This document shows positions 1 through 64,000 of a DNA stretch of 64,000 nucleotides, one piece after another. Position 1 is the stretch's first letter. Each line of letters starts with the position of its first letter. The stretch lies in the IMG/VR virus record IMGVR_UViG_3300046474_000370, positions 37,111 to 101,110 of that record, one strand, 5' to 3'. Source of the DNA: a virus. The notes beneath the pieces were generated by a model. It was not told the DNA's origin, did not search any database, and saw only the letters and a list, made by a program, of their open reading frames with translations. The position numbers were made by a program, and so were the translations under genes.

Positions 1-2
1 CC

Positions 3-617
3 CGGCGCAAGTCGTTGGAGGCGGGGTTGCTCGGCGTGCGGCGCGTGTTGCTTGGCGTGCAGGAGGAAGCGCGCGGGATCGCCAACCGCAGCGCCCTGAT
101 CGCCAGCCAATCCAGGCAGGATGTGGCCAGCCTCGAACAGGAAGCGGCTGAACACGACGGCCGCACGCTGGTGCGTGCGCCAGTTGCCGGCACGGTCACG
201 GCGCTGACGCTGGAGCCGGGCCAGGCGGTAGCGGCCGGCGCGGCGCTGGCGACCATCCTGCCGGCCGGCAGTCCGCTGGAAGCGCGCCTGATGGTGCCAT
301 CGCGCGCACGCGGCTTCGTCGAGGCGGGGCAGCAGGTGCTGCTGCGGGTCGATGCGTATCCGTACCAGCAGTTCGGCCAGGTGGCGGGCGTGGTGGTGCG
401 GGTCGATCGCGGCCCGAGCGGCGAGGGCGACGCTGCCAGCGGGCCCTTGTACCGGGTCACCGTACGCCTGAGCCGGCAGTCGGTACGCGCCTATGGGCAG
501 GAGAAGTATTTCGCAGCCGGGATGACGCTCGAGGCCGACATCCTGCAAGAACGTCGGCGCCTGATCGAGTGGCTGATCGAGCCGCTGGTCAGCGCCGCGA
601 AGGGCCGCGCCAGATAG
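3..617 (+). CDS. cvaA: HlyD/CvaA-family membrane fusion protein (5'-truncated by window edge)
   Basis: VRAPVAGTV lipoyl-like motif, GFVEAGQQVLLRVDAYPYQQFG and GMTLEADI...RRLIEWLIEPL C-terminus typical of CvaA; frame is open to the window start. Confidence 0.9.
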   Translation, partial: RRKSLEAGLLGVRRVLLGVQEEARGIANRSALIASQSRQDVASLEQEAAEHDGRTLVRAPVAGTVTALTLEPGQAVAAGAALATILPAGSPLEARLMVPSRARGFVEAGQQVLLRVDAYPYQQFGQVAGVVVRVDRGPSGEGDAASGPLYRVTVRLSRQSVRAYGQEKYFAAGMTLEADILQERRRLIEWLIEPLVSAAKGRAR

Positions 618-666
618 GCGCGGGGAGTTTGGAGTCTAACTTGTAAGTTTGTGAAAGGTAAGCATC

Positions 667-1089
667 ATGCATGTACTAGACAGAAGCATGGCCGCCGCGG
701 TGGCGGGCGGGGCGCCCTCGATTTCGGAGACGCTTGGCATGGCCGGAGCAATCGGTGGTGGGGTCGGCGCCGGGTTCGTGGTGGCGGCAAATGGCGGGAC
801 AGTGGCCGGGGTGGCCGCGGCGCTCGGTTCAACGGCTGCGATTACCGTCGTCAGCGCCAGTGTCGCCGGCGTGGCTGCCACCGGGATTGCCGCCTATGCC
901 CTCGGCGGGATCGCCTATGACGCTTTGCCGGCATCGGGGCAGAACTACATCGGCGGGAAGATCGTCGCCCCGTTTGTGGAGAAGGCGGGGGCGATCGGCA
1001 GCAGCATCTGGTCCGGGTTGAGCTCCCTGTTCGGCTTCGACGCCGACGGGCGGGACAAGGAACCGCCGACGCCCCACCGGACACGGTAA
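667..1089 (+). CDS. Class II microcin/bacteriocin precursor with 15-aa double-glycine leader
   Basis: Leader MHVLDRSMAAAVAGG has the length and pattern of the colicin V leader; Gly/Ala-rich hydrophobic mature region; lies between the export genes. Confidence 0.85.
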   Translation: MHVLDRSMAAAVAGGAPSISETLGMAGAIGGGVGAGFVVAANGGTVAGVAAALGSTAAITVVSASVAGVAATGIAAYALGGIAYDALPASGQNYIGGKIVAPFVEKAGAIGSSIWSGLSSLFGFDADGRDKEPPTPHRTR

Positions 1090-1100
1090 GGGGGGCGGTC

Positions 1101-1343
1101 ATGGCGAAATCGGTACGCCCGCGCAAGGGCAAGGCGTCGCGCAAGGGCGCGCTGCGGTTGATGCTGGAAGGCCTCGTGGGGGTCGCGATCGGCTTCCTGC
1201 TCGTGTTCGGACTGTTCACACTGGCGGGCTTTCAACCAAGGACCGGCTTCTGGTATTTCATGGGAGGCTTCGTGGGCCCGGCGTACCTGTACTACCTGTG
1301 GACCCACCGTTCGCCCGACAACAGTCGCTTCGACCTGGAGTAG
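1101..1343 (+). CDS. Putative microcin immunity protein (80 aa, two TM helices)
   Basis: Basic N-terminus plus two hydrophobic segments; 11 bp downstream of the precursor. Confidence 0.7.
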   Translation: MAKSVRPRKGKASRKGALRLMLEGLVGVAIGFLLVFGLFTLAGFQPRTGFWYFMGGFVGPAYLYYLWTHRSPDNSRFDLE

Positions 1344-1348
1344 GCAGC

Positions 1349-1371
1349 AGCCCCCGCAAGGGGGCTTTTTT
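1349..1371 (+). terminator. Intrinsic terminator after the immunity gene
   Basis: AGCCCCC-GCAA-GGGGGCT followed by a T run. Confidence 0.8.
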
Positions 1372-1390
1372 CCATTGAAAAGGTGTTCGC

Positions 1391-3508
1391 ATGCTCGACG
1401 CTCAACTAAACTTCGGCCGGCGCAAAATGCCGGCCATCCACCAATCCGAAGTGGCCGAGTGCGGCCTGGCGTGCCTCGCGATGGTGGCCAGCCACCACGG
1501 CTGGCGGACCGACCTGGCCACGCTGCGCGGCCGCTTCGGCCTGTCGCTCAAGGGGGCGACGCTGGAGCAGCTGATGACGTTCGCGGAGCGGCTGAATCTG
1601 ACCACGCGCTTGCTGCGACTGGAGCTGGAGGAACTGCGGCAGCTGAAACTGCCGTGCATCCTGCACTGGCGGATGAACCATTTCGTGGTGCTGGCCAAGG
1701 CCGACGCCAAGGGCGTCGTGATCCATGACCCGGCGGTGGGCGTGCGCCGCCTCGGCTATGAGGAGATCAGCGAGGCCTTCACCGGGATCGCGCTCGAACT
1801 GGTGCCGGGCGTCGACTTCGTGGCGGCCGATGAACGGCGCCGGGTGTCGCTGGCGGCCTTGCTGGGCGGGGTGCGCGGCCTGTGGCAGGGGCTGGGCCTG
1901 GTGTTCGCGATGGCACTGGCGCTGGAGGCATTCGCCCTGGCCGGGCCCATGTTCCAGCAGTGGGTCACCGACGAGGCGCTGGTGAGCGGGGACCACGACA
2001 TGCTCAACGTGCTGGCCTGTGCGGCCTTGCTGGTGCTGGTGACGCAGAGCGCGATCGCGCAGGCGCGCGGCTGGACCCTGATGTACTTGTCCACCAACAT
2101 GGGGTTGCAGTGGAACGCGGCGATCTTCTCTCACCTGCTGCGCCTGCCGGTGGCCTGGTTCGAGAAGCGCCACCTGGGCGATGTGGTGTCGCGTTTCGGG
2201 GCGGCCGGCGCGATCCAGAAAAAGCTCACGACCGGATTCATCGCCGCCATCCTCGATGGGCTGATGGCGTCGGTCACGCTGGTGATGATGTTCCTGTACA
2301 GCCCGGCCCTGTCGGCGATCGTGCTGGTGTCGGTGCTGCTGTACGGGGTGCTGCGGGTGGCCGCCTACCGGCCGTTGCGCGAGGCGAGCCTGGAGGGGAT
2401 GATGCTGGGCGCGCAGGAACAGAGCTGTTTTCTGGAGACGGTCCGGGCGATTCAAGCGATCAAGTTGGCCGGGCGCGAACTCGAGCGGCGTTCGCGCTGG
2501 CTCAACCTGGCGGTCGAATCGGTGAACCGGGGTATCCGCACGCAACAGCTCGGCCTGGTGTTCGGGAACTTGCATGTGGCGCTCGGGGGCATCGTCAGCG
2601 CGCTGATTTTCCGCTTCGGTGCCGGCATGATCCTGGACGGCGGCGGGGCGTTCACCATCGGGATGTTGTTGGCGTTCATTGCCTACAGCGGGCAGTTCGG
2701 CGCGCGCATGGCGGCGCTGATCGACAACGCGATCGACTGGAAAATGCTGTCCTTGCACTGCGAGCGGCTGGCTGACATCGTGCTCGAGGAGCCTGAGCCG
2801 GAAGGCGCGGACTACCCGCAGCTGGAGGCGCTGCCGGCGCGCATCGAGCTGGTCGACGTCAGCTTTCGCTATAGCGACACCGAGCCGTGGGTGCTGCGCC
2901 ATGTGAACCTGGTGATCGAGGCCGGCGAATCGGTCGCCCTGATCGGCCCGTCGGGCGGCGGCAAGAGCACGCTGGTCAAATTGATCCTCGGGACCTTGCA
3001 GCCGACCGAGGGCGAAGTGCGCTATGGCGGGGTGCCGATCGGGCGCATCGGGCTGCGCGCCTATCGGCGGGTGCTGGCGGCGGTGATGCAGGATGACCAG
3101 CTGCTGGCCGGGGCGCTGCGCGACAATATCGCGTTCTTCGACCCGCAGCCGGACAGTGCGCGCATCGAGCAATGCGCGCGCCGCGCCGCGATCCATGACG
3201 ACATCGTGAAGATGCCGATGGGGTACAGCAGCTTGACCGGCGACATGGGATCGAGCCTGTCCGGCGGCCAGAAGCAGCGCGTGATGCTGGCCCGTGCGCT
3301 CTACAAGCAGCCGCGCCTGCTGGTGCTGGACGAGGCCACCAGCCACCTGGATGTGACACTGGAGAAGGACGTCAACCGCGCGATCGCGGCGCTGCAGATC
3401 ACCCGCGTGATCGTTGCGCACCGGGCGGAAACGATCGCCAGCGCCGGCCGGGTGGTGGCGCTGATCGGTGGCACGGTGCGGCCGGCATGGGAACCGGCGG
3501 CAGCCTGA
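1391..3508 (+). CDS. cvaB: Peptidase C39-containing ABC transporter (CvaB-like)
   Basis: QSEVAECGLACLAM and LHWRMNHFVVL (C39), TM domain, Walker A GPSGGGKST, LSGGQKQR, LVLDEATSHLD. Confidence 0.95.
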   Translation: MLDAQLNFGRRKMPAIHQSEVAECGLACLAMVASHHGWRTDLATLRGRFGLSLKGATLEQLMTFAERLNLTTRLLRLELEELRQLKLPCILHWRMNHFVVLAKADAKGVVIHDPAVGVRRLGYEEISEAFTGIALELVPGVDFVAADERRRVSLAALLGGVRGLWQGLGLVFAMALALEAFALAGPMFQQWVTDEALVSGDHDMLNVLACAALLVLVTQSAIAQARGWTLMYLSTNMGLQWNAAIFSHLLRLPVAWFEKRHLGDVVSRFGAAGAIQKKLTTGFIAAILDGLMASVTLVMMFLYSPALSAIVLVSVLLYGVLRVAAYRPLREASLEGMMLGAQEQSCFLETVRAIQAIKLAGRELERRSRWLNLAVESVNRGIRTQQLGLVFGNLHVALGGIVSALIFRFGAGMILDGGGAFTIGMLLAFIAYSGQFGARMAALIDNAIDWKMLSLHCERLADIVLEEPEPEGADYPQLEALPARIELVDVSFRYSDTEPWVLRHVNLVIEAGESVALIGPSGGGKSTLVKLILGTLQPTEGEVRYGGVPIGRIGLRAYRRVLAAVMQDDQLLAGALRDNIAFFDPQPDSARIEQCARRAAIHDDIVKMPMGYSSLTGDMGSSLSGGQKQRVMLARALYKQPRLLVLDEATSHLDVTLEKDVNRAIAALQITRVIVAHRAETIASAGRVVALIGGTVRPAWEPAAA

Positions 3509-3545
3509 GAGACGCCCAATGCCTGGCCCGGCGCCAGCGCCCTAA

Positions 3546-3962
3546 CTAACGGCGTGGCAGGCGCCAGCAGGCCACCACGAACACCCCACTGAGCGAGAAC
3601 AGCGCCAGGGCGGTGGCGCCTTCGTTGAGGCGGCACCAGAACCAGTACGAGTTATGGATGCCGATCATCCATTGCAGGCGCTCCCAGCCGGTGCGGCCCA
3701 TGCCGAGCCAGCGCTGCGGCGGCTCAGGGGGGAGCGGCGGCAAGCCGACACGGGCGCGAGCCTCGGCCAGCAGGGCCTCGGCCTGATTGATCAAGGCGAG
3801 CGCCTGGCCGCTACTGAGCAGCCTGCGCAGCAGGGGGCGCGACGGGTCGGTCAGTGTGTCGACCTGGTCGCGCAGCGCGGCGGCACGATCGAGCAGGTCG
3901 TGGATCGCGTCGCATTCTGCGCAGCGGCACTGCATGCTGTGCTCACCCGGCCCCATCGCCAC
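3546..3962 (-). CDS. Phage hypothetical protein (CxCxxC, C-terminal TM)
   Basis: Last ORF of the tightly packed leftward operon. Confidence 0.6.
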   Translation of the reverse strand: MAMGPGEHSMQCRCAECDAIHDLLDRAAALRDQVDTLTDPSRPLLRRLLSSGQALALINQAEALLAEARARVGLPPLPPEPPQRWLGMGRTGWERLQWMIGIHNSYWFWCRLNEGATALALFSLSGVFVVACWRLPRR

Positions 3963-4275
3963 GCTCCCGGATGATCCCGTGCTGGAAGTACAGCGCGGCC
4001 GCCACCGCGGCCTGGCGAAAGCTCAGGCCCGGCGGGTCTTCCTCGGTGCCGCCGAAACACGCGCAGCGGCGCCGCTGGTGGCCGAGCGAGCCGACCGCCA
4101 GCCGCAGGCGGCATTCGTAGTGCGCCACCTGCCCGTGCTCGATGGTGCCGATGTCGTTCGCCTGCACCGCTTCGCGGCACAGGATGCAGGGCGTGCCGGC
4201 CGGGGTGGCGACCTGGTGTTCGTACTCCTTGCGCAGGGCGGGCGGGCCGAAATACAAGATGCGCGGCTCACTCAT
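3943..4275 (-). CDS. Phage hypothetical protein, Cys/His-rich
   Basis: CILC, HYEC and CAC motifs; overlaps its neighbours. Confidence 0.65.
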   Translation of the reverse strand: MSEPRILYFGPPALRKEYEHQVATPAGTPCILCREAVQANDIGTIEHGQVAHYECRLRLAVGSLGHQRRRCACFGGTEEDPPGLSFRQAAVAAALYFQHGIIRERGDGAG

Positions 4276-4747
4276 CGGCGCGTTCCATCTGCGCCACCAG
4301 CTTGGCCATCTTGGCGTTGTCCCGCTCCTGCTGCATCAGCAGCGTGCGCCAGGCGGCACCGGCCAGCACCAGGTTCTCGCGCGTTTCCACCGATTCGCCG
4401 AACCGCCATTCGAGCGCGGCATTCGCGGCGGCGACAGCGGCGGCGGCCCATTCGGGCAGGTCGTGGGTCGAATAGCTCATGTCCAGTTCGGGCGGCGGTG
4501 CGCCCTTGAGCGCGGCGCACACCCCGGCGACCAGCGCGTTGGATCGGTCGAGCCAATCGTACGCCTGGTCCAGCTCGGGCTGCATGCGGCCGCGCTCGAA
4601 CGCCGCCCCGGCGAAGAACGCGTTCATCACATCGGCGGTAATGCAGGGGCGGTCGTCATCGGCGTAGACGGCCGCGTGGTCCGCGGCAGCGTCGATCAGG
4701 GCCGCTTCGGCCGGGGGCAGCTCAGAGCTGGCGGTGGTGTCGGTCAT
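4268..4747 (-). CDS. Phage hypothetical protein
   Basis: Coupled ORF with normal amino-acid composition. Confidence 0.65.
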   Translation of the reverse strand: MTDTTASSELPPAEAALIDAAADHAAVYADDDRPCITADVMNAFFAGAAFERGRMQPELDQAYDWLDRSNALVAGVCAALKGAPPPELDMSYSTHDLPEWAAAAVAAANAALEWRFGESVETRENLVLAGAAWRTLLMQQERDNAKMAKLVAQMERADE

Positions 4748-5019
4748 TGCAGTGTGCCTTTGTCCTGGTCGTCGACGAATTCGGTCTTGAGGCCGAGGCC
4801 GTGGGTGAACCGTTCCAGCACGGCGCTGACCGCCTCCTGCCTGGTCTGGCCGCTGTCCACGAGCAAATCGGCCAGGTGCCGGCAGTAGTAGCCGAACAGG
4901 CTGACCACCAGCTCGGGCTGCAGCTTTTTCTCGTGGCTCAGCTTGACGATACTGTCCAAAAACTCCTTGGATAGGACGGCCGTTTCGCGCGCCGAGCGTT
5001 TGTGGCTGGCCTCAGTCAT
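4744..5019 (-). CDS. Phage hypothetical protein
   Basis: 4-bp start/stop overlaps on both sides. Confidence 0.65.
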   Translation of the reverse strand: MTEASHKRSARETAVLSKEFLDSIVKLSHEKKLQPELVVSLFGYYCRHLADLLVDSGQTRQEAVSAVLERFTHGLGLKTEFVDDQDKGTLQ

Positions 5020-5270
5020 TCGGCATTCCTTGGTGAGTCGGCGGTTACGCCGAAGTCGCTGTAGTCGAGTACAGGCTTGTCCAGCGCCGCCGTCATCCGC
5101 TCCAGCGTCCGGCGCAGTCCGTCCAGGTCGGTCGCCCCCGGCCCGACCGGGTTGACCGTGACCGACACCGGCACGTCGTCGTCGTAATGGACCTCGTGGA
5201 CGGCGAGGTATTCCTCGCCGTCGGGTTCGATGTGGCGGATCACCCGGTGGTTCCAGTGGTGGCGCGTCAT
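5016..5270 (-). CDS. Phage hypothetical protein
   Basis: WNHRVI...YLAVHEVHYD; SD upstream. Confidence 0.7.
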   Translation of the reverse strand: MTRHHWNHRVIRHIEPDGEEYLAVHEVHYDDDVPVSVTVNPVGPGATDLDGLRRTLERMTAALDKPVLDYSDFGVTADSPRNAE

Positions 5271-5297
5271 GTGTCTTTCTCCGTTAACTTGGTTGGC

Positions 5298-5753
5298 TTA
5301 CAGCCACGATTCGATGATGACCGGATCGTCGCCGGCCTGACGCGCCCGCACGGTGAGCCCGGCGGGCAACTGCACGCGCAGGCTGCCCAGCGCGGCGTCG
5401 AGCAGGACCATGTGGGTGCGTCCGCGCTCGGTGTACAGCCGGGCGACGTAGTGCTGCGGGTAGTCGGCCGGGCGCTCGTACACGGTCCAGATGCACAGGC
5501 GCCCCTGCCGCTGCTGGTCGTCGTGGCGCGCCTGCGCCAGTTCGGGGCCGAGCACTTCGTCCTTGCCGTGCTGGTGCAGGCAATGGGGCGCATGGCAGCA
5601 GCCCAGGTGGTCGACCCAGGCCGGTCCGCAGCCTTCGCACAGGACCTGCATGCCGAAGCCCTGCATGGCTTCAGCGGCGGTGAGCAGGCCGCTGAGGTCG
5701 CCGAAGTCCTCGCCGAACAGGGCCAGGCTGCATTGCTGGCAGAAGTTAGCCAT
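5298..5753 (-). CDS. Phage hypothetical protein, N-terminal Zn-finger fused to a second small domain
   Basis: FCQQCS...CEGCG...GCC then WTVYERPADYP...DDPVIIESWL; start reassigned to ATG 5753. Confidence 0.65.
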   Translation of the reverse strand: MANFCQQCSLALFGEDFGDLSGLLTAAEAMQGFGMQVLCEGCGPAWVDHLGCCHAPHCLHQHGKDEVLGPELAQARHDDQQRQGRLCIWTVYERPADYPQHYVARLYTERGRTHMVLLDAALGSLRVQLPAGLTVRARQAGDDPVIIESWL

Positions 5754-6069
5754 GTAGTTGCTCCTGCTGGGCCAGCTCCTGGTTGGCCAGCGCCTGCTGC
5801 AGGCGCACCAGTTCACGGTAGGCCGGCAGGCGGTCGACCGGCAGGTCGGGGCGCTGCATCAGCAAGGCGTTGCGCTGCACCAGGTGGGCGTGGTTGGCGC
5901 GCCAGTGCCGGACCTGGCGCGCGTAGGCGTCGATCTGCGTCAGCAGGAACGCGGTGTCGCAACAGCCATCGGGGGCGGCGGGGCTGCCCTGGTGCGGGGG
6001 CGCGGCGGCGTGGGCGCGCCGGATGTGCGCGATGCGGTCGGTATCCGTGCTGTCGTGCGGGGTGCCCAT
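5746..6069 (-). CDS. Phage hypothetical protein
   Basis: Coupled ORF with a coiled-coil-like C-terminal half. Confidence 0.6.
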   Translation of the reverse strand: MGTPHDSTDTDRIAHIRRAHAAAPPHQGSPAAPDGCCDTAFLLTQIDAYARQVRHWRANHAHLVQRNALLMQRPDLPVDRLPAYRELVRLQQALANQELAQQEQLHG

Positions 6070-6083
6070 CGGGTTTTTCTTTC

Positions 6084-6452
6084 TCAGTGGCTGGGGGTGT
6101 TGCGCGGCTTGACAATGATGCCGGTCTGGTGCGGATGCTCGACCTGGACCAGCTTGACCGGGCGCCGCAGCGCGGCGGCGATGATGCCAAGCGCCGCCTC
6201 GCGCGAGGCCGCGGCGCGCCCCTCGGCGGCGGAGGCGCTGGCGACTGCGTTGGCGGCCAGCCCGAGCGCGACGAACAGCCCCGCCACCAGCGCGAACTGG
6301 TCGGCGCCGGGCTGGCCGGCCAGTTGGTCGGCTTCGGCCAGCGCCGCCATCAGGGGCCGGGTCAGGTCGTTGATCAGCGCCTGGCAGCGCGGGGTGGCCA
6401 GGCTCTCCAGCAGGAAGTCATCCGAGATCGGGGGCGGGGTAGCGGTGCTCAT
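6084..6452 (-). CDS. Phage hypothetical protein
   Basis: Start reassigned to MSTATPP; fits operon packing. Confidence 0.55.
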   Translation of the reverse strand: MSTATPPPISDDFLLESLATPRCQALINDLTRPLMAALAEADQLAGQPGADQFALVAGLFVALGLAANAVASASAAEGRAAASREAALGIIAAALRRPVKLVQVEHPHQTGIIVKPRNTPSH

Positions 6453-6457
6453 GGCGC

Positions 6458-6838
6458 TCAGTGGGTGGGCTGGGACGCCGGGACGCGCACGGCGGCGTCG
6501 GCGCGCTCGACGCCGTTTTCGTCGAGCCAGGCTTGCATCTCGGCCGCGTTCTTGAATTTCTTGGCCAGCACCGGCATGGCGAACGCCGCCTCGGCCAGCT
6601 CGCGCACCTGGGCCATCGACGCGTCCAGCGATCCGCCGGTCTTGTGGGCATGCATGCTCGCCAGGCCCTTCATCATCAAGCTGGCCGCGAAACACAGATC
6701 CTGCCAGTTTGCCTCCGAGTCGGGATGATACAGCAGGTCCACCGCGAATTCGGTGAACATGCCGGCCAGGGCCGCGAGCAAGGCGTGGTGGCGGTCATCC
6801 ATCGCGGGGACAGGGGTTGCATTCATTGCAGTGGTCAT
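6458..6838 (-). CDS. Phage hypothetical protein
   Basis: Start reassigned to 6838, overlapping the upstream stop. Confidence 0.6.
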   Translation of the reverse strand: MTTAMNATPVPAMDDRHHALLAALAGMFTEFAVDLLYHPDSEANWQDLCFAASLMMKGLASMHAHKTGGSLDASMAQVRELAEAAFAMPVLAKKFKNAAEMQAWLDENGVERADAAVRVPASQPTH

Positions 6839-7317
6839 GGTGTTGGTTGCGGTGGGTTGAGTTCTTCGAGGCTGCCGTCCGGCGTCAGCACGAGCGCCGG
6901 GCCGCTCAGGTTGAAGGCCGGCGACATCTTGCCGTCCAGTTCGCCCGCGAGGTCGCCGAAGAAGCAGACCTTGGTCGATGGCGCCACCCCGCGCAGGCAC
7001 TTGAGCACCTTGTCGCGCAGCGGTATCGAGCCCAGCCGCAGTTCCTGGAAAACCAGGGTCCGGTTCTGCCCAAGCGGCATGGTCGCCAACGCCTCCAGCG
7101 CGCCCAGCCCGACCGTGGTAAAGCGCGGTTCCTTGCCAACCATCAGGCCGCCGGCCCAGCAGCAATAGACGACCTTGTGCGCGTCGACCGTGACCTCGAA
7201 CACGTTGAAATTGAGGTAATCGTAGTCGGCGTAGGCGGGGCGTTCGGCGCGTATCCGCGCCTCCGTTTCCGGCGTGGCCAGCGGGCCCACGATCAGGCGG
7301 GTGACGATGTCGGTCAT
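6835..7317 (-). CDS. Phage hypothetical protein
   Basis: Globular-looking ORF starting MTDIVTR. Confidence 0.65.
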   Translation of the reverse strand: MTDIVTRLIVGPLATPETEARIRAERPAYADYDYLNFNVFEVTVDAHKVVYCCWAGGLMVGKEPRFTTVGLGALEALATMPLGQNRTLVFQELRLGSIPLRDKVLKCLRGVAPSTKVCFFGDLAGELDGKMSPAFNLSGPALVLTPDGSLEELNPPQPTP

Positions 7318-7411
7318 GGCGGGGGTGGCGCGGTGGTCTCGATAGGGAAGGAACTTATTGTAACTCGGTAACAATGGAAAAGCTACGGCAAGGCGGCGGC
7401 GGGCGGGCAAT

Positions 7412-7443
7412 AAAAAACCCCAGCCGGCTTGCACGGGCTGGGG
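7412..7443 (-). terminator. Intrinsic terminator in the leftward operon
   Basis: CCCCAGCC...GGCTGGGG stem plus T6 on the minus strand. Confidence 0.75.
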
Positions 7444-7472
7444 CGCAGCATGGCGGGCCGCGGTTTTCCGGG

Positions 7473-7736
7473 TCAGGCGGGGGCGTCCTCGGCCTGCATG
7501 TCGACGTCGAAGTACAGCCACTCGTCCAGCTGGGCCAGCGTCAGGTCGGTGCCGTGCAAGATCGCGACCAGCACGTTGCCGGTGACCGGCAGGACCCCGT
7601 GGCGGATCTTGCTGATCTGCGGCGGCGACAGGTCGAGCATGCGGCACAGCGCGGCGTCGTTCTTGAGCATGTAGCGCTTGATCAGCTGGTCCAGCAGGTG
7701 GCCGGCGTTCTGCGGCTTGCGGGCGCGTTTGGGCAT
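7473..7736 (-). CDS. Small HTH protein of a family common in Oxalobacteraceae
   Basis: LLDQLI...LKNDAALCRMLDLSPPQISKIRHG motif. Confidence 0.75.
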   Translation of the reverse strand: MPKRARKPQNAGHLLDQLIKRYMLKNDAALCRMLDLSPPQISKIRHGVLPVTGNVLVAILHGTDLTLAQLDEWLYFDVDMQAEDAPA

Positions 7737-7777
7737 GGTGTGGTTCCTTTCTAGGGTGATAAGCAAGGTGTTTCTTG

Positions 7778-8170
7778 TCAGTCGAACTCGACCCCCAGCT
7801 CGCAGGCGGCCCAGGCCTCGACCTGCTGCATGAAGGTGGCGAACTCCTCGACGTTCAGGTCGGCCGAGGACATGCCCACCGTGGCGCCGCCGGGGAGTTC
7901 CAGGATGCCGATGAACTGGCGTTTGAAATGCTCGTGCCAGGCCAGCTGGCCGTACTGGCGCCCGCCGACCCAGCCCTGCGCCGCAATCCGCTCGAGCACC
8001 ACGCCGAAGTAGCGGCGGTTCTGCGCCAGGCTGCGCTTGCTCTTGTACAGGCTGACCGTGACCGCGAGGAAACGGCCCTCGGCCGCGAACGCGCGCCAGT
8101 TCTGCGTCAGGAACCCGGCCAGCGCCGTCAGGTGCCGGTCCTCGCGCAGCACGAACAGGCGCTGCATCAA
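7778..8170 (-). CDS. ninB: NinB/Orf-family recombination protein
   Basis: KRSLAQNRRYFG...WHEHFK...SSADLNVEEFATFMQQVEAWAA. Confidence 0.85.
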   Translation of the reverse strand: MMQRLFVLREDRHLTALAGFLTQNWRAFAAEGRFLAVTVSLYKSKRSLAQNRRYFGVVLERIAAQGWVGGRQYGQLAWHEHFKRQFIGILELPGGATVGMSSADLNVEEFATFMQQVEAWAACELGVEFD

Positions 8171-8475
8171 TCGACCTTGAGGCGCGTCTGGTCACGCTGC
8201 TCCTGCATGCTGGCCACGGCGGTGGTCAGCAGCCGCCCGAGCGCCGCCTCGGGGTCGTGGTAGTAGCTGGCGAGCGCGCCGAGGGCGCCGGCCAGCTGGT
8301 GCGCGAAATCTTCCATCATGGCCGCGAAGGCGGCGTTCTGCATGGCCGGCGATGCCGGTTTCGCGCTGGCCGCCTCCATGCGCGCGATCTGCTCGCGCAG
8401 AAAACGGCTGACGTGGGTTTCGACGTCGTCGAGCGTGGTGGTGGCCGGGGCGGCGGGGGCGGTGGGCGCGCTCAT
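8167..8475 (-). CDS. Phage hypothetical protein
   Basis: Coupled helical ORF. Confidence 0.6.
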   Translation of the reverse strand: MSAPTAPAAPATTTLDDVETHVSRFLREQIARMEAASAKPASPAMQNAAFAAMMEDFAHQLAGALGALASYYHDPEAALGRLLTTAVASMQEQRDQTRLKVD

Positions 8476-8499
8476 GGGCGGTTCCTTGGTAGGTATATC

Positions 8500-8943
8500 C
8501 TAGAACGGGATGTCCTCATCCTCGAACGCCACGGCGCGCGCCGCCGGCGCCGGTTGCGGGCGTGCCGGGGCCGGGCGCTGTGGTGCCGGTGCCGGGGTGG
8601 TGCCGGCCTCGCGCCCGCTGAGCATCTGCATGTTCTCGGCGACGATGTCGGTGGCGTAGCGCTCGATGCCGTCCTTGTCGGTGTACTTGCGGGTCTGCAG
8701 GCGCCCCTCGACGTAGACCGACGAGCCCTTCTTGAGGTATTCACCGACGATCTCGGCCAGGCGCCCGAAGAAGCTGATGCGGTGCCATTCGGTCAACTCC
8801 TTGGTTTCGCCGCTGTTCTTGTCCTTCGACTTGAACGAGGTGGCCACCGCGATGTTGGCGATCGCGTCGCCGCTCGGCAGGTAGCGCAGTTCCGGGTCGC
8901 GGCCCAGGTTGCCGACGATGATGACCTTGTTGACTGATGCCAT
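8500..8943 (-). CDS. ssb: Single-stranded DNA-binding protein
   Basis: [18 protein letters not shown]...TEWHRI...acidic tail EDEDIPF. Confidence 0.97.
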
Positions 8944-8983
8944 GTGCTTCTCCTTGGTGGTGCGCGCCGGGCGGCGCGCGGGT

Positions 8984-10120
8984 CTACGATGGGTCGGGCG
9001 CGCCCACCCGTGGCGCCAGTTCGGCGGCACTGAAGCCGGCGCGCAGCAGCAGGCGGCGGCCGTTGGCGATCGCGCCGGCGCTGTCGCCGCTGCTGCCGGT
9101 CAGGCAGCGGTAGGCCATGAGCAGCGCAAGCGCGAGCGCGCGATCGAAGGCGGCCGCCGCCGGGGCCTCGTCCGGGGCCGGGGCCGCGGTCAGCACTTCG
9201 TCCGGGGCCAGGTCGGCCCAAGCCGGCGCCGGCGCGGGCGGCAGCGCCCCGAACTGGTGCTGGTAGCGGGTCAGCTCGGCCAGTTGGGTCTCGACCCGTT
9301 CGGCGGCGGCCAGCGCGGCGGCCAGCGCGCGCAGGGTGTCGGCCTTGGCCTGCGCGGCCAGTTCGGCGTATTCGGCAAAGCCGGCCGCGTCGGTCGCCTC
9401 GACCTCGGCCACCAGCGCGCGCAGCGCCGCCGGCGGCAGGCCGAACGCCTGCACGGTGACGGCGCGGATCGCCTCGATGCGCTGGCGCAGCGCGGCCACC
9501 CGTGCCAATTCGATCTGGACCAGCTTCTCCTGCTCGGCCGCCTGGCGCTCCTGTTCGGCCCTGATGGCACTGGCGAAGCGTTGTTCGCAGCCGCTGATGG
9601 CCTCGACCAGTGTGTTCTTGGTGGTGTCGATCAGCTTGCCGATCTTGTAGAACGGTTCCTTGTAGCGCTTGTGGGTGCGCTCGGTGGCCAGCCGGTGGCG
9701 GCGGAAGGTCTCTTGCTCGCGCTCGGCGATGGCGAGGCCGTCGGGGGTGGTCAGGTCAACCACCTGGGCCTGCTTGCGCAGGGGTTCCGGCAGCGCGGCC
9801 AGTTCGGCGGCATCGAACACGATCAGTTCGGCCTGCTGCTGGTCGCGGCCGAAGTCGGCCCGGTGCTGCGCGAAGACCTCGGCGACGTAGACCGCGGGGT
9901 CGATGTTCGGGACCGGGTCATGCACCGGGTCCTCGTCCAGCTCGAACGGGCGTTCGCCCACGGGCGGCGGCAGCACCAGGTCGACCGAGATCGGCGGCGC
10001 CGGCGCGTCGTCGGTGGCCTTGTCTTTCTTGGCGGCGCTCTTGCGCGCGCGCTTGGCCGGTTCGGCGGGGATGGCGGCCTCGGCTGGGGCGGCCTCGGGT
10101 CCGGGGGCAGGGCTGGTCAT
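8984..10120 (-). CDS. Phage hypothetical coiled-coil protein (recombination module)
   Basis: Lies between exo and ssb; start coupled to the exo stop. Confidence 0.7.
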
Positions 10121-10788
10121 GCTGCGGCTCCTTGGTGGTAGGCGGCCATGCCGCGCTCGTTGATCTGGCGTACTTCGACCTCGACCGTGGCCAGCAGCCG
10201 TTCGCTGGCTTCGCGCATCTGCTCGATGTAGGCGGCGTCGCGCCAGATGCGCTTGACGAACAGGCGCAGGTGCGGGGGCATGCGCGGGTCGAACGAGATG
10301 AAGTCCCACCAGAGGCAGTCGTTGACCCACATGTTGGTCTGGACCTGCGCCATGTGCTCGGCCGGCATGGTTTGCTTGCGCCAGGTGTACAGGTGGTTGG
10401 TCGGGTTGTACGGGCACTTGACCTCGATCCCGCCCTTGCCGCTGGCGTCGCTCGCCAGGCCGTCGGGCGAGCTGCCGATCCAGCGGATGGTCGGGTGCTT
10501 GACGAAGCCGGCCGGGGTGACCAGCAGCCCGGTTTCCATGCCGTACTCTTCGCGGGCGACCGGCTCCCATTCCTTGCCCCACGCCAGCGGCGCGGCGTTA
10601 ATCTCGGGCATCGGTTCGCCGGTCAGGCGCTCGACCACCAGTTCCAGCCCGTAGCTGGCGGCGGTCTGGCCGCCGGTGAGCACGTCGACCATGCGGCTGC
10701 CGGTGATGTGGCCGGCGCGCTCGCGGCGCCAGGCTTCGCTGCCTTGCGGGGCGCTGGCCGGCTCCGGGATGACGAGCGGGATGTCCAT
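10117..10788 (-). CDS. YqaJ/lambda-exonuclease family protein
   Basis: QGSEAWRRERAGHITGS, WGKEWEP, SSPDGL, IEVKCP, QVQTNMW. Confidence 0.93.
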   Translation of the reverse strand: MDIPLVIPEPASAPQGSEAWRRERAGHITGSRMVDVLTGGQTAASYGLELVVERLTGEPMPEINAAPLAWGKEWEPVAREEYGMETGLLVTPAGFVKHPTIRWIGSSPDGLASDASGKGGIEVKCPYNPTNHLYTWRKQTMPAEHMAQVQTNMWVNDCLWWDFISFDPRMPPHLRLFVKRIWRDAAYIEQMREASERLLATVEVEVRQINERGMAAYHQGAAA

Positions 10789-11780
10789 CAGGTCCTCCGG
10801 CTGTGCGGCGCGGGCGCCTGGTCGGCGGCGCTGGCCAGGCCGCGCAGGCGCTGGTGTTCGTCGACCCCGACCAGGCGGCGCTCGTCCTTGCTCAGGCGGC
10901 CCCATGCGGCGGCGTACTTGTCGGTGCCCTGTTTGCTGGCGATCAGTTCCAGGCTCTTGACGAGGGTGGCGCGCGCGTCCTGCGCTGCGGCACCCGGTTC
11001 CGGCTGGGCGGCGCTGTAGCTGATGGCGGTGAGCCGGGGCGCGGCCGGGGTGATGTCGTGCTCAGCACCTTCGTTCTCGTCCAGCAACGCGACGGCGGTG
11101 GCCAGGCGTTCGGTCGGCGGCACGCTCTTGAGGCCGCGCTTGCCGGTGGACTTCTTGATCATTTCCTCGTACCAGGCATTCCACGGCAGGCTCGGGTTGT
11201 TCGGGTTCTTGGCCTTGCTCAGTGCGAAGTTGCGGATTTTGGCGATGTCGTCGCCGGTCAGCACTTCGATCATTGCCACCCTGCTCGGGAGCATGATGAC
11301 CGAGTAGCAGGCGACGATCGGGCCGCGCGCCTCCTCGCTCAACTTGATGTCGAATTTGTGGCTGGGCAGCGCGAACGGACCGTTGTACTCCCATGCGTCG
11401 AGGGCGCGCACGGTGACCGACTTGGCGCCGAGGATCGCGCCGCTGTCGACGGCAATTTTGATCAGGCCGCGGGCGCTGATGTCGAGGCAGCACTGGCCGT
11501 CGCGCGGCAACAGGTAGGCCAGCTTCATCGCCGGGTTCAGGGTCAGGCCGACGGCGGCGACGTTGCGGATCGCCTTGCGGATCGAGTCGAGCGGGCACCT
11601 TTGCAGGCCGTCGGCGGCGAGGATGATGTCGCGCGCGTAGCGCGATTCGGTCACGAACTTGACCAGGTTGTCGTTCGCTTCGGCCAGCGGCGTGAATTCG
11701 GGCTCGATGTCGTTGATGATCAGTTCCCACTTCTCGGCCGGGCTGAGCGGCGCGGACTGGTTCGGCGGTAGGGTCGTCAT
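10788..11780 (-). CDS. recT: RecT-family ssDNA annealing protein
   Basis: GLTLNPAMKLAYLLPR, ISARGLIKIA, PWNAWYEEMIKKS; adjacent to exo. Confidence 0.9.
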   Translation of the reverse strand: MTTLPPNQSAPLSPAEKWELIINDIEPEFTPLAEANDNLVKFVTESRYARDIILAADGLQRCPLDSIRKAIRNVAAVGLTLNPAMKLAYLLPRDGQCCLDISARGLIKIAVDSGAILGAKSVTVRALDAWEYNGPFALPSHKFDIKLSEEARGPIVACYSVIMLPSRVAMIEVLTGDDIAKIRNFALSKAKNPNNPSLPWNAWYEEMIKKSTGKRGLKSVPPTERLATAVALLDENEGAEHDITPAAPRLTAISYSAAQPEPGAAAQDARATLVKSLELIASKQGTDKYAAAWGRLSKDERRLVGVDEHQRLRGLASAADQAPAPHSRRT

Positions 11781-11862
11781 GTTGGTTCCGATGAGGTTAG
11801 CGTAGAGGAGATTTCACCCCACTTGAGGCCGGCCGGGGTCGCGCTAGGTCAGACGGGCGGCG

Positions 11863-12276
11863 TTATCGGCCGCGATCGAGCAGGCGTTCCTCGCGCGCCA
11901 GCTCGGCGGCGTCGATGCGGGCGGTGTCGGCCGCGTCGGCGATCGCCACCAGCAGCTGTTCCTCGAGGTCGAGCAGGTGCTGGGCGGACAGCAGGGGGGT
12001 GAGGTCGGTGCCGGCGGCCACCGCCAGTGCCTGGCCGGCGCCGTTCCACAGCAGCGGGGTGCGGGCGGTGATGCGGTGGATGTCCAGCTCGTCGGGATCG
12101 GCCGGGTAGCCGGGGTCGCCGTTGCGCAGGGTGTGGACCGCCGGGGCTCCGCGCAGGTAGGTGAAGTCGATGTCGACGTCGAGCGTGGCGCGGCCCAGCG
12201 ACAGCGCGCCGTCGGCGTCGCTGCAGGGCATGGCCAGCGTGGCCAGGGTCGCGGTCGGTATGGTCAGGCGCATCAC
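11863..12276 (-). CDS. First gene of the leftward early operon, hypothetical
   Basis: SD GGAGAG upstream; NGDPGYP motif. Confidence 0.65.
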   Translation of the reverse strand: MMRLTIPTATLATLAMPCSDADGALSLGRATLDVDIDFTYLRGAPAVHTLRNGDPGYPADPDELDIHRITARTPLLWNGAGQALAVAAGTDLTPLLSAQHLLDLEEQLLVAIADAADTARIDAAELAREERLLDRGR

Positions 12277-12303
12277 ACTCTCTCCCCTTTTGACAACGGA
12301 TTA

Positions 12304-12345
12304 AGTGTACGCAATAAAAATGCGTGACGCAACAAAAAGTTGCGA
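12304..12345 (-). promoter_or_regulatory. PL-like promoter with OL operator
   Basis: Minus-strand TTGCGT-17-TACACT overlapped by the 19-bp palindrome ACGCAACAAAAAGTTGCGA (12327-12345). Confidence 0.75.
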
Positions 12346-12385
12346 AACCTGCTTGCGTGAGTGCTGAAATATTAACGCGGGGTCC

Positions 12386-12413
12386 AAAAAAAACCGGCGC
12401 GCGGCCGGTTTTT
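12386..12413. terminator. Bidirectional terminator after cI
   Basis: A8-CCGGC-loop-GCCGG-T5. Confidence 0.8.
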
Positions 12414-12430
12414 CCAGGGCAATGCGGGGC

Positions 12431-13096
12431 TCAGGCGGTGAGCACCCCGGTGAACGCGACGACGCGCCCGATGATGTGCAGTTGGTCGACGGGGGCCACT
12501 TCCTCCGGGAAATTAGGATTGTCGGCACGCATGATGATCTGGCCGTCGAAGCGCCGGAACAGGCGCCGCAGGCGCACCCCGCCGGGCCCGTCGAGCGCGT
12601 ACGGCTGGCCCGACATGATCTCGTTGCGGCGCAGGTCGACCAGGCATTGTTCGCCCAGCTGCATGGCGTCGTCCCTGGCCAACACCACGACGCACTGGAG
12701 CGGGTCGAAGCCGTGCTTGGCCATCCAATCCCGGCGATAAGCATAGCTGTCCTGCTCATCGTCATTGATGGCGGGGATTTCGTGATGGCGTTTCACGCGC
12801 GGGCTCTCCTGCTGGAATGGACTGTGATAGGGCGGGATGAACACGTATTTACTGTTCACATCATCGCCATTCACGGTATCACTATTTCCTGTAAGAAGCC
12901 ACGTCGCGGTGGTTTTTAATGCTCGGGCTACTAAAGGCAACCGGCCACGCTTGGGCGCGCTCCCACCGTCGGCGTCTTCCGTTTCCCATTTCCCAACTGT
13001 CTGGTACGTGACCCCGCCGCTCATCTCCCCGAGTTGCTCGCGGCTCAGCCCTAGTTCCAGGCGGCGTTCCCTGATTCGGCTATGGATAGTATTCAT
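12431..13096 (-). CDS. cI: CI-like repressor (XRE HTH plus degenerate S24 domain)
   Basis: RIRERRLELGLSREQLG...TVGKWE...WLLTG HTH; C-terminal ADNPNF...IIGRVV; divergent from cro. Confidence 0.9.
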   Translation of the reverse strand: MNTIHSRIRERRLELGLSREQLGEMSGGVTYQTVGKWETEDADGGSAPKRGRLPLVARALKTTATWLLTGNSDTVNGDDVNSKYVFIPPYHSPFQQESPRVKRHHEIPAINDDEQDSYAYRRDWMAKHGFDPLQCVVVLARDDAMQLGEQCLVDLRRNEIMSGQPYALDGPGGVRLRRLFRRFDGQIIMRADNPNFPEEVAPVDQLHIIGRVVAFTGVLTA

Positions 13097-13104
13097 GGGC
13101 GCCC

Positions 13105-13173
13105 ACTGTACTACAACTATAAATTGTGTCACGCAAAAATAAGTTGCGTGCGCAACTAATTGTTGTGTACTAT
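13105..13173. promoter_or_regulatory. OR region: three tandem 19-bp operators, PR and PRM
   Basis: 13111-13129, 13131-13149 and 13150-13168 match ACGCAAC-N5-GTTGCGT; PR is TTGCGT-18-TACTAT; PRM -10 TACAGT on the minus strand. Confidence 0.8.
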
Positions 13174-13179
13174 TTTCCC

Positions 13180-13446
13180 ATGAACAAACCTATCCCCCTT
13201 CCCCAGCTGCGCCGCGAGCGTGCCACCCTGCTGCGTGCGATCGCGTGCTGCGGCGGCATTGCCGCGCTGGCGGCCGCGATCGAGCCGGACCTGTCGTACC
13301 AGGCGGTGCAGGGCTGGCTGGAGCGCCGCGTGCCGCTCGACCGCTGCCCGGCGATCGAGCGGGTCACGCGCGGCATGGTCCAGTGCGAGGAACTGCGCGA
13401 GGACTACCGCGACCTGAACGACCGCCCGTACCGGAGGGTGGCATGA
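13180..13446 (+). CDS. cro: Cro/YdaS-like HTH protein
   Basis: GGIAALAAAI...SYQAVQGW...VPLDRCPAIERVTRGMVQCEELR. Confidence 0.88.
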   Translation: MNKPIPLPQLRRERATLLRAIACCGGIAALAAAIEPDLSYQAVQGWLERRVPLDRCPAIERVTRGMVQCEELREDYRDLNDRPYRRVA

Positions 13447-13862
13447 AACGCGGCGCGCCGCTGGTGCGGCGCACCCCGCTCCAGGCCAAGGCCCCGATCA
13501 AGCGCGGCTCGACGAGCGGGCGGCGCCGCAAGAAGGCGGCCAGCGCGGCCGAGAAGGCCTACATGGGGCGGGTCGCCGCGGTGGGCTGCCTGGTCTGCTC
13601 CAGCTGCTTCCAGCGCTATGGCGTGGCGGCCGAGGTGCATCACCTGAAGGCCGGCGGCGGCAGCAAGCGCGCCAGCCATTGGGACACCATGCCGCTGTGC
13701 CCGGAGCATCACCGGGGCAACACCGGCATCCACATGCTGGGTCAGGAGGGGTTCCACGCGATGTACGGCGTCTATGAGCTGGAACTGCTGCACTGGTTCC
13801 AGCGCCTGATGCGCACCGACGAGGCGCGCCGGCTGGCCACGGAGGATGACGATGGCCGGTGA
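13443..13862 (+). CDS. Ref-like HNH nuclease (recombination enhancement family)
   Basis: GCLVC...AEVHHL...TMPLCPEHHRG..GIH. Confidence 0.8.
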   Translation: MKRGAPLVRRTPLQAKAPIKRGSTSGRRRKKAASAAEKAYMGRVAAVGCLVCSSCFQRYGVAAEVHHLKAGGGSKRASHWDTMPLCPEHHRGNTGIHMLGQEGFHAMYGVYELELLHWFQRLMRTDEARRLATEDDDGR

Positions 13863-14562
13863 GTGGATCAAGTTCGCGATCGACACGCCGGAGAAGCCCG
13901 AGGTGTTCGCGATCACCACGGCGATGGGCTGGGACGACCCCGACCTCGCGGTCGGCAAGCTGCTGCGGGTGTGGCGCTGGTTCGACCAGCAGACCCTCGA
14001 CGGTAACGCCGGCAGCGTTAACCTGGCGTTACTCGACCGCATCGCCGGGGCGCCCGGCTTCGCGGCGGCGATGTGCGCGGTGGGCTGGCTGGCGCAGCGC
14101 GACGGCGGGGTGAACCTGCCGAACTTCGCCCGGCATAACGGCAAGACCGCGAAAACGCGCGCGCTGACGGCCAGCCGGGTGGCCAGCCACAAGAGTAACG
14201 CGCTGGCTAACGCGGCTGCTAACGCGAGCGCTAACGCTGGCAGCGTTAGCAGTGCGTTACCTAGAGAAGAGAAGAAAAGAAAAGAGAAAGACGGGTTTGA
14301 CGCGCGTGCCGCGCTGGCCGCGCTCGGGGTGCCGGACAAGGTCGTGCGCGACTGGCTGACGCTGCGCAAGGATAAACGCCAGCCGCTGACCGAGATCGCG
14401 CTCGACGCGGTGGTGCGGGAGGCGGCCAAGGCCCGGATGACGGTCGAGGCGGCGCTGACGTTCTGCTGCGTCCGGGGATGGGCCGGGTTCAACGCCAGCT
14501 GGTACGAGCGCGAATGCGAGCGCGACCCCGGCGTGGCGCCGGCGCTCAAGGATTGGGAATGA
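13846..14562 (+). CDS. Lambda O-like replication initiator
   Basis: MAGEWIK...KPEV...GKLLRVWRWFD N-terminus; internal iterons; GWAGFNASW C-terminus. Confidence 0.85.
   Translation: MTMAGEWIKFAIDTPEKPEVFAITTAMGWDDPDLAVGKLLRVWRWFDQQTLDGNAGSVNLALLDRIAGAPGFAAAMCAVGWLAQRDGGVNLPNFARHNGKTAKTRALTASRVASHKSNALANAAANASANAGSVSSALPREEKKRKEKDGFDARAALAALGVPDKVVRDWLTLRKDKRQPLTEIALDAVVREAAKARMTVEAALTFCCVRGWAGFNASWYERECERDPGVAPALKDWE
14195..14290. repeat. Replication origin iterons inside the initiator gene
   Basis: Four TAACGC direct repeats at a 12-bp period, two inverted GCGTTA copies, then an A/G-only tract; further copies at 14003-14032. Confidence 0.8.
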
Positions 14563-14960
14563 AGCTGGCCGAGCACGCCGAGGCGATCGTGCGCGCGCGC
14601 CTGCGCGGGCTGCGCCCGGCCGACATGGTGATCGTGTCGCTGGTCGGGCCGCTGGCGGTGAGCAATCCGGTGGTGCTGGCGCGCCCCGGCCTGGCCTACG
14701 ACTGGCGCTGGACGCGCGCGCTGGACCTGTGCCTGTACATGCGCGACGGCCAGGACTGGCCGGGCCTGCTCAAGGACATCGCGCTGCAACGCCCGGCGTA
14801 CCTGAGCCTGTGGTGCGCGAACGCCGGCTGGGGCGCCAAGGTGTACTTGATCCCGACCGCCGACGATGTGGCGCGCCCGGTGCGGCTGTGGCAGTACGAG
14901 CTGGACTTTTTGCCGTGGATGGACTTCGAGAACGAGGGGTTCAAAAAATGCAGCTGGTGA
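14559..14960 (+). CDS. Phage hypothetical protein
   Basis: Coupled between initiator and helicase. Confidence 0.7.
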   Translation: MKLAEHAEAIVRARLRGLRPADMVIVSLVGPLAVSNPVVLARPGLAYDWRWTRALDLCLYMRDGQDWPGLLKDIALQRPAYLSLWCANAGWGAKVYLIPTADDVARPVRLWQYELDFLPWMDFENEGFKKCSW

Positions 14961-15916
14961 GCGACACGATCGACTTCGCGGCGTACATGGAGGAGCCCGA
15001 GGGGCACAAGATCCGCCCGGCGTCGGACTGGCTGCACGACACGGTGGCCACGTTCTACCCGCCGCACGACGCGGCGGTGTTGCCGGGGCCATTGTGGCGC
15101 AAGGCGCACGAGAAGATCAAGTTCCGCCCCGGCGAGGTGTCGCTGTGGGCCGGCGTGAACGGCCACGGCAAGAGCATGTTGCTGTCGCAGGTGGTGCTTG
15201 ACCTGTGCTACCAGGCCGAGCGCGTGATGGTGGCGTCGTTCGAGATGAAGCCGGGGCGCCAGATGCACCGGATGAGCCGGCAGGCGGCCGGGCTGCGCCT
15301 GCCGTCGCATGAATTCCTGGAGGTGTTCCACCAGTGGACCGATGAACGGCTGTGGATGTACGACCACGTCGGCGCGGTCGAGTGGCGCAAGGTGATCGCC
15401 GTGATGCGCTACGCGGTGGTGCAGTTCGGGGTGACGCAGTTCGTGATCGACAGCCTGATGAAGTGCGTGAAAGGCGAGGACGACTACAACGCGCAGAAGG
15501 ATTTCGTCAACGAGCTGTGCGCGTTCGCGCAGGCGCATGGCGTGCATGTGCATCTGGTGCATCACGTCAGGAAGGGCGAGAGCGAGGGGAAGGCGCCGGG
15601 GAAGATGGACATCAAGGGCGCCGGCGCCATCACCGACCAGGTGGACAACGTGTTCATCGTGTGGCGCAACAAGCTGGCCGAGCAGGACAGGAGCGGCGAG
15701 CCGACCTGCGTGCTGGCGTGCGAGAAGCAGCGCAACGGCGAGTACGAGGGCAAGCTCGGGCTCTGGTTCGACCTCGACTCGCAGCAGTATCTGGAAGCGC
15801 GCGACGAGCAGGCGGCGCGCTACGGCATTGCCGGCGACGGCGGCATCAAGGGCTACGCGCTGCCGGTGCGCGTGGCGCATCCAGCATCAACCAACCACCC
15901 AAGGGGGACCGCATGA
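14948..15916 (+). CDS. DnaB-like (SF4) replicative helicase
   Basis: RPGEVSLWAGVNGHGKS Walker A, FVIDSL Walker B, HLVHH, KQRNGE. Confidence 0.9.
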   Translation: MQLVSDTIDFAAYMEEPEGHKIRPASDWLHDTVATFYPPHDAAVLPGPLWRKAHEKIKFRPGEVSLWAGVNGHGKSMLLSQVVLDLCYQAERVMVASFEMKPGRQMHRMSRQAAGLRLPSHEFLEVFHQWTDERLWMYDHVGAVEWRKVIAVMRYAVVQFGVTQFVIDSLMKCVKGEDDYNAQKDFVNELCAFAQAHGVHVHLVHHVRKGESEGKAPGKMDIKGAGAITDQVDNVFIVWRNKLAEQDRSGEPTCVLACEKQRNGEYEGKLGLWFDLDSQQYLEARDEQAARYGIAGDGGIKGYALPVRVAHPASTNHPRGTA

Positions 15917-16524
15917 AAACCGAAATCATCGCCATCACCGACAGTTCCGGCTCGATGGACACGATCAAAAGCGCCGTGATCGGCGGCTTTAACAGCTTCG
16001 TGCAGGAGCAGCGCCAGGTGGCGGGCGAGGCGCGCATGACGCATGTGACCTTCAACGAGGAGCACAAGCTGCTGTACCAGGCGATCGCGCTGGCGCAGGT
16101 GCCGCTGCTGGACGCGGACAGCTACCAGACCAGCGGCTGCACTGCGCTGTTCGATACGCTGGGCGACACGCTGGAGACGCAGGGCAAGCGCATCGCCGAG
16201 GAAGGTTGGGCCGATCAGGTGATCGTCGAGATCATCACGGACGGGCTCGAGAACGCCAGCCGGCGCTACAAGCGCGAGCAGATCCGCAGCATGATCGAGC
16301 ACGCGCAGCGGCACGGCTGGCATTTCGTGTTCCTGGCGGCGAATCAGGACGCCTTCGCGGCGGCGGCCTCGTACGGGATTTCGGCCGCCACCACGGCCAA
16401 CTTCACCGCCTCGGCGGCCGGCGCGACCCAGGCGTACGGCACGATCGGGGCGATGACGCGCGCATTGCGCAGCGCGCCGGGCGACGAGCAGGCGCTGGCG
16501 GCTGCCGTGTTGGGGGGGCTGTGA
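15913..16524 (+). CDS. von Willebrand factor A domain protein
   Basis: MIDAS motif DSSGSM, GCTALFD, IITDGLEN. Confidence 0.88.
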   Translation: MKTEIIAITDSSGSMDTIKSAVIGGFNSFVQEQRQVAGEARMTHVTFNEEHKLLYQAIALAQVPLLDADSYQTSGCTALFDTLGDTLETQGKRIAEEGWADQVIVEIITDGLENASRRYKREQIRSMIEHAQRHGWHFVFLAANQDAFAAAASYGISAATTANFTASAAGATQAYGTIGAMTRALRSAPGDEQALAAAVLGGL

Positions 16525-16525
16525 T

Positions 16526-16792
16526 ATGGCCTGGCTGCGCGCGATCTTTAGTTTGACGAGCCCGAACCGGCAGCGGCGTGAGCGCCACCAACGCATGGAG
16601 TTGGTGCGCCAGCGGCTCGAACAGGGGCAGCGCTTCGCGCGAGTGCGCGCTGCGCGGGTGCGGGCCGCGAACCGGCCGCTGTGGCTGGCCGTGGCGGGGC
16701 CGGCGGCGCCGCAGGGCTGCATGCCGACGTCGGTGGCCGGCGCCTGCGGCTGGGTGTGCGGCGGCGCCGGCGGCGGCCGGGGGGCCGAGTGA
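16526..16792 (+). CDS. Phage hypothetical protein
   Basis: Fills the gap, coupled to the next gene. Confidence 0.45.
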   Translation: MAWLRAIFSLTSPNRQRRERHQRMELVRQRLEQGQRFARVRAARVRAANRPLWLAVAGPAAPQGCMPTSVAGACGWVCGGAGGGRGAE

Positions 16793-17097
16793 GGCGCCAC
16801 GCCAAGGTGGATGCGAACCAGGGCTTGATCGTGGCCGCCTTGCGCGCGCTCGGCTGCTTCGTGCAGTCGCTCGCGATGGTCGGGCACGGCGTGCCTGACC
16901 TGCTGTGCGGATGCCGGGGACGCTGGTTCGTGCTGGAGATTAAGGACGGCGCCAAACCGCGCTCGGCGCAGGCGCTCACGCCGGATGAAGCGAAGTGGCA
17001 CGAGGCCGCGGCGCGCTGCGCGCCGGTGCATGTGGTGGCGACGGTCGAGCAGGCGCTGGCCGCGGTAGCAGGACAACAGGAGAACCAACATGCATGA
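16789..17097 (+). CDS. VRR-NUC / PD-(D/E)xK nuclease
   Basis: KVDANQ...GVPDLL...LEIKDG...LTPDE. Confidence 0.85.
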   Translation: MRRHAKVDANQGLIVAALRALGCFVQSLAMVGHGVPDLLCGCRGRWFVLEIKDGAKPRSAQALTPDEAKWHEAAARCAPVHVVATVEQALAAVAGQQENQHA

Positions 17098-17296
17098 CAC
17101 ATTGACCCAAGAGCAGCAGGCCGCCTATGCCCGCTATTACCTGATCCTGCGCGATGCGGCGACGGAAGCCGACAACCGGGTGGCCGCCGTGTTCGATGCG
17201 CAGGTCGAGGCGCTGGAACGGCAGGGCGAGGTGGACCAGAGCCCGGCCGCGTTCGACCAGCTGATGGCGGCGGTGGCCGGCGTGCTGGGCTACTGA
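17090..17296 (+). CDS. Phage hypothetical protein
   Basis: SD AGGAG; coupled. Confidence 0.65.
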   Translation: MHDTLTQEQQAAYARYYLILRDAATEADNRVAAVFDAQVEALERQGEVDQSPAAFDQLMAAVAGVLGY

Positions 17297-17297
17297 C

Positions 17298-17795
17298 ATG
17301 GGCCTGGTGCAGCGATATGCCCATGCGGCCGGCTCGGGCAACCTGAAAAACGACGCGCTGCACCACGCTCCCGATGTGCTGGCGGCGGTGGCGCTGTCGT
17401 CGGACTATGGCGGAATGCTGTTCCGGGCGAAGTACCAGAACGACTTGGCGGCCTATCAGCGCCTACTGCACCACTGGACCTGGATCGTGTCGTGCAAAGC
17501 CTTGCGGCGCAGCTGGCCGGAACACATCCCGATCAACAAGGTCGCGTTGATCTCGTTGAACCGCTGGATCAGCAACGTGTGCCCGGCCTGCACCGGGCGC
17601 CGGCTGGAGACCATCTTTAACACCCCGCACCTGTCGGACAAGGCCTGCCGGTTGTGCGACGGCAGCGGCGAGGCGCCGCTGCGCGTCGACGAGCGCTGGC
17701 GCGACTATGTGCTGGACATGATCGAGGAGCTGACCGCCGACGAGTACAAGGCGGCGGCGCGCGCGGCCAAGAAGCTGGGGAGGGACGCGGGATGA
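17298..17795 (+). CDS. Putative lambda Q-like late antiterminator
   Basis: CPACTG...CRLCDGSG zinc finger; position near the end of the early right operon, upstream of a promoter-terminator unit. Confidence 0.65.
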   Translation: MGLVQRYAHAAGSGNLKNDALHHAPDVLAAVALSSDYGGMLFRAKYQNDLAAYQRLLHHWTWIVSCKALRRSWPEHIPINKVALISLNRWISNVCPACTGRRLETIFNTPHLSDKACRLCDGSGEAPLRVDERWRDYVLDMIEELTADEYKAAARAAKKLGRDAG

Positions 17796-18307
17796 TGAGC
17801 CGGCGCCGCTTCGATGCGATCTACGACGGCCTGAATGGCGCCGCCCAAAAGGTGTATGCGGCAGTGCCGATCGCCGAGCGCTGGACCATCACGCAGGTGA
17901 TGGGCGAGCTGCAGCGGCGTGGCCTGAGCCACGAGTACCGGACGGTGCAGGGCTGCTTGGTGCTGCTGACCGATCATGGGCTGGTGCGCGAGCCCACCAA
18001 GGGGCGGTACTGCCGCGAGGCGGTGCGCGAACTGTCGATTGTCGAACCCGATCAACCTATCAAGGAACCACCAATGCCCACTCCCGCCGCCTCGCCCGCC
18101 GCCGTGGTCCCGAGCGGCGCCGCCGCCACCCCGGTTGACAAGCTGGGGGCGCTGGCCGCCCGCGTAACGCAGATGGCCGGAATGCTCAAGGAACTGGCCG
18201 GCGAAATCAGCGACGCCGCGATCGAGGTGCAGGCGCAGATCGAGACGACCGACGAGGGCATGACCAAGCTGAAGCAGCTGCAGGCGCTGCTCAAGAGCCT
18301 GGGCTGA
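17792..18307 (+). CDS. Phage hypothetical protein (wHTH-like N-terminus, coiled-coil C-terminus)
   Basis: Coupled ORF. Confidence 0.7.
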   Translation: MMSRRRFDAIYDGLNGAAQKVYAAVPIAERWTITQVMGELQRRGLSHEYRTVQGCLVLLTDHGLVREPTKGRYCREAVRELSIVEPDQPIKEPPMPTPAASPAAVVPSGAAATPVDKLGALAARVTQMAGMLKELAGEISDAAIEVQAQIETTDEGMTKLKQLQALLKSLG

Positions 18308-18422
18308 GCCAAACGCCCCCCCACGGACTGACCAACCCAGTGGAAGGAGATGGCGCGCCAGTCAGGCGTGTTGGGGAAGGCGCTCGCCGCCTTGCCGGTG
18401 GGCGCCGACCGTTAAATATTTC

Positions 18423-18451
18423 TTGCCACGCGTAATTACGTCGGCTATATT
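18423..18451 (+). promoter_or_regulatory. pR'-like late promoter
   Basis: TTGCCA-17-TATATT with the palindrome CGTAATTACG in the spacer. Confidence 0.75.
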
Positions 18452-18456
18452 GTTGG

Positions 18457-18624
18457 GACTGCATGGTCCATTCAGTTGTTGTGGAAGGTACGGGCTGTTT
18501 CGACCTGCATAATCCGGCGTAGCACCCCAGGAAACGTGCTGGGTACGTGCGCCCGGATTCTGGCTCACCGCGCAGATAGCGCGGGAGCCCGCCAAGCCAC
18601 CCATCGCGGTGGCTTTTTGTTTTT
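18457..18624 (+). ncRNA. Structured late-leader RNA (pR'-tR'-like)
   Basis: Several hairpins between the promoter and terminator. Confidence 0.55.
18594..18624 (+). terminator. tR'-like intrinsic terminator
   Basis: AAGCCACC-loop-GGTGGCTT plus TTTGTTTTT. Confidence 0.8.
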
Positions 18625-18648
18625 CCGATCCCATCAGAAGGGGCCGCC

Positions 18649-18819
18649 ATGCCGACCACGCATCCGAGCAAGGAGCAGGTACGCGACTGGCTGCGCCTGC
18701 GCCGTACCCTGGCTTATCCCGCACCGCCGCCATCGCCGGAACAGATCCGCCGCGAGCTGGGCTGGGACTTGATCCGGGCTGAACAAGATGCAATGGCGCG
18801 CGCACTGGCTGCTCTTTGA
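18649..18819 (+). CDS. 56-aa hypothetical protein, paralogue of 25183-25335
   Basis: Translated by hand: MPTTHPSKEQVRDWL...PPPSPEQIRRELGW. Confidence 0.7.
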   Translation: MPTTHPSKEQVRDWLRLRRTLAYPAPPPSPEQIRRELGWDLIRAEQDAMARALAAL

Positions 18820-18958
18820 GCAACGCGTGCGCGCGCTCGATGAGGCGCTGGCCGGCCTCGAGCCCGAGGCCCCGCCCTCGCTACAGGATGTGGTCGACCA
18901 GCTCGATGGGTTGCGCTGGTCGCTGGCCGTGCTCCAGTGGGAGCATGGCGATGATTGA
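18788..18958 (+). CDS. Small hypothetical protein
   Basis: Hand-translated ORF MQWRAHWLLFEQ... Confidence 0.4.
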   Translation: MQWRAHWLLFEQRVRALDEALAGLEPEAPPSLQDVVDQLDGLRWSLAVLQWEHGDD

Positions 18959-19027
18959 ATGCAGGGGCGCAAGACTGTAAGACAACACCCCTATAATCGC
19001 CCGCGTGGGCATTTATAGGAGAGCAGC

Positions 19028-19273
19028 ATGGATGACAAGATGACGGCGGTCCGCGCCAAGATGGTGTGCAATAACCTGGGCACCAGCAGCAGCGGCGCCG
19101 TGACCAAGGTGCAGCTCGGGTGCGTGTACTCGACCACCGGCGAGAATGCCAGCTTCACCAAGTACACCCCGTGGGGCGCGTGCGAAATGGGGATTGATGC
19201 GGACGCCCCGGCGGCGAGCTTCTTCCAGCCGGGGAAAAGGTATTACGTGACGTTTACGGAGGCGCCGGACTAG
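19028..19273 (+). CDS. Phage hypothetical protein (small beta-barrel-like)
   Basis: VRAKM...ENASFTKYTPWG...GKRYYVTF; SD AGGAG; TATAAT upstream. Confidence 0.8.
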   Translation: MDDKMTAVRAKMVCNNLGTSSSGAVTKVQLGCVYSTTGENASFTKYTPWGACEMGIDADAPAASFFQPGKRYYVTFTEAPD

Positions 19274-19285
19274 GCCGGCGGTTGG

Positions 19286-19549
19286 TTAGATGTCGTACTG
19301 CTCGTGGACCACGAGCACGCCTTGGTCATCATGGTAGGGGTTCGACAGGATCGTGCAGGTGTTGCAGAACATGCCGCCAGGCGGCCCGTCGTAGTAGAAG
19401 CGGCTGGCGATTTCGTCGCGCAGCCGCTCGTTGGTCGGGATGACCTCGCCGGCGCCCTCCAGCGCCTTGACCGTGAAGTAGGTGTCGCGCCCGCTGTCGT
19501 CGGTCGGGAGGACGCCGATCTGCGTGAGGTTGAAACCCATCGTGGTCAT
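19286..19549 (-). CDS. Hypothetical protein
   Basis: End of the antisense accessory operon; start reassigned. Confidence 0.65.
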   Translation of the reverse strand: MTTMGFNLTQIGVLPTDDSGRDTYFTVKALEGAGEVIPTNERLRDEIASRFYYDGPPGGMFCNTCTILSNPYHDDQGVLVVHEQYDI

Positions 19550-20151
19550 GCGTGGCCTCGTTTGGTGGGCGCGCGCCAGGCCTCGACCACGGCGCGCGCG
19601 CGCTGTTTGATGGCGCCGAGCACTTCCTCCTCGCATGGGTCAGGGCTGATCCAGCCGCTGTCGTACAGGGCGCACAGCGCGCCCATTGGCGAGTCGGCCG
19701 GCGGTTGGACGCTGCCGAAGGGCACAGGCAGTGCGCACAGCTGCGCCCGGTTCAGCAAGGCGGTGGCGAGCGTGCTGTCGGTTTCCGGGGCGAGCAGTTC
19801 CATATACAGGCCGGCGCTGCTGGCCGTGACGCGCAGGTCGAGCGGTTCGTCGTCGCCGCCGGTGCGGTCGATGTCGATCGCGTTATAGCGCAGCTCGACA
19901 CCATCGGGCATCGCGACCCAGCTGATGCCGTTGTCGACCGACAGGTGCGGGTGCGCCGTGTCCTCGGGCTCGTCGGTCAGCGCGGCGTACACGAGCAGCA
20001 GCCCTTTGATTGCGGCGAGCAGCAGGGACGGGTCGTCCAGGGCGCGCCCGTAGCGGTGAGCCAGGTCCTCGGACAGTGCGAGGCATTGGGCTAGTTCCTC
20101 CTTCATGCGCTGGCGTTGTGCAGGGGTCGGGGGGTGGTCCTTGGTGGGCAT
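19546..20151 (-). CDS. Hypothetical protein
   Basis: SD GAGGAG; coupled. Confidence 0.65.
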   Translation of the reverse strand: MPTKDHPPTPAQRQRMKEELAQCLALSEDLAHRYGRALDDPSLLLAAIKGLLLVYAALTDEPEDTAHPHLSVDNGISWVAMPDGVELRYNAIDIDRTGGDDEPLDLRVTASSAGLYMELLAPETDSTLATALLNRAQLCALPVPFGSVQPPADSPMGALCALYDSGWISPDPCEEEVLGAIKQRARAVVEAWRAPTKRGHA

Positions 20152-20152
20152 G

Positions 20153-20410
20153 TCAGTTCTCCTCGGTGGATTGGGTGCGCGGGATGGTGCGCAGCGTCGG
20201 GTGCAGGTCGTTCAGCAGCAGGTACAGAACGAACGTCTCCAGCGGCATCGGGCGGGCGCTGGGCGCCTCGCTCTCGAACTCGTTCCAGCGCTTGCGGCCG
20301 CGCCGGTAAATGGTGGCGGCGGCCTGCTCCTGGGTGTGGCCGACAGTCAGCCGCGCCCGCTTGGTTTCGGCGGGCGGCGGCGGGCGGGTGATGTCAAAGG
20401 GCGGGTGCAT
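20153..20410 (-). CDS. Small XRE-type HTH regulator (Aca-like)
   Basis: KRARLTVGHTQEQAAATI...RWNEFES...RPMP. Confidence 0.7.
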   Translation of the reverse strand: MHPPFDITRPPPPAETKRARLTVGHTQEQAAATIYRRGRKRWNEFESEAPSARPMPLETFVLYLLLNDLHPTLRTIPRTQSTEEN

Positions 20411-21212
20411 CGGCGGGGGACTCGGTACTGGTGGCGCGCAGGGCGATCAAGAAGCCCTCGATATCGGTTTCGGCACTGGTGCAGGCACGGCGATAAGTGT
20501 CCAGCGTCTCGGGCTGAAACCGGCGCGCGCTCATCAAGTCGCGCTTGAGGCGCCGGAGCAGTCCTACAGCTTCGTTCTGCTCGGGTTCCTGCACAGCTGC
20601 TTCATAGCGAGCAACGGCGACGCGCAGCTTGGCGATGCGGGCCGGGATTGCGCCAGGTAGGTTGAGGCCTGCTAAGCCTTCCAGCACATCATTGGCGCGA
20701 TGGACGACTTGCGGCAGTACCGCTCCCGGTGGGGCGCAGCTCAGCCCCTTTTCCAAAGCTGCCGCGACCGCATTGTGGACGCGCGCGTCAATGGTGTCGT
20801 AGATGCTCTTGCGGATGATCTTGGCCTGCTTGCTGGCCCGACCAAGCGTGGACAGGCGTTCCAGGTCCTCGCGGAAGTCGGCATGGTCGCGGATGCTGTC
20901 GGTTGCCGGCGTGGTGGCCAGCACCAGGGCGTTGACGATCAGATCGGCGCGGCGCAGCGCGTCGGCACGCAGTTCGGCATCGCGTTCCGGTCCGCCGTAG
21001 CCTGCGCTCCAGTGGATGCGCGCACCCAGCGGCTCGATGGCGACGAAGGGGCAGTATTGGTGCCGCCCGCTTTCGTAGTACACCAGGCGCAGGGCGCCGC
21101 GCTGCTCGATCTCGCGGTATTCGATACCGGGCCCGGTGGGCGGGTTGGCCTGTTCCGCGGTGGTCAGCGGGCGGTAGGTGCCGTCGGGGTTCTGGATTTC
21201 TCGGGTTGTCAT
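20394..21212 (-). CDS. Hypothetical protein
   Basis: Long ORF within the operon. Confidence 0.65.
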   Translation of the reverse strand: MTTREIQNPDGTYRPLTTAEQANPPTGPGIEYREIEQRGALRLVYYESGRHQYCPFVAIEPLGARIHWSAGYGGPERDAELRADALRRADLIVNALVLATTPATDSIRDHADFREDLERLSTLGRASKQAKIIRKSIYDTIDARVHNAVAAALEKGLSCAPPGAVLPQVVHRANDVLEGLAGLNLPGAIPARIAKLRVAVARYEAAVQEPEQNEAVGLLRRLKRDLMSARRFQPETLDTYRRACTSAETDIEGFLIALRATSTESPADAPAL

Positions 21213-21247
21213 GGGATGCGTCCTTTGCGTGAGTGGATGGGATGCGC

Positions 21248-21748
21248 TCAAAGCTGGCCGTGTTCGGCGAACGAATGGACGTCGTTGACCGTGACCACGA
21301 AATGGTCGAGCACGCGAATGTTGAACAGGTCAAGGGCCTGCTTTAGCGTATTGGTGAGGCGCAGGTCGGCATCGCTTGGGTCGGATGTGCCGGACGGGTG
21401 GTTGTGGGCGACCATGATGGCAGCGGCATTCCATTGCAGCGCGAGTTTGGCAACCTCACGCGGGTAAACGTGGACTTCCGACAGCGTGCCACGGGCTATC
21501 TCTTGCTCATGGAGCAGGCGGTTCTTCACATCAAACAACAGCACCCAAAATACCTCGTGCTCCAGCGGCGCCAGCTTGAGGCGCAAGTAGGCCTTGACGA
21601 CCTCCGGCTTGCCCATCGTCTCGCCGGGTTCGCGGATCGCGCGGATGAGGCGCTGCGCGTCGGCCATGATCGAGTCGGCGGTGAGCGCGTGGAAGCCGGA
21701 CACGTTGTAGGGTGTAAGCGATTCGTTGACTTCGTGGTTCTTTGGCAT
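21248..21748 (-). CDS. radC: RadC-like JAB-domain protein
   Basis: EHEVFWVL...GTL..VHVYPREV...AHNHPSGTSDPSDAD...VLDHFVV. Confidence 0.95.
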   Translation of the reverse strand: MPKNHEVNESLTPYNVSGFHALTADSIMADAQRLIRAIREPGETMGKPEVVKAYLRLKLAPLEHEVFWVLLFDVKNRLLHEQEIARGTLSEVHVYPREVAKLALQWNAAAIMVAHNHPSGTSDPSDADLRLTNTLKQALDLFNIRVLDHFVVTVNDVHSFAEHGQL

Positions 21749-21766
21749 CGTGGGACCTTCCGTGGT

Positions 21767-22144
21767 TCAGGGGTTCCAGCTGAACGAGGCCGGCAGGACT
21801 GCGACGGTCGCGGGCAGCGTGGAGCGTTTCAGTTTTTCCAGTGTGCAGCGCGCGAGCCGGCTCGGGGATGACTGACCGGCCAGCAGGACCGTGCTGGCCG
21901 TGACCGCGCCATTTGGCGCGACCAGACCCAGCCAGACAAACGTGGCGGGCTCGTCGTCGGTGGCGCTCTGGCACGCGTAAATGGTACGCGCAATCACGCG
22001 CTGGTAGTCCGGGGCGAGCGCACGCGCCTGCTCTGGCAGGTTCAGCGTGATGTGGCCTTGCAGCGGCTCGGGGGCGGTGGGCGCCAGGTTGGCGCAGGCC
22101 GGCAGCAACAGCGCCAGGGCGCCAAGGATGGTGCGCGGTTTCAT
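21767..22144 (-). CDS. Predicted lipoprotein
   Basis: Signal peptide with lipobox LLPAC. Confidence 0.65.
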   Translation of the reverse strand: MKPRTILGALALLLPACANLAPTAPEPLQGHITLNLPEQARALAPDYQRVIARTIYACQSATDDEPATFVWLGLVAPNGAVTASTVLLAGQSSPSRLARCTLEKLKRSTLPATVAVLPASFSWNP

Positions 22145-22491
22145 TCGGGGGCTCCAGTCGGTTGGATGGGGGGCTCGTCGGTGATGAGCAGTGCTGCGGC
22201 CTCCAGCGGGTCCGGATCGCGCGGGTCGAGCAGGTTGAACGCGGTGGCGGGCGGCGTGGTCTGTGCCTGGTCGCGGTCGAGGTCGCCGGCCAGCGTCGCC
22301 ATCCGGGCGATCTGACGCAGTGCTTGACGCGCGCGCCAGTTGAGGGTGGCGGGGAGCGCGTCGTCGTCCTCGGTGGGCGGTAACGTGATCGGGGGATGGG
22401 CGGGCGCGCTACGTGGCCGGTTCCCCCAGCCGTGCAGGGTCAGGGCCTCGGCAGCTGCGGTGTCGCCGGTGAAGTGCATGGATCGAGTCAT
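22141..22491 (-). CDS. Hypothetical protein
   Basis: SD GAGGA; coupled to the next gene. Confidence 0.55.
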   Translation of the reverse strand: MTRSMHFTGDTAAAEALTLHGWGNRPRSAPAHPPITLPPTEDDDALPATLNWRARQALRQIARMATLAGDLDRDQAQTTPPATAFNLLDPRDPDPLEAAALLITDEPPIQPTGAPE

Positions 22492-22610
22492 GGTTTCCTC
22501 AGAGAATACCGCTCGGCGAGCGGGCTGAGGTCAGGATGTGCCGGAAACGGGGACACGGCAACCGATGAGTGCGGTGCGCGCGATGTGGGTCAAGTGGCGT
22601 GCTGGTGGGC

Positions 22611-22635
22611 AAAAAAAAGCCCGCTCGCGCGGGCT
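22611..22635 (-). terminator. Intrinsic terminator
   Basis: AGCCCGC-loop-GCGGGCT plus T run on the minus strand. Confidence 0.8.
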
Positions 22636-22649
22636 GGTGGGGTGTGAGG

Positions 22650-23093
22650 TTATTGGAAATCAATCAGCACTTGCGTGATACGGCCATCCGCGTCGCGCTT
22701 GACATAGACCGGATAGCGGCCATCGCCTTGCCCGGTGGAGACCGCAGCGCCCAGGTCAACGGCGCCGCCGCGCTGTGCTTGGAGCGTCGTCATGCTGCAA
22801 ACATGGTAGTTGAGGCCAGCCGGCAGCGGCTGCGCGACCGGCTCCCATTCGCCAGTGGCGTTCAATGCGTTCATGGTCGTGCCGTACTCGGGAATGACCT
22901 GTTCGTAATTCGTGAAGTCTTGCGGGTAGGTCAGCACCTTGCCGGTGTGCTTGTTGCGGTATGGGCGGATGTCCTCGAATTCCCGATGGGTCCAGCGGCT
23001 GTCGATATAGCAGGGGTCGATCAGCAGCAGTTGCCCGGAATCTATCGTGATGGTGGCGATCTGTTCGAGCGCCGGTGGTGGTTGTTCTGTCAT
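22650..23093 (-). CDS. Hypothetical protein
   Basis: IDSGQLLLIDPCY...STGQGDGRYPVY conserved-looking motifs. Confidence 0.8.
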   Translation of the reverse strand: MTEQPPPALEQIATITIDSGQLLLIDPCYIDSRWTHREFEDIRPYRNKHTGKVLTYPQDFTNYEQVIPEYGTTMNALNATGEWEPVAQPLPAGLNYHVCSMTTLQAQRGGAVDLGAAVSTGQGDGRYPVYVKRDADGRITQVLIDFQ

Positions 23094-23114
23094 GGCAGGC
23101 TCCGTGGTGGGTGG

Positions 23115-23867
23115 TCAGTCGCTGGTGTCGAGCATGTCAGGGTAGCAGGTGGTGGCCAGCCCGATGAGGTCGTCGTCGTTCATGTCGCGGAAGCCGATGC
23201 GGCCGTCGCGGATCGCTTCTTGCCGCAGGTCGCTGTCGCGCAGCATGGCCGCGTCGATCTGTTGGGCCAAGCGCGTCTCGAAGCTGTCGCGGCCGATCTG
23301 GTCGAACAGCGCGCGGGTCTGGTTGGCCAGGTCGGTCTCAATGCATTCGTCGGCGGCCCTGTCGATTGCTTCGCGCACGGCGGGGCCGTAGGGTGCGCGC
23401 TCGGGCGCAAAGACGCCCTTGCAGATCGCGCCAATGTAGCCGATGGCCTCGGGAAACGGCGGGAACTGGTCGCGCGTGCGGATAACCTCGGCGAACCATT
23501 GGCCGGCATCGTTGCACACGCACGGGCCGAAGTTCACGGCGCTGGGTGCGCCAGCCGCGCGCGCCGCGCGGGCGATGTGCGATAACACCGGGACATAGCG
23601 GATGACCTCGGCCACGGAGGCCACCCGGCGTTGCTGCGTGGTGGGGTAATGCTGGCTGGTCAGGCCTTCCATCAGGAAGGCGGCATAGGCCACATCCTCC
23701 GCCTGCAGCAGCGCCGCAAGATCGGCGATGGCGGCGTTGTGGGCAACCCTGACGGGGACCGCATCGTCGCCGAGCTGGGTGCCGATCATGGCGCCCTGGT
23801 GGTCGTAGATGCTGTCGCTGTGCTCGGCAGTGCCGGTGCGCCAGTGGAACTGGTCAAGGCGGATCAT
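23115..23867 (-). CDS. Hypothetical protein
   Basis: SD AGGAGG; coupled. Confidence 0.7.
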   Translation of the reverse strand: MIRLDQFHWRTGTAEHSDSIYDHQGAMIGTQLGDDAVPVRVAHNAAIADLAALLQAEDVAYAAFLMEGLTSQHYPTTQQRRVASVAEVIRYVPVLSHIARAARAAGAPSAVNFGPCVCNDAGQWFAEVIRTRDQFPPFPEAIGYIGAICKGVFAPERAPYGPAVREAIDRAADECIETDLANQTRALFDQIGRDSFETRLAQQIDAAMLRDSDLRQEAIRDGRIGFRDMNDDDLIGLATTCYPDMLDTSD

Positions 23868-24337
23868 TGCGCGCCTCCTTCGTTGGCCTGTTCGTTCTCC
23901 AGCGAGGCGTAGGCGCGGAATTCGTCGGCATCGCTGGCCAACTCGTCGGGCGGCAGTTCACGGACCTGGCCGGTGTTGTGGGGCAAGTTGAACTCCTTGG
24001 CGATCTGCACGGCCCGGTCGAATTGCTCCTTGAGGTCGAAGTACCAGACAGGCTCGTCGGGCCCGGAGCCGCCCTCGTGCGGTGCGACGTTCGAGCCGAG
24101 CCCGAGTTGCAGGGTAAAGAAGGTATCAGGATCGAGGTTCAGCACGGTGCCACTCCAGCCGCAGGCCAGGCATTGGGCCTCGGAGTCGTCTTGCCAATGA
24201 TGGGAACCATCGTGCGATGCGTCGGCGTCGGTGCCGTCAGCGACCAGGCGCACATATACGGTAGCGGCAATGTCGAGTTCGTCGCCTTGCCCGCATTGTG
24301 GGCAAGCGAAGTTGAATTGGTTGTCGTTACGGCTCAT
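23864..24337 (-). CDS. Zn-ribbon hypothetical protein
   Basis: CPQCG...CLACGW. Confidence 0.7.
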   Translation of the reverse strand: MSRNDNQFNFACPQCGQGDELDIAATVYVRLVADGTDADASHDGSHHWQDDSEAQCLACGWSGTVLNLDPDTFFTLQLGLGSNVAPHEGGSGPDEPVWYFDLKEQFDRAVQIAKEFNLPHNTGQVRELPPDELASDADEFRAYASLENEQANEGGAQ

Positions 24338-24527
24338 CCTGATTCTCCTCAGTTGTTGTTTCAAAGTCGGGGTGATTGGGTTTGAAGCGGCGGGCCACCA
24401 GGCGGGCCAGGACGAACAGCAGCCAGCCCGCGATGATGCAGAGCAGGATGAAGCCGGCCAGCACGAGTATGAACCCTACCGCGTAGGGGTCGTGGGTGCC
24501 GATCAGCGCGTCAAAGAGCTTGTCCAC
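24327..24527 (-). CDS. Small membrane protein
   Basis: GTG start after AGGAGG; one long hydrophobic segment. Confidence 0.6.
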   Translation of the reverse strand: MDKLFDALIGTHDPYAVGFILVLAGFILLCIIAGWLLFVLARLVARRFKPNHPDFETTTEENQDEP

Positions 24528-24546
24528 GCGAGTTGGCCTCCTTTGA

Positions 24547-24729
24547 TTAGCTCTCGTCGTTGCGCGGGTAGGCGCGCAGATCAATGCGTTCCTCGGTGCT
24601 CAGGCCGATAACGAGGGTGTGGTCGATATCGGTGATCGGCATCCAGTCCTGCGCCTCCACGCTGAACACCCGCACGATGGCATTGTCCGGCAGCGAAGCG
24701 AGTGCGGCAATCAGATCAGTTTTGGTCAT
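24547..24729 (-). CDS. Small hypothetical protein
   Basis: MTKTDLIAALASLPDNAIV; SD AAGGA. Confidence 0.65.
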   Translation of the reverse strand: MTKTDLIAALASLPDNAIVRVFSVEAQDWMPITDIDHTLVIGLSTEERIDLRAYPRNDES

Positions 24730-24778
24730 GGGTCAGTCCTTGTGGAAAGCGCGACCGTGCGGCCGCGCTTGAGTGGGG

Positions 24779-25162
24779 TTAAGCTTCCGCTGCCTTGGCC
24801 GCGTCGCGCGCCGCCTTGGCCTGGTAGTGTGCAGCAACTTCGACGAGCAGGGTGTCAACGAGCACCAGTGCTTGGGAGTGCAGCGTGCGCACGCTCAGTT
24901 CAGTGCATTTGCCCTCGCGCACCAGCACAACCTTGCGGAAATCGCCGTCAAGCGGGTTCGAGGAGAACGGCTCCATCCTCATGCTGAGGAAGCCGTTATC
25001 GCGCGTGTACACCTGTGCGATGGCCTTGACCCCGGCGGCACGACCGCGCTCCGAATACTTGCCGGTTTCGATGACCAGCACGCGGTTGTCTGGCAGCTCG
25101 ATACTGGTCTTGGCCTCCCAGCCGTCGCGGCCCTTGGCCAGTTTTACCTCATGTTCAGACAT
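24779..25162 (-). CDS. Hypothetical protein
   Basis: SD GAGGA; globular-looking. Confidence 0.75.
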   Translation of the reverse strand: MSEHEVKLAKGRDGWEAKTSIELPDNRVLVIETGKYSERGRAAGVKAIAQVYTRDNGFLSMRMEPFSSNPLDGDFRKVVLVREGKCTELSVRTLHSQALVLVDTLLVEVAAHYQAKAARDAAKAAEA

Positions 25163-25182
25163 TTGGATTCCTCTCGTGAATG

Positions 25183-25335
25183 TTAGCGGGTGGTGTCAAT
25201 GCTCTTGGGGTGCAGCATCCCCCAGCCGAGTTGCCGGCGTATCTCAGCCGGGGCCGGCGGCGGTTGCCGGGAATTCCTGCGCGCTGCGAGGTAGTCCCGT
25301 ACCGCCTGTTTCGGCGGGCGCGTGATAGTAGGCAT
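25183..25335 (-). CDS. 50-aa hypothetical protein, first gene of the antisense operon
   Basis: SD GAGGAGG; PKQAVRDYL...PPPAPAEIRRQLGW. Confidence 0.7.
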   Translation of the reverse strand: MPTITRPPKQAVRDYLAARRNSRQPPPAPAEIRRQLGWGMLHPKSIDTTR

Positions 25336-25436
25336 AAACATTTCCTCCTCGAATTGTGCGCCAACCCGGCGCAGGGGTGCCCGTTCAGTATGTACCGCAG
25401 AGGGGGACACGAGCCGAGCAGGGTAGGGAGGTCGAT

Positions 25437-25997
25437 ATGAGCGAGGTCAACAATAGCTATCCGTTTGACGCAGCCGCGTTAGAGTGGGAGGGCGGGGGCG
25501 TGCGCAGTATGCGCGAGCTGGCCCGCCGGCATGGCATTCCCGAGGCCACGCTGAGGCGTTACGCCAAGGAACACGGCTGGGTGAAGGGGGCCGCCGATGC
25601 CAAGCGCGAGCTGGTCCGTGAGGCACTGGCAGGGGTCGACCTTGACGCGGGGGCGGCGCAATCGCTGACGCACGACGAAATGCGTCAGAAACGCGTCACC
25701 GAGGCGCTGCAGGATGTGGCCGACATGAACATGGGCCTGCGGGTGGCGCGGGCGTGCATTGCCAAGCTCTTGGGCATGGTCGAGGACATCGACAACCCGA
25801 ACGACGTCAAGCGCGTGGTCGAGGCCAACAAGGGCGCGGTGGAAACGATTCGCAAGATTCGCAGCCTGGACGCCGAGCCCGAGCCGGAAGCGGCGGTGAC
25901 GGTGACGGTGGGCGATGCCGATCTGGCGGACCTGCGCGCGGCGTTCAGGAAGCGGTTGGAGGAAATGGGGGCCGCAGCGGGCCCCGTGGCGGGTTAG
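25437..25997 (+). CDS. terS: Putative terminase small subunit
   Basis: N-terminal HTH (SMRELARRHGIPEATLRRYAKEHGW), helical oligomerisation region, upstream of TerL. Confidence 0.75.
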   Translation: MSEVNNSYPFDAAALEWEGGGVRSMRELARRHGIPEATLRRYAKEHGWVKGAADAKRELVREALAGVDLDAGAAQSLTHDEMRQKRVTEALQDVADMNMGLRVARACIAKLLGMVEDIDNPNDVKRVVEANKGAVETIRKIRSLDAEPEPEAAVTVTVGDADLADLRAAFRKRLEEMGAAAGPVAG

Positions 25998-26194
25998 CGG
26001 CGGCGGGAGTGGGGCGGGAGGACGAACAGCAGCGCCGTACAGAACATCAAGAGCTGCACTGCCGCAGATTGCTTGCCCATGTAACAAGCCGCTGAGAACA
26101 GTATCGTGCAGAACCCAAGCAACAGGTAGCCGCAAGTGTTCCACACGATTGCCCGCCAGTCTATGCGGCCTCGTTTCGTTCGTCGTTGCATCAT
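25994..26194 (-). CDS. Small two-TM membrane protein (moron)
   Basis: Two hydrophobic segments; own extended -10 TGCTAGAAT upstream. Confidence 0.55.
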   Translation of the reverse strand: MMQRRTKRGRIDWRAIVWNTCGYLLLGFCTILFSAACYMGKQSAAVQLLMFCTALLFVLPPHSRRR

Positions 26195-26272
26195 GGTCGA
26201 TCCCGGTGGTTGGTTGGTACTGAAATTCTAGCAGGGGCACTGCTTGTGCGCGGTGTTGTGGCGCATCAGGGC

Positions 26273-26647
26273 TCAGTCGCCTAGCTGGCCGGGATCGCGC
26301 GCGCCGGACAGCTCCCAGCCGCGCCGCAATGGCCACTGCACATGCTCAGGTTCTTCGGCGGCGGCGCGCACGCCGGCCAGCGGCAGCGCCTCCAGCATGG
26401 CCAGTGCCTCATCCGGGCTGATGTACAGGCCGTCGTCGTCGCACGGCGGGGACTGTGCTTGCCGCTCGGCCAGCCCGAGCTTGGCCGCATAGAGCCAGGC
26501 GGCGGTGGCGGCAGCAGTCCATGCCATGTGGGCGGCGTAGGCGGGGAGGTCGATACTACTGCCGAGGCGCGCGGGCGGGGCCGGCGGGATGCTGGCCGTG
26601 ATGGTGACGGCGACCGCGATGGCGGCGGCGCGTGGGGTGTCGGTCAT
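26273..26647 (-). CDS. Hypothetical protein
   Basis: SD GGAG; start reassigned. Confidence 0.45.
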   Translation of the reverse strand: MTDTPRAAAIAVAVTITASIPPAPPARLGSSIDLPAYAAHMAWTAAATAAWLYAAKLGLAERQAQSPPCDDDGLYISPDEALAMLEALPLAGVRAAAEEPEHVQWPLRRGWELSGARDPGQLGD

Positions 26648-26669
26648 GGTGTGCTCCAGTCGTGATGGG

Positions 26670-26786
26670 TCAGTCGAGGGTGCAGGTGCCGCGTCCAGCT
26701 GGGCGTGGCGGGCAGCGCCGCCGCAGCTGGTCGAGCAGCCAGAGTGCGCCGCCGATGACGGCAATGAATCCAGTGATGATCGGCAT
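26670..26786 (-). CDS. Micro membrane protein
   Basis: SD AAGGA; MPIITGFIAVIGGALWLL. Confidence 0.35.
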   Translation of the reverse strand: MPIITGFIAVIGGALWLLDQLRRRCPPRPAGRGTCTLD

Positions 26787-26892
26787 GATCGTGTCCTTGT
26801 GGTGATGCCCCCACGATACGCCGGTCCCCAATGCCGGGACAGCGCAAGCGCAACCGGCCAGCCTACCCGACGCCGGAGCCTGATCCAACGCA

Positions 26893-28515
26893 ATGAGCCA
26901 GCTAACCTTGCCCGACGATGTGCGCGCGGCGCTGCATGACGCGCCATTCGGGGCGATCTGTGACCTGTGGGAGCTGATCGAGCGCCGCTATGGCGACGCC
27001 GGCCGCGCCTGGCTGGGGCGGCACGACCGCTATTACCTGCTGACCCGGCTGCTGCACCGGCTCGATGCGGTGCATCCGTGGCTGTACGCGCGCTGCCGCG
27101 AGGTCGAGGAGGCCCCGGACGGCTACCTCGACCTGTGGGCGCGGGAGCACTACAAATCGACGGTGATCACGTTCGCCGGCATCATCCAGACGCTGTTGCG
27201 GGACCCCGAGACCACGGTCGGCATCTTTTCCCATACCAAGCCGGTGGCGCGCAAGTTCCTCTTGCAGATCAAGCAGGAGCTGGAGGCGAACCGCGAGCTG
27301 CAGGCGCTCTACCCGGAGGTGCTGTACGCCGACCCGCGCAACGAAGCGCCCAAGTGGAGCGAGGAAAAGGGCATCACGGTGCGGCGCCGCAGCAACCCCA
27401 AGGAAGCTTCGGTCGAGGCGCATGGGCTGGTCGACGGCCAGCCGACCGGCGCCCACTTCTTGTTGCGCGTGTATGACGACGTGGTGACGCGCGAGAGCGT
27501 GAGCACACCCGAGCAGGTGGCCAAGACCACCTCGGCATGGGAGCTGTCGGACAACCTGGGCGCGCGTGGCGAGGACGGCCAGGCGCGCAGCTGGCATGTG
27601 GGAACCCGCTACAGCTTCGCCGACACCTACCAGGCCATCATGGACCGGGGCGCGCTCAAGGTGCGGCTGTACCCAGCGACCGAGAACGGGATGCCGGACG
27701 GGACCCCGGTGCTGCTGTCGCCCGCGGCGTGGGCCGACCGCAAGCTCAAGCAGGGGCCGGCCACGATCGCCTGCCAGATGCTCCAGAACCCCGCCGCCGG
27801 CAACGAGGCGATGTTCAAGAAGGAGTGGCTGAGCTTCATCGACATCCGGCCCGCCACCCTGAACGTGTACATCATGGTGGACCCGGCGCACAGCCGCAAG
27901 AAGGGCTCGGACAACACGGCGATGGCGGTGGTCGGGGTGGACGCCGGCGGCAATCGCTACCTGCTGGACGGCTACCGCCACAAGATGGGCTTACGGGAAC
28001 GCTGGGAGGCCCTGCGCGGGCTGCGCAAGGTGTGGATGGCCCAGCCGGGCGTGCAGATGGTGCAAGTTGGCTACGAACGCTATGGGATGCAGGCCGATCT
28101 GGAGTATTTCGAGGAACAGATGCAGCGCGACAAGGAGTCCTTCGAGATCATCGAGCTGAACTGGACCTCGGATGGCGCCCAGGCCAAGGACGACCGCGTG
28201 CAGCGCCTGCAGCCCGATTTCATGAGCCACCGTTTCTATCTGGCCGCCGTGGTGCAGGGCGAGACCGCGAACCAGCGCCGCATCCGCGAGCAGGGCCAGC
28301 CGTTCCGCATCTTCAAGCCGGTCATGCGGCGTGACCACGAGGGCAACATGTATTCGCTGAACAAGGGGTTCTTGGAAGAATTCCTGACCTACCCGTTCAG
28401 CGCCAAGAAGGACCTGATCGACGCCGTGAGCCGGCTGTACGACATGGAGCCGGTGCCACCGATCCTGATCGACGAGCGGACGCTGGAGCCCGAGACCTAT
28501 GCGGACGGGGTGTGA
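26893..28515 (+). CDS. terL: Terminase large subunit
   Basis: Deviant Walker A REHYKST, Walker B YDDVV, GTRY, nuclease VDPA...SDNTAM, DLIDAVS. Confidence 0.92.
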   Translation: MSQLTLPDDVRAALHDAPFGAICDLWELIERRYGDAGRAWLGRHDRYYLLTRLLHRLDAVHPWLYARCREVEEAPDGYLDLWAREHYKSTVITFAGIIQTLLRDPETTVGIFSHTKPVARKFLLQIKQELEANRELQALYPEVLYADPRNEAPKWSEEKGITVRRRSNPKEASVEAHGLVDGQPTGAHFLLRVYDDVVTRESVSTPEQVAKTTSAWELSDNLGARGEDGQARSWHVGTRYSFADTYQAIMDRGALKVRLYPATENGMPDGTPVLLSPAAWADRKLKQGPATIACQMLQNPAAGNEAMFKKEWLSFIDIRPATLNVYIMVDPAHSRKKGSDNTAMAVVGVDAGGNRYLLDGYRHKMGLRERWEALRGLRKVWMAQPGVQMVQVGYERYGMQADLEYFEEQMQRDKESFEIIELNWTSDGAQAKDDRVQRLQPDFMSHRFYLAAVVQGETANQRRIREQGQPFRIFKPVMRRDHEGNMYSLNKGFLEEFLTYPFSAKKDLIDAVSRLYDMEPVPPILIDERTLEPETYADGV

Positions 28516-28516
28516 C

Positions 28517-28819
28517 ATGGGGTGGAAGCAGGTCGTCAACGCCAAGACGCGGGCCGCCTTCGGGCTCACGCTGTACCGCATGGAGCGCATCCGCGGCAAC
28601 CAGCAGTACGGGATCACGCTGGCGGTCCATCCGGCAGAACTGGCGCAGGGGCGCGGGCGGGTCGCCCGCAAGCTGCACCAGGCCCGCCACCAGCTGCGCA
28701 GGATGGGCGAGATCACCGCCGCGCGCCTGGCCCACTACCCAACAGACGACGAGGACGAACATGCCACGTTTCCCGGTGAGAACCAGCACTACCGAGGCGA
28801 GCCACATGGCCAAGATTGA
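28517..28819 (+). CDS. Phage hypothetical protein
   Basis: Directly follows terL. Confidence 0.6.
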   Translation: MGWKQVVNAKTRAAFGLTLYRMERIRGNQQYGITLAVHPAELAQGRGRVARKLHQARHQLRRMGEITAARLAHYPTDDEDEHATFPGENQHYRGEPHGQD

Positions 28820-28952
28820 CGCCAGCCACTACGACAACAACGACGACGGCACGTTCGCGCAGCAGTCCATCATCGTCGCCGGCGCCGTCGCGGCGCTGGT
28901 GGTGGGGTTGGTGGTGCTGGGGTTCTGGATCGTGGTCGCCAGCGTCGGTTGA
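28806..28952 (+). CDS. Small membrane protein
   Basis: C-terminal TM helix. Confidence 0.5.
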   Translation: MAKIDASHYDNNDDGTFAQQSIIVAGAVAALVVGLVVLGFWIVVASVG

Positions 28953-28966
28953 ACGAGGAGAAAGCG

Positions 28967-29194
28967 ATGAACAAGATGCGCATCCCGCCAGTGCCGGCCG
29001 CCACCGGCTACGACGCAGTGGCGCCGGTGGCCCCGGCACCACGCACCCGCCGCCCGCCGCCGCCGCAGCCGCGCGCCGACACGGGCGGCCCCGGCATGGT
29101 CAGCACCGGCCGTGGTGCAGTGGCGCACAAGCCGCACAACCCGGACAACCACCTGGGCGCGATGCCGACTGCCGCGCCGCGGGGCAAGAAATGA
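28967..29194 (+). CDS. Small Pro-rich hypothetical protein
   Basis: SD GAGGAG. Confidence 0.55.
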   Translation: MNKMRIPPVPAATGYDAVAPVAPAPRTRRPPPPQPRADTGGPGMVSTGRGAVAHKPHNPDNHLGAMPTAAPRGKK

Positions 29195-29373
29195 CGATGG
29201 ACCCGCGCACGATCCCAAGCTTCACGACCCGCCTGTGGTCGGAGGAAGTGGGGCGCGCCGAGGCCAACGAGCCGCCGATGCCCCAGCTGGCCTACCGTTT
29301 CTCGAACGGTCGCGCGTTCGCCGCCATCGCGTACGACCCGCCGGTGCCGCCGCCGGTCGAGGACACGCCGTGA
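29191..29373 (+). CDS. Small hypothetical protein
   Basis: Coupled; YRFSNGRAF. Confidence 0.6.
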   Translation: MTMDPRTIPSFTTRLWSEEVGRAEANEPPMPQLAYRFSNGRAFAAIAYDPPVPPPVEDTP

Positions 29374-29516
29374 TCGAGCTGGCGCGCGCCGAGTACGAGA
29401 CGCTGCCGGAGGATATCCAGGCGCTCTACACCTACACCCAATGGATGTGGCTGTCTGGCGAGGAAAAGGCCCGCGTGGTGCAGGCCGAGACGGAACCGGA
29501 GCAGTACGACGGTTAG
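29370..29516 (+). CDS. Small hypothetical protein
   Basis: GTG start coupled to the upstream stop. Confidence 0.6.
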   Translation: MIELARAEYETLPEDIQALYTYTQWMWLSGEEKARVVQAETEPEQYDG

Positions 29517-29526
29517 GAGGCGGGCG

Positions 29527-29599
29527 AAAAAAAGCCCGACGCTTGCACGCCGGGCAGGAGTAGTCCAAAAGCCCAGGGCAGGGCTGTTCTTTGCAGAAC
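29527..29599 (-). ncRNA. Candidate ~73-nt sRNA
   Basis: TTGCAT-17-GATACT promoter (29634-29606), GNRA hairpin, second hairpin, CUCCU seed, intrinsic terminator with T7. Confidence 0.6.
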
Positions 29600-29635
29600 A
29601 GGGCCAGTATCGCCCGATCCTTGGCAGGATGCAAT

Positions 29636-29860
29636 TCATTTCGTGTGCGGGTCCGATGGTGCCCGCTTCGGCCCGTGGAACGCCAGCCGGCAGTGCGGGC
29701 AGACGTAGATCACGAGGTTATGGAACGGCTCCGCCTCGACCGCGTCGGGATGGCCCCACTGGTAGTTGTTCTTGTCGGCCATGTCCATCGGGCTGTCAGC
29801 GGTGCAGTAGCGACGCGGCAGGGCGCTGGGGACGTACACAAGGAACGGGGCGGCGCTCAT
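29636..29860 (-). CDS. Small Zn-finger-like protein
   Basis: RYCT...WGHPDA...CPHC. Confidence 0.65.
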   Translation of the reverse strand: MSAAPFLVYVPSALPRRYCTADSPMDMADKNNYQWGHPDAVEAEPFHNLVIYVCPHCRLAFHGPKRAPSDPHTK

Positions 29861-30099
29861 GGCTGGCGGTCGCTGACGACGGTGATGTGCTTGCCCTTGT
29901 AGCTGGCCAGCTCGGGCAGGCGCGACCGAATCAGCAGGTCTTGGTACTCGCTGCGGGTCAGGAAGATCATGGTGCAGTCGGGATCGAGCGCGGCGACGGC
30001 GCGGTTGGCCGCCTCGACGCCATCGAGTTCGCGCCGGAATAGGTGGTCGAGCTGGCGGCGCGCCTCTTTCTCGTCCTTTTTCTGTCTGCGGCTGGTCAT
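29857..30099 (-). CDS. Hypothetical protein
   Basis: 4-bp overlaps with both neighbours. Confidence 0.6.
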   Translation of the reverse strand: MTSRRQKKDEKEARRQLDHLFRRELDGVEAANRAVAALDPDCTMIFLTRSEYQDLLIRSRLPELASYKGKHITVVSDRQP

Positions 30100-30455
30100 T
30101 TGGTGGTTCTCCCCGGTTCAATACAGTTGTCCATAATCCAGTGTACGCACAGCAGGTAGCCTTCCTCGCCGAATACCGCGCGCACCGCGCGGCGCCAGTT
30201 GGCCCGGTCCATGCGGTTGCGCACGAGCTTGAGTTCGTCGCCGATCCGCGTGAGCTGGGCCTGATGCGCCCCGATGCGCACGCCGGCCTCGTCGGCTTCG
30301 CGGGTATAGCACCCGTTGCGAAAGGCGTTCAGCGCCGCGATCTCGTCGATCAGCGCGTGGCGCCGCATCACCAGTTCGATTTCGGCCTCGCTATCGGGCA
30401 TACCGTGCAGGCGCTCCCAGAATAGCGCGTCGTCGGCGGCGGCGCGGTGGCTCAT
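30096..30455 (-). CDS. Hypothetical protein
   Basis: 4-bp overlaps with both neighbours. Confidence 0.65.
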   Translation of the reverse strand: MSHRAAADDALFWERLHGMPDSEAEIELVMRRHALIDEIAALNAFRNGCYTREADEAGVRIGAHQAQLTRIGDELKLVRNRMDRANWRRAVRAVFGEEGYLLCVHWIMDNCIEPGRTTK

Positions 30456-30643
30456 GGCGCCCCCTGCTGATCGCGCATGTGCGAGACGACCAGCGGAATG
30501 CGCCGGCGCATGGCGGCCCGGTAACGCAGCACGGCGCGGGCGCGGGCGCTACGGACCCACTTGAGCAGCGCGGGCTTGCCGCGCCGCACCGCCTTGCCTG
30601 CGGCGTGCCCGCAATAACGGCCCTCGCGCTGATTACGACTCAT
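30452..30643 (-). CDS. MSRNxREGxY-family micro-protein 4 (63 aa)
   Basis: Starts MSRNQREGRY. Confidence 0.65.
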   Translation of the reverse strand: MSRNQREGRYCGHAAGKAVRRGKPALLKWVRSARARAVLRYRAAMRRRIPLVVSHMRDQQGAP

Positions 30644-30854
30644 CCGGGCCCACCACGTATCGCCACCGGAGCGCCTTGGCGATGTAGCGCACGCGCGGGC
30701 GGCGCACCGGCAGCGGCTCGCCCGCGCGGCGTGATGCCTCGGCCCAGGCCACACAGTTATCAGGCTGGCCGATGGCGAACAGTGGCCGTGCGCTGCGCAG
30801 GTGGCGGCCCTGACAGGTGCCGATGTAGCGCCCTTCGCGCTGGTTGCGACTCAT
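30633..30854 (-). CDS. MSRNxREGxY-family micro-protein 3 (73 aa)
   Basis: Starts MSRNQREGRY. Confidence 0.65.
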   Translation of the reverse strand: MSRNQREGRYIGTCQGRHLRSARPLFAIGQPDNCVAWAEASRRAGEPLPVRRPRVRYIAKALRWRYVVGPDES

Positions 30855-31078
30855 GGCCCGCTCCCGTGGTCCTCGGGGTGGCAGTAGTCGCTTGGCGCCA
30901 CCTGTTCCTCGGGCAGCACCCACGACGGCGCGCCGCAGAACGCACAGCGAAACGGCGCCACCCCGGTATAGAGCAGCGCAACAGTCAGCGCGGCGACCTG
31001 CTGCTGGACCGCCGCGGGCTGGCACAGCGGCCAGCAGCAGCAGCGCGCGCCGTCCACGCCGCAGCCACACGCGCTCAT
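30851..31078 (-). CDS. Cys-rich small protein
   Basis: CGC, CCC, CAFC, YCH; coupled on both sides. Confidence 0.55.
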   Translation of the reverse strand: MSACGCGVDGARCCCWPLCQPAAVQQQVAALTVALLYTGVAPFRCAFCGAPSWVLPEEQVAPSDYCHPEDHGSGP

Positions 31079-31266
31079 GGTGCGCTCCCGATCAGCCGCA
31101 ACGACTGCCGCGCGGCGGCGCGCCGCAGCCGGTCGTACTCGCGCAATGTGAGGAACATGCCGTTGCCGTAGGGTTGGCGCCGATGGCGGCGCGGCGCGTC
31201 CGGGTTGGTGCCCCAACGGAACTGGCCCGCATACCAGCCCTCGCGTGCGTTGCGGCTCACGGTCAT
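31075..31266 (-). CDS. MSRNxREGxY-family micro-protein 2
   Basis: (MT)VSRNAREGWY. Confidence 0.6.
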   Translation of the reverse strand: MTVSRNAREGWYAGQFRWGTNPDAPRRHRRQPYGNGMFLTLREYDRLRRAAARQSLRLIGSAP

Positions 31267-31496
31267 CAGTACCCCATGTCCAATGCCTGCGCCTGATCGG
31301 CCAGCGCCTGCATGGCCGCCCGCACTGCCTTGCTCAGGTAGCGCGGGCGGCGCACCGGCAGCGGCTCGCCCGCGCGACGCGACGCCTCGGCCCAGGCCAC
31401 GCCGTAGTCGTACCGGATGCGCAGCCAGCGCGGGCCGCGCGTGTGCCTGCCCTGAAAGCGGCCGAGGTAGTAGCCCTCGCGCGCGTTACGGCTCAT
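31266..31496 (-). CDS. MSRNxREGxY-family micro-protein 1 (76 aa)
   Basis: Starts MSRNAREGYY. Confidence 0.65.
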   Translation of the reverse strand: MSRNAREGYYLGRFQGRHTRGPRWLRIRYDYGVAWAEASRRAGEPLPVRRPRYLSKAVRAAMQALADQAQALDMGY

Positions 31497-31723
31497 GGCC
31501 ACACCCGCACGAACGCAGCGCCGCGCACGTAGGTGCGGGCCGACGCGTCGTACACCGCGTTGCCGGGCGCCAGCGCCAGGTAGTTTTGGATGTCGCGCGA
31601 CGCCTGCGGCATCGACAGCCCGAAGTAATCGACAATCGCGCTGCGGTTGACGGTGCCGTAGTGGGCCAGCAGGAATTCGATGAATTGAAAGCGTACCAGC
31701 ACGTTTGGCTTGATGTCGTTCAT
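31493..31723 (-). CDS. Stand-alone CapW/BrxR-like winged-HTH protein
   Basis: RFQFIEFLLAHYGTVNRSAIVDYFGLSMPQASRDIQNYLALAPGNAVYDASARTY resembles the N-terminal wHTH of WYL repressors. Confidence 0.8.
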   Translation of the reverse strand: MNDIKPNVLVRFQFIEFLLAHYGTVNRSAIVDYFGLSMPQASRDIQNYLALAPGNAVYDASARTYVRGAAFVRVWP

Positions 31724-32175
31724 GGTGCCTCCAACAGGCCAACCATGCGTTCCAGCAGGGCCTCGATCTGGCCGAACGCGAACAGCTCGTCAGGACCGCT
31801 GCGGAACGCCTTGTCGCCGTCCAGGTACAGGCCATAGCCACGGTCTGGATGCACCTGCACGCACAGCGGCCCCACGTCGAGCCAGGTCGATTGCAGGTCG
31901 TGTTCGGCCGCGTCCACCAGCACCCGGTGCCCCAGCGTGCGCAGCGCGTGGATCAGGGGCTGGGCCTTGCCCAAGGTCGCGCTTTGGCTCATGCCGCCTC
32001 CAGTGGTCAGCGGCCAGTGGTACGCGCAGGCCGGACGCGCCGGGTCGCCGCCGTTCCAGAGGAAGGACGCGTACGCCTGCCAGGCCGGGTTCGGCACCGT
32101 GCCGCTGGCCGCGTGGCGATAGCAGCCCGTGCGCAGCGGGCAAGTGGTGCTGTTGCACATGGTGATGTCAGGCAC
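31720..32175 (-). CDS. Hypothetical protein (Cys-rich module fused to a second module)
   Basis: DITMC...CPLRTGCYR; internal GGAGG-ATG. Confidence 0.6.
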   Translation of the reverse strand: MPDITMCNSTTCPLRTGCYRHAASGTVPNPAWQAYASFLWNGGDPARPACAYHWPLTTGGGMSQSATLGKAQPLIHALRTLGHRVLVDAAEHDLQSTWLDVGPLCVQVHPDRGYGLYLDGDKAFRSGPDELFAFGQIEALLERMVGLLEAP

Positions 32176-32395
32176 GGCCCACCTCGGCCCGGTGCACGAT
32201 GTCGTCGCGGCCGCACCAGATCAGGATCGTGCCGCGCACGCTGTCGCTGTTGGGGCCGGTCGGTTGCCCGTCCAGTTCCAGAAAGCGGTAGGGCACGCCG
32301 TCGCCGATGATCGCGTTGACGTTGTCGTGATGCTGGCCCACCAGCGCGGCGGCGATGGCGGCAAGCTTGCTTTTCCTGGTTGGTCGGTTGCCCAT
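32168..32395 (-). CDS. Hypothetical protein
   Basis: Operon packing. Confidence 0.55.
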   Translation of the reverse strand: MGNRPTRKSKLAAIAAALVGQHHDNVNAIIGDGVPYRFLELDGQPTGPNSDSVRGTILIWCGRDDIVHRAEVGRA

Positions 32396-32412
32396 GTTGG
32401 TGGATCTTCTTT

Positions 32413-32631
32413 CTATGCTGGGGAGTCGTTGTGTGGCGCGACCTCGGTCCAGGCCGCCATGTGCAGCACCTTGCCCTGCGCATCCTTGCAGTACGAGTAC
32501 ATGCCGTCGATGTGGCCGAACCAGTAGACGGTGTCGGCGCCGGCCTCGACCGCGGGCGCGCCGGGCGGGATGTGCACGGTGTCGTCAAGCACCGTGAACA
32601 GGCTGTTGCGGGGGAGTTCGTAGAGTTTCAT
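32413..32631 (-). CDS. Phage hypothetical protein
   Basis: MKLYELPRNS...HIDGMYSYC. Confidence 0.7.
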   Translation of the reverse strand: MKLYELPRNSLFTVLDDTVHIPPGAPAVEAGADTVYWFGHIDGMYSYCKDAQGKVLHMAAWTEVAPHNDSPA

Positions 32632-33113
32632 GGGGCAGGGTTCCAGTCGTGGCACTTGGCGCAGTAGCGCTGTGCGATGTCGTTGTGGTTGTACGAAGTC
32701 AGGCCGCAGCGCGGGCAGGTGATCGACGGATAGCGATGCGTCACCGCGAGAAATGCCGGCGGCAGCACGACGTTCGCGGGGCTGTGCGCGAAGAACGGCG
32801 CGATCTGTTCCGGGCGATAGCCCGCCAGCCCGCAGCCGATCGGGGTGACGCGGAACACCAGCTCGGGGTGGGCCTGGGCGAAGTCGAGAAAGCGCAGCAC
32901 GTAGTAGTGGACCCACTCCAGCGGCAGAGTGCGCAGGCGCGCGTCCTTGGTCGGGATCGCGTAGCTGCGCCCCTGCAAGCCCTCGCCCTGGCCGTAGATC
33001 GCGCCGTGCCAGTGCTGGGCCGCGAGCGCGGCGCCCTTGCCGTGGCGGCCGGCCAGGTTGGACCCGAACACGAAGATGCGGTTGCTCAGGGGCGGGAACG
33101 GGACGTCGTTCAT
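32628..33113 (-). CDS. A1S_2505-like phage non-structural protein with C-terminal Zn finger
   Basis: IFVFGSNLAGRHGKGAA...GQGEGLQGRSYAIPTK...VTPIGCGLAGY; CPRC...CAKCH. Confidence 0.8.
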   Translation of the reverse strand: MNDVPFPPLSNRIFVFGSNLAGRHGKGAALAAQHWHGAIYGQGEGLQGRSYAIPTKDARLRTLPLEWVHYYVLRFLDFAQAHPELVFRVTPIGCGLAGYRPEQIAPFFAHSPANVVLPPAFLAVTHRYPSITCPRCGLTSYNHNDIAQRYCAKCHDWNPAP

Positions 33114-33289
33114 CGCCGGCGCTCCTTCACCTGGTGATACATTGTGTACACCTGCCCCCGGTACAGCCAGAGGCGGACGCAAATGCGCTTGGCGCGGTCG
33201 AAGTCGTAGCCGGCAGCGCAGAACGCACTGGCGCGCCCGTTCGGTGCGTTGGCGCGCCGCGCCAGCCATGGATTGGCGGGCACAATCAT
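33110..33289 (-). CDS. 59-aa hypothetical protein
   Basis: Hand-translated MIVPANPW...; 4-bp overlaps on both sides. Confidence 0.55.
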   Translation of the reverse strand: MIVPANPWLARRANAPNGRASAFCAAGYDFDRAKRICVRLWLYRGQVYTMYHQVKERRR

Positions 33290-33426
33290 GCATCCCGCCA
33301 GATCACCACCAGCCCGATCAGGACCAGCAGCACGCCGTGGCCGGTGTGCGGGGTGACCCCGACGACAAAGGCGCCGAAAGCGCAGACGGCGACGCTGGCG
33401 ATGGCACGGGCGGTGGGGGCGGTCAT
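33286..33426 (-). CDS. Small two-TM membrane protein
   Basis: Coupled, hydrophobic. Confidence 0.5.
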   Translation of the reverse strand: MTAPTARAIASVAVCAFGAFVVGVTPHTGHGVLLVLIGLVVIWRDA

Positions 33427-33671
33427 CGCTTGGCCACCTGCTCCAGCCAGTGCGCCGCCGCCAGCCAGGCGTCGAACAGGTGCCAGTCGGTCTCGAGCAC
33501 GGACTTCAGCCAGGCATCGAACGCCGGGCGGCTGGGGGCCAGCACGCCGGGCGTGGCGCCGCGCGCAGCCAACGACGCCGACCAGGTCATCCAGCCGGTC
33601 GTCACCGGACCGCTGCGCGGCTGTGCCAGCCAAGCCTCGAATAGTGCGCGTTCGCTGTTGTTGTTGGCCAT
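33423..33671 (-). CDS. Hypothetical protein
   Basis: Repeated F(E/D)AWL motif. Confidence 0.6.
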   Translation of the reverse strand: MANNNSERALFEAWLAQPRSGPVTTGWMTWSASLAARGATPGVLAPSRPAFDAWLKSVLETDWHLFDAWLAAAHWLEQVAKR

Positions 33672-33675
33672 AGTG

Positions 33676-33978
33676 TTACCAGCTCCCGTAGTCGGTCAGG
33701 TCGATGGTCGCCTCCAGCGGCGTGCCCTGGCAGAACGTGGCCCGCACCACGACGCCCAGCCCGGTCGGGGTGAACGCGTAGGTCAAGCCGCCGCCAATCG
33801 CGCCCAGGTACGGCTGGGCCTTGCCGTCGCGCACGGTGACGTGGGGGGCCAGTTCGGGGTCGCGCAACTGCGCCGCCGCCAGCGCCGTGGTGTGCTGGTC
33901 CAGCCAGGCGTCCAGCTTGACCGACTGGTCGTAGTCGAGGCCGAACATCACGGTCATCCGCCGCCGGATTTCGCTCAT
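33676..33978 (-). CDS. Phage hypothetical protein
   Basis: GAIGGGLTYAFTPTGLG...DLTDYGSW. Confidence 0.75.
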   Translation of the reverse strand: MSEIRRRMTVMFGLDYDQSVKLDAWLDQHTTALAAAQLRDPELAPHVTVRDGKAQPYLGAIGGGLTYAFTPTGLGVVVRATFCQGTPLEATIDLTDYGSW

Positions 33979-34562
33979 GGGGTCTCCTGCCGCGCACTGG
34001 CCGGAATGCCGGAATGGGCCACCAGGGCGTCGATGATGCGCGTAATGGCGTCGAACGCGGCTTCGGCTTCCGGGCCGGACGCGTAGTGCAGGTGGATCGT
34101 CGCGCCCAGCGCGCCCGGATCGGTGGCCAGCGTGCCGCTTTCGTAGCCGGTGGCGATGGCGGCACGCTGCGCGTCCGTCAGCAGCGGCGGTGCCAGCCAA
34201 GCGGCGATCACCTGGTCGAGCAGCTTGTCCTGATCAACCACCTGGCCTTGTCCGGCGGCCCAGCGGAACGCCGACAACAGATCATGCACGGACAGCAGGA
34301 AGCGCGTGTCCAGCGGATCGGGCGCTTCGTGCATCTGCGCGTAATGGTTGCCGATGAAGGCGATGGCCTCGGCCGCCGTCTGCGGATAGGTCATGCCCGC
34401 AGGGGGCCGCTTCACCAGCGACCATGTGCATCGGGTACAGCGGACTGCCGCGTCGTCCTCGACAACATCCGACTTGCAGCTCGGACAGAAGTCGCCACAG
34501 CGGCAAGGGCGCAGCTCGCCGCAGGCGCAAAAACCGTGGTGGCTGACGGCATGGGGATTCAC
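33975..34562 (-). CDS. Multi-module hypothetical protein with Zn ribbon
   Basis: CACG...CPSC...CTRC. Confidence 0.6.
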   Translation of the reverse strand: MNPHAVSHHGFCACGELRPCRCGDFCPSCKSDVVEDDAAVRCTRCTWSLVKRPPAGMTYPQTAAEAIAFIGNHYAQMHEAPDPLDTRFLLSVHDLLSAFRWAAGQGQVVDQDKLLDQVIAAWLAPPLLTDAQRAAIATGYESGTLATDPGALGATIHLHYASGPEAEAAFDAITRIIDALVAHSGIPASARQETP

Positions 34563-35200
34563 AGCAAGCCCTCCTTGCGCAGCGTGACCACCAAGTCCAC
34601 GGCGTAGATCGACGCCAGGTGCGCCACGTCGGGGTTGTCGAAATAGCGCGCCGCGATGGCGTCGGCGTGCAGCCCGATGGCGTCGATCAGCGCATCGGAG
34701 GCGCGCTTGGCCGCGCGCTGGCGGGCCACATCAGATGCACCGGCGCCGATCTCGCCCTCGAACAGTGGTGTGACGGCTTCTAGAGCCAGCATCCTTGTGC
34801 TCCACTCTTTCGAGTAGCCGGCGTGACTGGCCACGGCATCGAGCAGCTTTTGCGGATGGGCGCGCGCCGCCGCCTCGGCCACGGCCAGCAGCGCCTCGGT
34901 CGCCGACTCGCTAGGCAAATCGTCTTGCAGTGGATCGTGCGCGGGGTCCAGCGCGGGGGCCGTGCGCAAGTTGACCGGCACCGGCAGGCCGAGCCGGTAA
35001 TGGATCAGAAGGGCCTTGGCGCGGTCGATCATGGCGCTGGCCATCGCCACATTGTCGCGCTCCAGCACTTCCTGCGCGTCCGACAGCAGGCTCAGCACAA
35101 CCATGCCGGGACCGGCCAGGCGCGCGATGGGGTCGCGCTCGCAGTGGGCGATCAGGGCGGCCAGGGCGGGATCGGGGGGATATTCGGTGGGATCGGTCAT
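34559..35200 (-). CDS. Hypothetical protein
   Basis: Operon packing. Confidence 0.65.
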   Translation of the reverse strand: MTDPTEYPPDPALAALIAHCERDPIARLAGPGMVVLSLLSDAQEVLERDNVAMASAMIDRAKALLIHYRLGLPVPVNLRTAPALDPAHDPLQDDLPSESATEALLAVAEAAARAHPQKLLDAVASHAGYSKEWSTRMLALEAVTPLFEGEIGAGASDVARQRAAKRASDALIDAIGLHADAIAARYFDNPDVAHLASIYAVDLVVTLRKEGLL

Positions 35201-35201
35201 G

Positions 35202-35444
35202 TCAGTGGCACTCCGGGCCGTGGCCTTGCAGGGCCAGGTAGTTGCGCATGGCAGCGGTCAGCACCGCCTCGTCGTTGTTAAAGCGGGCGCGCAGCTTGGC
35301 CAGCATGTTGGCGCGCGTGAGCCGGTTGAATTGCATCACCGCGCTGCCCACGGCGGTCAGCTCGAACAGGTCGGCGGCATCGTCGAACGTGAGCCGCTGG
35401 CCGCCGCGCAGCATGGCCTCGATCTCGTCAAGACGGGCGCTCAT
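35202..35444 (-). CDS. Hypothetical protein
   Basis: Coupled start. Confidence 0.6.
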   Translation of the reverse strand: MSARLDEIEAMLRGGQRLTFDDAADLFELTAVGSAVMQFNRLTRANMLAKLRARFNNDEAVLTAAMRNYLALQGHGPECH

Positions 35445-35671
35445 TTGAGAATCCAGACGGCGCGCCCGACGAACGCCATTTCGGCCCACTTGGCACGGTA
35501 GTGGGCCTGTCCGCCCGGCTGGCCGTGTTCGCCCAGCGCCTGCACATAGCCTTGCGCGCCCCACGGCTTCGGTTGGGTGACGGTCATCATGCAGCCGGCG
35601 AACATCGGATTGCCGACGGACGGGGCGAGCTGCACCACGTCGCCCGGTTCCAATGGGTCTTGTTCACTCAT
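35441..35671 (-). CDS. Small SH3-like phage protein, first gene of the antisense operon
   Basis: GDVVQL...VTQPKPWGAQGYV. Confidence 0.7.
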   Translation of the reverse strand: MSEQDPLEPGDVVQLAPSVGNPMFAGCMMTVTQPKPWGAQGYVQALGEHGQPGGQAHYRAKWAEMAFVGRAVWILK

Positions 35672-35827
35672 GAGATTTCCACGTACAGGCTTGTTCGTTG
35701 GTAACTACGAGTTGCAATGATACACGCAGGAAAGGCGTTTGTGCGCAAAAGCAAGCCGCGCCAACCGCCCACGCAAGCCCGTGAGGGTGCCGGCCCCATA
35801 AACCGACCCCATCCACGGAGAAACGCC

Positions 35828-36148
35828 ATGCATGCCCATTCCACCGCGCCTAAACACCAGCACACGCACCTGGCCGTGCAAGAGGCCTTGACCCCGCAGG
35901 AGCGCCCGCTGCAAGTGGACGATTCGCTGGAGCAGCTGCAGCGCCAGGTCGAGTTCACCGTCGAGACCGTGCGCGCGCTGATGCGCCGACTGGCGCCGGT
36001 GAGCGTCGACACGCTGGCCGAGGGCGCGGCGCTCGAGGCCCGCCCGTGCAGCAAGGTGCGGCTGGCCGAGCAGATCGACCGTTGCACCGATGACCTGGTG
36101 GTGCTGACCGCCGAAGTACAGGTGGCGGTCAGGGCGCTGCAACTGTAG
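35828..36148 (+). CDS. Hypothetical coiled-coil protein
   Basis: SD GGAG; followed by a terminator. Confidence 0.65.
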   Translation: MHAHSTAPKHQHTHLAVQEALTPQERPLQVDDSLEQLQRQVEFTVETVRALMRRLAPVSVDTLAEGAALEARPCSKVRLAEQIDRCTDDLVVLTAEVQVAVRALQL

Positions 36149-36169
36149 GTGGCGCGCACCTGAAACCCC

Positions 36170-36194
36170 AACCCCGCCGCGTGCGGGGTTTTTT
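36170..36194 (+). terminator. Intrinsic terminator
   Basis: AACCCCGC-CGCGT-GCGGGGTT plus TTTT. Confidence 0.75.
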
Positions 36195-36209
36195 GTTGCA
36201 AGGATACCC

Positions 36210-36566
36210 ATGAGCCAACTGCTGACCGGCCTCGATGACAGCGCGGTGTCCACCGGCGCCAATGACATGCTGCTGGCCAAGGAGATCGCCGACGCCCTGA
36301 ACAGCCACTATCCGGGCCACCTGTGGGCGGTCAACGTGGACGGCCCGAACGGGCTGGCCAACATCCGCGACCTGATGCTGTCGGGCCAGATGGGCTATGT
36401 GCTCAAGCTGGGCAACATGTTCAGCGCCTCCGATTTCCGCCGCGATGTGATCCGCGCCGGCGGCGAGATCCTGGAACGCTTCCGCATGGCGCGCGGGCGC
36501 TTCGATGAGGGCCAGTACGGCGGCCTGCAGACCAACTTTGCCGGCGACTTCGTCTTCGAGCGATGA
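36210..36566 (+). CDS. Conserved-looking phage protein upstream of the portal
   Basis: HYPGHLWAV...AGGEILERF; coupled to the portal. Confidence 0.75.
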   Translation: MSQLLTGLDDSAVSTGANDMLLAKEIADALNSHYPGHLWAVNVDGPNGLANIRDLMLSGQMGYVLKLGNMFSASDFRRDVIRAGGEILERFRMARGRFDEGQYGGLQTNFAGDFVFER

Positions 36567-39214
36567 GCGAGCCGGTGCAAGCGACCCAAGTGCCCTGGGG
36601 CGGTCCCGATACCGACTGGCTCGGGCTGGCGCGCGACGCCTACCAGGCCTCGTCCAGCTATTTCGACGCCAACGTGCGCAGCCAGATCGAGGCCGACTTG
36701 CGCCAGTCGCAGGGGCAGCACCCGATCGGCTCGAAGTACCTGGCCGACAAGACCCGCTCGCGCCTGTTCCGGCCCAAGACGCGCGCCATGATCCGCAAGA
36801 ACGAGGCGGCCTGCGCCGAGGCGTTCTTTACCACCAACGATGTGGTCGCGATCAAGGCCGAGAACGACAACGACCCGCAGCAGCAGGCCAGCGCGGCGGT
36901 GATCCGCGAGCTGTTGCAGTACCGCCTGACCAAGACCATCCCGTGGTATCTGACGCTGGTCGGCGCGTTCCAGGACGCCCAGACGGTCGGCATAGTGGCG
37001 TCCTACCAGTATTGGGAATACAACCAGGTCAAGGGGATCGACAAGCCGTGCGTGCGCCTGCTGCCGATCGAGAACCTGCGCTTCGACCCGGCCGCCTCAT
37101 GGACCGACCCGGTGGGCACCTCGCCGTATCTGATCGAGCTGATCCCGATGTACGTGGGCCAGGTCAAGGCGCGCATGCGCAACCCGGACCCGAAAACCGG
37201 GGCGCCGCGCTGGCACGAGCTGCCCGACTCGGTGATCCTGACCGCCACCACCACCTACGGCGACACCATCCGCATGCAGCGCGAAGGCCAGCGCACCGAT
37301 TCCAAGTACCAGCAGCAGGCCAACAGCAATTTCAACGTGGTATGGGTCCACAAGGTCATCCTTGAGGTCGACGAGGTCGATTACGTCTACTACACGCTCG
37401 GCTGCGACCACATGCTGAGCGACCCGGTGCCGCTCAGGGAGGTTTATTTCCACGGCCGCCGCCCGTACGTGGTGGGCACCTGCGTGGTCGAGACCCACAA
37501 GATTTACCCGGCCTCGCTGCCGCACCTGACCCACGATGTGCAGGCCGAGATCAACGAGGTGGCCAACCAGCGCATCGACAACGTCAAGCTGGCCCTGAAC
37601 AAGCGCTATTTTGCGCGCCGCAACAAGCAGGTCGACCTGCGCTCGGTGACCCGCAACGTGCCCGGCTCGGTGACCCTGATGCAGGACGTGGACGACGTCA
37701 AGGTGGTCGAGTTCAACGATGTGACCGGCTCCAGCTACAAGGAGCAGGAGGTGCTGAACCTCGACTTCGACGACCTGGCCGGCACCTTCTCGGGCAGTTC
37801 GGTGCAGTCGAACCGCAAGCTGAACGAGACCGTGGGCGGGATGAACCTGCTCAATACGACCGCCAACCAGGTCGCCAACTACCAGCTGCGCACCTTCGTC
37901 GAGACCTGGGTCGAGCCGGTGCTGCGCCAGCTGGTGCTGCTGGAGCAGAACTACGAGACCGACGAGGTGGTGCTGGCCCTGTGCGGGCAGGCCGCCAACC
38001 TGCAGCGCTTTGGCTTCGACGCCGTCACCGACGAGATGCTGATGGCGGAAACCACGCTGTCGGTGAACGTCGGCATGGGCCAGACCAACCCGGCCGAGCA
38101 GGGCAAGCAGTTCATCAACGGCATGACCGCGCTCAAGGAACTGCTGGGCGACGGCACGCTGGTCAAGATGGGCGTCGAGGTGGGCGAGGTGATCAAGGAG
38201 ATCTTCGGCAAGCTCGGCTACAAGGACGGCAGCCGCTTCTTCTCGCAGGACGCGAAGGACGATCCGGCGCGCCAGCAGATGCAGGCCACGATCGACCAGT
38301 TGCAGCAGGCGCTGCAGGCCAAGATGCCGCCGGAACTGCTGGCCGCCACCGTGCGCAAGCTCGATGCCGAGACCAAGTCGACCCAGGCCGAGGCGGTCAA
38401 GCGCGGCGTCGAGTCGTCGTTCAGCGCGATGCAGGGCGCCGAGGTGATCGCCGCGGTGCCGGGGGTGGCGCCGATCGCCGACGAGCTGATGCGCTCGGCC
38501 GGCTACACCGAACCGCAGCCGGCTGGCATCGACCCGAACTTCCCGCAGCCGGGCGGCGCGGCGCCGGGGCTGGGCATCGAGCCGGTGAAGAACCGCCGCA
38601 CCGGGATCGGCTTCCTGCCGGGCGACGCCAGCAGCACGGTGTACCCGCCCAATCCGACGCCGCCGCCGACGCCGGGCATCGGGGTGCGCCAGGGCATCCA
38701 GACCCAGCGCCCGGACAGCATCGCGCAGGCGGCCTTCGCTGACGGCGGGCTGGTGGGCGACGACGACGACGACGACGACAGCGCCCAGGCGGGCGCCGGC
38801 GCGCCGGGCTACGCGGCGGGCGCGAATGGCTACGGCGGGAACCGCAGCCCGGTGCATGACCTGATGGCGCAGAGCATGTTCAAGCTGGCCAACGGCGGCT
38901 TGATCCAGGGACCGGGCAGCGGCACCAGCGATTCGATCGCGGCCGCCGCCGGCGGGTTGCCGCTGGCCGTTTCCAACGGCGAGTACCGGATTCCGGCGGC
39001 GGTGGTGGCCGCGCTCGGGCACGACTTCTTCGAGGCGCTGGTGGCGCAGTTCCATGCGCCGGTCAGCACCGACGGCGCACCGCCGCCAGCGCAGCCGGGC
39101 CAGCCGCCGCTGCCGCTCGAGAACGGCGACTTCATCGTGCCGGCCGATGTGGTGCAGGCGCTTGGGCATGACTTCTTTGACAAGTTAATCGAGAGCTACG
39201 GGGGGGCGGCATGA
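36563..39214 (+). CDS. Portal protein (podovirus/P22-like) with C-terminal extension
   Basis: SRLFRPKTR, RFDPAA, RPYVVG, QAEINEVANQRIDN, ETVGGM; size and position between terL and scaffold. Confidence 0.85.
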   Translation: MSEPVQATQVPWGGPDTDWLGLARDAYQASSSYFDANVRSQIEADLRQSQGQHPIGSKYLADKTRSRLFRPKTRAMIRKNEAACAEAFFTTNDVVAIKAENDNDPQQQASAAVIRELLQYRLTKTIPWYLTLVGAFQDAQTVGIVASYQYWEYNQVKGIDKPCVRLLPIENLRFDPAASWTDPVGTSPYLIELIPMYVGQVKARMRNPDPKTGAPRWHELPDSVILTATTTYGDTIRMQREGQRTDSKYQQQANSNFNVVWVHKVILEVDEVDYVYYTLGCDHMLSDPVPLREVYFHGRRPYVVGTCVVETHKIYPASLPHLTHDVQAEINEVANQRIDNVKLALNKRYFARRNKQVDLRSVTRNVPGSVTLMQDVDDVKVVEFNDVTGSSYKEQEVLNLDFDDLAGTFSGSSVQSNRKLNETVGGMNLLNTTANQVANYQLRTFVETWVEPVLRQLVLLEQNYETDEVVLALCGQAANLQRFGFDAVTDEMLMAETTLSVNVGMGQTNPAEQGKQFINGMTALKELLGDGTLVKMGVEVGEVIKEIFGKLGYKDGSRFFSQDAKDDPARQQMQATIDQLQQALQAKMPPELLAATVRKLDAETKSTQAEAVKRGVESSFSAMQGAEVIAAVPGVAPIADELMRSAGYTEPQPAGIDPNFPQPGGAAPGLGIEPVKNRRTGIGFLPGDASSTVYPPNPTPPPTPGIGVRQGIQTQRPDSIAQAAFADGGLVGDDDDDDDSAQAGAGAPGYAAGANGYGGNRSPVHDLMAQSMFKLANGGLIQGPGSGTSDSIAAAAGGLPLAVSNGEYRIPAAVVAALGHDFFEALVAQFHAPVSTDGAPPPAQPGQPPLPLENGDFIVPADVVQALGHDFFDKLIESYGGAA

Positions 39215-39498
39215 GGCGGCGCTATGTCTTGATGCTGGACACGCTGGCGCAGGGCGCGGTGCTGGCCGAGCGCGACAACGACGGGCGGCCGGTGCTGTAC
39301 CTGACCGCCTACGCGGCCGAGGCCGAGGTGGCGCGCAGCATGGTCGAGCAGTACCGCCAGGTCATCGACGGCGAGCGCGAGCTGGCCGATGTGGGCGAGC
39401 CGGAAGGGGTCGCGCCGGTGCTGCTGCACGAGAACGGCGACCTGACCGACGCCGCCGGCAAGGTGATCGCCAACGCCAACCAGCCGCTGCCGTACTGA
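39211..39498 (+). CDS. Hypothetical protein
   Basis: Coupled to the portal. Confidence 0.6.
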   Translation: MRRRYVLMLDTLAQGAVLAERDNDGRPVLYLTAYAAEAEVARSMVEQYRQVIDGERELADVGEPEGVAPVLLHENGDLTDAAGKVIANANQPLPY

Positions 39499-39505
39499 GG
39501 ACACG

Positions 39506-39811
39506 ATGAATTATCAGATTGATTACTCCCGCTTCACGCCGGATGAGGTCGAGCGCCTGCGCACCGCCGCGTTCGGGGTCGAGGTCGAGCATTTCCACGA
39601 CAGCCTGATCGGCAAGTACCTGGTGGCGAAGGCGCGCGCCGAGCGGCTGGCGGCGCTCGAACTGCTGGCCGAGGTCGAGCCGACCGACGTCGACCGCATC
39701 CGCGACCTGCAAGGGGTGGTCGCGCGCTGCGACGGCTTCGGCCAGTGGCTGAGCGAGGCGGTGATCGCCGGCGAGAACGCCGAGCTGGAACTGCGGGAGA
39801 TGGGCGCATGA
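39506..39811 (+). CDS. Small helical head-associated protein
   Basis: Typical small gene after podoviral portals. Confidence 0.65.
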   Translation: MNYQIDYSRFTPDEVERLRTAAFGVEVEHFHDSLIGKYLVAKARAERLAALELLAEVEPTDVDRIRDLQGVVARCDGFGQWLSEAVIAGENAELELREMGA

Positions 39812-40089
39812 CGCTCGACCAGCTGGAAGAAACGCTGGAGGGCAGCGAGGCGCTGTTCCTGGAGCCGCGCAGCACGTTCGACCGCGCCATCGTCGGCGTC
39901 GCCACCCAGGCCAACGGCCAGCCGGTGCTGGTGTACGACCGCGTGCGCACGGTGCAGGCACTGGCCGAGGACAACGGCTGGGACGAGGACGAGGCGTGGG
40001 AGTTCTGCGAATTCAACACGTTTTGCGCCTATGTCGGTGCGGGCACCCCGCTGTTTCTGGACGCCGTCGCGCCCGACGCCGACGACTGA
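39808..40089 (+). CDS. Phage hypothetical protein
   Basis: FDRAIVGV...EAWEFCEFN..CAYVGAGTP. Confidence 0.75.
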   Translation: MTLDQLEETLEGSEALFLEPRSTFDRAIVGVATQANGQPVLVYDRVRTVQALAEDNGWDEDEAWEFCEFNTFCAYVGAGTPLFLDAVAPDADD

Positions 40090-40145
40090 CCCCGTTGTTC
40101 TGACCCTGCGCGGCTCGTCGCGCCCTACTTGAAGGAACCACCATC

Positions 40146-40550
40146 ATGGCTCTGCAACTGTCCGTTGCCGTACGCAACGCACGTCTCGACTCGATTGAAA
40201 CCACCGCCGGCACCTCGGCCAAGCTGCGCCTGTTGACCGGCAGCGCGCCGGCCGACTGCGCCGCCGCCCAATCCGGCACGCTGCTGTGCGAGATCGCGCT
40301 GCCGGCCGACTACCTGGCGAATGCCAGCGCCGGCGCCAAGGCCAAGTCCGGCACCTGGTCGGGCAGCGGCGCCGCCGCCGGCAACGCCGGCTACTTCCGC
40401 ATCGTCGACTCGGCCGGGACCACCTGCCACCTGCAAGGCACGGTGACGGCCACCGGCAGCGGCGGCGACATGACGCTCGACAACATCAACATCGCGGTGT
40501 CGCAGGTGGTGACCGTTTCCAGTTTCCAGCTGACCGACGCCAACGCTTAA
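40146..40550 (+). CDS. Virion fibre subunit (bead protein), module 1
   Basis: LRLLTGSAPA...GTLLCEI...GNAGYFRI; homologous to 55894-56664. Confidence 0.7.
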   Translation: MALQLSVAVRNARLDSIETTAGTSAKLRLLTGSAPADCAAAQSGTLLCEIALPADYLANASAGAKAKSGTWSGSGAAAGNAGYFRIVDSAGTTCHLQGTVTATGSGGDMTLDNINIAVSQVVTVSSFQLTDANA

Positions 40551-40565
40551 TAAAGGAGAACGACC

Positions 40566-40865
40566 ATGAGCTACGCCGACATTTACGCCGCCGCCAACGA
40601 CTCCACGTTCCAAGGGCGCTGCCAGGTGGCCATGTGGACCGCCGCGCAGAACATCGCCGCCGAAGATCCATCCACCGTCGATCACACGGCGCGCATGGAC
40701 TGGGCCAACCGCGTGCTGCAAGAGCGCACCAACCTGACCCCGCGCCAGCTGGCGGTGCAGGTGCTGCGCAACACGACCATCGCGGCGGCACCCGCCAGTG
40801 CGCTGGACACCGACATCCAGTTCCAGGTCAACTCGGTCATCGACGCCCTGATCGCGGTGGGCTGA
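40566..40865 (+). CDS. Fibre-associated small protein
   Basis: SD AGGAG; lies within the fibre module. Confidence 0.6.
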   Translation: MSYADIYAAANDSTFQGRCQVAMWTAAQNIAAEDPSTVDHTARMDWANRVLQERTNLTPRQLAVQVLRNTTIAAAPASALDTDIQFQVNSVIDALIAVG

Positions 40866-40866
40866 C

Positions 40867-41343
40867 ATGACCGCCGCCAAGATCGCGCAGGGCACCAGAA
40901 CCCAGTTGTCGGGGGCTGCCGCCGCGCTCAACAGCCTGGCCGGTTCGACGGCCACCTACGTGGTGCTTGGCACGATCACCCACAACAGCGGCGGCAAGGT
41001 GCCGCTCGACTGCCTGGTGGAACTGGCTATCACTCCCGGCACGGTGGGCGGCAACAAGCAGGCCATCCTGTTCGCGCAGGTGTCGCTCGACGGCACCAAC
41101 TTTTCCAGCGGCCCGACTAGCGGCACCACCGCCACCGACGAGCCGAACCTGGTGCTCATCGGCACCCTGCCGCTGGCCACCAACGCCACCTTGCAACGCA
41201 AGACCTTCTCGCTGGCCGCCGCGATGCCGGGCTGGGTGCTGCCGTACGCCACCAAGCTGATCGTCAAGAACGATTCGGGCGCAGCGTTCGCCAGTTCCGG
41301 CAATGATGTGTACACGCTCGACGACAGCGGCGACCTGACCTGA
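40867..41343 (+). CDS. Virion beta-sandwich protein
   Basis: Thr/Gly-rich beta pattern, SLDGTNF. Confidence 0.65.
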   Translation: MTAAKIAQGTRTQLSGAAAALNSLAGSTATYVVLGTITHNSGGKVPLDCLVELAITPGTVGGNKQAILFAQVSLDGTNFSSGPTSGTTATDEPNLVLIGTLPLATNATLQRKTFSLAAAMPGWVLPYATKLIVKNDSGAAFASSGNDVYTLDDSGDLT

Positions 41344-41350
41344 CCGGCCA

Positions 41351-43306
41351 ATGGGCGCGCTGATTCTTCCGAGCCGGTTCAACCAGCAGCCGCCAAGCGC
41401 GGCCATCGACTGGTCGCATCCGCTCGCACGCGGATTGGTGCGCGCCTACCACTTTGGCAACAAAGGGTCGGATGCGGTCAACGGCGGTGCCCCGTGGACC
41501 TTGGGCGCCAGTGGTGGTGGCACCTGGGGTATCGCGGCAGCCGGACGCGGCCTGTCGCACACGCTTACCAACGGCAGGGCGCAGGTCAATGACGGGCTGC
41601 AGAACCTGATCACGGGCGAACTGACGGTCCTGATCCTGTACACCAGCACCACAGTGGCCGCAGGCAATGACTTCCTGTTCGCCAGCGCCGGTGTCGATTA
41701 CAACTGGGGTATGTACTTCAGCAACACCGCGCAGTTCTTCGTCAAGAATACGGGCGGCGCCGGGGTATCCACCACCGCCACGACGGTGGCGGCGGGCGTG
41801 ACGCGGGCCTACGCGGCGACCTATGCCGCCGGCGCTGGATCGAACAACCTCAAGTTCTACGACAGCGGCAGACTGGCCGCCACCGCGACGCAGACCGGCA
41901 ACGTTTCGCAGCTCAACCAGCCGGTCTCCAGCCAGACCTGGAACGGCGGCAATTCGACCAACGGCACCCTGTACGTCGCCTATGTCTGGAACCGGGCGCT
42001 GTCCCCGGCGGAAGTCGCGGCCATCAGCGCCAACCCCTGGCAACTGTTCGCCGCGCCGCGTCGTTTGTTGGTGACAACGGGGGCCGCGGCGCTCACGGCC
42101 AGCGCGAACGTGACGCTCGGCGGGCTGGTTCTCAGCAATCAGGCACGGCCGCCCAACGCACCGGCACAAGGCGCGGTGGAGATCGCCGCCAGCTGCGCCG
42201 CCAGCCTGGGCGCCGCAACAGGTAGCGGCGCCGGCGAAGCCGCCATTGACGGGCAGCTGGGGGCAAGCCTGGCCGCGGCCGGCGTCGCGGCGCTGGCCTT
42301 GCCCGAGCGCTACGCGGCGCTGACGGCGGCACTGGCGGACGTCACGGCGCAAGCCGCCACGGGCGTGACGGTGGCGGCCCAACTCGCCGGCAGCTGCGCA
42401 GCAGCAACCGTCGTCGCGAGCGTCGACAGCGCCGTCACGGCCAGCGTCAGCGCCACCCTGGGCGCGGTTAGCCTCGCCGCCGACGGGGTCGTGGCCGCGT
42501 TTGCCAGCCGCACCGCAGAACTGGCGATTACGTTCGGGGCCGTGCAGGCGAGCAGCAGCGCAACCAGCACTGTCGGCGCCACGCTGGCCGCCACCCTCGG
42601 GGCTGCCCTGGCGGTCAGTTCGGCGCAGGCAGGCGACAGCGCGAGCTTGGCCGCTACGCTCGGGGCACTGGCGCGGACGGCGACCGGCAGCAACCTGGTG
42701 CAGGGAGCGACGACCGCCACCCTCGGCGCGGCCACCTTGACCGCCGACGCCACGGTTTCCGCGCCGGCGGGCCGGACTGCGCAACTGGCCGTGGTCCTCG
42801 CGCCAGTCCAGGTGAACAGTGCCGCGCAGACGGCCTCCAGTGCCAGCCTGTCCGCCAGCCTGAACAGCCTCAGCGCGACCGCCAGCGGCACCAGCCAGGT
42901 CGCGGCGGCCGCCTCCGTCACGCTGGCGGCGGCGACCAGCGCCGGCGCCAGCGGGGTAGCCGTGGGCGCCAGCCTGACGGCCACCCTCGGGGGCGCGAAC
43001 GCGGCTGTCAGCGCCGCTGTCGGCGTGACGGCGGACGCGGGCGCCACCCTTGCCAGCGCCCAGGTGACGGCAGCCGGCGGCGGCGTGGCAGCGGCCAGCC
43101 TGGCGGCGGTCTTGCTCGACAGCCTGCTGGCGGGGGAGGCCACGGCGACGATCAGTGGCCTCGCCAGCGGCGCGCTGGGCGTGCTGACGCTGGCCGGGCA
43201 CGGCCGCACCGTGGTCGTCGACCTGTCGCCCGAGCGCACGCTGACCGTCGCCGGCGAGGACCGGATGCTGCGCGTCCCTTCTGCAACCCGAATAGCGAGG
43301 CCCTGA
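41351..43306 (+). CDS. Fibre protein: LamG/ConA-like domain plus 21-aa repeat rope
   Basis: VWNRALSPAEV LamG end, followed by about 16 tandem 21-aa Ala/Thr repeats. Confidence 0.75.
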   Translation: MGALILPSRFNQQPPSAAIDWSHPLARGLVRAYHFGNKGSDAVNGGAPWTLGASGGGTWGIAAAGRGLSHTLTNGRAQVNDGLQNLITGELTVLILYTSTTVAAGNDFLFASAGVDYNWGMYFSNTAQFFVKNTGGAGVSTTATTVAAGVTRAYAATYAAGAGSNNLKFYDSGRLAATATQTGNVSQLNQPVSSQTWNGGNSTNGTLYVAYVWNRALSPAEVAAISANPWQLFAAPRRLLVTTGAAALTASANVTLGGLVLSNQARPPNAPAQGAVEIAASCAASLGAATGSGAGEAAIDGQLGASLAAAGVAALALPERYAALTAALADVTAQAATGVTVAAQLAGSCAAATVVASVDSAVTASVSATLGAVSLAADGVVAAFASRTAELAITFGAVQASSSATSTVGATLAATLGAALAVSSAQAGDSASLAATLGALARTATGSNLVQGATTATLGAATLTADATVSAPAGRTAQLAVVLAPVQVNSAAQTASSASLSASLNSLSATASGTSQVAAAASVTLAAATSAGASGVAVGASLTATLGGANAAVSAAVGVTADAGATLASAQVTAAGGGVAAASLAAVLLDSLLAGEATATISGLASGALGVLTLAGHGRTVVVDLSPERTLTVAGEDRMLRVPSATRIARP

Positions 43307-43614
43307 TGGCAACCGGATTCTATCTAGCGCGCGGCAAGATGACGATCGACAAGGACCCGGATGACCAGCTGTACTACGGCATCGACATGGCCGACGAACT
43401 GCGCTTGAGCGGCACCACGCTGAGCGGTGTCGAGGAACTGGTCGCCGGGGTCGAGGTGTTGGAGCCGGCCACGCTGCAGGGGACGGCCGGCGTCATCAAG
43501 CTTGGCGGGCTGGATGTGTCGGCGCGCCCGGTCAACTACTGCACGTTGCGCTTCTCAATGGCCAATGGCGAGCGCATGGACAAGACGATCTACTTCAAGC
43601 GCAAGGACAAGTAG
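43306..43614 (+). CDS. Fibre-tail adaptor-like protein
   Basis: KDPDDQLYYGID...NGERMDKTIYF. Confidence 0.65.
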   Translation: MATGFYLARGKMTIDKDPDDQLYYGIDMADELRLSGTTLSGVEELVAGVEVLEPATLQGTAGVIKLGGLDVSARPVNYCTLRFSMANGERMDKTIYFKRKDK

Positions 43615-43617
43615 CGC

Positions 43618-44913
43618 ATGGCGCCCTATACCCTGCACCTGGGCGACTGCCTGGAGGTGATGCGCGCCATGCCGGACAACAGCATCGACGCGATCGTGAC
43701 CGACCCGCCGTACCACCTGACCACCGGCAAGAAGGGTGGCAGCGGGCCGGCCAGCTACAACCCGGATTCGCCGGCCGGGTGCGCGAAGATCGGCACCGGC
43801 TTCATGGGCATGACCTGGGATGGCGGCGACATCGCGTTCCGGGTCGAGCTGTGGCGCGAGGCGCTGCGCGTGCTGAAACCGGGCGGGCATGTGCTGGCAT
43901 TCTCAGGCAGCCGCACCTACCACCGGATGGCCTGCGCAATCGAGGACGCCGGGTTCGAGATCCGCGACCAGATCCTGTGGGTGTATTTGACAGGGTTCCC
44001 GAAGTCGCGCGACATCGCCAAGTACGACATGGACGGCGCGGATGCCGCCGCGTGGGCGGGCTGGGGAACCGGGCTGAAACCCACGCACGAGCCGATCTGC
44101 ATGGCGCGCAAGCCGCTGGCCAAGGGCATGACGGTGGCCGCCAACGTCCTGGCGCACGGTACGGGGGCGCTGAACATCGACGCCTGCCGGGTTGAAGTGC
44201 TCGACGACGATTACGCGCGCAATTGCTCGGGTGACCGCGGCCACGGGGGCACCCGCAGCGCCGCACAAGCGGGGGCAACGAACTTACATACCGGGGGCGG
44301 CAGCGCGGCGGCGGGGCGCTGGCCCGCCAACCTGGTCCACGACGGCAGCGACGATGTGGTGGCCCTGTTCCCGGCGCAGGCCGGCGCCGCCGCGCCAGTG
44401 CATACCCGGCGCGCCGACAAGTTCCGAAACAGCTACGGCAGCTTCGCCGGCAACATCGACGAGGCCGGCAGCACGTTTCGCGGCGACGCCGGCAGCGCGG
44501 CGCGCTTCTTCTACTGCGCCAAGGCCAGCCGCCGCGACCGCAACGAGGGTTGCGAGCAGCTGGCCGCCAAGCCGCTGCACTGGTCGAGCGGCGACCAGAA
44601 CCCCGGCAGCTTCCAGTCGGCCGGCACCGACAAGAGCAGCCAGAACTTCCACCCGACGGTCAAGCCGACCGCCCTGATGCAATGGCTGGTGCGGCTGGTG
44701 ACGCCGCCCGGCGGCGTGGTGCTTGACCTGTTCACGGGCTCGGGCAGCACCGGCAAGGCCTGCATGCGCGAGCGGTTGCGCTTCATCGGGGCCGAACTGA
44801 ACCCGGATTACCTGGCGATCGCCGAGGTGCGCATCGGGCACGCACTGGCCGCCCGCGAGGCGGCAGCGCGCGCGGCGGCGCCGGCGTCGCCGCAGATTGA
44901 CCTTTTCGCCTGA
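43618..44913 (+). CDS. DNA N6-adenine/N4-cytosine methyltransferase (beta class)
   Basis: GDCLEVM, TDPPY, HPTVKP, VLDLFTGSGSTG. Confidence 0.95.
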   Translation: MAPYTLHLGDCLEVMRAMPDNSIDAIVTDPPYHLTTGKKGGSGPASYNPDSPAGCAKIGTGFMGMTWDGGDIAFRVELWREALRVLKPGGHVLAFSGSRTYHRMACAIEDAGFEIRDQILWVYLTGFPKSRDIAKYDMDGADAAAWAGWGTGLKPTHEPICMARKPLAKGMTVAANVLAHGTGALNIDACRVEVLDDDYARNCSGDRGHGGTRSAAQAGATNLHTGGGSAAAGRWPANLVHDGSDDVVALFPAQAGAAAPVHTRRADKFRNSYGSFAGNIDEAGSTFRGDAGSAARFFYCAKASRRDRNEGCEQLAAKPLHWSSGDQNPGSFQSAGTDKSSQNFHPTVKPTALMQWLVRLVTPPGGVVLDLFTGSGSTGKACMRERLRFIGAELNPDYLAIAEVRIGHALAAREAAARAAAPASPQIDLFA

Positions 44914-44923
44914 GACATCGCGT

Positions 44924-45106
44924 ATGGACGCTTGCACCTATGCCACCCCGAAGGCGCGCGCCGTGCTGGCGCGCGTCGGGACCTACCTCACGCGCCAACC
45001 GCGCGCCAAGCTCAAGGAGGTGGCGGCCGCCTGCTTCATCAGCGTGTCCAGCGCGTCGCGCTACCGCACCGAATGGCTGGCACGCCGCCCGCCGCCTGGG
45101 CGCTGA
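44924..45106 (+). CDS. Small HTH protein
   Basis: LKEVAAACFISVSSASRY. Confidence 0.6.
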   Translation: MDACTYATPKARAVLARVGTYLTRQPRAKLKEVAAACFISVSSASRYRTEWLARRPPPGR

Positions 45107-45125
45107 TTGCGCCAGCAGTACCCCG

Positions 45126-45147
45126 ACCCGCCCCGGCGGGTTTTTTT
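45126..45147 (+). terminator. Intrinsic terminator
   Basis: ACCCGC stem plus T7. Confidence 0.7.
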
Positions 45148-45172
45148 ACGCCCCGAACTTTGACAGGACAGC

Positions 45173-46138
45173 ATGGCGATCATTCATGTGGTGTCGGTTT
45201 CCGGCGGCAAGGACTCGGCCGCCACGCTGTTGCTCGCGATCGAGCGCTTCGGCGCGCATCGGGTGCGCGGCATTTTCTGCGACACCGGCAACGAGCACGA
45301 GGCGGTCTATGAATACCTCGACTACCTGGAACGCGCCACCGGCGTGACGATCGCGCGCCTGAAGGCCGATTTCTCCGCCGAGATCGCGCGCAAGCGCATG
45401 TTCATCGCGCGCGATGTGCGCACCAGGCGCAAGGACGGCCGCAAGCTGCGCTGGACCAACAAGGCCAAGCGGCGCGCGCTGGCGGTGCTGCAGCCGACCG
45501 GCAACCCGTATCTGGACATGTGCCTGTGGAAGGGGCGCTTCCCGTCACGCATGGCGCAGTTCTGCACCGAAAAGCTCAAGCGCGACCTGGCAGTCGAGTA
45601 CCAGCTCGAGCTGATGGACCAGGGCCACAAGGTGATCAGCTGGCAAGGGGTGCGCCGCGACGAATCGCAAAAGCGCCGCGAAGCGCTCAAGTTCGAGGCG
45701 GTTGGCGGCGGCCTGTATATCTACCGGCCGCTGGTCGAGTGGAGCGCGCAGGATGTGTTCGCGTACTGCGCACGCAAGGGGATCGCACCGAATCCGCTCT
45801 ACAAGCAGGGCATGGGGCGGGTCGGCTGCATGCCGTGCATTAACGCGAGCAAGGGCGAAGTGCGCGAAATCGCGGCGCGCTTTCCCGAGCACATCGAGCG
45901 CATCCACGCGTGGGAAAAGCTGGTGGCGGCCGCCTCCAAGCGCGGGTTCAGCACCTTCATGCACCTCAGTACCACGCGCGACTACCGCCACCTGAACGAC
46001 GGCCAGATTTTCGAGGCCGCGAATATTTACAAGATCGTCGAGTGGTCGAAGACCGCGCGCGGCGGCAAGCAGCTGGACCTGCTGGCCGACGTCGGCGACA
46101 TCCACGCCTGTTCCTCGGCCTACGGCCTGTGTGAGTAG
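45173..46138 (+). CDS. PAPS-reductase-family (PP-loop, Fe-S) protein
   Basis: SGGKDS, CDTGNE, QFCTEKLK, GVRRDES, RVGCMPC. Confidence 0.92.
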   Translation: MAIIHVVSVSGGKDSAATLLLAIERFGAHRVRGIFCDTGNEHEAVYEYLDYLERATGVTIARLKADFSAEIARKRMFIARDVRTRRKDGRKLRWTNKAKRRALAVLQPTGNPYLDMCLWKGRFPSRMAQFCTEKLKRDLAVEYQLELMDQGHKVISWQGVRRDESQKRREALKFEAVGGGLYIYRPLVEWSAQDVFAYCARKGIAPNPLYKQGMGRVGCMPCINASKGEVREIAARFPEHIERIHAWEKLVAAASKRGFSTFMHLSTTRDYRHLNDGQIFEAANIYKIVEWSKTARGGKQLDLLADVGDIHACSSAYGLCE

Positions 46139-47788
46139 ATGAGCGGCCGGTTCCCCGACGACGGCGCGCCGGGCGAGCCGCTGCCGACCGGGTTTGTCCA
46201 GGTTGGGCTGAGCGGCGACCGCCAGCTGGCGCAGGCGCACTTGCGCGATGCGCGCCGCATGCTGGGCCGGCTGCGCGCCAACCACGGGATCGACGCGCGC
46301 ATCGCCGACGGCCAGCCCGGCGGCTTCTTCACCCACACCGCCACGCTGCCCGATGGCACCCGCGTGACGGTCACCAGCAACAACGGCCAGGACACGGTGC
46401 GGATCGCGGCGCCGCTGCGCGCGCCGCCGCCGGTGGCGCCGCTGCCGGTGCCGCCGGCGGTGCCGCAGCATGTGCCGCGCGCCACGCTGGCGCACCATGC
46501 GGCCGGCGTCACGCACCTGCCGCCGCTGATCCCGTCGCCGCCGCCGCAGCCGGTGCGGCCCGAGGATGTGGTGGAGGAACAAGAGCTGGGCGAGTACGTG
46601 CCCTACTTGTGGATCGGGGTGCGCACGCTGAACCCGGACCAGCGCTGCCGGGTGCATGCCTGCGTGTGGGAGCCGCCGGCGGCGGTTGGCGTCGCGCCGT
46701 TGATCCTGTCGAACCGGAACCTCCTGCTGGAGTATCTGGGCGTGCCCCCGACGGCCATCGCCGACCGCAGCATCTACCCGCTGGGGCCGTGGGAGCAATT
46801 CAGCCCGGCCGACCCGGACCAGGGCGTCGCCTACACCGACCAGCATCTGTGCATGCTGTTGCCGCACAACGGCTATCCGATGCGGATTCCCGACTACAAC
46901 CCGGCGCGCGACGAGGATATCGCGTGGGATGTGATCTTTGTCAGCGATACCGAGAACGACCTGCAACTGCTGGACCAGGCCGGGCTGCCGATGCTCGGCC
47001 GCGGCAGCGGTGACTACTATCTGAAGGTGATGGTGCTCGGGCCGGATTGCCCGGACGACCTGGACAACCCGCCGGCGCCGCAGCAGCTGGAGCTGCGCAT
47101 CATCACGGGCAAGCGCGCGCAGCGCCTCGAAGTCAGGCATCAGGTGACGATCGCGCACTTCACGCAATGCCCGTCCGGCATCTTGCCGTTCGGGTTCTTC
47201 GACGAGGACATGGATCAGGATCTCTACCCGTGCTACGGCACCAACCCGCACGCCGAGCATTGGTGGCAGGGCATGGGACGGGTGCTGGTGCCGCCGCCGC
47301 AGTACGACGTGCCGGTGGCCGAGCTGGCCATGAGCGTGACGTTTTTCAGCCAGGATGGGGTGGCCGAGCTGCCGCCGACCGGCTTCGATGCGGGCGACTG
47401 GCCCGACATGTGCCCCGACCCAGGGACCATTGACCCGCCGCCGCCGGTGTACGAGCACGTCCACCAGGAGTCCACATCGTGCGGCTACAAGCCGGCCAAC
47501 TTCATCACCGAACTGGTCGGCCTGTCGCTGATCCACGAACACCGCGAAGTCTACAAGCAGGTCAGCCACTCGGTGGTCGATTACACCCGCGTCACCTACG
47601 CCGACGGCTCGACCGCGATCATCGACTTTACCAGCAGTGCGAGTGACAACGGCTGGCAGCTGCTGTTCGAGGATGACATCACATGGGATGCCTTCGTCTG
47701 GGGTGGCGCCATCTTTGAACCTGGCCACCCGAGCTCTGAACTGAACAAACGCACCCTGGACGCGATCCGCAATGACACCTGTTCCTGA
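46139..47788 (+). CDS. Hypothetical protein, possibly tail/receptor-binding
   Basis: LPDGTRVTV N-terminal module, Pro-rich linker, acidic globular C-terminal part. Confidence 0.6.
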   Translation: MSGRFPDDGAPGEPLPTGFVQVGLSGDRQLAQAHLRDARRMLGRLRANHGIDARIADGQPGGFFTHTATLPDGTRVTVTSNNGQDTVRIAAPLRAPPPVAPLPVPPAVPQHVPRATLAHHAAGVTHLPPLIPSPPPQPVRPEDVVEEQELGEYVPYLWIGVRTLNPDQRCRVHACVWEPPAAVGVAPLILSNRNLLLEYLGVPPTAIADRSIYPLGPWEQFSPADPDQGVAYTDQHLCMLLPHNGYPMRIPDYNPARDEDIAWDVIFVSDTENDLQLLDQAGLPMLGRGSGDYYLKVMVLGPDCPDDLDNPPAPQQLELRIITGKRAQRLEVRHQVTIAHFTQCPSGILPFGFFDEDMDQDLYPCYGTNPHAEHWWQGMGRVLVPPPQYDVPVAELAMSVTFFSQDGVAELPPTGFDAGDWPDMCPDPGTIDPPPPVYEHVHQESTSCGYKPANFITELVGLSLIHEHREVYKQVSHSVVDYTRVTYADGSTAIIDFTSSASDNGWQLLFEDDITWDAFVWGGAIFEPGHPSSELNKRTLDAIRNDTCS

Positions 47789-47933
47789 CGACCTTGCCGC
47801 GCTGCGCCAGCTGGTGGAGGCGGCGCGCCAGTCGGCGACCGACTTGGCGGTCTGGATCAACCAGGCCCAGGTCGGGCCGTTCCTGCCGTTCGAGGACGAA
47901 TCCGGCGCGCAGGACGGCGCCGGGTCCGACTGA
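47772..47933 (+). CDS. 53-aa hypothetical protein
   Basis: Hand-translated; ends just before a terminator. Confidence 0.4.
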   Translation: MTPVPDDLAALRQLVEAARQSATDLAVWINQAQVGPFLPFEDESGAQDGAGSD

Positions 47934-47944
47934 CACCGCTTGCG

Positions 47945-47966
47945 ACCCGCCCCGTGCGGGTTTTTT
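47945..47966 (+). terminator. Intrinsic terminator, followed by a second hairpin (47967-47989)
   Basis: ACCCGC-CCCGT-GCGGGT plus T5. Confidence 0.7.
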
Positions 47967-48010
47967 GACGCCCGCCTGTTGCGGGCGTTGTTATTTCAGG
48001 AGCTTAAACA

Positions 48011-49123
48011 ATGTCTGACAGCGCTATCCAACCGGACGTGCAGGGAGTAACCGCAGAACCGCAGGACACCCCAGCGGCGGTGGCCACGCCGCCGGCCGAG
48101 GCGGCCGAGAAGCAGGCCCCGCCGAAATCCCCGCGCGAGGTCGCGCTGGAAGAAATGGAAGCCCGCCGCCAGCAGCAGCTGGCCGCGGAGAACGGCTACA
48201 AGCTCGAGGACGTGATGAGCATGGAGGAGGAGCCGCCGGCTCCCGCCCCCGCGCCCGCCACCGCCGCGCCGGCGCCGGCGGCCGATGAGCAGCTGGCCGC
48301 GCAGATGGCGGCCGGCGCCCAGCCGGAGGTGCCGAGCAAGGTCAAGATCAAGGTCGACGGCGTCGAGGCCGAAGTGCCGTTCGATGAAGTGATCCGCCAG
48401 TACCAGAAGAACAGCAGCGCCGACCGGCGCCTGGCCGAGGCCACGCGCTTGCTGCGCGAAGCACAGGAAACCGCGGCCCAGCGCCTGCTGCAGGAGCAGC
48501 AGCGCCAGGCCGCCGCGGCACCCGCGGCGCCCGCCGCAGAACCCGAACCCACGCCCGCCGCCGATCCGAACGTGGAGGCGACCGGCAAAGAATTCCTCAA
48601 GGCCCTGTTTGAGGGTGACGAGGACTCCGCGTTGACCAAGCTCAAGGAGCTGACCCAGGCAGGACGGCAGGTGCCGCAACAGGCACCCGCGCCCACCCTC
48701 GACCTGGAGCAGATCAGCAGCGCGGTCGCGCAGCATGTGCAGCAGAAGCTCGTCGTTGAGAGTGCATTGGCACGGAACCGGCAAGACTATCCCGAGATGT
48801 ACGCAGACCCCGACATGGAAGGACTGGCACTGTCCAAGATCCAGCGCATGCGCGAAGAAACCGGCACGGATTTCTTCAGCGCGCTCGATACGGTCAGCCG
48901 CGAGTTCGCCCACAAGTTCGGCTGGTCCGCGGTGCAGCAGGGCCGTCCACCCGCCGATCCCGTCGAAACCACATCCCCCCGCGCAGCAAAGCTGGAACGG
49001 AAGGCCGCGATCGACAACATCGCGGCAGTCAACACCAAGATCACCACCGCCGAGCCGGAGCCGGAGAACGCGAGTTCGATCATCGCGCAGATGCGGGCGC
49101 AACGGCTGGGACAGCGGGCGTGA
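48011..49123 (+). CDS. Capsid scaffolding protein
   Basis: Acidic, Pro/Ala-rich, KIKVDGVEAEV...YQK motif, basic tail; directly upstream of the capsid gene. Confidence 0.85.
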   Translation: MSDSAIQPDVQGVTAEPQDTPAAVATPPAEAAEKQAPPKSPREVALEEMEARRQQQLAAENGYKLEDVMSMEEEPPAPAPAPATAAPAPAADEQLAAQMAAGAQPEVPSKVKIKVDGVEAEVPFDEVIRQYQKNSSADRRLAEATRLLREAQETAAQRLLQEQQRQAAAAPAAPAAEPEPTPAADPNVEATGKEFLKALFEGDEDSALTKLKELTQAGRQVPQQAPAPTLDLEQISSAVAQHVQQKLVVESALARNRQDYPEMYADPDMEGLALSKIQRMREETGTDFFSALDTVSREFAHKFGWSAVQQGRPPADPVETTSPRAAKLERKAAIDNIAAVNTKITTAEPEPENASSIIAQMRAQRLGQRA

Positions 49124-49154
49124 CTTCCAATCCCAACTTTAAGGAGTACGCAAA

Positions 49155-50099
49155 ATGGCCGGACAAGTATGGCTGACCAACAGCCTGGGTGGCTACATGT
49201 GGTCGCCCAACCTCTCGAAAGTGCTGCGCATGTCGGTGCAGCCGCTCACCAAGTTCCGCCAGTTCGCCGACGTGAAGGACGCGGCGGTGCAGGGCAAGGG
49301 CATGGGCGAGGCGTTCCACTGGAACGTGTACAGCGATGTCGCGACGCAGGGCACCACCCTGACCGAGGGCACCGCGATGCCGACCACCAACTTCGTCATC
49401 ACGCAGGGCACGATGACGATCACCGAGGCCGGTAACAGCGTGCCGTACACCTCCAAGCTCGATGACCTGTCGGAGCAACCCGTCAAGGAAATCATCGGCA
49501 AGGTCCTGAAGAACGACGCGAAAAAGGCGTTCGACATCATGGCCGAGGCGCAATTCCGCCTGACCCCGCTGCGCGTGGTGCCGACCGGCGGCACCTCGAC
49601 CTCGTCGGTGACGCTGACCACCAACGGCACCGCGACCGCCACCAACAACGTGGCAATGGGCAAGAACCATGTGAAGGCGATCGTCGACATCATGAAGGAG
49701 CGGAACATCCCGCCCTACATGGCCGACGATTACATTTCGCTGGCCCACCCGACCACTTTCCGCCAGCTCAAGAACGATCTGGAGGCGGTCCACCAGTACG
49801 TGGACGCCGGCTTCCAGATGATCCTGAACGGCGAGATCGGGCGCTACGAGTCGGTGCGCTTCGTCGAGCAGACCAATATCGCCAAGGCCAGCTGGACCAA
49901 CGGCCTGTCGAACTGGTCGTACTTCTTCGGTAACGACACGGTGGCCGAGGGCATCGTGATCCCCGAGGAGATGCGCGGCGCGATCCCGAGCGACTACGGT
50001 CGCCAGCGCGGCATCGCGTGGTACTACCTGGGCGGCTTCGGCATCGTCCAGACCCAGGCGGCGCAGGCGCGCATCCTGCGCTGGGACTCGGCGGCGTAA
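49155..50099 (+). CDS. Major capsid protein (N4-gp56-like)
   Basis: KFRQFAD, LTEG, GEIGRYESVRFVE, DYGRQRGIAWY; strong SD. Confidence 0.88.
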   Translation: MAGQVWLTNSLGGYMWSPNLSKVLRMSVQPLTKFRQFADVKDAAVQGKGMGEAFHWNVYSDVATQGTTLTEGTAMPTTNFVITQGTMTITEAGNSVPYTSKLDDLSEQPVKEIIGKVLKNDAKKAFDIMAEAQFRLTPLRVVPTGGTSTSSVTLTTNGTATATNNVAMGKNHVKAIVDIMKERNIPPYMADDYISLAHPTTFRQLKNDLEAVHQYVDAGFQMILNGEIGRYESVRFVEQTNIAKASWTNGLSNWSYFFGNDTVAEGIVIPEEMRGAIPSDYGRQRGIAWYYLGGFGIVQTQAAQARILRWDSAA

Positions 50100-50212
50100 G
50101 CGCGCGGCCTGGCTTGCGTGGGCATCAACCCCCGCGCAAGTCGGGTGTTTCACTCAAACCGGCCGTTTCAGCATTTGCTGAAACTGGCCGGTTCCTTATC
50201 AAGGAGGTCGGC

Positions 50213-50431
50213 ATGACCGTCGAAAACAGCGAATTGAACACCAGCGGGCCGTTGCGCAGCTCGAATGTCGGCCTGACCGGCGGCAGCGGCGACGGCAACC
50301 GCCTGCTGGTGACCGACCTGGCGCGCGGCTACAGCAGCATCAGCGAACGCCCGGCAATGCCCGACTGGCTGCAACTGTCGGACGCGACCGAACACGGCTT
50401 CCTGACCCGCCCGGAAGGGTGGGAACGGTGA
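50213..50431 (+). CDS. Small hypothetical protein
   Basis: SD AGGAGG. Confidence 0.65.
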   Translation: MTVENSELNTSGPLRSSNVGLTGGSGDGNRLLVTDLARGYSSISERPAMPDWLQLSDATEHGFLTRPEGWER

Positions 50432-50703
50432 TCGGGGCCCTGCCCGACGGGGTCGACCCGGCCGACGTGATCGACCTGACCGAGGAGGTGGCCGACCTGG
50501 CCGAATCCATCGCGGAAGTGGCCGGCGCCAGTGAATTGCCGCCGGAGGCGGTGTTCTGCGCCTGCTTCGGCGTGATCTTCGACTATGTGCGTGATGCGCA
50601 TGACCTGGCCACGCTGCGCCACCTGCTGACGCAGTATGAAGCGCAGCAGGACGAGCAGCTGCGGGCCCTGATCCATCAACCCCACCAAGGAGTATTGCAA
50701 TGA
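50428..50703 (+). CDS. Small hypothetical protein
   Basis: Coupled. Confidence 0.55.
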   Translation: MIGALPDGVDPADVIDLTEEVADLAESIAEVAGASELPPEAVFCACFGVIFDYVRDAHDLATLRHLLTQYEAQQDEQLRALIHQPHQGVLQ

Positions 50704-50960
50704 GCGAATCGAACTACAAGCCGGACGGCACGGGCGTGGTCATGGGCGACCGCAAGCCGATGCCGGAGCGCGGCACCGGCACCGGCATGACCGGCGTAAA
50801 CACCGTCACCGACGGCCGCGACCTGGGCGTGGACGCCATCAACCGCCTCGGCGCGCTGACCGGCACCGACTCGGACCCGATGGCCGAGTGCTATGTCGAC
50901 GACCCGACGTTCGGCGCGGCCAAGGGCGACGCCGCCGAGGACCGCGCGGAGGGCTACTGA
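50700..50960 (+). CDS. Small acidic hypothetical protein
   Basis: SD AGGAG; coupled. Confidence 0.65.
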   Translation: MSESNYKPDGTGVVMGDRKPMPERGTGTGMTGVNTVTDGRDLGVDAINRLGALTGTDSDPMAECYVDDPTFGAAKGDAAEDRAEGY

Positions 50961-51193
50961 TGTCCAAGCTTGACCGCAACCGGCCGCATGCGGCCGTCTA
51001 CTACGATGACCTGGGCCGGGCATTCGAGCAGGACGGCCAGTTCTTTACTGCCAGCGGCGCCCTGTGGGAACCGGATTCGGCCGAGGTGGCCGAGCCGGCG
51101 GCCGCGGTGAAGCCGGCGAAGGCCGCGCCCAAGGCCAAGCCGGCCGCGGCGCCCGAGGACGTCCAGCTGGCCGCGCAGATGGCGGGTGCATGA
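50960..51193 (+). CDS. Small hypothetical protein
   Basis: FEQDGQFF motif; coupled. Confidence 0.65.
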   Translation: MSKLDRNRPHAAVYYDDLGRAFEQDGQFFTASGALWEPDSAEVAEPAAAVKPAKAAPKAKPAAAPEDVQLAAQMAGA

Positions 51194-52809
51194 TCTGGCG
51201 CGCCAGCGACCCCGAAGGCGACGAGGCGGGCAAGGTCAAGTTCGAGATCGTCCAGTACACGCGCGGCACCGGGCTGGACATCGGGTGCGGGCCACATAAG
51301 GCGTTCCCGCACTTCATCGGGGTCGATAGCAAGAAGGACAGCGCGTTGTTCGGCATCGAGTTCACGCCGGACAACGTGGTGGAGGACGCCAGCCGGCTGC
51401 CGCAGGTGCCGGACGGCCGGCTCGATTTCGTGTTCTCGTCGCACCTGCTGGAGCACATCGAGGACTACGCGGCGGCGCTGGCCGAGTGGTGGCGCACCAT
51501 CAAGGATGGCGGCCACCTGGTGCTGTACCTGCCGCATCGCGACCTGTACCCGAACATCGGCCAGCCCGGCGCCAACATCGACCACAAGCACGATTTCCTG
51601 CCCGAGGACATCGAGCTGGCGATGGCCGGCGTGGCCGCCGAGGCCGCGGGCCGGCGCAAGAGCGGCTGGGACCTGCTGGTCAACGAGGTGCGCGCCGAGC
51701 GCAACGAATACTCGTTCCTCCAGGTCTACCGCAAAACCAGCGAGGATTTCAGCCTGGTCCGTTCGTGCCAGTGGCCGCAACCGGAAAAAACCGCCTGCAT
51801 CAGCCGCTTCGGCGGCTTCGGCGACATGATCCAGGCCGCCAACCTGTTGCCCGAGCTGAAACGGCAGGGCTACCACATCACCTTCAACACCACCCCCAAG
51901 GGCCAGGACATCCTGCGCCACGACCCGCACATCGACGCCTGGCTGATCCAGGACGACGACCAGGTGCCGAACCACGAGCTGCCGCTGTTCTGGAGCGCGC
52001 TGGCGCGCCGCTACACCAAGTTCATCCAGCTGTCCGAGTCGATCGAGGGCACCTTGCTGGCGATGCCCGGCCGCGCCAACCACATGTGGCCGCACGCGGT
52101 GCGCGCCGCGGAGCTGAACCGCAATTACCTGGAGTGGACCAGCCAGCTGGCCGAGCTGCCGTACCAGTCGGAAGCGAAGTTCTACCCGAGCACCCACGAA
52201 ATGGCGCAGGCGGCCGGCTACCTGGGCGGGATTCGCGCCGCGCGCGCGCCCAAGGAGCTGATGATCGGCCAGGCCACTCCGCCGGTGTTCACGGTCATGT
52301 GGGTGCTGTCAGGCTCGTCGATGCACAAGTTCTATCCGTGGATGGACACGGTGATGGCGCGCGTGCTGCTCGAGATGCCGGAGGCGGTCATCATCCTGAA
52401 CGGCGACGAGGCCTGCGCGATCCTCGAATGTGGCTGGGAACTGGAGCCGCGGGTGTACCGCGAGAGCGGCAAGATGGGTATCCGCGCCGCGCTGACCTTG
52501 GCGCAGATGGTCAAGTGCGTGGTCGGGCCCGAAACCGGGGTGCTCAACGCGGTCGCGTTCGAGGACAACGCCAAGGTGGTGTTCCTGTCGCATTCGACCC
52601 ATGAGAACCTGACCAAGCACTGGCGCAACACGGTGGCGCTGGAGCCGTGGGGGCAGCACTGCTATCCGTGCCACCGGCTGCACTATGGCAAGGCGTTTTG
52701 TGACGAGCACCAGGAGACCGGCGCGGCGATGTGCCAGGTCAAGATCACGCCAGACCGGGTCTATGAGGCGATCAAGGCGGCGTACACGGCATGGAAGGAA
52801 GCGGCATGA
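51190..52809 (+). CDS. Class I SAM methyltransferase fused to a GT9 (heptosyltransferase-like) glycosyltransferase
   Basis: GLDIGCG, DFVFSSHLLEH; RFGGFGDMI, VVGPETGVLNAVA, CYPC. Confidence 0.85.
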   Translation: MIWRASDPEGDEAGKVKFEIVQYTRGTGLDIGCGPHKAFPHFIGVDSKKDSALFGIEFTPDNVVEDASRLPQVPDGRLDFVFSSHLLEHIEDYAAALAEWWRTIKDGGHLVLYLPHRDLYPNIGQPGANIDHKHDFLPEDIELAMAGVAAEAAGRRKSGWDLLVNEVRAERNEYSFLQVYRKTSEDFSLVRSCQWPQPEKTACISRFGGFGDMIQAANLLPELKRQGYHITFNTTPKGQDILRHDPHIDAWLIQDDDQVPNHELPLFWSALARRYTKFIQLSESIEGTLLAMPGRANHMWPHAVRAAELNRNYLEWTSQLAELPYQSEAKFYPSTHEMAQAAGYLGGIRAARAPKELMIGQATPPVFTVMWVLSGSSMHKFYPWMDTVMARVLLEMPEAVIILNGDEACAILECGWELEPRVYRESGKMGIRAALTLAQMVKCVVGPETGVLNAVAFEDNAKVVFLSHSTHENLTKHWRNTVALEPWGQHCYPCHRLHYGKAFCDEHQETGAAMCQVKITPDRVYEAIKAAYTAWKEAA

Positions 52810-53261
52810 CAGTCATTGTGTGGGACGGCACCACGCTCGCGGCCGACCGGCGCGCGGGCGACGCCTGGATGAAGTGCGGCACGGTGGTCAAGATCGCCAG
52901 GGTCAATGGGCACCTGGTCGGTTGCGCCGGGGTCGCGGCCGATGCGCGCGAGGTGGTCGCCTGGTACAGCGCCGGGGCCAACCCGGCACTGTACCCGGCC
53001 GGGATACGCGGCAAGGAAAACGGCGGCGCCAAGATGCTGGTGATTACGCCCGCGGGCGTGGTGCGCATCTACGACAACTCGCCGTTCCCGATCGAGTATT
53101 GCGAGGCGCCGCACGGGATCGGGCGACGGATGGCGATCGGGAGCGGGCGCGAGGCGGCGATGGCGGCGATGCTGGCCGGCTGCGGCGCCCGCCGCGCGGT
53201 CGAGATTGCGACGCTGATCTGCGATGGTGTCGGCAATGGCATCGACACGCTGGAGCTGTGA
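52806..53261 (+). CDS. Ntn-hydrolase (HslV/proteasome-beta-like) protein
   Basis: Thr at position 2 (MTVIVWDGTTLAADR), GCAG, AIGSG. Confidence 0.75.
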   Translation: MTVIVWDGTTLAADRRAGDAWMKCGTVVKIARVNGHLVGCAGVAADAREVVAWYSAGANPALYPAGIRGKENGGAKMLVITPAGVVRIYDNSPFPIEYCEAPHGIGRRMAIGSGREAAMAAMLAGCGARRAVEIATLICDGVGNGIDTLEL

Positions 53262-53263
53262 CC

Positions 53264-53920
53264 ATGACCCTCGGCGACCTGATGACGCTGTTTCGCAACG
53301 AGGTGGACGACCTGGCCCAGCCCTACCTGTGGTCGGACGAGGAGGTGATCGAGTTCGCCAACGATGCCGAGCTGGAGGCGGCGCGGCGTGCGCGCCTGCT
53401 GGTCGATTCGAGCACGCCCGCGATTGCCCAGCTGGCGGTGACGGCCGGCCAGCCGCTGCTGGCGCTCGACCCGCGCGTGATGTTCGTGCGGCGCGCGCGC
53501 TTTGCCGGCAGCCTGCCGCTGCGGCGCATGAGCATGCAGGACATGGAAGGGTACGACCCGTACTGGCAGGATGCGGCGGCCGGCACCCCGCGCGCCTTCG
53601 TGCCCGACTACGAAACCGGCAAGCTGCTGCTGTGGCCGCCGCCGGCGGCGAATGGCACGCTGCTGCTGACGGCGGTGCGCGCGCCGCTGGTGGAGCTGGC
53701 GGAGGACGAGGACCGGCCCGAGATCGCGCCGCGCTACCACCGCAGCCTGCGCTTCTGGATGATGGCGCGCGCCTACGGCAAGCAGGATTCGCAGGCGAAT
53801 GACCCGAAGAAGGAACTGGCCAGCCTGGCGCTGTTCGAGCAGGAATTCGGCAGGAAGTCGGCCGCGATCGACGAGGAGTGGATCGTGCGCGAGCAGATGG
53901 AAGGCGACGGCACGTTCTAA
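53264..53920 (+). CDS. Head-tail adaptor protein
   Basis: PYLWSDEEVIEFANDA, GTPRAF, PEIAPRYH..L, AYGKQD. Confidence 0.8.
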   Translation: MTLGDLMTLFRNEVDDLAQPYLWSDEEVIEFANDAELEAARRARLLVDSSTPAIAQLAVTAGQPLLALDPRVMFVRRARFAGSLPLRRMSMQDMEGYDPYWQDAAAGTPRAFVPDYETGKLLLWPPPAANGTLLLTAVRAPLVELAEDEDRPEIAPRYHRSLRFWMMARAYGKQDSQANDPKKELASLALFEQEFGRKSAAIDEEWIVREQMEGDGTF

Positions 53921-53963
53921 GGGGCCGTAATCCTAAGCGCGGGGAGGGGCTGCGTCAAGTAGC

Positions 53964-54179
53964 TCAGGCCGGCGACAGCTTGCGCAGCGCGGCGGCCACG
54001 TCGGTGAGCGCCCTGACCAGCACGGCGCGGTCGCTCGGGTGCTCGGGCTCCTTGGCCATGTGCTCGACCATCGCATCCGCGTAGCCGATGACGGTCTCCA
54101 TGTCGGTTAGGTGGTCGAGCACGTTCCAGATCGGGAAGCGGCTCAGGTCGATGCGGGTCTCGTCGGTGGTCATGGGCAT
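53964..54179 (-). CDS. Protein resembling the N-terminal part of HI1420-type antitoxins
   Basis: WNVLDHLTDMETVIGY...DRAVLVRALTDVAAA; no HTH follows. Confidence 0.55.
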   Translation of the reverse strand: MPMTTDETRIDLSRFPIWNVLDHLTDMETVIGYADAMVEHMAKEPEHPSDRAVLVRALTDVAAALRKLSPA

Positions 54180-54194
54180 GTCTCGATGGCGTTC

Positions 54195-54292
54195 GGGGTG
54201 CCCGGCGCGGCTTATCCCCGGCCGCCGGGGTACAACGTCGGCGACCGGGCGGCTGGTACTGGAGGTACTGGGAGGACCGCGCCGGGCACCCC
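54195..54292 (-). ncRNA. Candidate structured sRNA or leader closed by a 16-bp inverted repeat
   Basis: GGGGTGCCCGGCGCGG / CCGCGCCGGGCACCCC; TTGACA-18-GATACT promoter at 54323-54294. Confidence 0.55.
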
Positions 54293-54446
54293 CAGTATCG
54301 AGCCGCCAGTTACTGAGTGTCAAGCATTGAGTGGCCGATTGAGAACTCTTTTTTTATATGCGAGGTGAATATGCACGCACGCCTGCGTCCGAACCGCAAC
54401 TGCGGTTGCTCGGTGGAGGACATCGTTTTCCTGATCCTGCTGTGGA

Positions 54447-54590
54447 ATGCCTGTGTTCGCGCGCGCGCTTGACCGCCTGCTCGACGGTATCTGGGATGTG
54501 ACCGAGCCGCTGGCCGGGCGCTGCCCGGTGTGCGCGTTCTGGCGCGGGGTGCTCTACGGCATCGTGGTCGGTGTGCTGGTGATGCTCTGA
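54447..54590 (+). CDS. 47-aa membrane protein
   Basis: Hand-translated, CPVCAFWRG plus TM; stop overlaps the next start. Confidence 0.55.
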   Translation: MPVFARALDRLLDGIWDVTEPLAGRCPVCAFWRGVLYGIVVGVLVML

Positions 54591-55804
54591 TGGCGGCCAA
54601 GACCGTTGCGCTGGAGCGCTTCGCCGGCATCGCCAACCTGCTCGCGCCCGAGCGCATCAGCAGCTACCCGAGCCGGGAGCGCGCCGACATCGAGCTGGTC
54701 GACGCGCGCAACGTCGTCATCGACAACGCGCACCGGCTCTCGCGCCGGGCCGGGCAGTCGCTGCGGCTGGCCGCGTCCGGCGCTCATTCGCTGTGGTCGA
54801 ACGGGGCGCTGTGCCTGTATGTGGCGGGCGGCGTGATGTACCGGCTGAACCCGGATTTCACCAGCGTGCCGGTGGCCGCCGGGCTGGCCGATGCGGCGCT
54901 GTGCTATGTGGAGGTCAACGGCCGGGTCTACCACTCGAACGGCGACACCAGCGCGGTACTGGACGAGGGCCGGGTGCGCGGCTGGGGTATCGGCCTCGAC
55001 CAGATCACCGTGAGCGCGCGCGCGATCGCCGGCAACCTGGCGGCCGGCACCTACCAGTATGCGCTGACCCTGCTGCGCGAGGATGGCCAGGAGAGCGGCG
55101 CCGGGCTGGCGCGCGCGATCGAGTTGGGCGATGGCGCCGGGCTCGCCTTCAGCTGGGCGGTGCCGGCCGACCCGGCGATCACCCACGCGGCACTGTACCT
55201 GACCCAGCCCAACGGCGAAACCTTGTTGCAGGCGGCCGTGCTGGAGGTCGGGTTGGGCGCCTATGCGTACCTGGGCGGGGCGCGCGCGTTGCCGCTGGCG
55301 ACCCAATGGCTGGACGCGCCGCCGCCGGGCCAGGCGCTGGCCTACTACCGTGGCCGGATTTACATCGCCAGCGGCGCGGTGCTGTACGCCACCGCAGCGC
55401 TGGCCTATGAACACTGCGACCTGCGCGACTTCCTGCTGTTCGACGGCAGCCCGATCGCGTTGCTGGCGGCGGTCGACAACGGCCTGTTCGTCGGCACCGA
55501 GCGCGCCGTCTATTTCCTGGCCGGCGGCACGCTGGCCACCGCCAGCCTGTCCCCGCGGCTGGCGGTGGGCGCGGTGCGCGGTTCGCTGGCCTATGGCGAC
55601 GGCGAGGCCGTCACCGGCCGCCGCGAGCTGTCCGGCCAGGCCGTGGCGCTGTTCGCCACCACCGACGGCATCGTCATGGGCATGCCGGACGGCAGCATGG
55701 TCGAACTGACCCGCGCGCGCTACCGGATGCCGGCCAGCGGGCCGGCCGGCGCGCTGTTCGAGCCGGGCGCGTTCAGCCGCTACCTGCTGGCCATGCAAGG
55801 CTGA
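54590..55804 (+). CDS. Tail protein (nozzle/tubular B-like)
   Basis: FAGIANL, DARNVVID...RRAG, beta-propeller-like pattern; follows the adaptor. Confidence 0.7.
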   Translation: MAAKTVALERFAGIANLLAPERISSYPSRERADIELVDARNVVIDNAHRLSRRAGQSLRLAASGAHSLWSNGALCLYVAGGVMYRLNPDFTSVPVAAGLADAALCYVEVNGRVYHSNGDTSAVLDEGRVRGWGIGLDQITVSARAIAGNLAAGTYQYALTLLREDGQESGAGLARAIELGDGAGLAFSWAVPADPAITHAALYLTQPNGETLLQAAVLEVGLGAYAYLGGARALPLATQWLDAPPPGQALAYYRGRIYIASGAVLYATAALAYEHCDLRDFLLFDGSPIALLAAVDNGLFVGTERAVYFLAGGTLATASLSPRLAVGAVRGSLAYGDGEAVTGRRELSGQAVALFATTDGIVMGMPDGSMVELTRARYRMPASGPAGALFEPGAFSRYLLAMQG

Positions 55805-55835
55805 CCGCCGGCCGCCCCCTACTGCTTCCGCTTGC

Positions 55836-55859
55836 CCCGCCTCGTGCGGGTTTTTTTTT
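55836..55859 (+). terminator. Intrinsic terminator
   Basis: CCCGC-CTCGT-GCGGG plus T9. Confidence 0.75.
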
Positions 55860-55893
55860 GCCCGCCCCAGGCGGCTCATCTAGGAGAACCATC

Positions 55894-56664
55894 GTGACCC
55901 TTCGCCTTTCGACCGCCTTGCGCGACCACGTCAACCAGAATGGCAGCATCAAGTCGGCGCTGCAAAACGGCCAGATCCTGATCTACACCGGGGCCCAGCC
56001 GGCCACCGCCGATGCGGCCCCGACCGGCACCCTGCTGGCCACCATCACCGCCAGTTCCGCCAGCCGCACCGCCGAGGTACTGGCGACCGGGACCATCACG
56101 CTGTCGGGCAGTTCGGGCACGGTCAGCGCGGTCTCGGTCAACGGGGTGTCGGTGATCGACACCGGCGTCCCCTTCAACAGCACGCTGACCCAGACCGCGG
56201 CCGACCTGGCCGCCGAGATCAACAACGCCGCCTCGTCGCCCGACTACACCGCCACCTCGAGCGGCGCGGTGGTCACGGTCAAGGCCAAGCGCGGCACCGG
56301 CAGCTCGGTCAACGACTTCGTGGTGGCGGTGACGGCGACCGGCATGACGGCCTCGGTGGCGGCGCTGGCCGGGGGCGTGAACGCCAGCAACGGCCTGAAG
56401 TTCGGCACCTCCAGCAGCGGTGTGCTGAGCAAGCTGGCGTCGCAGGTGTGGTCGGGGGTGGCGGGCGCGACCGGCACGGCCGGCTGGTTCCGTTTCACCG
56501 GCTCGGTGGCCGATTCCGGCGTGCTCGACTCGGCCGCCACCGAAATCCGTTTGGACGGGGCGATCTCGACCTCCGGCGCGCAGCTGAACATGTCGTCGAC
56601 CGCGATCACGTCGGGAGCGACGCAGACCATCAGCTCGTTCCCGATCACGCTGCCGACCTCCTGA
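55894..56664 (+). CDS. Virion fibre subunit (bead protein) with inserted domain, module 2
   Basis: LIYTGAQPATADAAPTGTLL...GTAGWFRF; GTG start after AGGAG. Confidence 0.75.
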   Translation: MTLRLSTALRDHVNQNGSIKSALQNGQILIYTGAQPATADAAPTGTLLATITASSASRTAEVLATGTITLSGSSGTVSAVSVNGVSVIDTGVPFNSTLTQTAADLAAEINNAASSPDYTATSSGAVVTVKAKRGTGSSVNDFVVAVTATGMTASVAALAGGVNASNGLKFGTSSSGVLSKLASQVWSGVAGATGTAGWFRFTGSVADSGVLDSAATEIRLDGAISTSGAQLNMSSTAITSGATQTISSFPITLPTS

Positions 56665-56712
56665 GCCCGCGCATTGCGCCGCCGCGCGTCCCCTTCTGAC
56701 AAGGAACTGGCC

Positions 56713-57759
56713 ATGCTGCTATTCATTGATGGATTCGACCATTACGCAACCGCCGACCTGGGCAAGAAGGGGTGGACGGCGACGGGCACCGACCCGACCA
56801 ACCTGGTGGTCAGTGCCAGCGCCGGGCGCCGTGGCGGCGGCGCGCTCGCGCTGGGCGGCGGGGGGAATATCAACGATGTAATGGGCGGCCGCGGCATCGC
56901 CCAGCTGGCCACGGTGGTGATCGGCTTCGCGCATCAGGCCTCGGCCGCCGGCACCACCCTGTGCGCACTGCACGATGCGACCAGCAGCACGCGCCAGGTC
57001 ACGCTCAAGCACAACACGGATGGCACGATCACGGCCTACCGGGGCTCGTCGGTGCTCGGCACCGCGCTGGGGACGTCGACGCTGACGATGACGGCCGGCG
57101 GCTTCAACTTTGTCGAGTGCAAGGCCACGATCCACCCGAGCGCCGGCAGCGTCGAGGTGCGCGTGAACGGGGTCACGTTCATGTCGCTGACCGGGCAGAA
57201 CACGCGCAGTTCGAGCAACAGCTACGCCAACGCGATCCGCCTCGGCTGGGACACCAACCCGCCAGCCGGGACCACGGCCGTGTTTGACGACCTGTACGTG
57301 TGCGACACCAGCGGCAGCGTCAACTATGATTTCCTCGGTGACTGCCGGGTCGATACGGTGTACCCCGTCGCCGATGGTTTCTACGGGGCGTTCACGCCAT
57401 CGACCGGCACCAGCCACTATGCGCTGGTGGACGAGGCGCCGCCGAACACCACCGATTATGTCGATGGCGCCGCCGTGGGCGACCGCGACAGCTACGACTG
57501 CGGCGCGCTGTCCGCGCTGCTGAGCGAGACCGTGTTCGGGGTCCAGGTCAACGCCGCCGCCCTCAAGGATGACAGCGGCACCCGCAGCCTGGCCACGATG
57601 GCGCGTTCTGGCAGCACCAACAGCGACGGCAGCACGGTCGCGCTGGCCACCAGCCAGGGCATCCTGTCGCAGGTGTTCGAGTCCGACCCGGCCAGCGCCG
57701 GCGCGTGGACCGAAAGCGCCGTCAATAGCGCCGAGTTCGGCGTCAAAGTGGCGGCCTGA
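56713..57759 (+). CDS. Virion protein, ConA-like plus beta-sandwich (fibre tip)
   Basis: FIDGFDHY, VEVRVNG, FDDLYVCD, WTESAVNSAEFGVK. Confidence 0.75.
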   Translation: MLLFIDGFDHYATADLGKKGWTATGTDPTNLVVSASAGRRGGGALALGGGGNINDVMGGRGIAQLATVVIGFAHQASAAGTTLCALHDATSSTRQVTLKHNTDGTITAYRGSSVLGTALGTSTLTMTAGGFNFVECKATIHPSAGSVEVRVNGVTFMSLTGQNTRSSSNSYANAIRLGWDTNPPAGTTAVFDDLYVCDTSGSVNYDFLGDCRVDTVYPVADGFYGAFTPSTGTSHYALVDEAPPNTTDYVDGAAVGDRDSYDCGALSALLSETVFGVQVNAAALKDDSGTRSLATMARSGSTNSDGSTVALATSQGILSQVFESDPASAGAWTESAVNSAEFGVKVAA

Positions 57760-57761
57760 CC

Positions 57762-59303
57762 ATGACCGTCGCGCGCGTCAGCCAACTGGCAGTCGAGGTC
57801 CTGCGCAGCGGCATCGCCCCGCTGACGGGCGACATCACCCTGTCTGCACTGACGCTCAGTGGCGCGGCCGGGGTCGGCGCGGCCGGCGACGCCACGCTGG
57901 AACTGCTGACGCTCGATGCCAACAGCGGCGCCGTGGCGCAAGGCAGTGCCACCCTGCCCGGGCTGACGCTGGCGGGTGCGGCACACCTGGCCTACCCGAT
58001 GAGCGGCGCGGTCGATCTCGGCGCCGGCGCCGGCACCATGTTCGCGCTGACCGGGGCCATGACCACCAGCGCCGACAGCAACGGCGATTCGTTCTTCCCC
58101 GAGCTGGTGGTCGAGGGCGGGCTCGACCCGGCGCTGGCGTGGCCGGAGCTGGCCCTGAGCGCCGACGCCGTGGCCGGCACGGTCGCCAGCGGGCGCGCGC
58201 TGCTGACGGCGCCGCTGCTCGAGGGCGGCATCGACGCCGGCGTGCGGCTCCCCGCGTTCACGCTGGCCGCCAGCGGCGAGGCGGCGGCGCTGATCACCGG
58301 CCAGGTGCAGCTGGCGCCGCTGAAGCTGGCCGGGTCGCTGGCGCCGGCCCTGGCACTGCCGCTGCCGGGCGTGGCCGGGACGCTGCTGGCCGGCACCGTG
58401 GCGGCGGCCAGCTGCACCTTGCCGGACTGGACGGTGGCGGCCGATTGGGACCCGGCCGGCGCGCTCGACATGCCGGCCTGGACGCTGGCGGCGGCGGCGC
58501 TGGCCGGCAGCGTGGCCGATGGCCACGCGACGTTCGGGCGGCTGGCCGTCGACGCCCGCCATTACCAGGACACGGTGGCCGCCGGCGCGGTGCTGTTCGG
58601 GGTGCTGACGGCGGACGGCACGGCCGGCGCCGACAACCTGATTGCGGCCCAGGTCAGCCTGCCGCGCCTGACGCTGGCCGGACTGGCGCTGTCCGGCGCG
58701 CGCGGCAGCGCGACCCTGACGCTGCCGCTGGTGACGCTCCACGCGGCCGGCCACAGCCAGACCATCGGCCAGGCCGCGATCGAGCTGCCGGTGCTGCTGG
58801 TGGACGCCGTCGGCGGGGCCCGCCGCGACAGCACGGCCGTCACCACGATCGCACTCAACACCCAGCTGGCGGCGGTGACCCGGTTCGATGCGTTGCCGGC
58901 CAACAGCTTCGCGCGCTTTGGCGGGGTGACGCTGGCCGCCACCGCCGACGGCATCGTCGCGCTGATGGGCGACACCGACCTCGGCCAGCCGATCGCGGCC
59001 ACGCTGGTGGCCGGCGTCAGCGACTATGGCAGCGACAGCATCAAGCGCATCATCGCCGGTTACGTCGGCTACCGCGCCAGCGGCAGCGTCGAGCTGACCC
59101 TGATCGCCGATGGCCACGACGAGTATGTGTACCCGCTGGCGCCGCGCCGCGCCGACGGCGCGCTGCACCCGGCGCGGGTCAAGTTCGGGCGCGGCGCCGA
59201 AGGCCGCTATTGGCAGTGGAAGCTGGCCAACCTGGACGGCGCCGATTTCAGCGTCGACAGCCTTGGCCTGGATGTCGAGACGTTGTCGCGCAAGGTGCGC
59301 TGA
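57762..59303 (+). CDS. Rope-like repeat protein with C-terminal tail-attachment domain
   Basis: About 17 repeats of 17-21 aa (GxxTLPxLTLxG-like); C-terminal KFGRG..GRYWQW. Confidence 0.75.
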   Translation: MTVARVSQLAVEVLRSGIAPLTGDITLSALTLSGAAGVGAAGDATLELLTLDANSGAVAQGSATLPGLTLAGAAHLAYPMSGAVDLGAGAGTMFALTGAMTTSADSNGDSFFPELVVEGGLDPALAWPELALSADAVAGTVASGRALLTAPLLEGGIDAGVRLPAFTLAASGEAAALITGQVQLAPLKLAGSLAPALALPLPGVAGTLLAGTVAAASCTLPDWTVAADWDPAGALDMPAWTLAAAALAGSVADGHATFGRLAVDARHYQDTVAAGAVLFGVLTADGTAGADNLIAAQVSLPRLTLAGLALSGARGSATLTLPLVTLHAAGHSQTIGQAAIELPVLLVDAVGGARRDSTAVTTIALNTQLAAVTRFDALPANSFARFGGVTLAATADGIVALMGDTDLGQPIAATLVAGVSDYGSDSIKRIIAGYVGYRASGSVELTLIADGHDEYVYPLAPRRADGALHPARVKFGRGAEGRYWQWKLANLDGADFSVDSLGLDVETLSRKVR

Positions 59304-59336
59304 TGCGCGCCCAACCACCCAAAGCAGGGGGCCCGG

Positions 59337-61664
59337 ATGTCTGAATGCTCTGCCACCACGATCGTCACCGACCTGGCCGACCTGGCCCCGGTCTCGGTGA
59401 CACCGTTGCCGCCGCTGCCGGCGCCGCCGCTGCTGGCGCCGCTCGGGCCGTTCGAGGGCGCGCCGCCGATGCCGGAGCTGGCGCCGCTCGATCCGCTGGA
59501 GCCGCCCGAGCAATTCGAGCTGGTCCCGCTGGCGACGCTGCCGTATATGGATTCGGCCGCGTCCGGCGTGGTGCGCGAGGTGCTGGCGCAGACCGGCGAG
59601 CTGGCCGCCAGCGCGCAGGCGCAGGCGATCGCCAACATCGAGGCGCTGGCCGCCTACCAGCCGACGTTTGCCCCGCTGGAGCCACCGCAGGTGCCGACCG
59701 CGCCCGCGGTCACGCTGCCGGCGCTGGGCAGCGCGCCGACCGCGGGCGACCTGACGCCGCAGTTCGCCAGCGCCCCGGTCGCGCCGCAGCTGGGCGCCCC
59801 GCAGGTGCTGGAGCTGGCCGACCCGCCCGTGTTCGATGTGACCGACGTGGCGATCATGGATATCCCGCTGCCGGACCCGTTCGATGCGCTGATGCCGGAC
59901 GAGCCGCAGTTCGCGCCGATCGGGGTGGCGGTCGAGCCGAACGTGGAACTGCCGCCCGTGCCGAGCCTGCTGGCACTGGCGCTGCCCGAACCGCCGCAGG
60001 TGGCGCTGCCGCTGTTTGACGCCGAACTGGGCAGCGGCCCGGCGGTGCCGGAGGCGCGCTTCGTGTATGCCGAGGTGGAATACGCCAGCAGCTTGCTGGG
60101 GGCGCTGCAAGCCCGCTTGAGCCCGCTCGTGGCGGACATGGCGGCGACCGGCATCGACCAGTCGGTCGAGCAGGCGATCTGGGACCGCGCGGCCGACCGC
60201 GAGGCCTTGCTGACCCACCGCGCCACCGGCGAGGCGCTGCGCCTGATGACCGCGCGCGGCTTTCGGATGCCGGAGGCGGCGCTGGTGCGCATCGTCCAGC
60301 AGGCGCTGCAGGGCGGGTTGCACCGCACCGCCGGGCTGCGCCGCGACATCGCGGTCGAGCAGGCGCGCCTGCGCCAGCAGAATTTCCGCTTTGCGCTGGA
60401 AACCGCGACCACGCTGGAGAGCCGCCTGCTGGACCAGGCCAACGCGGCGCAGGCACGCGCGCTGGCCGCCGCCAAGGCCAGTGTCCAGACCGAGATCGCG
60501 ATCTTCAATGCACGGGTCCAGCTGTTCAGCGCCGATGTGCAGGCGTTCGCGGTCAAGGCCAGCGGGTTCCGCGCGCGGCTGGAGGCAGCGCTCGGGGTGA
60601 TCGCCGTCTACCGTTCCCAGCTGGAAGCGCAGCGCACGGTCGGCGAGATCAACGGGCAGAAGGTGGCCATCTACAAGGCCCAGATCGAGGCGGTCCATTT
60701 CATCGTCGACACCTACCGCGCGCGGGTGGACGCGGCCAAGGCGCAGATCGAGGCCAACCAGGCGTTCGTGGATGCCTACCGCGGCCGGATCGACGCCTTC
60801 AAGGCTCAAATCGAGGCCAAGAGCAGCGAATACGACAGCTACGCCGCGCGCGTCAAGGGCCAGGTCGCCAAGGCCGAGCTGTTCGAGCAGCAGGTGCGCA
60901 GCTACCAGTCGCGGGTGGAGGCGTTCGCGGCCCAGGTCAAGGCCAATGTCAGCGTGCAGACGCTGCGCTTCAAGCAGGCCAGCGAATTCCCGCTCGAATT
61001 GTACAAGACGCAGATGCAAGCCTACCAGATCGGGACCGCGGCCAGCGTCGACCAGCTGCGCGCGGTGGCAGGGGTGTTCAGCGCGCGGGTCAAGGCGTTC
61101 GGCGCCGAGGAAGGCGCCAAGGCCGGGCACCTGGACGCGCAGGCCAGGATCGCCGCCGCCAACGCCCAGGCGGCGCTGGCGCAAGCCGAGGTGCTGCTCG
61201 ACACCGGGCGCGCCAACCTGCAAGTGGTGCAGGGTGCGGTCGAGACCGCGCAGGGCAACCTGCGCAGCGCCGGCCAGCTGGCCGGCCAGCTGGCGGCGGC
61301 CGCCATCGCGGCGCAGAGCGTGCATGCGTCGATCGCCGAAAGCGGCTCGCAGTCGGTCGCCAATTCGGCCTCGCGTTCGAGCAGCGACAGCAAAGCGACG
61401 GCCACCAGCAGCAGCACCGGCAGCTCGGCCTCGACCAACGTGGCGCACAGCGCCACCAGCGGCACCTCGACCAGCAATTCGCTCAGCAACACCGAAGGGC
61501 GCAGCTATAACCGCGGGGTCAGCAGCAGCTATTCGGTGCGCATGTCGAGCAACAATTCGACCGCCGTCTCGGCGCATAACTCCTACCTCGGCAGCGTGTC
61601 GATCGGCAGCAGCGCCAGCATGGTGCGCAGCTGCACCGATTCGACCGTGATCTCCGATTCCTGA
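59337..61664 (+). CDS. Virion protein A: Pro-rich, coiled coil, Ser-rich tail
   Basis: Paralogue of the next gene. Confidence 0.75.
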   Translation: MSECSATTIVTDLADLAPVSVTPLPPLPAPPLLAPLGPFEGAPPMPELAPLDPLEPPEQFELVPLATLPYMDSAASGVVREVLAQTGELAASAQAQAIANIEALAAYQPTFAPLEPPQVPTAPAVTLPALGSAPTAGDLTPQFASAPVAPQLGAPQVLELADPPVFDVTDVAIMDIPLPDPFDALMPDEPQFAPIGVAVEPNVELPPVPSLLALALPEPPQVALPLFDAELGSGPAVPEARFVYAEVEYASSLLGALQARLSPLVADMAATGIDQSVEQAIWDRAADREALLTHRATGEALRLMTARGFRMPEAALVRIVQQALQGGLHRTAGLRRDIAVEQARLRQQNFRFALETATTLESRLLDQANAAQARALAAAKASVQTEIAIFNARVQLFSADVQAFAVKASGFRARLEAALGVIAVYRSQLEAQRTVGEINGQKVAIYKAQIEAVHFIVDTYRARVDAAKAQIEANQAFVDAYRGRIDAFKAQIEAKSSEYDSYAARVKGQVAKAELFEQQVRSYQSRVEAFAAQVKANVSVQTLRFKQASEFPLELYKTQMQAYQIGTAASVDQLRAVAGVFSARVKAFGAEEGAKAGHLDAQARIAAANAQAALAQAEVLLDTGRANLQVVQGAVETAQGNLRSAGQLAGQLAAAAIAAQSVHASIAESGSQSVANSASRSSSDSKATATSSSTGSSASTNVAHSATSGTSTSNSLSNTEGRSYNRGVSSSYSVRMSSNNSTAVSAHNSYLGSVSIGSSASMVRSCTDSTVISDS

Positions 61665-61674
61665 AGGGCGACCA

Positions 61675-63858
61675 ATGGCCAACAACAGCGGGAACCTGGG
61701 GGCAGCGCCGTCGTTCGGCAGCCCCGACGCGCCGCCCACGCCGGGGCAGATCGGCAGCGCGACGGCGCTGGTCGGGGATGTGCTGGCCGAGTCGCGCGGG
61801 CTGGCGGCGCAGTCGGCCGGGCGCGGGCTGGCCGCGATCGCGGCGCTGGGCGACTTCGACGTCGCGATCCCGGCGCTGGATTTCCCGGCCCTCGTGATCC
61901 CGGCGCTCGATGCCGCCGCACCCGGCACCGCGCCGGCCGACCCCGGCGACTTGGGCATCACGCTGCCGGCGTTGCCGGCGGCGCCGGCGCAGGGGCCGTT
62001 CGGCGTGATCGGGGCCGGCGAGGCGCCCGAGGCCAACCTGGTGCCGCCGCTGCTGCTCGACATCGCGTTGCCCGATCCGCTGGCGATGCTGGTCCCGGCG
62101 GCGCCGGAGCTGCCGCTGGTCGGCGCGCCGGTCGAGCCCGATTATCAGCTGCCGGCGCCGCCGCAGTTTGTCGCGCTGAACCTGCCGGATGCGCCGGTGT
62201 TCGCGATCGCGCCCTTCGACGCCCAGGCGCCGCAGGCGCCGGACGCGCCCGACCCGCAGTTCGCGTGGGCCGAGGTGGCCTACCACAGCGACGCGCTGGC
62301 CACGCTCAACACGCGCCTGCTGGACCTGGTGAACGGGACGGCCAGCGGCCTGCCGGCCGAGATCGAGAATGCGATCTGGCAAAAGGGCTGCGACAGCGCG
62401 GCCATGCTGAGCTATGTGGCGGTCGACAGCGCGTTGCAGGACAGCGCGGCGCGCGGCTTTGCGATCCCCGGCGGCCAGCTGGTACGGGTGGTGCAGCAGG
62501 CGCTCGAGGCGGCGCTGGCCAAGGATGCCGAGGCCTCGCGTACGGTGATGGTGGAGGCGGCGCGGCTGGAGCAGCAGAACTTCCAGTTCGCGTTCGGCCA
62601 GGCCTTGCAGCTGGAGTCGCGCCTGATCGAGCTGTTCAACCAGGTGCAGGAGCGCGCGCTCGACGCCGCCCGGTTCCGCTCGGCGGCGCTGATCGACCTG
62701 TTCAATGCCCGGCTCAACCTGTACCAGGCCGACGTGCAGGCGTTCGCGGCCAAGGTGGAGGTGTTCAAGACGCGCTTGCAGGCGGCGCTCGCGCAGCTCG
62801 ACCTGTACAAGGCGCAGCTGGAGGCGGTCCATTTGCGCGGCGAGCTGAACGTGCAGATCGTGGGCCAGTACAGCGCCCAGGTGGAGGCGGTGAAAGCGAG
62901 CACCGACATCTTCAAGGCGCGCGTCGAGGCGGTCAAACTGAGTGTCGAGACCAACCGCAACCGAACTGAGCTGTACCGGGCCCAGGTCGAGGCCTATGCC
63001 GCGCTGGCCAAGGCCAATGGCGCGCAGGTGCAGGGCTATCTGGCGCGCTTGCAGGCCGAGCATTCCAAGGCCCAGCTGTTCGGCAGCCAGGTGGCGGCCT
63101 ACACCGCACGGGTCGAGGCGTACCGGGTGCTGACCGATGCCAAGCTGAGTGACGTCACGTTCCAGGTGCGCCAGTTGCAGGAGTTCCCGATGGAACTGTA
63201 CCGGGCACAGATCAGCGGCTACCAGGCGCAGGTCGGGGCCGAGGCGGCGCGCCTGGCCGCCACCGCCGAAGTGTTCCAGCTGCGCGTGGAGGGCTACGCC
63301 GCGGTCGAGCGCGCGAATGCCCAATACGGCGCGGCGCAGGCCGACGCCGCCGCCACCACCACCCGCCTGTATGCGTCGCAGGCGCAAATCGCGCTGCAGG
63401 ACGGCATGAACAAGATGAAGCTGGCGCAGCTCCAGTCGGAGACGGCGCAGTCGGCGCTGCGCGCGGCCGGCCAGCTGACTACCCAGCTGGCGGCGGCGGC
63501 GATGAGCGCGCGCAACGTGTCGGCGTCGCTGACCGGCTCGGTCAGCAATTCGGCCGGCACCTCGGCCTCGGTCAACCAGTCGGTGTCGAACAGCGTCAGC
63601 ACCAGTTCGAGCACGAGCGTGTCCACCAACCACAGCGCCACCACCGGCATCAACAACAGCGCCAGTGTGGCGATCAACCATTCGCAGTCCAGCTCGAACA
63701 ACCAGACCTGGTCCGACACGACCGACCAGTCGGTCAGCAACTCGACCTCGACCTCGGCCAGCAACGAAACCTCGCGCGGGGTGCGCAACAGCCGCGACAC
63801 CTCGGTGCGCCACAGCGACAACGCCACGATCTCGACGCTGTACCAGCACCGCAAGTAA
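61675..63858 (+). CDS. Virion protein B: Pro-rich, coiled coil, Ser-rich tail
   Basis: Shares AIW, ARGF, QQNF.FA and EFP.ELY motifs with the previous gene. Confidence 0.75.
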   Translation: MANNSGNLGAAPSFGSPDAPPTPGQIGSATALVGDVLAESRGLAAQSAGRGLAAIAALGDFDVAIPALDFPALVIPALDAAAPGTAPADPGDLGITLPALPAAPAQGPFGVIGAGEAPEANLVPPLLLDIALPDPLAMLVPAAPELPLVGAPVEPDYQLPAPPQFVALNLPDAPVFAIAPFDAQAPQAPDAPDPQFAWAEVAYHSDALATLNTRLLDLVNGTASGLPAEIENAIWQKGCDSAAMLSYVAVDSALQDSAARGFAIPGGQLVRVVQQALEAALAKDAEASRTVMVEAARLEQQNFQFAFGQALQLESRLIELFNQVQERALDAARFRSAALIDLFNARLNLYQADVQAFAAKVEVFKTRLQAALAQLDLYKAQLEAVHLRGELNVQIVGQYSAQVEAVKASTDIFKARVEAVKLSVETNRNRTELYRAQVEAYAALAKANGAQVQGYLARLQAEHSKAQLFGSQVAAYTARVEAYRVLTDAKLSDVTFQVRQLQEFPMELYRAQISGYQAQVGAEAARLAATAEVFQLRVEGYAAVERANAQYGAAQADAAATTTRLYASQAQIALQDGMNKMKLAQLQSETAQSALRAAGQLTTQLAAAAMSARNVSASLTGSVSNSAGTSASVNQSVSNSVSTSSSTSVSTNHSATTGINNSASVAINHSQSSSNNQTWSDTTDQSVSNSTSTSASNETSRGVRNSRDTSVRHSDNATISTLYQHRK

Positions 63859-63927
63859 TGCGCGGGCGCGCCCGCGCCGCCCCATCCCACTTTGCCCCGC
63901 CTGTCATTGCCCTGGAGCGCCTAATCC

Positions 63928-64000
63928 ATGTCCAAAATCGACGATCTCGCCAACCTGCCGGGCCAGCCCGCCCCCGACAACAGCCCGCGTGCCGCCCGTG
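63928..64000 (+). CDS. Start of the next late gene (truncated)
   Basis: ATG after GGAG; frame open to the window end. Confidence 0.5.
   Translation, partial: MSKIDDLANLPGQPAPDNSPRAAR

Follow-up and report, generated by a model that had tools for sequence, protein, structure and literature searches.

The T4 internal proteins (IPI, IPII, IPIII and their polymorphic replacements) are small, mostly basic and otherwise unrelated proteins that carry a short constant peptide, the capsid-targeting sequence (CTS), and their arrays vary in content between related phages. The site recognised by the T4 prohead protease is Leu or Ile, any residue and Glu, followed by the cleavage. The anti-CRISPR (Acr)/Aca operons form a second type of small-gene array, in which small, variable, fast-turnover genes share an operon with a small HTH regulator gene and are in some cases fused to it; the known Acr proteins have no common head and are mostly acidic. 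Short, strongly basic and autonomous modules are found in the Arg-rich peptides of lambda N, P22 N and BIV Tat, the last of which binds as a beta-hairpin. The fourth system that has to be compared is the group of RHH-type antitoxins and regulators.

Here, we describe a phage locus that resembles each of these systems in part. Four small genes of one operon encode proteins that share a constant basic peptide, the head, followed by variable tails. The locus lies in a stretch of 64,000 nucleotides (the window), taken from an IMG/VR virus record of 101,110 bases that is rated as complete and derives from rhizosphere metagenomes; the window covers its bases 37111-101110. As in the T4 internal proteins, a short peptide is kept constant and the arrays differ between related phages. 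As in the Acr/Aca operons, the small genes stand in one operon with a small winged-helix gene, a synteny kept in the relatives, and HTH-fused and RHH-fused versions are found among the relatives of the head proteins. The likeness to the Arg-rich peptides is an analogy only: the invariant Ser, Asn, Glu, Tyr and Gly of the head have no counterpart in them. In several members of the family an RHH-like domain stands first, supported by weak matches below the cut-offs; unlike in the RHH antitoxins, the head and its tail take the place of the normal part after the RHH domain, and the four genes of the window have no RHH-like domain.

The array belongs to a minus-strand block of small genes (29857-35564), flanked by the genes for a large terminase and an SU10-type portal. 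The features, in window coordinates, are the following.

26893-28515, plus strand: large terminase.
29534-29555, minus strand: strong terminator-like hairpin closing the minus-strand block, with a 9-bp stem, 7 G-C pairs and a run of T.
29857-30455, minus strand: two coupled genes of 119 and 80 aa that end the operon, with an ATGA overlap with gene 4; GC3 0.84 and 0.88.
30452-30643, minus strand: P0005, head-bearing gene 4, subfamily E, 63 aa, from the translation.
30633-30854, minus strand: P0004, head-bearing gene 3, subfamily A, 73 aa; GC3 0.82.
30851-31078, minus strand: P0003, a Cys-rich protein of 75 aa without a head, between head copies 2 and 3.
31075-31266, minus strand: P0002, head-bearing gene 2, subfamily B, 63 aa from ATG; the alternative start, GTG at 31260, gives 61 aa.
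31266-31496, minus strand: P0001, head-bearing gene 1, subfamily A, 76 aa, from the translation; GC3 0.91.
31467-31493, minus strand: DNA for the invariant part of the head, copy 1, found as a degenerate pattern match (direct-repeat family D1).
31231-31257, 30825-30851 and 30614-30640: DNA for the invariant part of the head in the other copies, also degenerate pattern matches (D1).
31341-31405 in gene 1 and 30693-30757 in gene 3, minus strand: 65-nt near-identical block and its partner (direct-repeat family D2).
31493-31723, minus strand: winged-helix-like gene of 76 aa directly upstream of gene 1; its stop overlaps the start of gene 1 (ATGA).
32628-33293: protein of the A1S_2505 family inside the block (E 1.6e-44).
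33423-33671, minus strand: Trp-rich gene of 82 aa in the same block; other phages have it as a fusion that follows a subfamily-A head protein.
36563-39214, plus strand: SU10-type portal.

From the upstream 76-aa gene to the two genes after P0005, start and stop codons overlap at each junction, as TGATG between P0001 and P0002 and as ATGA elsewhere, so that the genes are translationally coupled. The GC3 of the claimed frames is 0.81-0.91, compared with 0.64-0.81 in the competing frames, and resembles that of the other genes of this 68% GC phage. Judged from their sequences, the four ORFs are real, expressed-type genes. An earlier note on this DNA had listed four small coupled ORFs with a common start and a Cys-rich ORF in their middle, and all of these are present, the four on the minus strand with lengths of 63-76 aa. 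One length changes: the start of P0002 is most likely the ATG overlapping the stop of the gene before it, which puts Met-Thr-Val ahead of the head and gives 63 instead of 61 residues. Short Met-Thr leaders of this type are frequent among the relatives.

The gene directly upstream had been called a CapW-like winged-helix gene. Its position holds and is conserved in the relatives: 16 fetched loci from about 11 contigs contain a homologue (43-68% identity), in most cases directly upstream of head genes. For the CapW-like label there is one weak match, in PADLOC, with the N-terminal part of a model for WYL proteins (E 0.021), which is the sole library match of this gene; Pfam and NCBIfam gave none. 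The 119-aa and 80-aa genes at the operon end match no family in Pfam, PHROGs, NCBIfam or PADLOC, and P0003 matches PHROG 33726, annotated as of unknown function (E 2.2e-7).

After their first one to three residues, P0001, P0002, P0004 and P0005 continue with S-R-N-x-R-E-G-x-Y-x-G. When the window is searched with a degenerate DNA pattern for S-R-N-x-R-E-G-x-Y, four matches are obtained, where 0.00 are expected from 100 shuffles, and these four are the only motif copies in the whole 101-kb record. Nucleotide identity among the four heads is 72-79% over 29 nt, and the differences are synonymous. At the invariant positions of the 91 ORFs described below, all six Arg codons, both codons of Glu, Asn and Tyr, and all four Gly codons are used. 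The constraint therefore acts on the peptide and not on the DNA, as had been proposed from the four copies.

The two subfamily-A proteins of the window, P0001 and P0004, are 61% identical overall. The copies of their 65-nt block are 92% identical, and the identical 20-aa block seen before is confirmed, its 60 nt differing by three silent changes. Assembly unitigs of two sequencing runs break at both copies. Since silent changes between the same two genes are far denser in the head codons, the tract is probably the result of a recent gene conversion. Contigs of three rhizosphere runs were compared for population variation; the sequence was identical in all of them and gave no informative variation.

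A near-identical tract in two copies would fit an array of decaying local duplicates or non-functional ORFs, with a start shared by recent ancestry or through a DNA-level element. Against this, the motif is conserved in 226 protein clusters with all synonymous codons in use, dN/dS is below 1 (0.13-0.61 in diverged orthologue pairs), and the copies in the window have closer relatives in other phages than in their own genome. On the sequence evidence we consider this explanation excluded. The alternative that the earlier note had set beside its own reading, a motif absent elsewhere that reflects decaying duplications, falls away because the head is conserved far beyond this phage.

A search of IMG/VR with the motif pattern found 87 stretches with 91 distinct ORFs, in phages with a GC content of 0.38-0.68. 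Positions that the pattern leaves free are also conserved, with K, Q or A at position 4, R or K at 16 and His at 17; K, R or H is found at position 12 in 64 of the 91 ORFs, G at position 15 in 52 and R at position 19 in 58. The module is thus about 20 residues long, with the consensus S-R-N-x-R-E-G-x-Y-x-G-[KRH]-x-x-G-[RK]-H-x-R. When a profile of the 91 ORFs was run against 1.84 billion cluster representatives, 226 protein clusters were obtained at E<=1e-3. Ten of them were looked up, and all are metagenomic "hypothetical proteins" with 1-4 members each. The database search that had been suggested for the motif returns a large set, with one to five copies per phage and varied tails. Among 50 head-bearing records, 32 have one motif match, nine have two, five have three, three have four, including this phage, and one has five, the maximum seen.

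No family in Pfam, PHROGs, NCBIfam or PADLOC reached the threshold for the four window proteins or the 91 relatives, in agreement with the earlier failure to recognise one, and the same libraries gave only sub-threshold RHH matches for 40 fused forms. Among GenBank phages (50,697 records), no match was found by blastn of the region or by tblastn of P0001 and of a low-GC member. The PDB profile search and the ESM Atlas gave nothing usable, and a full-text literature search for the motif had no match. The family is a widespread, so far undescribed and unannotated group of phage proteins with a constant basic head and very different tails.

An SU10-type portal is present in only 10 of the 34 complete head-bearing genomes, and genome sizes vary between 30 and 292 kb. 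The head is thus spread over several phage lineages, which argues for a target of the head that is not tied to one virion type.

The mean net charge of the head is +4.3 and the median of the tails is +4. The tails are mostly rich in Arg and Lys, and only 5 of 214 contain four or more Cys. They are also heterogeneous, including basic, acidic and Zn-ribbon-like types. The description of the proteins as Arg-rich holds in part, as it is partly an effect of composition and 27 of 211 tails have a net charge of zero or below.

The four genes of the window belong to subfamilies A, B, A and E, i.e. to three old subfamilies with orthologues elsewhere, and the genes most similar to each of them are found in other phages, not next to it. 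P0001 has orthologues at 54-72% identity in other phage contigs. The closest relative found was P0006. A conserved Ala-Trp helix and a terminal Arg-Pro-Arg-Tyr are common to subfamily A and its insertion variant A'. The subfamily-B tail is seen again in four further proteins or loci (L005, L017, L080, P0058), and P0005 aligns with 21 subfamily-E relatives that share an Asp-Gln-Gln-Gly-Ala C-terminus. Together with a further group, F, and many singletons, there are at least four tail subfamilies overall. Related high-GC phages combine them differently (A'-F-E, A'-F, E-A'-other, A-B). The idea of a locally diversifying family does not survive this comparison: the four genes represent old subfamilies and most phages have a single copy. 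The evidence for shuffling by recombination, proposed together with it, is limited to the one probable gene-conversion tract, one chimeric ORF in locus L010 and the differing array composition among relatives.

Among the 149 new matches listed, the head is located within the first 15 residues in 112, in proteins of 42-150 aa. In 31 it starts further in, at 22-168 residues, although some of these may have mis-called starts. At least 15 of the 31 internal-head clusters carry upstream domains that recur in separate clusters: RHH-like domains, HTH-like domains, a domain of about 100 residues common to four clusters, and a Cys-x-x-Cys N-terminus. The RHH-like domain is seen as weak matches in four members to RHH_10, HicB, TacA1, NikA-like, MobA and RelB-like families, all below the curated cut-offs. 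By eye, the N-termini of P0012 and P0028 are HicB-N-like (COG4226-like); Pfam, NCBIfam and a PDB sequence search gave no match for them. Forms longer than 204 aa were sought and none was found, which is weak evidence. Because at least 15 clusters carry the head after another domain, it is not strictly N-terminal. The picture of a constant leader with variable payloads is therefore kept for the constant module and its variable tails, and dropped for the strict N-terminal tag. We regard the head as an autonomous and portable module.

These positions bear on the closest parallel, the T4 CTS. Under this explanation, the head would be a capsid-targeting or packaging signal that brings small basic proteins into the phage head together with the DNA. 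A constant short and mostly N-terminal peptide on small, basic, variable proteins agrees with it, as does the location of the array between the terminase and portal genes. But unlike the T4 CTS, the head has about 20 residues, is predicted to fold, is not restricted to the N-terminus, being internal or C-terminal in at least 15 clusters, and is shared by phages with several portal types. It also shows no sequence similarity to the CTS and lacks the protease site, having an invariant Asn three residues before the invariant Glu where T4 has Leu or Ile. Further, the block lies on the strand opposite to the structural genes, and most phages have a single copy. We therefore rate packaging as improbable.

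The head can stand at any position and beside partners that are unrelated to one another, among them antitoxin-like RHH domains, a class that is usually labile. This would also suit a turnover or regulatory tag: as a degron or a handle for chaperones, the head would set the same lifetime or timing for many unrelated small proteins and regulators. The predicted folded 20-residue hairpin with its many invariant residues speaks against such a tag, and to our knowledge the known bacterial degrons are much less elaborate. The subfamily tails are also themselves conserved and co-vary with the head region, and this possibility seems to us as slim as packaging.

Several other identities were tried and discarded. 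A RiPP precursor, with its conserved leader and variable core, should have a core rich in Cys, Ser, Thr or other modifiable residues, which was not found (5 of 214 tails with at least four Cys). It should also be accompanied by a modifying enzyme or a leader-binding protein that is conserved with it. The Pfam tallies of 140 neighbouring ORFs contain no RiPP enzyme, and no neighbour family is common across lineages. Compared with the two binding readings discussed below, the RiPP leader, like the capsid-targeting tag and the turnover tag, is less likely. An HNH or beta-beta-alpha-metal nuclease was dropped because subfamily E has Ala in place of the His throughout, and a Tat or Sec signal was dropped because the hydrophobic stretch is absent.

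AlphaFold2 models were made for two subfamilies. The P0001 model, from a 41-row subfamily-A alignment, has a pLDDT of 87, with a helix at 3-7, strands at 9-14 and 17-21, and helices at 31-42 and 56-73. The P0005 model, from a 22-row subfamily-E alignment, is of low confidence (pLDDT 64); its head elements are at 3-6, 10-14 and 17-20, followed by a helix at 33-46. According to these models, the head is predicted to fold as a helical turn and a beta-hairpin, usually followed by a helix. Foldseek against the PDB gave nothing below E 1 for either model, and the wide search with VIA-align found no related fold (best Z 2.3). The top Foldseek rows were GH24 phage lysozymes such as T4 lysozyme, which we rejected (TM-score 0.26, rmsd 15 A). 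The likeness comes from a local Glu-Gly-Tyr-Tyr ... Gly-His string with a different spacing; the catalytic Glu/Asp/Thr at GH24 spacing and the two-lobed fold are absent, and there is no match to Pfam Phage_lysozyme.

Phages that differ widely in composition and in virion type keep the head nearly invariant, which points to a single common target, and the head would then bind something present in many hosts. The reading that we prefer, tentatively, is a binding module for one such target, most likely nucleic acid (DNA or RNA), to which the variable tails and fused domains would add specificity or a second contact. Nucleic acid is judged most likely because of the head's composition, its link with DNA-binding domains and with an operon headed by a winged-helix gene, and the Zn-ribbon-like tails. 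Some observations do not fit this well. The invariant Glu and the eight near-invariant residues are more specific than would be expected for a generic basic nucleic-acid arm and would be equally suited to a precise interface with a protein; 27 of 211 tails have no positive net charge, and neither model has a fold match. The RHH and HTH fusions would be just as compatible with a head that serves regulators as an element for partner binding or turnover.

The main rival is docking to a host protein, which we consider possible but unlikely. Here, the head would be a docking peptide for one highly conserved protein hub (RNA polymerase, the ribosome, a replication factor or a protease adaptor) and the tails would be effectors, forming a modular host-takeover or anti-defence toolkit in which the upstream winged-helix gene resembles an Aca-type regulator. 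The eight near-invariant residues, among them Glu, Tyr and two Gly, are kept across phages of GC 38-68%, and the invariant Glu, Tyr and Gly fit docking at least as well as nucleic-acid binding. Docking also agrees with the heterogeneity of the tails, with a small HTH gene heading the array and HTH/RHH-fused forms, as in acr-aca loci, and with the company of the head genes in other phages, where the flanks outside this clade are typical accessory genes (Acb1, DHFR, glutaredoxin, HNH, integrases, lysins). On the other side, no neighbour is conserved across lineages and no partner was identified, PADLOC shows no link to any defence system, and the family is strongly basic overall, unlike most known protein-mimic inhibitors and unlike the mostly acidic Acr proteins. 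The most far-reaching form of docking makes the head a universal address label, by which hundreds of unrelated small phage effectors and some regulators would dock on one conserved bacterial machine, as a modular head-plus-payload takeover or anti-defence system of many unrelated lineages; this clade would deploy several payloads at once. This is more doubtful still.

If we return to the binding module for a common, most likely nucleic-acid target, the operon adds a further aspect. Subfamilies A, B and E would be co-expressed here from one translationally coupled operon behind the small winged-helix gene. In its C-terminal half, the Cys-rich P0003 is similar to the C-terminal end of P0032, which is a head protein of subfamily A from another phage (E 7e-14), and the 82-aa Trp-rich protein matches an extension of the head protein P0011 (BLASTP, E 3e-18), which is also present in P0028. 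These fusions of subfamily-A proteins to homologues of the Cys-rich and the 82-aa proteins suggest that the proteins act together; the head proteins of subfamilies A, B and E would then probably work as one unit with the Cys-rich and the Trp-rich proteins. The 140 flanking ORFs, clustered all against all and tallied by Pfam family, include no partner conserved across lineages.

No other part of the unannotated viral sequence is as large as the small phage genes, and shared handles are one of the few means of studying many of them jointly. What started as a four-gene curiosity is now a defined family: its head has 20 residues, its tails form at least four subfamilies, and it comprises more than 200 clusters, with several domain fusions and three cultured carriers. 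If the target of the head were identified, one experiment would give a first function for the whole family and a compact, portable binding peptide. The carriers come from a search of 185,579 species genomes, where the motif was found in three prophages only, all in Oxalobacteraceae, namely in Pseudoduganella flava CGMCC 1.10685, Undibacterium crateris B2R-29 and U. baiyunense BYS107W. The remaining pattern matches are due to chance, and the ones identified fall in SSB-like and purD-like ORFs. The three prophages are carried by cultured strains of two Undibacterium species and of Pseudoduganella flava.

Between the large terminase and the SU10-type portal lies a gap of about 8 kb (window 28515-36563), mostly taken up by a block of about 15 small opposite-strand genes without family matches. 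The features of the region discussed here, besides the head genes, are the following.

29555-29534, terminator-like hairpin that closes the small-gene block
30851-31078, minus strand, Cys-rich protein of 75 aa (PHROG 33726, function unknown)
31493-31723, minus strand, winged-helix-like gene of 76 aa, with its stop overlapping the first head gene's start
32628-33293, minus strand, A1S_2505-family phage non-structural protein (NCBIfam, E 1.6e-44)
33423-33671, minus strand, Trp-rich protein of 82 aa with repeated Phe-Asp/Glu-Ala-Trp-Leu units

Homologues of the winged-helix-like gene lie immediately upstream of head genes in the majority of some 11 related contigs. Library searches gave a single match for its product, a weak one (E 0.021) to the N-terminal part of a WYL-protein model.

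Two of the small proteins of the window have counterparts elsewhere that are joined to a subfamily-A head protein. The Trp-rich protein had no match in family searches; a homologue of it is attached behind P0011 and P0028, subfamily-A head proteins of other phages (E 3e-18). The C-terminal half of the Cys-rich protein is fused behind P0032, a head protein of this subfamily from another phage, E 7e-14.

The head can also be a bare C-terminal appendage, because in two loci of other viral contigs, L005 (870-1955, plus strand) and L007 (238-1326, plus strand), an ORF of unknown function, probably about 150 aa long, stops right after a minimal head of 26-27 residues, with nothing beyond. In P0058, a 98 aa subfamily-B-like protein from the profile search, an internal tandem duplication spans nearly the whole length including the head.

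The A1S_2505-family protein of the window carries a C-terminal extension with a Cys-x-x-Cys ... Cys-x-x-Cys pattern. In another viral contig (L010, 2333-2521, plus strand) a small chimeric ORF consists of a short leader and the first 12 head residues, followed directly by a stretch that resembles the C-terminus of an A1S_2505-type domain. This ORF is possibly the product of illegitimate recombination at a head.

Both copies of the 65-nt repeat are exact end points of assembly unitigs in two independent rhizosphere runs (window 30699-30722 and 31347-31370), and a second study holds the identical sequence of this phage, without differences.

Follow-up and report, generated by a model that had tools for sequence, protein, structure and literature searches.

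A phage-encoded, free-standing CapW/BrxR-type DNA-binding head belongs to a short phage family and may occupy host defence operators

A large proportion of regulated anti-phage systems is under the control of CapW/BrxR-type repressors. What would a phage do with the DNA-binding head of such a repressor and none of its sensing parts? The question is raised by a gene for a 76-aa protein in the window analysed here, a stretch of 64,000 nucleotides covering positions 37,111 to 101,110 of the IMG/VR virus record IMGVR_UViG_3300046474_000370. The record comes from a rhizosphere (soil) metagenome and represents a phage of about 101 kb that CheckV rates as 100% complete. The window carries a gene for the terminase large subunit that matches phage terminases in tblastn (23-28% identical), and these two observations uphold the phage location claimed in the preliminary description. 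No close relative of the window was found in the cultured-phage collection. The presence of parA and RepL-like genes in this phage indicates a plasmid-prophage lifestyle.

The gene, identified by ORF, phmmer, AF2 and Foldseek analyses as a stand-alone winged-helix (wHTH) gene of CapW/BrxR type, occupies 31493..31723 on the minus strand, stop codon included. A Shine-Dalgarno GGAGG read from the sequence (31728..31732, minus strand) lies 4 nt 5′ of its ATG, and ATGA overlaps on the same strand couple it to both neighbours: at 31720..31723 the stop of the upstream 151-aa gene (31720-32175) overlaps the wHTH start, and at 31493..31496 the wHTH stop overlaps the start codon of the first of the small MSRNAREG-type genes (31266-31496). 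Codon-position GC is of the coding-frame type (GC3 0.87, GC2 0.41, in a genome of 68% GC). The initial proposal of a complete 76-aa gene with a Shine-Dalgarno and a coupled stop is thus confirmed, with an ATGA overlap at each end. The gene is about the tenth of some 17 mostly small and tightly packed genes that form a leftward 6-kb operon (29857..35671, minus strand); it lies mid-operon and no promoter adjoins it. The promoter of the operon probably lies in the divergent intergenic region at 35672..35830, in which no CapW-type palindrome was found, and a hairpin resembling a terminator, with a T run after it, is located 3′ of the operon (29534..29555, minus strand).

By sequence and by its modelled fold, the 76-aa protein is a free-standing CapW/BrxR-type DNA-binding head. 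Against PDB sequences, phmmer matched CapW and BrxR only (E = 3e-12 for 7tb5, 4.6e-8 for 7tb6, 1.4e-7 for 9c5g, 3.7e-6 for 7qfz and 4.3e-6 for 7t8k), the matches being confined to residues ~8-92 of these chains. A profile built from the short family to which the protein belongs retrieved the same five CapW/BrxR sequences from the PDB at 2.5e-25 to 4e-13, and nothing beyond them at E<=0.01; both searches agree with the original view that the protein matches the N-terminal wHTH alone. The likeness also holds at the structural level. With the AF2 model (pLDDT 96.8, pTM 0.86), the top 13 Foldseek matches in the PDB are all CapW or BrxR chains at TM 0.80-0.94, with an rmsd of 0.7-1.1 Å for the 12 matches at TM >=0.88 and 2.3 Å for 9c5g at TM 0.80; the best chains thus stand at 0.88-0.94 and the next fold, IclR, at 0.56. 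CapW structures (7TB5, 7TB6, 9C5G) share the winged-helix fold at TM 0.80-0.92, with an rmsd of 0.7 Å for 7TB5 and 7TB6 and 2.3 Å for 9C5G, and BrxR structures (7T8K, 7T8L, 7QFZ) share it at TM 0.88-0.94. Identity amounts to 35-43% with the solved CapW chains (Foldseek) and 42-54% with bacterial full-length relatives (tblastn). The protein had no match in PHROGs, NCBIfam or a copy of Pfam-A that does not contain the PF26109 model; precomputed protein-database annotation assigns PF26109 to the whole short family, and PADLOC gave a weak WYL-regulator match to the 76-aa protein (E=0.021).

The protein stops at residue 76, and none of the six frames of the 101-kb phage encodes a WYL domain (PF13280), in agreement with the absence of a sensor claimed at first; ten full-length relatives all exceed the WYL cut-off. 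Alignments extend no further than residues 65-92 of the chains, which are 291-299 aa long, so that the linker helices and WCX are not covered. With the CapW/BrxR domain limits taken from PMC11662680 and PMC9122601, the end of the 76-aa protein corresponds to about residue 82 of BrxR-Efer, directly before the crossover helix 84-94, and falls ~10 residues inside the linker of Rl CapW. This linker relays the ssDNA signal to the DNA-binding head in CapW (PMC11662680). Full-length CapW/BrxR dimers bind DNA with a Kd of just 0.013-3 µM (PMC9122588, PMC11662680, PMC9122601), so binding by a monomeric head may be weak if it has no other way to dimerise. The caveat raised early about the lost dimerisation region stands, linker helices, WYL and WCX being all missing, and the loss of these dimer-forming parts is the main objection to a function at operators.

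What the protein retains is the DNA-reading surface. The recognition helix covers residues 38-51 (M-P-Q-A-S-R-D-I-Q-N-Y...; 31571..31612, minus strand like all residues given here) and includes Q40 and S42, with S37 just 5′ of it (31613-31615) and R27 farther upstream (31643-31645). In the alignment, R27, S37, Q40 and S42 are the equivalents of R32, S42, Q45 and S47 of Sm CapW, mutation of which abolishes DNA binding (PMC9122588). The near-invariant P53 and N55 immediately precede a beta-hairpin wing (residues 56-67; 31523..31558), in which Y58, R63 and Y65 correspond to DNA contacts of BrxR (PMC9122589). Four of the ten named BrxR contacts are identical (R11, S37, Q40 and Y66, here R11, S37, Q40 and Y65), and R63 is a conservative substitute for K64 of BrxR. 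Both the S-x-P-Q-A-S recognition helix and the arginine that CapW needs to bind DNA are kept, whereas M and P stand in place of the two base-reading residues (R38 and Q39) of the Acinetobacter BrxR motif S-R-Q-Q, which places the protein with the CapW type and not with that of Acinetobacter BrxR. Within the short family, the DNA-contact positions are as conserved as in full-length proteins.

The face away from DNA, on the other hand, has been rewritten. The residues W6 (96%), R18 (84%), W21 (100%) and D29 (80%) of full-length proteins, all outside the DNA face, are replaced in the short family, whose signature there is L18, H/Q21, Y22, A29 and R73 against R18, W21, E22, D29 and P73; the query carries L18, H21, Y22, A29 and R73. 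Systematic differences between short and full-length proteins affect positions 6, 7, 10, 13, 18, 20, 21 and 22 of helix 1 (residues 6-22; 31658..31708, minus strand; delimited from the AF2 model and this comparison). On the same face the short family has conserved residues of its own, namely R13, L18, Y22 and R73.

How common is such a truncated architecture? Among 160 proteins examined for the end position of the head, 72 end 8 residues or less from the tail position, most of them exactly on it, and 63 are canonical. The canonical members represent at least 63 clusters at 50% identity with a common end residue; the family is ~70-85 aa long and ends in the tail F-x-R-x-W/Y-P (F-V-R-V-W-P in the query), Pa CapW likewise having a tail F-x-x-V-F/W-P. 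Of 21 viral loci, 20 carry the short form, over a GC range of 0.39 to 0.68, and its genes sit in early or accessory gene arrays of unrelated phages; no conserved partner gene was found, the coupled neighbours varying between phages. In 801 genomes of Gamma- and Alphaproteobacteria, none of 77 matches is of the canonical short form. The matches in the genome collection are full-length in 15 cases out of 15, as are all 40 plasmid proteins among the matches listed. The short form is thus a phage trait, absent from the bacterial genomes searched. It groups apart from full-length proteins and is old-looking and diverse; the family gives no impression of having been assembled by recent captures from hosts, and an autonomous phage function would explain this just as well. 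For short proteins whose helix reads A-T-A-T-R/K-D, the nearest relatives are other short proteins and not the host A-A-A-T-R/K-D regulators; this helix class thus arose in parallel, and a repeated capture of host heads was rejected for it on the same grounds. A full-text literature search retrieved no paper on WYL-less phage homologues of CapW/BrxR: the family is undescribed in the literature found, and its members are annotated as 'hypothetical protein'.

Of the functions that can be proposed for these proteins, we tentatively place first the signal-blind binding of CapW/BrxR-type operators in the host. The wHTH protein would be made early from the accessory operon and would bind the AT-rich inverted repeats that lie over host defence promoters, in such a way that CBASS, BREX and other operons would stay shut or stop responding to the host regulator. 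Devoid of the WYL ssDNA sensor and linker helices, it would not respond to the signal, and the lock-down would act at the time when infection or prophage induction yields the ssDNA alarm. We infer all three elements of this scheme: DNA binding, host operators as the sites and repression as the outcome. The occupation of host operators by a super-repressor, already put forward in the preliminary description, is indirectly favoured by two observations, namely that no matching operator was found in six phage genomes and that the recognition-helix classes parallel those of host regulators; we infer the host target from this absence of phage sites. The case is strengthened by the occurrence of the conserved short family in phages and not in the bacterial genomes searched, by its retained DNA-contact residues and by the fact that its nearest full-length relatives are regulators of CBASS and BREX. 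A benefit to the phage from blocking CapW/BrxR-type induction is plausible: induction through CapW contributes to blocking the induction of a lambda prophage (PMC11662680), and a stoichiometric inhibitor made by a phage is overwhelmed when BREX levels rise (bioRxiv 10.1101/2025.11.13.688357). Against the proposed action at host operators, basal CBASS expression without CapW-mediated induction suffices against lytic lambda (PMC9122588), and repression cannot remove defence proteins already made. Somewhat less probable, in our opinion, is the generalization that phages of many hosts use a signal-blind head to hold CBASS, BREX and other operons uninduced upon infection or prophage induction, a counter-defence by regulator mimicry and not by effector inhibition.

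The nearest full-length relatives, 51-54% identical to the query, adjoin CBASS cyclase/effector genes, BREX brxA/brxC and other defence genes. AT-rich AAA-N-TA...TA-N-TTT palindromes lie upstream of host regulators that share the S-x-P-Q-A-S helix (palindromes of 26 bp precede the CBASS-linked regulators of loci L016/L019 and L024/L025), a perfect palindrome being present at 6 of 24 loci with this helix versus 1 of 41 with other helices. In ~428 kb of six short-form phage genomes, the perfect arrangement (AAANTA, 6-12 bp, TANTTT) does not occur. With a weight matrix trained on six host operators (training sites score 3.4-27.9, five at 16.3 or more), the best palindromic scores in five other phages are 4-11, near those of shuffled controls, the model coming from few host loci so that sites of different specificity would escape it. 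Top scores in the present phage reach 15.6 versus a shuffle maximum of 9.8, and all of the top sites fall in the direct-repeat par iteron array discussed below. Four related phages and Stenotrophomonas phage Sonora yielded no good site; in Sonora the top score, 11.4 (highest shuffled value 8.2), falls in an intergenic segment resembling a promoter. The present phage has 57 inverted repeats with arms of 10 bp, somewhat more than the 26-46 of shuffled controls, and none of them is at the operon promoter (35672-35830). No perfect 7-bp-arm inverted repeat is common to at least four of five phages with closely related heads; four such repeats are common to three of the five, as in shuffled controls.

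These results bear directly on the possibility, which we take seriously while inclining against it, that the protein regulates the phage's own genes, sharing ancestry with CapW/BrxR heads with no involvement of host defence. Small HTH proteins encoded in early operons of phages usually act on phage promoters, which favours this idea; the protein would then switch phage promoters off or on at the early-to-middle transition. An old and diverse family grouped apart from full-length proteins, carried in early or accessory arrays of unrelated phages with no conserved partner, is what one would expect of such a regulator, and R13, L18, Y22 and R73 could form a new dimer or partner surface. However, the five phages with closely related heads have no inverted repeat in common and the six carrier genomes no CapW-type palindrome, negatives of limited weight since they come from a crude search. 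Moreover, the gene is not beside a promoter: it is mid-operon here (about tenth of 17), and in Sonora it is deep in a long run of small genes.

Compared with a signal-blind repressor, a competitor of the host repressor would have different consequences: by weak occupancy of half-sites it would displace CapW/BrxR and disturb defence expression without repressing. We regard it as unlikely. The DNA-reading surface of the head is the same as that of the host regulators, and deletion of brxR in Acinetobacter raises BrxC, causes toxicity and lowers restriction (PMC9122589), both in its favour. Yet raised defence expression should usually harm the phage, and CapW/BrxR operators overlap -10 or -35 boxes (PMC9122588, PMC9122589), so that RNA polymerase should be impeded by whatever protein is bound there.

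The iteron array suggests another role, that of monomers arrayed on direct repeats in plasmid-prophage partition or copy control, which we hold to be very unlikely. Seven TATAGTT iterons lie upstream of parA, just outside the window, with a spacing of exactly 10 bp that suits monomers aligned along one helix face, and the unit contains ATAGTTT, the host half-site of regulators with the same helix (e.g. ATAGTTTAT in L025 and L102). But the array is in the promoter region of a cassette encoding ParA, a 200-aa adaptor and a RepL-like protein, which should supply its own binder. It is absent in four related phages, whose heads are 64-77% identical, and in Sonora, and the match, AT-rich as it is, was noticed post hoc.

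Poisoning of the host regulator, also part of the initial suggestion, would have the head join or cap CapW/BrxR dimers and appears highly improbable. In full-length dimers each head packs on the WYL domain of the other protomer (PMC9122588, PMC11662680), and a free head could in principle dock on a partner WYL domain. The dimer-building linker helices, WYL and WCX are nevertheless all missing, and the short family has replaced the near-invariant residues that full-length heads carry on the face away from DNA. Finally, although the gene spans just the first quarter of the full-length architecture, a remnant of a full-length gene with its 3′ part lost, whether pseudogene or annotation artefact, is ruled out by the short-family data, since at least 63 clusters (50% identity) share one end residue and the F-x-R-x-W/Y-P tail, the form recurs in 20 viral loci and a cultured phage, the gene has a coding-type GC3, a ribosome-binding site and translationally coupled neighbours, and the phage genome has no WYL trace.

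Compared with CapW and BrxR, the 76-aa protein is devoid of any known means of dimerising or induction and its non-DNA face is rewritten; their genes are divergent from a defence operon with a palindromic operator, whereas the wHTH gene is in a phage accessory operon with no palindromic operator nearby. The anti-CRISPR-associated (Aca) HTH autorepressors, which control phage anti-defence operons, resemble the 76-aa protein in being small DNA-binding proteins with genes in an accessory or anti-defence setting. They belong, however, to a different fold family, and their genes end short operons with inverted-repeat promoters, while the wHTH gene is mid-operon and no such repeats were found. If the short form does bind the same operators as CapW/BrxR, it would represent a new counter-defence principle, transcriptional lock-down by regulator mimicry, and a handy signal-blind tool to dissect CapW/BrxR circuits. 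If it regulates phage genes, it would show where the heads of host regulators share ancestry.

Another member of the short family is found in phage Sonora: CPT_Sonora_088 (MZ326860.1, 'hypothetical protein'), 75 aa long and 54% identical to the query, with which it shares the C-terminal end (F-K-R-V-Y-P) and location in a small-gene array. Unlike the present phage, Sonora is lytic and cultured, with a known host, S. maltophilia. Sonora and S. maltophilia thus form a cultured pair and a practical test system for the function of the short family, and CPT_Sonora_088 is ~46% identical to the head of S. maltophilia CapW, as counted in the printed alignment.

The 76-aa protein is, by sequence and predicted structure, a homologue of the CapW/BrxR head and is expected to work like it. 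Against all PDB sequences, phmmer retrieved exactly five proteins, three CapW and two BrxR (E 3e-12 to 4e-6), aligned over their first ~90 residues only, and a profile of 44 short, head-only relatives retrieved the same CapW/BrxR at 2.5e-25 to 4e-13 and no others. The AlphaFold2 model built on the alignment of these relatives is a three-helix, two-strand winged helix (pLDDT 96.8). In the Foldseek comparison proposed by the preliminary description, the 13 top PDB structures are all CapW/BrxR (TM 0.80-0.94), with rmsd of 0.7-1.1 Å except for 9c5g (TM 0.80, rmsd 2.3 Å), and the best other fold is IclR with a score of 0.56. The protein has no match in the Pfam, PHROGs or NCBIfam copies searched, and no WYL domain was found in any frame of the whole phage genome.

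The gene (window 31493-31723, minus strand, 76 codons by ORF call) carries the Shine-Dalgarno sequence GGAGG 4 bases 5′ of its ATG. This ATG is overlapped, as ATGA, by the stop of an upstream 151-aa gene, and its own stop shares ATGA with the ATG of the next gene downstream. Its composition (GC3 0.87, GC2 0.41) is the coding pattern for a 68% GC genome. Thus the preliminary description, a complete gene with Shine-Dalgarno and coupled stop, matching only the N-terminal winged helix of CapW/BrxR, was correct in every particular.

The residues that read DNA are kept. R32 and S42/Q45/S47 of Sm CapW, whose mutation abolishes DNA binding (PMC9122588), align with phage R27, S37, Q40 and S42. Acinetobacter BrxR has ten named DNA contacts (PMC9122589), of which four are identical here (R11, S37, Q40 and Y66, corresponding to phage R11, S37, Q40 and Y65), and K64 is conservatively replaced by R63. 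In a column-by-column comparison of 63 short with 25 full-length heads, the DNA-contact positions as well as D44, Y48, P53, N55 and Y58 show the same conservation in the two sets, and sharp distinctions appear at positions 6, 7, 10, 13, 18, 20, 21, 22, 24, 29, 73 and 76. W21 is invariant in full-length heads (100%) and never W in short ones; R18 (84% of full-length heads) becomes L, M or V, E22 becomes Y, D29 A, V or T, and P73 R. On the AlphaFold2 model, the differing positions map to helix 1 and the beginning of helix 2, at a distance from the recognition helix. Since in full-length dimers each head is packed onto the WYL domain and linker of its partner (PMC9122588, PMC11662680), we infer that the rewritten face would be the former regulatory interface, which lost its constraint and later became fixed again in a different state. 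By the published domain limits of Rl CapW and BrxR-Efer (PMC11662680, PMC9122601), the last residue of the phage protein corresponds to residue ~82 of BrxR-Efer, directly ahead of the crossover helix (84-94); on Rl CapW it falls some ten residues inside the linker.

When 1.8 billion representatives were searched exhaustively without a profile, 722 matched, and we examined 160 proteins, the best 150 of these matches plus ten previously found short clusters. Of the 160, 72 stop no more than 8 residues from the point that matches query residue 76, the majority exactly there and most with a tail F-x-R-x-W/Y-P; 26 extend at least 170 residues further. The WYL domain scored above the Pfam cut-off in all ten full-length proteins tested (eight from the 160, two from bacterial loci). 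In a head-only tree one cluster (SH-aLRT 89) takes in all 25 full-length sequences plus nine atypical 'short' entries, which are without the tail and have the appearance of fragments; none of the 63 canonical short proteins falls in it. This tree is weak, resting on 68 columns, and does not prove a single origin. For the ten short clusters whose records were looked up, sources were JGI/IMG, Logan and ENA only, none had an NCBI or UniRef entry, and the sole name given was 'hypothetical protein'. Full-text literature searching found no description of WYL-less phage CapW/BrxR homologues.

The head-only form is a phage trait, as short forms occupy 20 of 21 viral loci and full-length ones the sampled bacteria. 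Ten of the viral loci were obtained via the query and eleven via three distant short members; the 20 short genes have canonical ends and lie in contigs of GC 0.39 to 0.68. As the loci were reached through close relatives of these four queries, 20 of 21 should not be read as an unbiased count. Among cultured phages, lytic Stenotrophomonas maltophilia phage Sonora (MZ326860.1) encodes CPT_Sonora_088, a 75-aa hypothetical protein 54% identical to ours, and Yersinia jumbo phage fHe-Yen9-02 a 110-aa relative. On the bacterial side, all 15 matches in a species-representative genome collection are proteins of ~290 aa; in an even sample of 801 genomes (400 Gammaproteobacteria, 401 Alphaproteobacteria), 75 of 77 matches belong to open frames 272-428 aa long, and the remaining two are a non-canonical truncated copy and a fragment. 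Plasmids gave matches in 259 records; of the 40 listed, most carry the annotation WYL-domain protein or transcriptional regulator, and the remainder have none listed or are 'hypothetical protein'. Two phage-filed records, L011 (an IMG/VR contig) and L056 (CAKLQH020000045.1, 'Acinetobacter phage MD-2021a'), carry a full-length BrxR/CapW-type gene. In L056, brxA-like (DUF1819), brxB-like (DUF1788) and brxC-like genes come after it and a transposase adjoins, so that this record may be bacterial or island DNA.

The nearest full-length relatives, 51-54% identical over the head, adjoin defence genes: a CBASS cyclase and 2TM effector in Stenotrophomonas (L015), a cyclase and patatin effector in Polyangiaceae (L013), an E1-E2/JAB protein in Pseudomonas (L016), brxA and brxC in Fulvimarina (L012) and a UvrD-like helicase in Sphingomonas (L014). 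Upstream of them lie AT-rich palindromes of the published CapW/BrxR kind. With the host set extended by 51 further loci, the recognition-helix class of full-length genes appears to predict the upstream palindrome, suggesting a simple recognition code, on a model built from a handful of loci with palindromes chosen by simple rules. The S-x-P-Q-A-S (PQAS) class, whose helix the phage protein carries, pairs with AAA-N-TA(T/G)...TA-N-TTT sites, for example a perfect ATATAAACTAT...ATAGTTTATAT site and the sphingomonad AAAGTAT-GTCCAT-ATACTTT; the S-V-N-Q-A-S-T class pairs with TAACTnGGC-N2-GCCnAGTTA. Perfect AAANTA-(6-12)-TANTTT sites occur upstream at 6 of 24 PQAS loci versus 1 of 41 loci with other helices. 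Loci L012, L090 and L105, and L016, L019, L024, L025, L102 and others, illustrate the relation, and this code of host regulators could be worked out systematically.

Twelve short proteins carry [A/S]-T-A-T-R/K-D helices or close variants, which recall the A-A-A-T-R/K-D class common in gammaproteobacterial full-length regulators. Outside the helix their mean identity is 0.45 to other short proteins and 0.31 to that host class (0.45 versus 0.36 when the signature columns are removed), so that this helix arose inside the phage family and not through capture from hosts. Such a parallel class would be expected if phage heads track host operators, for which it is modest evidence.

Six carrier genomes (~428 kb), namely the phage of the window, four relatives whole or nearly whole and Sonora, contain no perfect AAANTA-(6-12)-TANTTT site. 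With a weight matrix from six host sites (training scores 3.4-27.9, five of them at least 16.3), the best palindromic scores in the five other phages are 4-11, roughly what shuffled controls give. Perfect inverted repeats with 7-bp arms are common to three of the five related phages at most (four such repeats, about as in shuffles), and the operon promoter region yielded no CapW-type palindrome. In the phage of the window itself top scores reach at most 15.6 (shuffle maximum 9.8), all inside a direct-repeat array: seven TATAGTT(T/C) iterons at exactly 10 bp spacing (genome 35914-35981, L110:4415-4482 in the fetched locus), lying outside the window, 1129-1196 bases before its start, in a 470-bp AT-rich gap. 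They contain ATAGTTT, the PQAS half-site upstream of host CapW-type genes. As a parA gene, a 200-aa gene and a RepL-like gene follow downstream, and neither the four related phages nor Sonora have the array, they are probably the centromere or iterons of a plasmid-prophage, the likeness to the half-site being probably coincidental.

The protein very probably binds DNA. Its putative targets are, tentatively, host CapW/BrxR-type operators. Several points favour this reading: the DNA-reading face is conserved, the short form is confined to phages, one carrier is a lytic phage of a species with characterised CapW-regulated CBASS, the carrier genomes scanned have no cognate sites, the helix classes run in parallel, and the phage would clearly benefit. 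As to the benefit, CapW-dependent induction contributes to the blocking of lambda prophage induction by a CBASS system (PMC11662680), and a stoichiometric phage inhibitor is overwhelmed when BREX levels rise (bioRxiv 10.1101/2025.11.13.688357). Against it count the loss of the dimerisation parts, an affinity that is modest even in full-length dimers (PMC9122588, PMC11662680, PMC9122601), although BrxR-Efer binds and represses through a single repeat all the same (PMC9122601), the sufficiency of basal CBASS expression against lytic lambda (PMC9122588) and a short family that is old and separate. That the protein regulates the phage's own genes is nearly as likely. Poisoning of the host regulator dimer, also raised by the preliminary description, is a minor possibility for a protein short of dimerisation parts, and so are binding of the iterons, which the related phages and Sonora lack, and derepression through competition with the host repressor. 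Decay of a longer gene, equally minor, is countered by the relatives ending at or near the same residue, mostly with the common tail. Phage Sonora offers a practical cultured test system for the short family.

In a leftward operon of ~17 closely spaced genes (window 35671 down to 29857, minus strand), the gene stands about tenth. The operon is flanked by a divergent intergenic region at 35672-35830 and by a terminator-like hairpin at 29534-29555. The IMG/VR record (101,110 bp) is rated 100% complete by CheckV, and the runs containing the sequence are rhizosphere metagenomes. Directly 3′ lie four small paralogous genes (window 30452-31496, minus strand), all starting MSRN(A/Q)REG, the first translationally coupled to the wHTH gene; they match no family in Pfam or PHROG, and a homologue is present in a related phage (L002). 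The protein at window 32628-33293 (minus strand, start probably 33113) is assigned to phrog_2072 (E=8e-42). Its ESM Atlas neighbours, leads only, are 'A1S_2505 family phage non-structural' and macro-domain-like clusters (feature score 0.87, TM 0.69-0.78), some of which have a fused PARG or ADP-ribosyl-glycohydrolase domain; three other phage types have homologues of the protein close to the short gene, and it is a possible ADP-ribose-processing counter-defence gene. A family of ~76-78 aa (N-terminus MIKARAGNVVILG... or MLRARLSNGSFVLG...) is found in seven viral loci (including L004, L005, L007, L008 and L009), or four to five phage types after merging near-duplicates, each time no more than 1.2 kb from the short gene, and XRE-type HTH genes lie nearby in L003, L008 and L031. 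Two perfect 24-bp palindromes, 29 bp apart (genome 28003-28026 and 28032-28055, ~9.1 kb before the window start), share TTGCACAG-N8-CTGTGCAA and look like candidate operators for a dimeric repressor, and an AT-rich near-palindrome, AATAAGTTGC-GTGC-GCAACTAATT at window 13138-13161, is a likely candidate for an immunity operator.
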